Below, in pieces: positions 1-24,000 of a DNA stretch of 24,000 nucleotides. The position numbers and the translations under genes are program-made. How positions within the stretch are numbered: the first letter of the stretch is position 1; each line of letters starts with the position of its first letter. This DNA is from Caedibacter sp. 38-128 (lineage in GTDB: Bacteria; Pseudomonadota; Alphaproteobacteria; Caedimonadales; Caedimonadaceae), in NCBI GenBank assembly GCA_001898705.1, contig MKUU01000011.1, positions 104,080 through 128,079 of the forward strand. The letters run 5' to 3'. The notes below the pieces were generated by a model. That model saw only the letters and a program-made list of their open reading frames with translations, was not told the DNA's origin and did no database searches.

Positions 1-8217: not shown

Positions 8218-8586
8218 TTAAGCTTTAAACCACATTAAATAAAAAATTAATAAGATAAACCCTAGAAGATACAAAGGCCATACACGCCTCATCAATTCAC
8301 CTGGAGAGATGCTCCCCAAAGGAAATGTCATACAAGAATTATTTAATGTTGTTTCTGTAAGTTCTAGCTCGCCTGATTTTGATTTACTTATTTCTAACGA
8401 CTTTATCTCTTCCCCCTTCTCACTAGAGAGGGAGATTGGCAGTTGGATTTCTTTGCTAAATGGCTTCAAATCAATATCGACTGCTATAAATTCTTCAACG
8501 CCATGTTTTTGAAAATAGGATGATAATTTATCAACAACTTCATGAAGATCAGATGCAGAAATTTTTCCTTTAATTTTTATAATCAT
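8218..8586 (-). CDS. Hypothetical tail-anchored membrane protein
   Basis: 122-aa ORF with no N-terminal signal peptide. It has a single hydrophobic helix at the extreme C-terminus (VWPLYLLGFILLIFYLMWF). No recognisable domain. Confidence 0.5.
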   Translation of the reverse strand: MIIKIKGKISASDLHEVVDKLSSYFQKHGVEEFIAVDIDLKPFSKEIQLPISLSSEKGEEIKSLEISKSKSGELELTETTLNNSCMTFPLGSISPGELMRRVWPLYLLGFILLIFYLMWFKA

Positions 8587-8689
8587 CTTTTACTATAAAA
8601 TCTCCATACTAAAGTTATTAAAGACATTATGGCCATTTTGAAATATCTCTTTTAACCTACTTTATGGCTTTAGGGCCTGCTAGTTTAGA

Positions 8690-9529
8690 CTACATCAAAT
8701 TTTTTGGATCAAAGGTGATGGTCATGTCTTTCCATTGCTCATACTTCTCTGGCGGCAATAATTTTGCAGGTACAGGATTACATTGAGGACCTTTTAATGA
8801 CCTTAAAGCACTTTCTGCAATTACACGATAAGAGGGATCATTCATATTTCCTGCATTAAGGAGTTTTACATCCCTTACAGAGCCATCTCTATTCAAATAT
8901 ACTTTAATAGGAATAATCGCTATTTCGTGAGCCCCCTTTGTGCCAGCGGGAACCAACCAACAATTATTAAAGAAGCTTTTGAGAGCATCTGTCTCACTAA
9001 TCGTTAAAGTATCCCCAATTTCTCCCACTTGTTGGTCCGGAGCATTATCGTCGCTTTTAGCGTCCTTAACAGCATCAGGCACCGTTTTCTCAATTTCTTC
9101 AAGGTTCTTAAGCACGGAATCAAAAGCATTAACCTTTTTCTTCTTTTCCGGTGCTTTTTTCTCAGGCGCCTTTTTAGGCGGTGTTGGGGGCTTAGGTTTT
9201 GCCTTGGGTGCCGGCGCAATGGGTTCAGCTTTTGGCTCAGGTTTGGGTTTTTCTGGCTCAGGCGTTGACTTATCTTCAGGTTTTGGTTGAGGTTTAGGTG
9301 CCTCTTTCTTAGGTATCTCTTTCTTAGGCTCTTCTTTCTTCGTTTCCTCTTTTTTGGGTTGGAGTGTTGGCTTAGGTGCCTGGGTCTTTGCCCCAATCTC
9401 AACCACATCAATAGGGATGGGTAAAAACAAATCCGTGTTGTTCTTGCGCCAATTTGGAAGCCCAAAGATAAATAATATGACTAAAAAAAGATGCAGCAAT
9501 AAAGAGTAGAGTAAAGGTTTCTGCATCAT
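8690..9529 (-). CDS. tolA: Tol-Pal system protein TolA
   Basis: N-terminal TM anchor (LLYSLLLHLFLVILFIFGL), then a long Lys/Pro/Glu-rich linker (KKEETKKEEPKKEIPKKEAPKPQPKPE...). The C-terminal TolA/TonB-like domain reads CWLVPAGTKGAHEIAIIPIKVYLNRDGSVRDVKLL...ALRSLKGPQCNP. It lies directly downstream of tolR. Confidence 0.87.
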   Translation of the reverse strand: MMQKPLLYSLLLHLFLVILFIFGLPNWRKNNTDLFLPIPIDVVEIGAKTQAPKPTLQPKKEETKKEEPKKEIPKKEAPKPQPKPEDKSTPEPEKPKPEPKAEPIAPAPKAKPKPPTPPKKAPEKKAPEKKKKVNAFDSVLKNLEEIEKTVPDAVKDAKSDDNAPDQQVGEIGDTLTISETDALKSFFNNCWLVPAGTKGAHEIAIIPIKVYLNRDGSVRDVKLLNAGNMNDPSYRVIAESALRSLKGPQCNPVPAKLLPPEKYEQWKDMTITFDPKNLM

Positions 9530-9544
9530 TGATAATTCTCAACT

Positions 9545-10033
9545 TTATTTAGGGTTCTTGCCTTTTGTTTTAACTTCTGGATTCCCTTGAGGAAGCTCTG
9601 CCATAAGCGCGATCTTATCAAATCCAGCAGCACTTAACGTCCCCATGACTTGCATAATAAAGCCATAAGCAATTTTTTGGTCTCCCCGAACAAAAATACG
9701 TGTATCTGGCTTTGCTGAAGTGATGGCTTGAAGTTTAGACACTAAGGTCTCTAGCTTCACTTCTGTTTCTTGGATGTAAATCTTGTTATCAGCCGTCACG
9801 GAAATGGTCAAAGGTTCAGTTTTTTCATTGATTGCAGCTGCTTTTGTCTTAGGAAGGTCAAGAGGAACCCCCACTGTCATCAAGGGCGCTGTCACCATGA
9901 AAATAACCAGTAACACCAACATAACATCGACCATAGGTGTCACATTAATCTCGCTTTTAAGGCTGCTAAGTGTCCGCCGGTTCCGAGAATTACGTTTCCC
10001 TAAGGAAGCTGAAGCTTGAAGATCACCCGCCAT
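9545..10033 (-). CDS. tolR: Tol-Pal system protein TolR (ExbD/TolR family)
   Basis: 162 aa with the ExbD/TolR signature (INVTPMVDVMLVLLVIFMVTAPL). The start codon abuts the tolQ stop. Confidence 0.92.
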   Translation of the reverse strand: MAGDLQASASLGKRNSRNRRTLSSLKSEINVTPMVDVMLVLLVIFMVTAPLMTVGVPLDLPKTKAAAINEKTEPLTISVTADNKIYIQETEVKLETLVSKLQAITSAKPDTRIFVRGDQKIAYGFIMQVMGTLSAAGFDKIALMAELPQGNPEVKTKGKNPK

Positions 10034-10762
10034 TTATTCAATCTCCTCCAGCTGACGTGAGATGATGGCAGCAAACTCATTTACAAACGAATCCAGACGC
10101 ATCCCATAACGACCAAGCTCAGTTGAAATCTTATTATACGCTAATACAGCAGGAATAGCAGCCACAAGGCCAATTGCTGTGGCGAAAAGAGCTTCAGCAA
10201 TACCAGGTGCGACAACCGCAAGATTGGTGCTTTGTGAGCTTGCGATACCTTGGAAGCTGTGCATAATTCCCCAAACGGTTCCAAATAAGCCAACGAAAGG
10301 TGCTGTTGACCCAACAGAAGCTAAAAAGGGAAGATGCCGCTCAAGCTGATCCATTTCACGATCAACGGTGACATGCATAATGCGCTCAACCCGTTGTTGT
10401 AACATGGCTTTAGCTTCTCGAGTCGCAGGTTTTCCTTTGACAGAACGACGCCATTCTTTCATGGCTACTGCAAAGACGCTTGCAAGAGGATCTGTTGGGC
10501 GTGTCCCCACACGATCATAAAGGCTGTCAAGTGATCCACCGGACCAAAAGGCTTCTTCAAATTTTTCGGCTAAGCTTTGTAAGGTTCTAAGCCGCATCAC
10601 CTTTGAAAAAATAATTGTCCAACACCAAATTGAGGCCGCAATTAATGAAAGCATGACAAGCTGCACCACAAGATCTGCATTAATAAAAAGGCTCCAAGCA
10701 GAAAGATCTGTGGCGGCGACTGATTTTCCAAGGGTTGTCGCATCAACTGCTGTATTTTCCAT
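10034..10762 (-). CDS. tolQ: Tol-Pal system protein TolQ (MotA/TolQ/ExbB proton channel)
   Basis: 242 aa with three TM segments. The conserved C-terminal MotA/TolQ/ExbB motif is present (LASVGSTAPFVGLFGTVWGIMHSF...VAPGIAEALFATAIGLVAAIPAVLAYN). Confidence 0.95.
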   Translation of the reverse strand: MENTAVDATTLGKSVAATDLSAWSLFINADLVVQLVMLSLIAASIWCWTIIFSKVMRLRTLQSLAEKFEEAFWSGGSLDSLYDRVGTRPTDPLASVFAVAMKEWRRSVKGKPATREAKAMLQQRVERIMHVTVDREMDQLERHLPFLASVGSTAPFVGLFGTVWGIMHSFQGIASSQSTNLAVVAPGIAEALFATAIGLVAAIPAVLAYNKISTELGRYGMRLDSFVNEFAAIISRQLEEIE

Positions 10763-10780
10763 GAATATATTCCTTAATCT

Positions 10781-11188
10781 TTAATTCGTTATTATTCCGC
10801 TAAAAGCTTCTTTCAAGAAAGGGGGAATCCTTAAGGGGCGTCCCCCTTCACTTACGAGAACAAGTGTTATCAATAAATTAACAATTTCCACTTGGTCCTT
10901 TAAAATTTTTTGCCCTATGATAAAGCGTGTACCTGTTACTTCGTAAACTTCTGTCTGTATGACCAAAAAGTCGTCAAGTCGTGCCGGCAACAGATAATCG
11001 ATTTTACATTCCCGCACAACAAAAGACATACTTCTATTTTGTTGAAGAAATCGTTGATCGACGCCTAACTCTCGCAGCATCTCTGTTCGGGCTCTTTCGG
11101 CAAATCTGAGATAGTTAGCATGGTAAACGTAGCCCCCAGAATCCGTATCATCCATATAAACATACGTTGAATATAAATGCCTTACCAT
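10781..11188 (-). CDS. ybgC: Tol-Pal-associated acyl-CoA thioesterase (4HBT/YbgC family)
   Basis: 135 aa with the hotdog-fold YbgC motif YVYMDDTDSGGYVYHANYLRFAERARTEMLRELG. It is the first gene of the ybgC-tolQRA unit. Confidence 0.87.
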   Translation of the reverse strand: MVRHLYSTYVYMDDTDSGGYVYHANYLRFAERARTEMLRELGVDQRFLQQNRSMSFVVRECKIDYLLPARLDDFLVIQTEVYEVTGTRFIIGQKILKDQVEIVNLLITLVLVSEGGRPLRIPPFLKEAFSGIITN

Positions 11189-11216
11189 ATATCCTTACCA
11201 TCTTTTTGATCCATTA

Positions 11217-11246
11217 GTTTTACACGTGTGTCATAATACATTTCAA
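11217..11246 (-). promoter_or_regulatory. Candidate promoter for ybgC-tolQRA
   Basis: On the minus strand: TTGAAA (11241-11246), an 18-nt spacer, then TAAAAC (11217-11222), about 30 nt upstream of the ybgC ATG. This is hexamer matching only. Confidence 0.25.
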
Positions 11247-11475
11247 GTTCATTTACACAAAAATCGCAATTGACAATCAAATAATCTTTACACTACAAGA
11301 AATAAAATTGAATTCAAACATGATGAAATGTACCAAAGGGTACTTTCAATTTCTCCCCTTTCATCAAGAATCAGAGGCATTGCATGCTGTTTGCCACATA
11401 TTTACTAAGTTGCTCACTAAAACTAGATGGTTACTTCAATAAGATGCTTAAACAAGAAATGATTTGAAATTTAAA

Positions 11476-12474
11476 ATGTCTTTTCCTTCCTCCGCTCATA
11501 GAACACTTGTGATTCAGCCTTTACCCGGCATTGGAGATATGATTTGGCATTTGCCTTTGCTGCGCGCAATTGCTGACCAAGCCCCTCAAAAAAAAATAAC
11601 GCTCTTATGTAAAGCTAGTTCACAATCTGCATTTCTTTTCAAGGAATGTGAATTTATTGAAGAGATCATTACGCTTCCTCCGGCTTCAACATCCACCTTT
11701 TGGGCTCTTGTAAAGCAACTGAAAAAAACTTCCTTTAAACAAGCTTGGGTTTTACATCATAGTAAACGTTATTATATGTTAACATTCTTTGCCAGAATCC
11801 AAGAACGGTACGGTTATGGGTTTCGGTGGCAGCAGATGTGGCTAACAGACCGTAAGCTCCTAAATAACGATCAACGCCAATTATCGACGCTTGAACGTAT
11901 TTCTGCTTATACGGCTGCGCAGGACTTTGAAATCAGACCTCAAGATAAGTTTTTTAAAGTTTCAAAAAAGCGACAAAATCACCTCATGCAAAAATTTTCT
12001 CACTTTCCTCATCCTTGGATTATATTTGGAATTGGCGCAACTGAGGCGTTTAAAAGCTGGCCTTTAGAATATTTTGCCCAACTTGCAAAAGAATTATCCA
12101 AGGATGGAAAAAAAACCATTTTTTTATGTTGCTCTCTCGCAGAACAAGAAAGAGCTCACGCTATTATGAATCTTATAGATACAACTGAAGCTTCTGTCCT
12201 TCCAATCACAAATTTCCCCTTAGATGAAGTCATGGCTCTTTTATCGTTATCTTCCCTTTTCATTGGCAATGATAGCGGGTTAATGAATATTTCAGCAAGT
12301 TTAGGCATTCCAACAGTTGGGTTATTTGGACCAACCCCACAACTTTCATATGTTCCAAATCTCTATGGGATAACGCCTGCCATGGGTAATGTATCTGCTG
12401 ATAACCTTATGGCGACAATCACTCCTTCAATGGTACTCTCTTTTTTGACGGAAAAACAATTACTTTCAGTTTAA
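11476..12474 (+). CDS. Glycosyltransferase family 9 (ADP-heptose:LPS heptosyltransferase-like), paralog 1
   Basis: N-terminal GT9 motif LVIQPLPGIGDMIWHLPLLRAIA and C-terminal motif LFIGNDSGLMNISASLGIPTVGLFGPT. The start is either ATG 11476 or the tracked TTG 11464, and neither has a strong SD. Confidence 0.85.
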   Translation: MSFPSSAHRTLVIQPLPGIGDMIWHLPLLRAIADQAPQKKITLLCKASSQSAFLFKECEFIEEIITLPPASTSTFWALVKQLKKTSFKQAWVLHHSKRYYMLTFFARIQERYGYGFRWQQMWLTDRKLLNNDQRQLSTLERISAYTAAQDFEIRPQDKFFKVSKKRQNHLMQKFSHFPHPWIIFGIGATEAFKSWPLEYFAQLAKELSKDGKKTIFLCCSLAEQERAHAIMNLIDTTEASVLPITNFPLDEVMALLSLSSLFIGNDSGLMNISASLGIPTVGLFGPTPQLSYVPNLYGITPAMGNVSADNLMATITPSMVLSFLTEKQLLSV

Positions 12475-12636
12475 ATTTGAGAAAACATCACATATTTTGC
12501 TGAAAGAATAAATGTTTTCACTAAAGTCTTAGCAATAGGGAACGCCTTTCATAACTCTATTCTTAAATAAAATTGAAGTTGCGCCTTAAATAATCTTCGA
12601 ATTATAAATAATTAACATTGAATCGAAAGTCGTAAA

Positions 12637-13608
12637 ATGCATCAAGGCGATACCCTTATTATACTACCCTCTGCTGGGATTGGAGACCTCTTGTGGCGTC
12701 TTCCGCATATTCGTGCGATCGCGCGCCAGGAAGGAGCTGTCACTCTCTTAACACGACATCGGACGAAAGCGACAGAATGGTTAATTCACGATCCCAGCGT
12801 TAAAAATATCATCTATGCAGAACAAAAAGAACTTGGGCGCGCTTTTTGGGAAGTTCTGAAAGGGAAGTTTTCCAAATCTTGGATGCTCCATAAAAGTTTT
12901 AGCTATGCATTAATTCCTTTTCTAGCACGCATTCCTGAGCGTGTTGGCCTTGGATTTGATAAGCAAGCCTCATTGCTAACAACAAAAAATATTCTCCCTC
13001 CACTTATGAAAAAGCAGCATATGATTCACCAATTAAATGCTTTAATTGAGTTGCATGGGTTATCATGTGCGCCAGAAGATCGGCACCCTCCTCTCGCGAA
13101 AATTGCACAGCAAACGATTCAAAAACAATTTTCTTCTTTTCCACGTCCCTGGATTTGCTTAGGAATTGGGGGCAGTGAGTTTTATAAAAAGTGGCCTATC
13201 GAGCATTTTATTGAGTTGGGTACGCAAATAAGTACTCACCATCAAGGAACCATCTTCTTATGCGGCGGACCTGCTGAAGCCTCTGAAGCACTTCAAATTC
13301 AAGAAGGGATTCAGCAAAAAGGAGGCAATGCCAAGACTGTTACACACCTTACGATTGAGCAAGCTTTTGCTTTCATCTCAAAAATAAATCTTTATATTGG
13401 AAATGATACCAGCCTCTTTAATATTTCTGCCAGCTTTGAAATTCCAACGTTAGGGTTATTTGGAGCAACGCCTCCTCTTACTTATAGCAAAAGCATCTAT
13501 GCTCTTGAGAGCCCTAAAAAAGATTTACAAGGGCTTGAAGCAATGAAAGAAATTAAACCCCCCTTTGTTTATAAAGTTCTTCAACAGCAAAAATGGATTG
13601 AGACCTAA
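12637..13608 (+). CDS. Glycosyltransferase family 9 (heptosyltransferase-like), paralog 2
   Basis: Same architecture as the upstream gene (LIILPSAGIGDLLWRLPHIRAIA ... LYIGNDTSLFNISASFEIPTLGLFGAT). The two are clearly paralogous in tandem. Confidence 0.85.
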   Translation: MHQGDTLIILPSAGIGDLLWRLPHIRAIARQEGAVTLLTRHRTKATEWLIHDPSVKNIIYAEQKELGRAFWEVLKGKFSKSWMLHKSFSYALIPFLARIPERVGLGFDKQASLLTTKNILPPLMKKQHMIHQLNALIELHGLSCAPEDRHPPLAKIAQQTIQKQFSSFPRPWICLGIGGSEFYKKWPIEHFIELGTQISTHHQGTIFLCGGPAEASEALQIQEGIQQKGGNAKTVTHLTIEQAFAFISKINLYIGNDTSLFNISASFEIPTLGLFGATPPLTYSKSIYALESPKKDLQGLEAMKEIKPPFVYKVLQQQKWIET

Positions 13609-13679
13609 ACAATTTCTTTTCCTTTCAGCATTTCCTCGCTAGACTTTAATGAATAAGCAATAAAATTTGGGTGGAGACA

Positions 13680-14093
13680 ATGGACACATTAAACACAAAA
13701 ACTTATAGCGAAATTACGCACGCTATTCGTGTCTCAGCAACCCCTTTCTTTATCGAGGAAGAATCCTCGCATGAACAAAGTCAATATCTTTGGGCCTACC
13801 AAATTCGCATTGAGAACTTAAGCCCTCATGAAGTCCAGCTAAAGCGCCGCCATTGGGAAATTTTGGACGCGCATGGCCATAAACAGTTGATTGAAGGTGA
13901 TGGCATCATTGGACAACAACCCACTCTTAAGCCTGGCGATGCTCTTGAATATACAAGTTCGGCCCCCCTTGCAACGCCCTCTGGTGTGATGCATGGATAT
14001 TACGTCATGATCAATAATATTGGTGAAGAAATTGAGGTCACAATCCCTGCTTTTTCTCTCGACAGCCCTTATCAAGCAAGAACAATAAATTAA
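13680..14093 (+). CDS. apaG: ApaG (DUF525) protein
   Basis: The translation matches the ApaG family throughout (IRVSATPFFIEEESSHEQSQYLWAYQIRIENLSPHEVQLKRRHWEILDAHG...GDGIIGQQPTLKPGDALEYTS). I prefer ATG 13680, with GGAG at 13673-13676, over the tracked GTG 13671. Confidence 0.9.
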   Translation: MDTLNTKTYSEITHAIRVSATPFFIEEESSHEQSQYLWAYQIRIENLSPHEVQLKRRHWEILDAHGHKQLIEGDGIIGQQPTLKPGDALEYTSSAPLATPSGVMHGYYVMINNIGEEIEVTIPAFSLDSPYQARTIN

Positions 14094-14128
14094 AAAATCT
14101 TATTTATAAGAACATAAATACTTCTTTA

Positions 14129-14154
14129 TTGATTTTTTTGCCCAAAAGTATAAT
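14129..14154 (+). promoter_or_regulatory. Candidate promoter of a short orphan transcription unit
   Basis: Perfect TATAAT at 14149-14154. TTGATT at 14129-14134 is a possible -35 but the 14-nt spacer is suboptimal. Confidence 0.3.
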
Positions 14155-14273
14155 GCTATATGACTTAAAATTTAGGAGAAAAGAAATTGATATCTTTAAG
14201 CGAGCTTCATTTACGAATATCAGTTATTTTACTTTGTAATCCATCAGCTAAGCTTTGAACTAATAAATTGTCT

Positions 14274-14312
14274 TTGAGCTTCTAGATTCCTTTCAGAAGC
14301 TCAAGTTTTTTT
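14274..14312 (+). terminator. Rho-independent terminator in the apaG/terminase intergenic region
   Basis: Perfect 10-bp stem ttgagcttct (14274-14283) / agaagctcaa (14295-14304) with an 11-nt loop, followed by g + T7 (14306-14312). Confidence 0.6.
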
Positions 14313-14448
14313 ATTTGAATTTCATCTTAAAAATTGACATTTTTAACACGATTAATAATCAACAACTTTTTGATAAATAATTAAAATTTTAATCCAAAAT
14401 AAATACTATTTTCTTGAAAAATGAACGGATTTTTGCTATTCTAAAAGA

Positions 14449-15757
14449 ATGGAAAAACATTCTTTTAACTCTCAGGCTACCCTCTCTCAAAGCCCGCCTT
14501 TTTTAACGAAAGAAGCACTTACCCACAACTCTGAAAATTTAGAAAACTATGATTGGCATCTCCACGCTCGACCGAGTCAGAAGATCCCCGAAGGTAACTG
14601 GCGTATTTGGCTCATTCTTGCAGGTCGAGGCTTTGGAAAAACGCGCACGGGGGCAGAAACTATCCGCCATTGGATTAAGACCAATCAAGCACGACGAATT
14701 GCCCTCATTGGTGATACTCAAGAAGATGTTCGCGATATCATGATCGAAGGTGAAAGTGGGCTATTAGCCATTCACCCACCCGACGACCGGCCGCTTTATG
14801 AACCTTCTAAACGCCGTTTAACCTGGAAGAATGGAACAATTGCAACGGCTTATAGCGCCGAAAATTACGAGCAGCTCCGTGGCCCTCAATTTGATCATGC
14901 TTGGATTGATGAGTTCGCCAAGTTTCATGAGATTGAAAAAGTATGGCAACAGATTCATTTCGCTCTTCGGCTTGGACCTCATCCTAGAATGGTCATCACC
15001 ACAACGCCACGCCCCCTTCCCTTACTTCAACAACTTGTTGCACAAGCAGGTCAAGAAATCATTCTTACGCATGGCACGACGTTTGAGAATCAAGCTAACC
15101 TTTCACCCACCTTCATCAATACGATGCAACAGAGTTTTTCAGGTACCCGTTTAGGCGCTCAAGAATTACTTGGTGAGATCATTGATACTCATGAAGGCGC
15201 TTCTATGGACACCTGCTCTCTTGGATCAATATCGAGCAAATGAGATGCCTGAGTTTAAACGTATTGTGATTGGCATCGATCCAGCGGTGACGCATCATGC
15301 CGAAAGCGATGAAACAGGAATTATTGTCGCTGGCTTAGGCGCGGATCAGCAAGCGTATGTTCTTGAGGACCTTAGTGGTCGTTATGCGGCAACAACATGG
15401 GGCAAAATCGCCTGCGAAGCTTATCATCGCTGGCAAGCCGATCGTATTGTGGCCGAAGTCAATAAAGGCGGTGATTTGGTTGAAAGCCTTCTGAGATCAA
15501 TTGATCCCACCATTAGCTATCAAGGTGTCCATGCCAGCCGCAGGAAATATACGCGGGCTGAACCTATTGCTGCTTTTTATGAACAAGGGAAAGTCCACCA
15601 TGCCCGCCAAAGCCTTAAGCCTCTTGAAGATCAGATGTGTAAATTCTTACCAGGCATGAGTTCCTCCCCCGACCGCGTTGATGCGCTTGTGTGGGCGCTA
15701 ACGTCACTGTTGTTAGAAAAAGAATCTTTTCGCTCTTATGGCGCATGGCAGCTATAA
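14449..15757 (+). pseudogene. Phage/GTA-type terminase large subunit, interrupted by a 1-nt frameshift near 15199-15206
   Basis: Two overlapping ORFs (14449..15243 in frame 1 and 15170..15757 in frame 2) together give a full-length TerL. The N-terminal ATPase has LILAGRGFGKTRTGAE (Walker A) and HAWIDEFAKF (Walker B-like). The C-terminal nuclease half has RIVIGIDPAVTHHAESDETGIIVAGL, ADRIVAEVNKGGDLV, RAEPIAAFYEQGKVHH, LEDQMC and SPDRVDALVWALT. Deleting one T at 15201-15202 restores ...THEGALWTPALLDQYR.... Confidence 0.85.
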
Positions 15758-15787
15758 AATATTCCTTTCACAATGATTTTATTTTAT

Positions 15788-15943
15788 CTAAGGCAAAATC
15801 TCAACTGGCGTTCCTGTTGGCACATCTTTCCATATTTCTTCAATTTTGGAATTGGTTACTGCAACGCCTCCTAATGTCCAATCATAAAGACGATGTATAC
15901 TTCCTAAATAAGAAGAAAAGTGAAAGAAAGCGACCAAGAAAAA
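15788..15943 (-). pseudogene. Possible relic of the C-terminus of an L,D-transpeptidase (YkuD-like)
   Basis: A 51-codon open stretch on the minus strand has no ATG. Its translation ...SYLGSIHRLYDWTLGGVAVTNSKIEEIWKDVPTGTPVEILP* resembles the YkuD end motif IHGt....lG...ShGCiRl.Nedi.eLy..V.vGTpV.I, with the catalytic His-Gly-Cys replaced by LGG. Recognised by eye only. Confidence 0.3.
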
Positions 15944-16100
15944 TCATAATGTTTCGATAACACAGCAAGAATAACGCTCTCTCGTCATTTATTGAGAGTC
16001 AATTATGTTATCTTCAAAATCTTGTTTGGGTTATTTTAATAATCTGTAAAACTATAATTTTTTGATTTTTTTATCTTTTGTACAAGTTCCAAAATTCTCA

Positions 16101-16129
16101 TTGACAAATAAAATTAACATGCCTAATGT
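16101..16129 (+). promoter_or_regulatory. Candidate sigma70 promoter for the tandem LRR genes
   Basis: TTGACA (16101-16106), a 17-nt spacer, then TAATGT (16124-16129), about 35 nt upstream of ATG 16166. Confidence 0.4.
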
Positions 16130-16165
16130 GCAAGTTCTTTAAAATAATAATAACATGAAGAAATC

Positions 16166-16654
16166 ATGACTTTACGATTCACCCTTTTCCTTACAGCCTT
16201 CCTTCTTCTCAGCATTCACCCTTCAAAAGCTTCCAATCTAAATTTTACACAAGAAGAAGATTTAGTAGTGCGTCCAGTTAAAAAACATAAAGCTAACGAG
16301 TCATCTACGTTAAATGCCGCAACATGGGAAGAACTTCCCTATCGTATTTTGAAAAGTTTCTTAGAAGAAACGTTAGAAAAGGACGGAACCACTATTATTC
16401 GTTTAAGTCTCATAAATAAAAATATTCGAAATTTTATCGAACAAACATGTGAAACGCTTGATCTTCGAGGTAATGATCTTTCAACGGGTCTCCTTAAAGC
16501 CGTTATGAATCAACCAACTCTTAACCTTGAAGCTTTTATTAAATTGACGACATTAAATGTGACTGGTTGCAATCTTACGATTTTTCCCCAGCTTTCCATC
16601 GCCCATGACCCTGAAAACTTTAACATCATTGGCTATTACAGCCCAAGAACTTGA
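16166..16654 (+). CDS. Secreted F-box-like / leucine-rich-repeat protein (short paralog)
   Basis: Signal peptide MTLRFTLFLTAFLLLSIHPSKA. F-box-like segment WEELPYRILKSFLEE...IIRLSLINKNIRNFI. LRR segment ETLDLRGNDLSTGLLKAV...LTTLNVTGCNLTIFPQL is homologous to the downstream gene. Confidence 0.65.
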   Translation: MTLRFTLFLTAFLLLSIHPSKASNLNFTQEEDLVVRPVKKHKANESSTLNAATWEELPYRILKSFLEETLEKDGTTIIRLSLINKNIRNFIEQTCETLDLRGNDLSTGLLKAVMNQPTLNLEAFIKLTTLNVTGCNLTIFPQLSIAHDPENFNIIGYYSPRT

Positions 16655-16723
16655 GTAACTTTAGCAAACGGATAAAAATGGTTTTTTATATCTCTTTTAG
16701 CAAAACACCATATCGAGACTACC

Positions 16724-17446
16724 ATGTTTCAAAACTTTAGATTTTTAATCACAATTTTAATTCTTGCCTATTCTCCTTTAACAAATGCTTCAGATGAGGC
16801 AATCTTAAAAAAACAACCACTAAGACCAATAGCGCTTAAACCTCAAGGTAATCTAATAGGATTTCAAGTCTTTGATTTAGAATCATCGAAATTTAACCTT
16901 CTCCCTTCTCAGAGAAGTATGTTTACATCTGCTTGTAGTCCTAGAAAAACATATGAATTTGTGGACCTTAGCAATCCTTATATGCAACCTCCCCGTCAAA
17001 GAAAAAAGAAGAAGAAAAGTATTAATTTTAGTAATCGAGATTTTACCCAAACAGAAACCCAATTAAATTTCTTCCTTGATATAAATAAAGTTACAGGTAT
17101 TATAAAATTACATTTAAGAAGTTGCCAATTACATATCTTACCAGAGTCACTTTTTAAGTTAACTAAAACGCTTGAAATACTTGATCTCAGTAATAATGAT
17201 TTCTCAATGGGACTCATGGAAGTGAACCCACTTCAAAATCTTTGCTTATTTACAGAGCTAAAGAAACTATATTTAAATAACTGTCGTATTAATGTCCTTC
17301 CCGGTTCTCTACGTGAGCTTAAAAAATTATCCCGCGTAGAACTTATGTATAATCAATTAGAAATGCCTAAACAACGCATTCTCGCATATTTTCAACCGAA
17401 TACGATTGTCATCGTAGGAGAACAGGGTCGTCACCTTAAAAACTAA
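16724..17446 (+). CDS. Secreted leucine-rich-repeat protein with a polybasic (NLS-like) tract
   Basis: Signal peptide MFQNFRFLITILILAYSPLTNA followed by SDEA. Polybasic RQRKKKKK. LRRs: LHLRSCQLHILPESLFKLTKTLEILDLSNNDFS...LKKLYLNNCRINVLPGSLRELKKLSRVELMYNQL. Confidence 0.7.
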   Translation: MFQNFRFLITILILAYSPLTNASDEAILKKQPLRPIALKPQGNLIGFQVFDLESSKFNLLPSQRSMFTSACSPRKTYEFVDLSNPYMQPPRQRKKKKKSINFSNRDFTQTETQLNFFLDINKVTGIIKLHLRSCQLHILPESLFKLTKTLEILDLSNNDFSMGLMEVNPLQNLCLFTELKKLYLNNCRINVLPGSLRELKKLSRVELMYNQLEMPKQRILAYFQPNTIVIVGEQGRHLKN

Positions 17447-17626
17447 TTCAAAAACATATGAAGCGTATCTAATGCCCCCACTCTCAGGCTCAGTAATTCT
17501 CAACTTTAACTTTTTTACTTTTATCAAAGAATAAAAAGAACAAAAGAACCATCAATTTCCGCTTTGCGTTTTGATGAGAATCTGCGAGAATCGCCCGCAG
17601 AAATAAAACCACACAAGAGTAAATAA

Positions 17627-18928
17627 ATGCTTCTCTCGCAATATTTTATGCCGACCCTGAAAGAAACACCTTCAGATGCTCAAATTGCCTCACACCGTCT
17701 CATGCTGCGCGCTGGGATGATTTATCAAACAAGTGCGGGGATTTATGGGTGGCTACCAATGGCGACGCGTGTCTTAGAGAACATTCAACGCATTGTTCGT
17801 GAAGAACAAGACCGCGCAGGCGCTCAAGAAGTGATTCTCCCTACCATTCAATCTGCGGATCTTTGGAAACAATCTGGTCGCTATGATGCTTATGGTCAAG
17901 AAATGCTCCGTTTTAAAGATCGTCATGAACGCGAAATCCTTTACACCCCAACTGCTGAAGAAGCCATCACTGACATTGCAGCTCATCACATTAAAAGCTA
18001 CCGCGATCTTCCCAAACTGCTTTACCAAATTCAATGGAAGTTCCGCGATGAAATCCGTCCTCGTTTTGGTGTGATGCGGGGCCGTGAATTCTTGATGAAA
18101 GATTGTTACTCATTCGATATTGATTATGAGGGCGCCCTTCGCTCTTATCAACTCATGCTTGAAGCCTACATAAAGTCGTTTATTCGCATGGGCCTCACAG
18201 CCATTCCTGTCAAGGCTGATCCTGGTGCCATTGGTGGCAATCTCTCACAGGAATTTCACGTTTTGGCCTCCACAGGAGAAAGCCTTATTTATTATGATCA
18301 AAAACTTGATACGTTGCTTCAAGACCCTAAGAACATTGATGTGGATCAATTGATGAATATTTATGCGGCAGAAGAAACTCTTCATAATCCTAAAGAGTGC
18401 GCTGTTCCTGAGGCCCAACTTAAGCAAGCACGCGGTATTGAGGTGGGACACATCTTTTACTTTGGCACAAAATATTCTGAGGCCTTTAATATGAAAGTGA
18501 GTGGCCCCACAGGCAATATGATTATCCCACATATGGGCAGCTACGGCATTGGTATCTCTCGCCTTGTCGGCGCTATCATCGAAGCCAATCACGATGATGC
18601 AGGCATCATATGGCCTGAAGGCGTGGCTCCCTTTAAAGTTGGACTTATTAGCATTCGCACCGATGATGAAGCCACCACAAAGACTTGCCGCCATCTTTAT
18701 GAAACTCTACAAAATCAAGGGATTAGCGTTCTGTATGATGATCGTGAAGAACGACCTGGCGCGAAGTTCGCAACAATGGATTTAATGGGGGCTCCTTGGC
18801 AATTACGGGTCGGCCCAAAAGGTCTTGAAAAAGGCCTTATTGAACTTAAAAATCGCCGTACAGGTGAAACGCAAGAACTTTCTATTGATTCTGCACTTTC
18901 TTACCTTATGCAACAATTGAGTCATTAA
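17627..18928 (+). CDS. proS: Prolyl-tRNA synthetase (short form without the large INS editing insertion)
   Basis: 433 aa. The N-terminus YFMPTLKETPSDAQIASHRLMLRAGMI and class II motifs (FRDEIRPRFGVMRGREFLMKDCYSF; GIEVGHIFYFGTKYS; MGSYGIGISRLVGAIIE) are typical of ProRS. Confidence 0.95.
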   Translation: MLLSQYFMPTLKETPSDAQIASHRLMLRAGMIYQTSAGIYGWLPMATRVLENIQRIVREEQDRAGAQEVILPTIQSADLWKQSGRYDAYGQEMLRFKDRHEREILYTPTAEEAITDIAAHHIKSYRDLPKLLYQIQWKFRDEIRPRFGVMRGREFLMKDCYSFDIDYEGALRSYQLMLEAYIKSFIRMGLTAIPVKADPGAIGGNLSQEFHVLASTGESLIYYDQKLDTLLQDPKNIDVDQLMNIYAAEETLHNPKECAVPEAQLKQARGIEVGHIFYFGTKYSEAFNMKVSGPTGNMIIPHMGSYGIGISRLVGAIIEANHDDAGIIWPEGVAPFKVGLISIRTDDEATTKTCRHLYETLQNQGISVLYDDREERPGAKFATMDLMGAPWQLRVGPKGLEKGLIELKNRRTGETQELSIDSALSYLMQQLSH

Positions 18929-18930
18929 GA

Positions 18931-20178
18931 ATGGTGAATACTTTTGTTTTAAAAGTTGCTTTACGCTATTTAAAACCTAGTCGAAAAGAAGGTTTTCTCT
19001 CTGTTATTGCAGGTTTTTCTTTTTTGGGAATCACATTGGGCGTTGCCACGCTCATTATTGTGATGTCCGTGATGAACGGTTTTCGTGAGGACCTTTTCAA
19101 CCGAATTCTAGGATTTAACGGACACATTGGCGTTGCATCTATTTATCGTGAAGGCATCAAAAACTTTGACCATCTTGTGACCGAGTTTAAAAAAGTCCCT
19201 GAAATCTCAATTGCAACACCAATGATCGAATATCAAGTCATGATTACCAATAAAGGTGTGGCGTCTGGCGCCCTTGTGCATGGACTCCGCCTTAAAGATC
19301 TTCTTGATCGCAAACTCGTGGCAGATCATATCACTCATGGGACACTTGATCATTTTGACCAGGAAAATGCCATTGTTGTGGGCAAGAGACTTGCCGAAAA
19401 ATATCGTGTCTTCCCTGGTGATAGTCTGTCTCTTGTCGCCCCTGAGGGGACAAGCACAGCGTTTGGAACGGTCCCCCGCATTCGACGCTTTCAAGTTGTT
19501 GCTATCTTTGATGTTGGCATGAAAGAGTATGATGGTGGTGTTGTGTTTATTCCTCTTAAAACTGCTCAAAATTTCTTTCGCCTTCCTGAAGCTGTTAATG
19601 GCATTGAAGTATTCCTCAAACACCCTGATCAAGCAGTGCACGTAAGCCGTCTTCTTAGCCAAAATATAGGCCCTAGCGTTCGTATTATTGATTGGCAACG
19701 CGCAAACTCAAGTTTTACAACGGCATTGCAAGTTGAACGTAATGTAATGTTCACCATTTTAACGCTGATCATCCTGGTCGCCGCTTTTAACATCATCTCA
19801 AGCTTGATTATGCTCGTGAAAGATAAAACGCACGATATTGCTATTTTGCGAACAATGGGCGCAAGCCAAGGCATGATCATGCGCATTTTCTTTCTAGCAG
19901 GCTCGTTAATTGGCTTCATAGGAACAGCCATGGGAAGCTTGCTTGGCTTATTGATTACCTCAAATATTGAAGCCATTCGGCAGTGGCTTGAGAAACTTTC
20001 CGGAACCCAGCTTTTTAGTGCTGAAGTATACTTTCTCACAAAACTTCCCTCAAAGGTTGATCCTTATGAAGTGATAATCGTAGTCTCTGTTGCTTTACTG
20101 CTTGTTTTCCTGGCGTCGTTATATCCTTCTTGGCGAGCAGCCCGCCTTGATCCTGTGGAGGCCCTTCGTTATGAATAA
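18931..20178 (+). CDS. lolC: Lipoprotein-releasing system permease LolC/LolE family
   Basis: 415 aa with N-terminus ALRYLKPSRKEGFLSVIAGFSFLGITLGVATLIIVMSVMNGF. It has a periplasmic MacB-like domain and a C-terminal FtsX domain (ILRTMGASQGMIMRIF...YPSWRAARLDPVEALRYE). The start is 3 nt after the proS stop, and the gene is followed by lolD. Confidence 0.9.
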   Translation: MVNTFVLKVALRYLKPSRKEGFLSVIAGFSFLGITLGVATLIIVMSVMNGFREDLFNRILGFNGHIGVASIYREGIKNFDHLVTEFKKVPEISIATPMIEYQVMITNKGVASGALVHGLRLKDLLDRKLVADHITHGTLDHFDQENAIVVGKRLAEKYRVFPGDSLSLVAPEGTSTAFGTVPRIRRFQVVAIFDVGMKEYDGGVVFIPLKTAQNFFRLPEAVNGIEVFLKHPDQAVHVSRLLSQNIGPSVRIIDWQRANSSFTTALQVERNVMFTILTLIILVAAFNIISSLIMLVKDKTHDIAILRTMGASQGMIMRIFFLAGSLIGFIGTAMGSLLGLLITSNIEAIRQWLEKLSGTQLFSAEVYFLTKLPSKVDPYEVIIVVSVALLLVFLASLYPSWRAARLDPVEALRYE

Positions 20179-20848
20179 TCTTGCTCTTGAGCTTAGAAAT
20201 ATACAGCGCACTTTCATTCAAGGGGATCAAAAATTAAACATCCTGAACGATGTTAACCTCCAGCTTAACGCCGGTGAAATTGTTGCTCTTGTGGGGCCAT
20301 CTGGTTCAGGAAAATCAACATTGCTTCAATTAGCGGGGCTCCTCGAATTTCCTTCAAATGGTGAGGTATATATCGCCGGCAATGCTTGTGGAAAAATGAA
20401 TGATCGGGAAAGGACTTCTTTACGGCTCAGCATGATTGGTTATATTTATCAATTCCACCATCTCTTGCCAGAATTCAGTGCGCTTGAAAACATTATGTTG
20501 CCTCAACTAATTGCGGGATGTCCACCGAACGAAGCCGAAGCTCATGCTAATCGCCTGCTTCAAAGTTTTAACCTTAAAAATCGTGGAACGCATCGCCCTT
20601 CGCGTCTTTCAGGGGGTGAGCAACAACGCGTAGCTATTTTACGTGCCATTGCCAATCAACCGAAAATTCTGTTGGCAGACGAGCCGACAGGAAACCTGGA
20701 TGAAGCTACAGCTGAAATTGTGTTTAATGAGTTGGTAGCGCTTGTACGTAAACATCAAATAGCAGCGTTGATCGCAACCCATAATCTTGAACTTGCCAAG
20801 CGCATGGATCGCACGATCCAGCTACATAGTGGCACTCTTACTCATTAA
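20171..20848 (+). CDS. lolD: Lipoprotein-releasing system ATP-binding protein LolD
   Basis: Walker A GPSGSGKST, ABC signature LSGGEQQRVAILRA, Walker B ILLADEPTGNLD. I chose the start at ATG 20171 (MNNLALELRNIQRTF), which overlaps the lolC/E stop by 8 nt. The tracked start at 20090 lies inside lolC/E. Confidence 0.93.
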   Translation: MNNLALELRNIQRTFIQGDQKLNILNDVNLQLNAGEIVALVGPSGSGKSTLLQLAGLLEFPSNGEVYIAGNACGKMNDRERTSLRLSMIGYIYQFHHLLPEFSALENIMLPQLIAGCPPNEAEAHANRLLQSFNLKNRGTHRPSRLSGGEQQRVAILRAIANQPKILLADEPTGNLDEATAEIVFNELVALVRKHQIAALIATHNLELAKRMDRTIQLHSGTLTH

Positions 20849-21826
20849 TGAAGGCGAAAATACTTCTTTTGGATCGCAAGTCGTCCCATCTATAATAAAT
20901 TTTTTGAGGTTTATTAATGATAAGATAAAGTTTTTATAAGCCATTGCGACATCACCATCAAGACTCAGCATCTCAAGTTTTGTAAGTCGAGTAAAGTGTT
21001 CAATTCTTTCAAACGTTTCAATCTCATCCATATTTCCATCTATATTAAGTTTGCGAAGTTGGGTAAGTTTGAGAATATCCTTAACTTTATTCACTGGAAG
21101 TCCACTTCGCCAAACATTTACTTGAGTAAGGTTTGTTAATTGAGAAATATTTCCAAATGTAGTTTCCTCTCCTGCATGCCCCATTAACACTAATCGATTA
21201 AGTTTAAAAAGTTTTGTAAGGTAAACTTCACTATTAAATTCATGAAAGACTGCCCCCGATAAGTCCAAACTTGTTAGGTTTGTTAATAACGTAAGAGGTT
21301 GAAAACCCGAGTCTTTAAACGTTCGATTTCGCACTGTTAAATTTTCAAGATTAATAAGAGAAGTAAGACCTACAAGACTTAACTCGTCAGCTTCTCCAGC
21401 TCTTGGGTTTAATAAAACTAAAGTCTTTACACCAACCCAAGTATTAGAGTTTTCTTCAACAAAATAAGCTTTTTTTAAGATATCAGCATGAATTCTAACT
21501 GATGCATAAGGGTAGAAGCGCCTCTTGTAGTATTGCAAATCTTCAGAATCTAACCAGTAAAAAAAAGCATCAAGTTTAGTTGCCCTGTCGCAAAATGGTT
21601 TACAAACCACTCGTAGTTTTTTAAGAACACTTCTGTCTTTTTGTCCAATTTCAAAGATATAAACTAACATCTCGTTAGGAAGCGTAGGAACGGTCTTATA
21701 ATAAGGTTTTTCTTGAACCTCTACCTCTCGCGCGGGCCCTTCATCAGATCCATAAACTGTAAAATTATACAAGAAAGACAAGGAAATTAAGCAAAGTATA
21801 TTTTTTATAATTTTTTGGTTAAGCAT
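20822..21826 (-). CDS. Secreted F-box + leucine-rich-repeat protein (eukaryotic FBXL-like architecture)
   Basis: Signal peptide MLNQKIIKNILCLISLSFLYNFTVYG followed by SDEG. Canonical F-box LPNEMLVYIFEIGQKDRSVLKKLRVVCKPFCDRA. Multiple LRRs follow (LTSLINLENLTV, LTLLTNLTSLDLSG, ISQLTNLTQVNV, ILKLTQLRKLNIDG, FTRLTKLEMLSLDG). The 3' end overlaps lolD by 27 nt in convergent orientation. Confidence 0.8.
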   Translation of the reverse strand: MLNQKIIKNILCLISLSFLYNFTVYGSDEGPAREVEVQEKPYYKTVPTLPNEMLVYIFEIGQKDRSVLKKLRVVCKPFCDRATKLDAFFYWLDSEDLQYYKRRFYPYASVRIHADILKKAYFVEENSNTWVGVKTLVLLNPRAGEADELSLVGLTSLINLENLTVRNRTFKDSGFQPLTLLTNLTSLDLSGAVFHEFNSEVYLTKLFKLNRLVLMGHAGEETTFGNISQLTNLTQVNVWRSGLPVNKVKDILKLTQLRKLNIDGNMDEIETFERIEHFTRLTKLEMLSLDGDVAMAYKNFILSLINLKKFIIDGTTCDPKEVFSPSLMSKSATM

Positions 21827-21940
21827 TTTATTTTTTTATTATTTTTATTTTGTTATAGTTTAGCCAACCTCAGCTTGATAAATAAGTCATCCCTATAAGT
21901 CAACATTTATTTCAATAATTACAAAAATTATAATCCTCTC

Positions 21941-22393
21941 TTATCGCCGCGCCTGAAAAAAATCTTTCAACAGCTGGCCACACTCTTCTGCTTGAAACCC
22001 ACCCATTACTTTTGGGCGATGATGGCACGTCTTTTGAGAAAATACCTGAGAGCCATGCTCAACCCCTCCGCCCTTAGGATCGTAAGCTCCATAATAAAGG
22101 CACCTGATGCGCGCATGAGCCATCGCTTGGGCACACATGGCACACGGCTCAAGGGTCACATAAAGGTCACACCCTACTAAGCGTGGTGTTTTAAGAAGTG
22201 CAGCGGCTTCACGGATGACGAGAATTTCAGCATGAGCAGTAGGATCATGGTTGCGTTCAACACGATTACCAGAGCGCGCAATAATCTGCCCTTCTAATAC
22301 AATCACGGCGCCGACCGGCACATCGTCTTCTAAAGCGGCCTGTTGCGCTTCTTGAAAAGCTATCTTAAAAAAAGAAATTTCTTGCGCATCCAT
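21941..22393 (-). CDS. tadA: tRNA-specific adenosine deaminase TadA
   Basis: 150 aa with CDA-fold zinc motifs HAEILVIREAA and PCAMCAQAM. It has a typical TadA N-terminus (AFQEAQQAALEDDVPVGAVIV). Confidence 0.9.
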   Translation of the reverse strand: MDAQEISFFKIAFQEAQQAALEDDVPVGAVIVLEGQIIARSGNRVERNHDPTAHAEILVIREAAALLKTPRLVGCDLYVTLEPCAMCAQAMAHARIRCLYYGAYDPKGGGVEHGSQVFSQKTCHHRPKVMGGFQAEECGQLLKDFFQARR

Positions 22394-22514
22394 TAAACTA
22401 CCTTCTCAGCATATAATATTACTTTAAGTCTTTAACTTATTCTTAAAGATAAGCGTGATAAATTATAATGAACTTGCTTAAAGTTCTACTTTTTAATTTC
22501 CAAAGGAGTTTTAG

Positions 22515-22922
22515 ATGAAAATCAAAAATTTAATGTTTATGACAAGCGTTTTAGCCATTTTCAATCCCTTTATGTCATCTTCCAACGCAGTAACCACTGC
22601 TAGTGGATTACCAGATGACGTAACGCTTGAAATTTTTAGTTTTATGACACCGGCTCAACTTAGTAATAAATTAGAAGTTTCACGGGAATTTCGTCGTCTT
22701 GCCTGTGATAAAAACAGTCCCTTAGGCCAATTGAATAATCACCAAGAATCTAAAGATCTTTATACATTTTGTCGCAAAATGGAATTTGAATTCGGAGAAG
22801 TATTAGCTTTAGCAAATAAAGTTGTTGCTATGAAGGTCAATCCTGCCCCTAAGTTAATTAGCGAAAAAGAATTCAAAGACGCTAAGCATTACGCACAACA
22901 ACTTGTCGATGATAACTTTTAA
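22515..22922 (+). CDS. Small secreted F-box protein
   Basis: Signal peptide MKIKNLMFMTSVLAIFNPFMSSSNA. F-box motif LPDDVTLEIFSFMTPAQLSNKLEVSREFRRLACD. GGAG lies 6-9 nt upstream of the ATG, and the gene is followed by a hairpin terminator. Confidence 0.65.
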   Translation: MKIKNLMFMTSVLAIFNPFMSSSNAVTTASGLPDDVTLEIFSFMTPAQLSNKLEVSREFRRLACDKNSPLGQLNNHQESKDLYTFCRKMEFEFGEVLALANKVVAMKVNPAPKLISEKEFKDAKHYAQQLVDDNF

Positions 22923-22940
22923 AGATATTAAGATAAATAA

Positions 22941-22968
22941 AAGCTGCCCTTTTGTAAAAGGGCAGCTT
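22941..22968. terminator. Bidirectional terminator between convergent genes
   Basis: 12-bp inverted repeat aagctgcccttt / aaagggcagctt with loop tgta. It is flanked by an A-rich sequence on the plus side, which reads as T-rich downstream on the minus strand. Confidence 0.65.
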
Positions 22969-22983
22969 AATTGACTTTACGCA

Positions 22984-23781
22984 TTATGATGGCATTAAGA
23001 TTATCGTATTAAGCTTATTGATTGTTGAATTGCTGAACTTTGGTTCCCATTCTTCAAGCAGATCCCTAAAAAAATCTTCAAAATCACCACCCGATTTTGT
23101 GAGCCATTTCCTTTGTAAATCAATTGTAAAAAGTATAAGATTTGGATCTTTTAAAAACATCTGATCAATAGAGACAGAAAATTTTTGAGCCTCATCTTGA
23201 TTCACATAGCCCAAACTTGAGAACATATTGCGGCCTTTATTTTGTCCTTCTTCAAAAGAAGGAGCCTTTAAATGCATCTCTTCGTGGCTAAGTTCTTCAA
23301 TTAAATTGCAAAGCTTATTAAGACAGATAATTTTTTCTTCCTCCTCGTGTGAAAGATGTTCAATATATTTTAAAATATGCCCATAATAAAATAAAGTATG
23401 TCCCTGACTTCCCGCATAAATAGCTTGAAATTTATGGTGATCTATTATTCCTTTACTTAAAAACTGAGTTTCGAAATTTTTAGCTGCAACTCTGAAATAT
23501 TTGAGAGCTTCAAAGAAGTGATGAGAATTATCATTTTCATCACTTGAATCAATTGTTTTCCCAATATTTTTCCCTTTTTCAGCAGAGGATTTTTTAGTAA
23601 GTTGTTTAATTCCGGCTTTGTACCTTAGAACCTCTTTCTCAAAGGGACAAATCACACTGTTAATTGAATGTTGTTTTTTTAAGTCAGTTCTGGCTTCATT
23701 AATTGGTGAAGCATGTGAAGTGAGAGAAAAATTTAGTATTGTCGCACTGATCAACAAAAAGACTTTATAATTTTTTTTCAT
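22984..23781 (-). CDS. Hypothetical secreted protein (orphan)
   Basis: 265-aa ORF with signal peptide MKKNYKVFLLISATILNFSLTSHA. It is His/Glu-rich with an internal LSHEE repeat (IEHLSHEEEEK / IEELSHEEMH). No recognised domain. Confidence 0.6.
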   Translation of the reverse strand: MKKNYKVFLLISATILNFSLTSHASPINEARTDLKKQHSINSVICPFEKEVLRYKAGIKQLTKKSSAEKGKNIGKTIDSSDENDNSHHFFEALKYFRVAAKNFETQFLSKGIIDHHKFQAIYAGSQGHTLFYYGHILKYIEHLSHEEEEKIICLNKLCNLIEELSHEEMHLKAPSFEEGQNKGRNMFSSLGYVNQDEAQKFSVSIDQMFLKDPNLILFTIDLQRKWLTKSGGDFEDFFRDLLEEWEPKFSNSTINKLNTIILMPS

Positions 23782-23975
23782 TTTTTTCCTTTTAAGACTT
23801 ATAGTTATTATTCAAAGCATCGTAACTTTACTATCCTTTCAACTTTGTTAACAAACGCCATCCTCTCTAGCTGAATTTTATTAAAAATCTTGGCTGATGA
23901 AGTTAAGTTAACAAACTGTTTTCTTTTAAAAAATATGATAAGGTTATGCTATAAATTTTATGCAAGGAAGCATTA

Positions 23976-24000: not shown

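Follow-up and report, generated by a model that had tools for sequence, protein, structure and literature searches.

An F-box-like, leucine-rich repeat protein with a predicted Sec leader, encoded by a rapidly diverging gene of a Paracaedimonas-like amoeba endosymbiont

Proteins in which an F-box precedes a series of leucine-rich repeats (LRRs) are known from several host-associated systems. In the RipG/GALA proteins of Ralstonia solanacearum, LRRs of ca. 21-25 residues come after an N-terminal F-box; these proteins bind Skp1-like proteins of the host and are believed to serve as SCF substrate receptors (PMC4617103, PMC13243912). Among endosymbionts of amoebae, the chlamydial F-box/BTB-LRR families (Neochlamydia, Protochlamydia NEX/PEX) undergo birth-death evolution, with a copy number that varies widely among close relatives, and have been proposed as effectors that hijack ubiquitination in the host (PMC4209131). 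The same order of F-box, linker and LRR solenoid is found in eukaryotic FBXL proteins such as Skp2 and TIR1, and the highly diversified SSGP-71 proteins of the Hessian fly combine a signal peptide with an F-box and LRRs, are secreted into the cells of another organism and bind host Skp (PMC4617103, PMC7330099). As for export, functional Sec signal peptides are known from the alphaproteobacterial proteins BspC and VceA of Brucella, which enter the periplasm through SecYEG and are released independently of type IV secretion, probably in outer membrane vesicles (PMC12794620). A Sec leader followed by LRRs, finally, is seen in the internalins of Listeria and the LIC proteins of Leptospira.

The 334-aa protein analysed here departs from each of these. 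RipG/GALA proteins are delivered by type III secretion into plant hosts, have no Sec leader and carry an F-box that scores above profile thresholds, and their sequence relation to our protein is at the repeat level only (GALA chain 9j7j_A was a weak PDB match, E 0.0058); the RipG/GALA consensus was not found in it, no GAxALA motif being seen in the 334 residues. The chlamydial proteins have type III signals that are functional in a Shigella assay and occur in tens to more than 100 copies, whereas here there is a single syntenic copy with a Sec-type leader. FBXL proteins are cytosolic and leaderless; SSGP-71 proteins are insect proteins of the ER secretory pathway, to which the likeness is convergent; and BspC and VceA, which are not homologous to our protein, have neither F-box nor LRR, their routing being experimental and ours predicted. 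A preliminary description of this DNA had drawn its comparison with AnkB, LegU1 and VirF only, and so left out the closer F-box and LRR precedents, namely RipG/GALA and the chlamydial families, both type III (PMC4617103, PMC4209131).

The window, i.e. the whole stretch of 24,000 nucleotides that was analysed, contains the coding sequence at 20822..21826 on the minus strand, with its stop codon at 20822-20824. The reading frame is real, and its translation in the ORF list is exactly the one quoted in the preliminary description. The gene is, as had been stated, literally wedged between lolD, which ends at 20848, and tadA (21941-22393), and it does overlap the 3' end of lolD tail to tail by 27 nt (20822..20848). 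A comparison of the window by blastn with the genome of Ca. Paracaedimonas acanthamoebae (CP008936) revealed an indel at 20870..21938, which is replaced there by a 55-bp spacer. Identity to that species is 96% for ProRS and ca. 87% for DNA, and the source, which is uncultured, is on these sequence grounds a congener of that amoeba endosymbiont of the Holosporales. The GC content of the gene is 0.34 versus 0.43-0.49 in its neighbours. Upstream lies an AT-rich intergenic region (21827..21940, minus strand), where a single promoter-like site (21867-21838) is seen and a Shine-Dalgarno sequence is missing; promoter and terminator scans gave results no better than shuffles, the promoter-like sites upstream not exceeding the shuffled count. 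Neither tRNA or Rfam RNA nor secretion genes were found within the 24 kb. The overlap with lolD encodes the invariant tail of the protein, ...LMSKSATM*. Read on the opposite strand, the lolD terminus gives KSKSATM* in P. acanthamoebae too, whose genome lacks the gene, and the invariance of the tail is therefore attributed to antisense constraint from lolD, so that C-terminal SKSATM was ruled out as a secretion signal.

Residues 1-26 (21749..21826, minus strand) look like a cleavable Sec leader of the signal peptidase I type. Judged heuristically, the N-terminus MLNQKIIKNILCLISLSFLYNFTVYG|SDE combines a basic n-region (MLNQKIIKN, with K5 and K8), an uninterrupted hydrophobic core of ca. 11 residues (ILCLISLSFLY), within the usual 7-15, and a c-region (NFTVYG) with V-Y-G at -3/-1 and the predicted cut before SDE. 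This anatomy is common to all five known orthologs. The n-region MLN(Q/K)KIIKN is kept in four of them, and the ortholog P0010, 29-32% identical, has a different leader built in the same way (MNKAKILIRLFFLITILFVNAEA|STE, with AEA|S as cleavage context); small -3/-1 residues followed by an acidic stretch are retained in every one. Moreover, dN/dS is 0.18 in the leader versus 0.63 in the next 20 residues. In a crude calculation, the insertion-energy sum over 19 residues was +2 to +4.6 kcal/mol for the leaders, like that of the TolB signal peptide, versus -0.4 to -3.1 kcal/mol for the TolA, TolR and LolC anchors, which are encoded in the window. The segment thus tests as neither a membrane anchor, a lipoprotein signal nor a Tat signal, the RR motif being absent. 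A lipoprotein was ruled out for want of a conserved lipobox, the +1 residue being Ser in the window protein and VYG|C occurring in P0002 only. The true start is taken to be the upstream ATG; M53 was rejected, since a start there would cut the following domain, Met is missing at that position from one ortholog and the leader is conserved. The Sec-like leader and the start proposed in the preliminary description are therefore both supported. As to its statement that characterised bacterial F-box effectors have no cleavable Sec leader, so that this one would be unusual, a leader is indeed predicted here, but 22% of the type IVA substrates of Brucella and 31% of those of Rickettsia also have a predicted signal peptide (PMC12981334).

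It can also be the case that the hydrophobic segment is a membrane-targeting helix of a type IV or type VI effector, acting in a two-step inner-membrane intermediate or as a host-membrane anchor, instead of a cleaved peptide. P. acanthamoebae has tra systems together with vir type IV systems on plasmids (PMC5751055), the Holosporales share a conserved type VI system (PMC11909080), and many type IV effectors, the F-box effector LegU1 among them, contain transmembrane segments (PMC12981334). We consider this unlikely, however, given the short core, the TolB-like insertion sums, the small residues and acidic stretch in all orthologs, and a C-terminal tail whose constancy, which might have suggested a type IV signal, is owed to lolD. 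The leader, read as a signal peptide, is followed by a poorly conserved acidic linker (residues 27-46, 21689..21748, minus strand; 24% amino acid identity to the L001 ortholog, pLDDT <40), which would form the mature N-terminus.

An F-box-like helical domain (LPNEMLVYIFEIGQKDRSVLKKLRVVCKPF...) was delimited at residues 47-90 (21557..21688, minus strand) from Pfam and hhalign matches, invariant residues and AF2 helices. The preliminary description had placed a textbook F-box at ca. 21581-21682. A resemblance does lie there, but the motif quoted is residues 49-78 while that DNA encodes residues 49-82, and the word textbook does not hold. Pfam F-box-like (PF12937) gave 14.8 bits (E 0.024) with the whole protein and 18.9 bits (E 0.0013) with the segment alone, both under the gathering score of 24.3 bits, PF00646 (F-box) had no match to the window protein, and no F-box Pfam match was found in the orthologs P0002, P0003, P0009 and P0010. 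F-box-like and one weaker DUF were the only Pfam matches in the N-terminal domain. An hhalign comparison of the region profile with the F-box profile, for which the F-box alignment was small, yielded P 0.008 in the canonical register, a score reached by 0 of 300 column shuffles. In hhalign, a whole-family profile aligned with the small F-box protein encoded nearby at a probability of 0.7%, too low to be informative, and a family profile of the N-terminal region retrieved nothing at E<10 from PDB sequences. The resemblance to an F-box, as seen in sequence, would thus be more than chance but weak.

The consensus L-P-x-E-[IL]-[IL]-x-x-I-[FL] ... V-C-K-x-[WF] was recognised, with a 2-residue insertion, in the window protein and in P0002; P0003 and P0009 have L-N in place of L-P, and in P0010 the stretch between LP and IF is shorter by one residue, a one-residue register shift. 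Residues I57, F58, E59, I60, D64, L68, K69, R72, C75 and F78 are invariant in the family, forming the core IFEI..D...LK..R..C..F. AF2 was run with 3 and then with 6 sequences, and the N-terminal fold was uncertain both times: helices were modelled at 51-63 and 65-84 with a pLDDT of only 52-59 (<45 in the earlier model), and confidence is low throughout residues 47-130. The linker to the repeats (residues 91-131, 21434..21556, minus strand), also of low model confidence, bears a conserved YKRR-PY-S motif.

The rest of the protein is an LRR solenoid (residues 132-325, 20852..21433, minus strand) with tandem repeats of the LxxLxLxxN type, here LxxLxxLxLxG. At least seven repeats were found, where at least five had been announced, with anchors at residues 160, 184, 209, 233, 257, 284 and 307 and a spacing of 23-27. 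The best LRR models of Pfam included LRR_14 (E 1.3e-8, 34.5 bits versus a gathering score of 40), LRR_Zer-1 (E 8e-5), LRR_4 and LRR_8. AF2 modelled alternating strands and helices with a pLDDT of 65-85, and Foldseek returned 126 PDB fold matches at E<=1e-3 to LRR proteins, TIR1 among them, the highest TM-score being that of Skp2 (0.46/0.48). LRR_6 had no Pfam match, so that there is no sign of the cysteine-containing repeat type of FBXL proteins, nor was there significant sequence similarity to FBXL LRRs. The designation FBXL-like can accordingly be kept for the order of F-box, linker and LRRs and not, with a sub-threshold F-box, low model confidence and no LRR_6, for membership of the family; as far as sequence goes, it is an architecture-level analogy.

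The repeats raise a different possibility, namely that the protein is an internalin-like exported LRR protein, held at the surface or secreted, that binds its ligand, from the host or the envelope, directly; Skp1 and SCF would have no part in this, and the likeness to an F-box would be a degenerate or accidental trait of the cap. The confidently modelled part has its best sequence and fold matches in Sec-exported bacterial LRR proteins (internalin A, E 4.4e-8 with the LRRs in PDB, as well as LIC12234 and LIC10831 of Leptospira), which normally carry their LRRs behind a signal peptide. Nearby genes encode other LRR proteins that have a Sec leader and lack an F-box, and the F-box of the focal protein is sub-threshold, is undetected in orthologs and has an LP motif that is not conserved. 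On the other hand, the N-terminal domain fits the F-box profile above shuffles and in the correct register, with little else in Pfam, and its profile search of the PDB disclosed no internalin cap. The protein ends ca. 9 residues past the last repeat, with no inter-repeat (Ig-like) domain and no LPXTG, GW or autotransporter anchor, so that of the internalin features only the signal peptide and the LRRs are present. A bona fide leader and F-box protein is, moreover, encoded 700 bp away. We regard the internalin-like interpretation as possible, though not probable.

Intact orthologs occupy the same tadA/lolD locus in L001, L082 and L085-L088, representing four other lineages, and an identical protein is encoded on two ENA metagenome contigs. 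Four assemblies end directly past the gene. Identity of the protein falls to 61%, 51% and 29% across lineages, while ProRS, LolD and TadA stay at 87-99%. Such divergence, together with an omega of ca. 0.5 and the low GC of the gene, resembles the evolution of effectors. Relative to the near-identical strain of L001, residues 91-250 (21077..21556, minus strand) have diverged strongly, with a 14-aa indel, a dN of 0.39-0.45 and a dS of 0.72-0.89 versus a background dS of 0.10-0.15; the elevated dS points to recombination and not to selection alone. Diversifying selection driven by the target on the concave LRR face was considered and dropped, as exposed positions on the predicted concave face are no more variable than other non-core ones. 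A scan of GTDB genomes with the family alignment found no relative, one of JGI metagenomes recovered only the contig already known, and tblastn against plasmids gave nothing; an exhaustive HMMER search of 1.84 billion representatives added only 2 proteins with the N-terminal module, the rest being generic LRR proteins. The gene is, by these sequence comparisons, lineage-specific, rapidly diverging and dispensable in the genus, the reference species being without it.

Such a pattern might also be expected of a drifting, functionless relic of a gene that was acquired horizontally and that the genus is losing: the gene is missing from the reference species, relatives are very few among 1.8-5.8 billion proteins, omega is ca. 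0.5 and GC low, and P0010 ends earlier than the other orthologs. We find decay very improbable, however, since the frame is intact at ca. 320-344 aa in three lineages as divergent as 51%, and in a 270-aa form at 29-32%, the leucines of the scaffold are kept at 89-93% amid variation elsewhere, purifying selection acts on the leader and omega is <1 throughout.

The interpretation that we tentatively favour, somewhat short of an even chance, is that the gene product is a host-interaction protein of a Paracaedimonas-like endosymbiont of amoebae, one that diverges rapidly and is exported by Sec, released and docked on SCF; it is plausible, if unproven, that the protein is a mimic of a host ubiquitin-ligase component leaving the cytoplasm by the Sec route. 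The signal peptide would, with good support from the sequence, take the protein across the inner membrane and be cleaved after G26. The mature protein, made up of the acidic linker, the diverged F-box-like domain and 7-8 LRRs, might then leave the periplasm in a second step, for which precedent suggests outer-membrane vesicles, leakage or lysis of the envelope, or pick-up by a type IV system as candidates. The periplasmic routing followed by vesicles or a second step that the preliminary description had put forward finds its experimental analogue in the Brucella proteins cited above, and periplasmic proteins of Holospora are released into the host (PMC11909080). Once in the host, and this is the weakest step, predicted from the architecture, the F-box-like domain could dock on Skp1, and the solenoid could then offer a host protein to the SCF ubiquitin ligase.

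Both F-box-LRR effectors and, in Alphaproteobacteria, Sec-dependent effectors are known separately, and we found no report of their combination in a bacterium or of such candidates in Holosporales. To our knowledge, no effector has been characterised in that order. F-box proteins and signal peptides go unmentioned in a 2025 review of it (PMC11909080). If, once exported by Sec, our protein and the neighbouring F-box protein do come to host Skp1, ubiquitin-ligase mimicry would need no injection machine, and Paracaedimonas would join Brucella among bacteria whose host-acting proteins are delivered by periplasmic export and vesicles or release. If the F-box is not functional, the protein would be one more fast-evolving exported LRR protein, and an ordinary one.

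Other accessory ORFs of the window share the leader. Sec-like leaders occur in 7 of 10 accessory ORFs but in only two, tolB and pal, of the 17 assigned genes (Fisher P 0.0036), and the accessory ORFs of L001, L085 and L089 show the same pattern. We propose that the gene belongs to a wider set, in the genus, of Sec-leader accessory proteins with LRR, TPR/Sel1 and F-box domains; the focal protein, a 135-aa F-box protein and the Sec-leader LRR and TPR proteins make up a list of candidates for a culturable amoeba symbiosis. A broader and rather doubtful extension would be that Paracaedimonas-type Holosporales deliver much of their host-manipulation repertoire (F-box, LRR, TPR/Sel1) by Sec and periplasm-to-host release with no dedicated injection system, that the uniform 'A|SD' mature N-termini are a sorting cue for the second step, and that the focal gene is the first Sec-routed SCF mimic in bacteria. 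The Sec-leader LRR proteins without an F-box are encoded at 16166-16654 and 16724-17446 of the window and, in L089, by a gene for a 421-aa protein. F-box-like strings picked out by eye in that protein and in a 550-aa protein of L085 had no Pfam support and were not counted. The 135-aa protein (22515..22922, plus strand), ca. 700 bp from the focal gene, has a Sec-like leader and a bona fide F-box, with 28.7 bits for F-box-like (gathering score 24.3) and 21.3 bits for F-box (gathering score 20.5), so that the layout of leader and F-box is shared within the genus; its P. acanthamoebae ortholog, IM40_03020, reaches 31.1 bits. In an hhalign comparison, P0158, a bona fide F-box-LRR protein, aligned with the focal protein over the LRRs only.

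The minus-strand gene at 20822-21826 encodes a 334-aa product identical to the sequence quoted in the preliminary description and lies, as stated there, between lolD, which ends at 20848, and tadA (21941-22393), with a tail-to-tail overlap of 27 nt with the lolD 3' end. At 0.34, its GC content is lower than that of the adjoining lolD and tadA (0.45 and 0.49), and a 100% identical protein is found on two short ENA metagenome contigs. The window further contains thrS-infC, a ybgC-tolQRA...tolB-pal cluster, heptosyltransferases, apaG, a split phage or GTA-type terminase, proS and lolCE-lolD.

The LRR domain of the protein is solid, with at least seven repeats, matches to LRR_14 (E 1.3e-8) and internalin A (E 4.4e-8), and an AF2 pLDDT of 65-85 over the LRR region. 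The main alternative to a role in SCF complexes is that of an internalin-like exported LRR protein without an SCF role. The evidence for an F-box is weak. The stretch quoted as a textbook F-box, residues 49-78, does not merit that adjective, since the Pfam F-box-like score is 14.8 bits with the whole protein and 18.9 bits with the segment, for a cutoff of 24.3; no Pfam F-box match was obtained in the orthologs, and a PDB search with the N-terminal region gave no match. L-P is replaced by L-N in two orthologs, and a one-residue shift is seen in P0010, the most distant one. On the other hand, all family members share a core without variation (IFEI..D...LK..R..C..F), and hhalign aligned the family with a small F-box profile, made from Legionella AnkB, one metagenomic F-box-LRR protein and three small-F-box orthologs. 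This alignment is in the canonical register with two residues inserted (P 0.008), and its score was reached by 0 of 300 column shuffles. A second AF2 model predicts helices at 51-63 and 65-84 (pLDDT 52-59); in Foldseek searches with predicted structure the lowest E-values correspond to generic LRR proteins and the top TM-score to Skp2 (0.46/0.48). We rate homology of the N-terminal domain to F-boxes as likely, and a working Skp1 interface at slightly below even odds.

The N-terminus is built like a Sec signal peptide, with n/h/c anatomy (MLNQKIIKN, ILCLISLSFLY, NFTVYG, followed by SDEG) and conformity to the -3/-1 rule, and we heuristically classify it as one from sequence. The n-region is conserved in four orthologs, and the distant one has another leader sequence with the same anatomy, ending in AEA/S (the slash marking the junction). 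Between the window and L001, a metagenome locus carrying an ortholog, dN/dS rises from 0.18 in the leader to 0.63 over the following 20 residues. Neither a conserved lipobox nor a twin-arginine motif is present in the leader. In a crude sum of insertion energies, the leaders (+2 to +4.6 kcal/mol) are like the TolB signal peptide of the same window (+6.4) and not like the anchors of TolA (-3.1), LolC (-1.0) and TolR (-0.4).

A better-supported case of leader plus F-box, as judged by profile scores, is the neighbouring plus-strand gene at 22515-22922, whose 135-aa product exceeds the Pfam thresholds (28.7 bits for a cutoff of 24.3; 21.3 for 20.5), as does its ortholog in the reference genome of Ca. 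Paracaedimonas acanthamoebae (31.1 bits), so that this combination is real in the genus whatever the status of the larger protein. It bears a Sec-like leader (...SSSNA/VTT), has no recognisable substrate-binding domain, and is kept at 70-91% identity in L001, P. acanthamoebae (IM40_03020) and one ENA contig.

Such leaders are a genus-wide feature of accessory genes: in these Paracaedimonas-like loci nearly all lineage-specific low-GC ORFs begin with one, and housekeeping genes lack them. Sec-type leaders are predicted in 7 of the 10 unassigned low-GC ORFs of the window versus 2 of the 17 assigned genes (TolB and Pal; Fisher P 0.0036), and the pattern is repeated in L001, in the more distant locus L085 and in P. 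acanthamoebae, with examples including a 726-aa TPR/Sel1 protein, LRR proteins and several ORFans. Those in the window include ORFs at 1594-2304 (-) and 4572-5108 (-), a 265-aa ORF at 22984-23781 (-), and two LRR ORFs of 162 aa (16166-16654, +) and 240 aa (16724-17446, +). The latter is just 55% identical to its L001 counterpart, which makes 16166-17446 another fast-evolving exported LRR locus; at the same position, upstream of proS, P. acanthamoebae has a single 421-aa Sec-leader LRR protein (4482-5747 of its locus, L089). Many accessory leaders end in a predicted A/SD or A/SN junction, which gives the predicted mature proteins a uniform Ser-Asp start. On either side of tadA lies a variable islet in which genes for exported accessory proteins come and go: in L085 the interval from fumC to tadA, occupied in the window by the small F-box gene and the 265-aa ORF, contains at 6735-9378 (-) a tandem array of three paralogs (228, 248 and 245 aa) that have Sec-like leaders but lack any Pfam domain. 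At 2339-3991 (-) the same locus encodes a 550-aa protein in which a Sec-like leader is followed by PPAKRRKLN, resembling a classical nuclear localisation signal; its LPED...ILPFL string was considered as F-box-like and discarded, having no Pfam support.

The most likely sequence would begin with Sec export and cleavage, followed by escape of the mature protein from the periplasm and then by action on the host. The original description reportedly places the symbiont free in the cytoplasm of the amoeba. There are several precedents. In Brucella, BspC and VceA carry functional Sec signal peptides and end up in outer membrane vesicles (PMC12794620). Among type IVA secretion substrates, 22% of those of Brucella and 31% of those of Rickettsia have a predicted signal peptide (PMC12981334), and periplasmic proteins of Holospora are released into the host (PMC11909080). 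The P. acanthamoebae genome encodes type IV systems of the tra kind and, on a plasmid, of the vir kind (PMC5751055), and the order Holosporales has a conserved type VI system (PMC11909080). A tentative SCF-mimic step, proposed from domain architecture, would be analogous to those of RipG/GALA, chlamydial families and insect SSGP-71 (PMC4617103, PMC4209131). The preliminary description was largely right in its observations, the F-box label apart, and its interpretation is a plausible conjecture, though less exceptional than it was made out to be. Effector mimics of the F-box-LRR type and Sec-dependent effectors of Alphaproteobacteria are both known separately. We found no report in the literature of the two combined in a bacterium, nor of such candidates in Holosporales, an order in which we know of no characterised effector.

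The invariant SKSATM C-terminus was considered as a C-terminal secretion signal and dropped. In the region concerned (window 20822-20869; L089 9322-9369), the gene's final 9 codons run antisense to the conserved end of lolD, and the same frame reads KSKSATM-stop in L089, where the gene is absent, so that the motif is no evidence for such a signal; the ORF simply continues into lolD up to the first antisense stop.

A homologue of the small F-box protein, at 70% identity, is IM40_03020 of P. acanthamoebae (CP008936; Holosporales, Caedimonadaceae), and identities to this genome (ProRS 96%, LolCE 91%, LolD 89%, TadA 93%; DNA ca. 87%) identify the window as from a congener. The larger gene is missing from CP008936, where 55 bp replace 20870-21938. 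Orthologs occur at the same locus position in four further uncultured lineages: L001 (61% identity), L082 (51%, with an upstream ATG as true start), P0009 (a fragment) and P0010 from L085-L088 (29-32%). Most simply, the gene was present ancestrally and the reference species has lost it. None of the family members derives from an NCBI source, and no other bearer of the N-terminal module was found among 1.84 billion representative proteins. The four independent assemblies L085, L086, L087 and L088 all stop ca. 110 nt past the P0010 gene, and P0010 terminates earlier than the other orthologs, which may reflect heterogeneity among strains or a repeat there. Also absent from CP008936 are 11290-13382 (two heptosyltransferase-like genes) and 22927-23902 (the 265-aa Sec-leader ORF), which shows frequent gene-content change among congeners.

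Compared with the L001 strain, background dS is 0.10-0.15, with omega of 0.02-0.10 for ProRS, LolCE and LolD. In the 334-aa protein, residues 91-250 show dS of 0.72-0.89 and dN of 0.39-0.45, residues 251-334 are at background again, and tadA has a dS of 0.48. The resulting tract of dS 0.5-0.9 (21077-22393), covering two thirds of the gene and the whole of tadA, suggests a divergent allele imported by recombination, and the gene looks like a recombination mosaic under relaxed or diversifying evolution (omega ca. 0.5). No excess variability was seen at predicted concave-face LRR positions relative to other positions; the scaffold leucines are 89-93% conserved. Elsewhere in the window, the terminase large subunit is split over two overlapping ORFs (14449-15243 and 15170-15757, +) and is probably what is left of a GTA or prophage after pseudogenisation; it is unbroken in L001 (435 aa) and P. 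acanthamoebae (416 aa), and in related loci the genes for portal and prohead protease are found at other positions.
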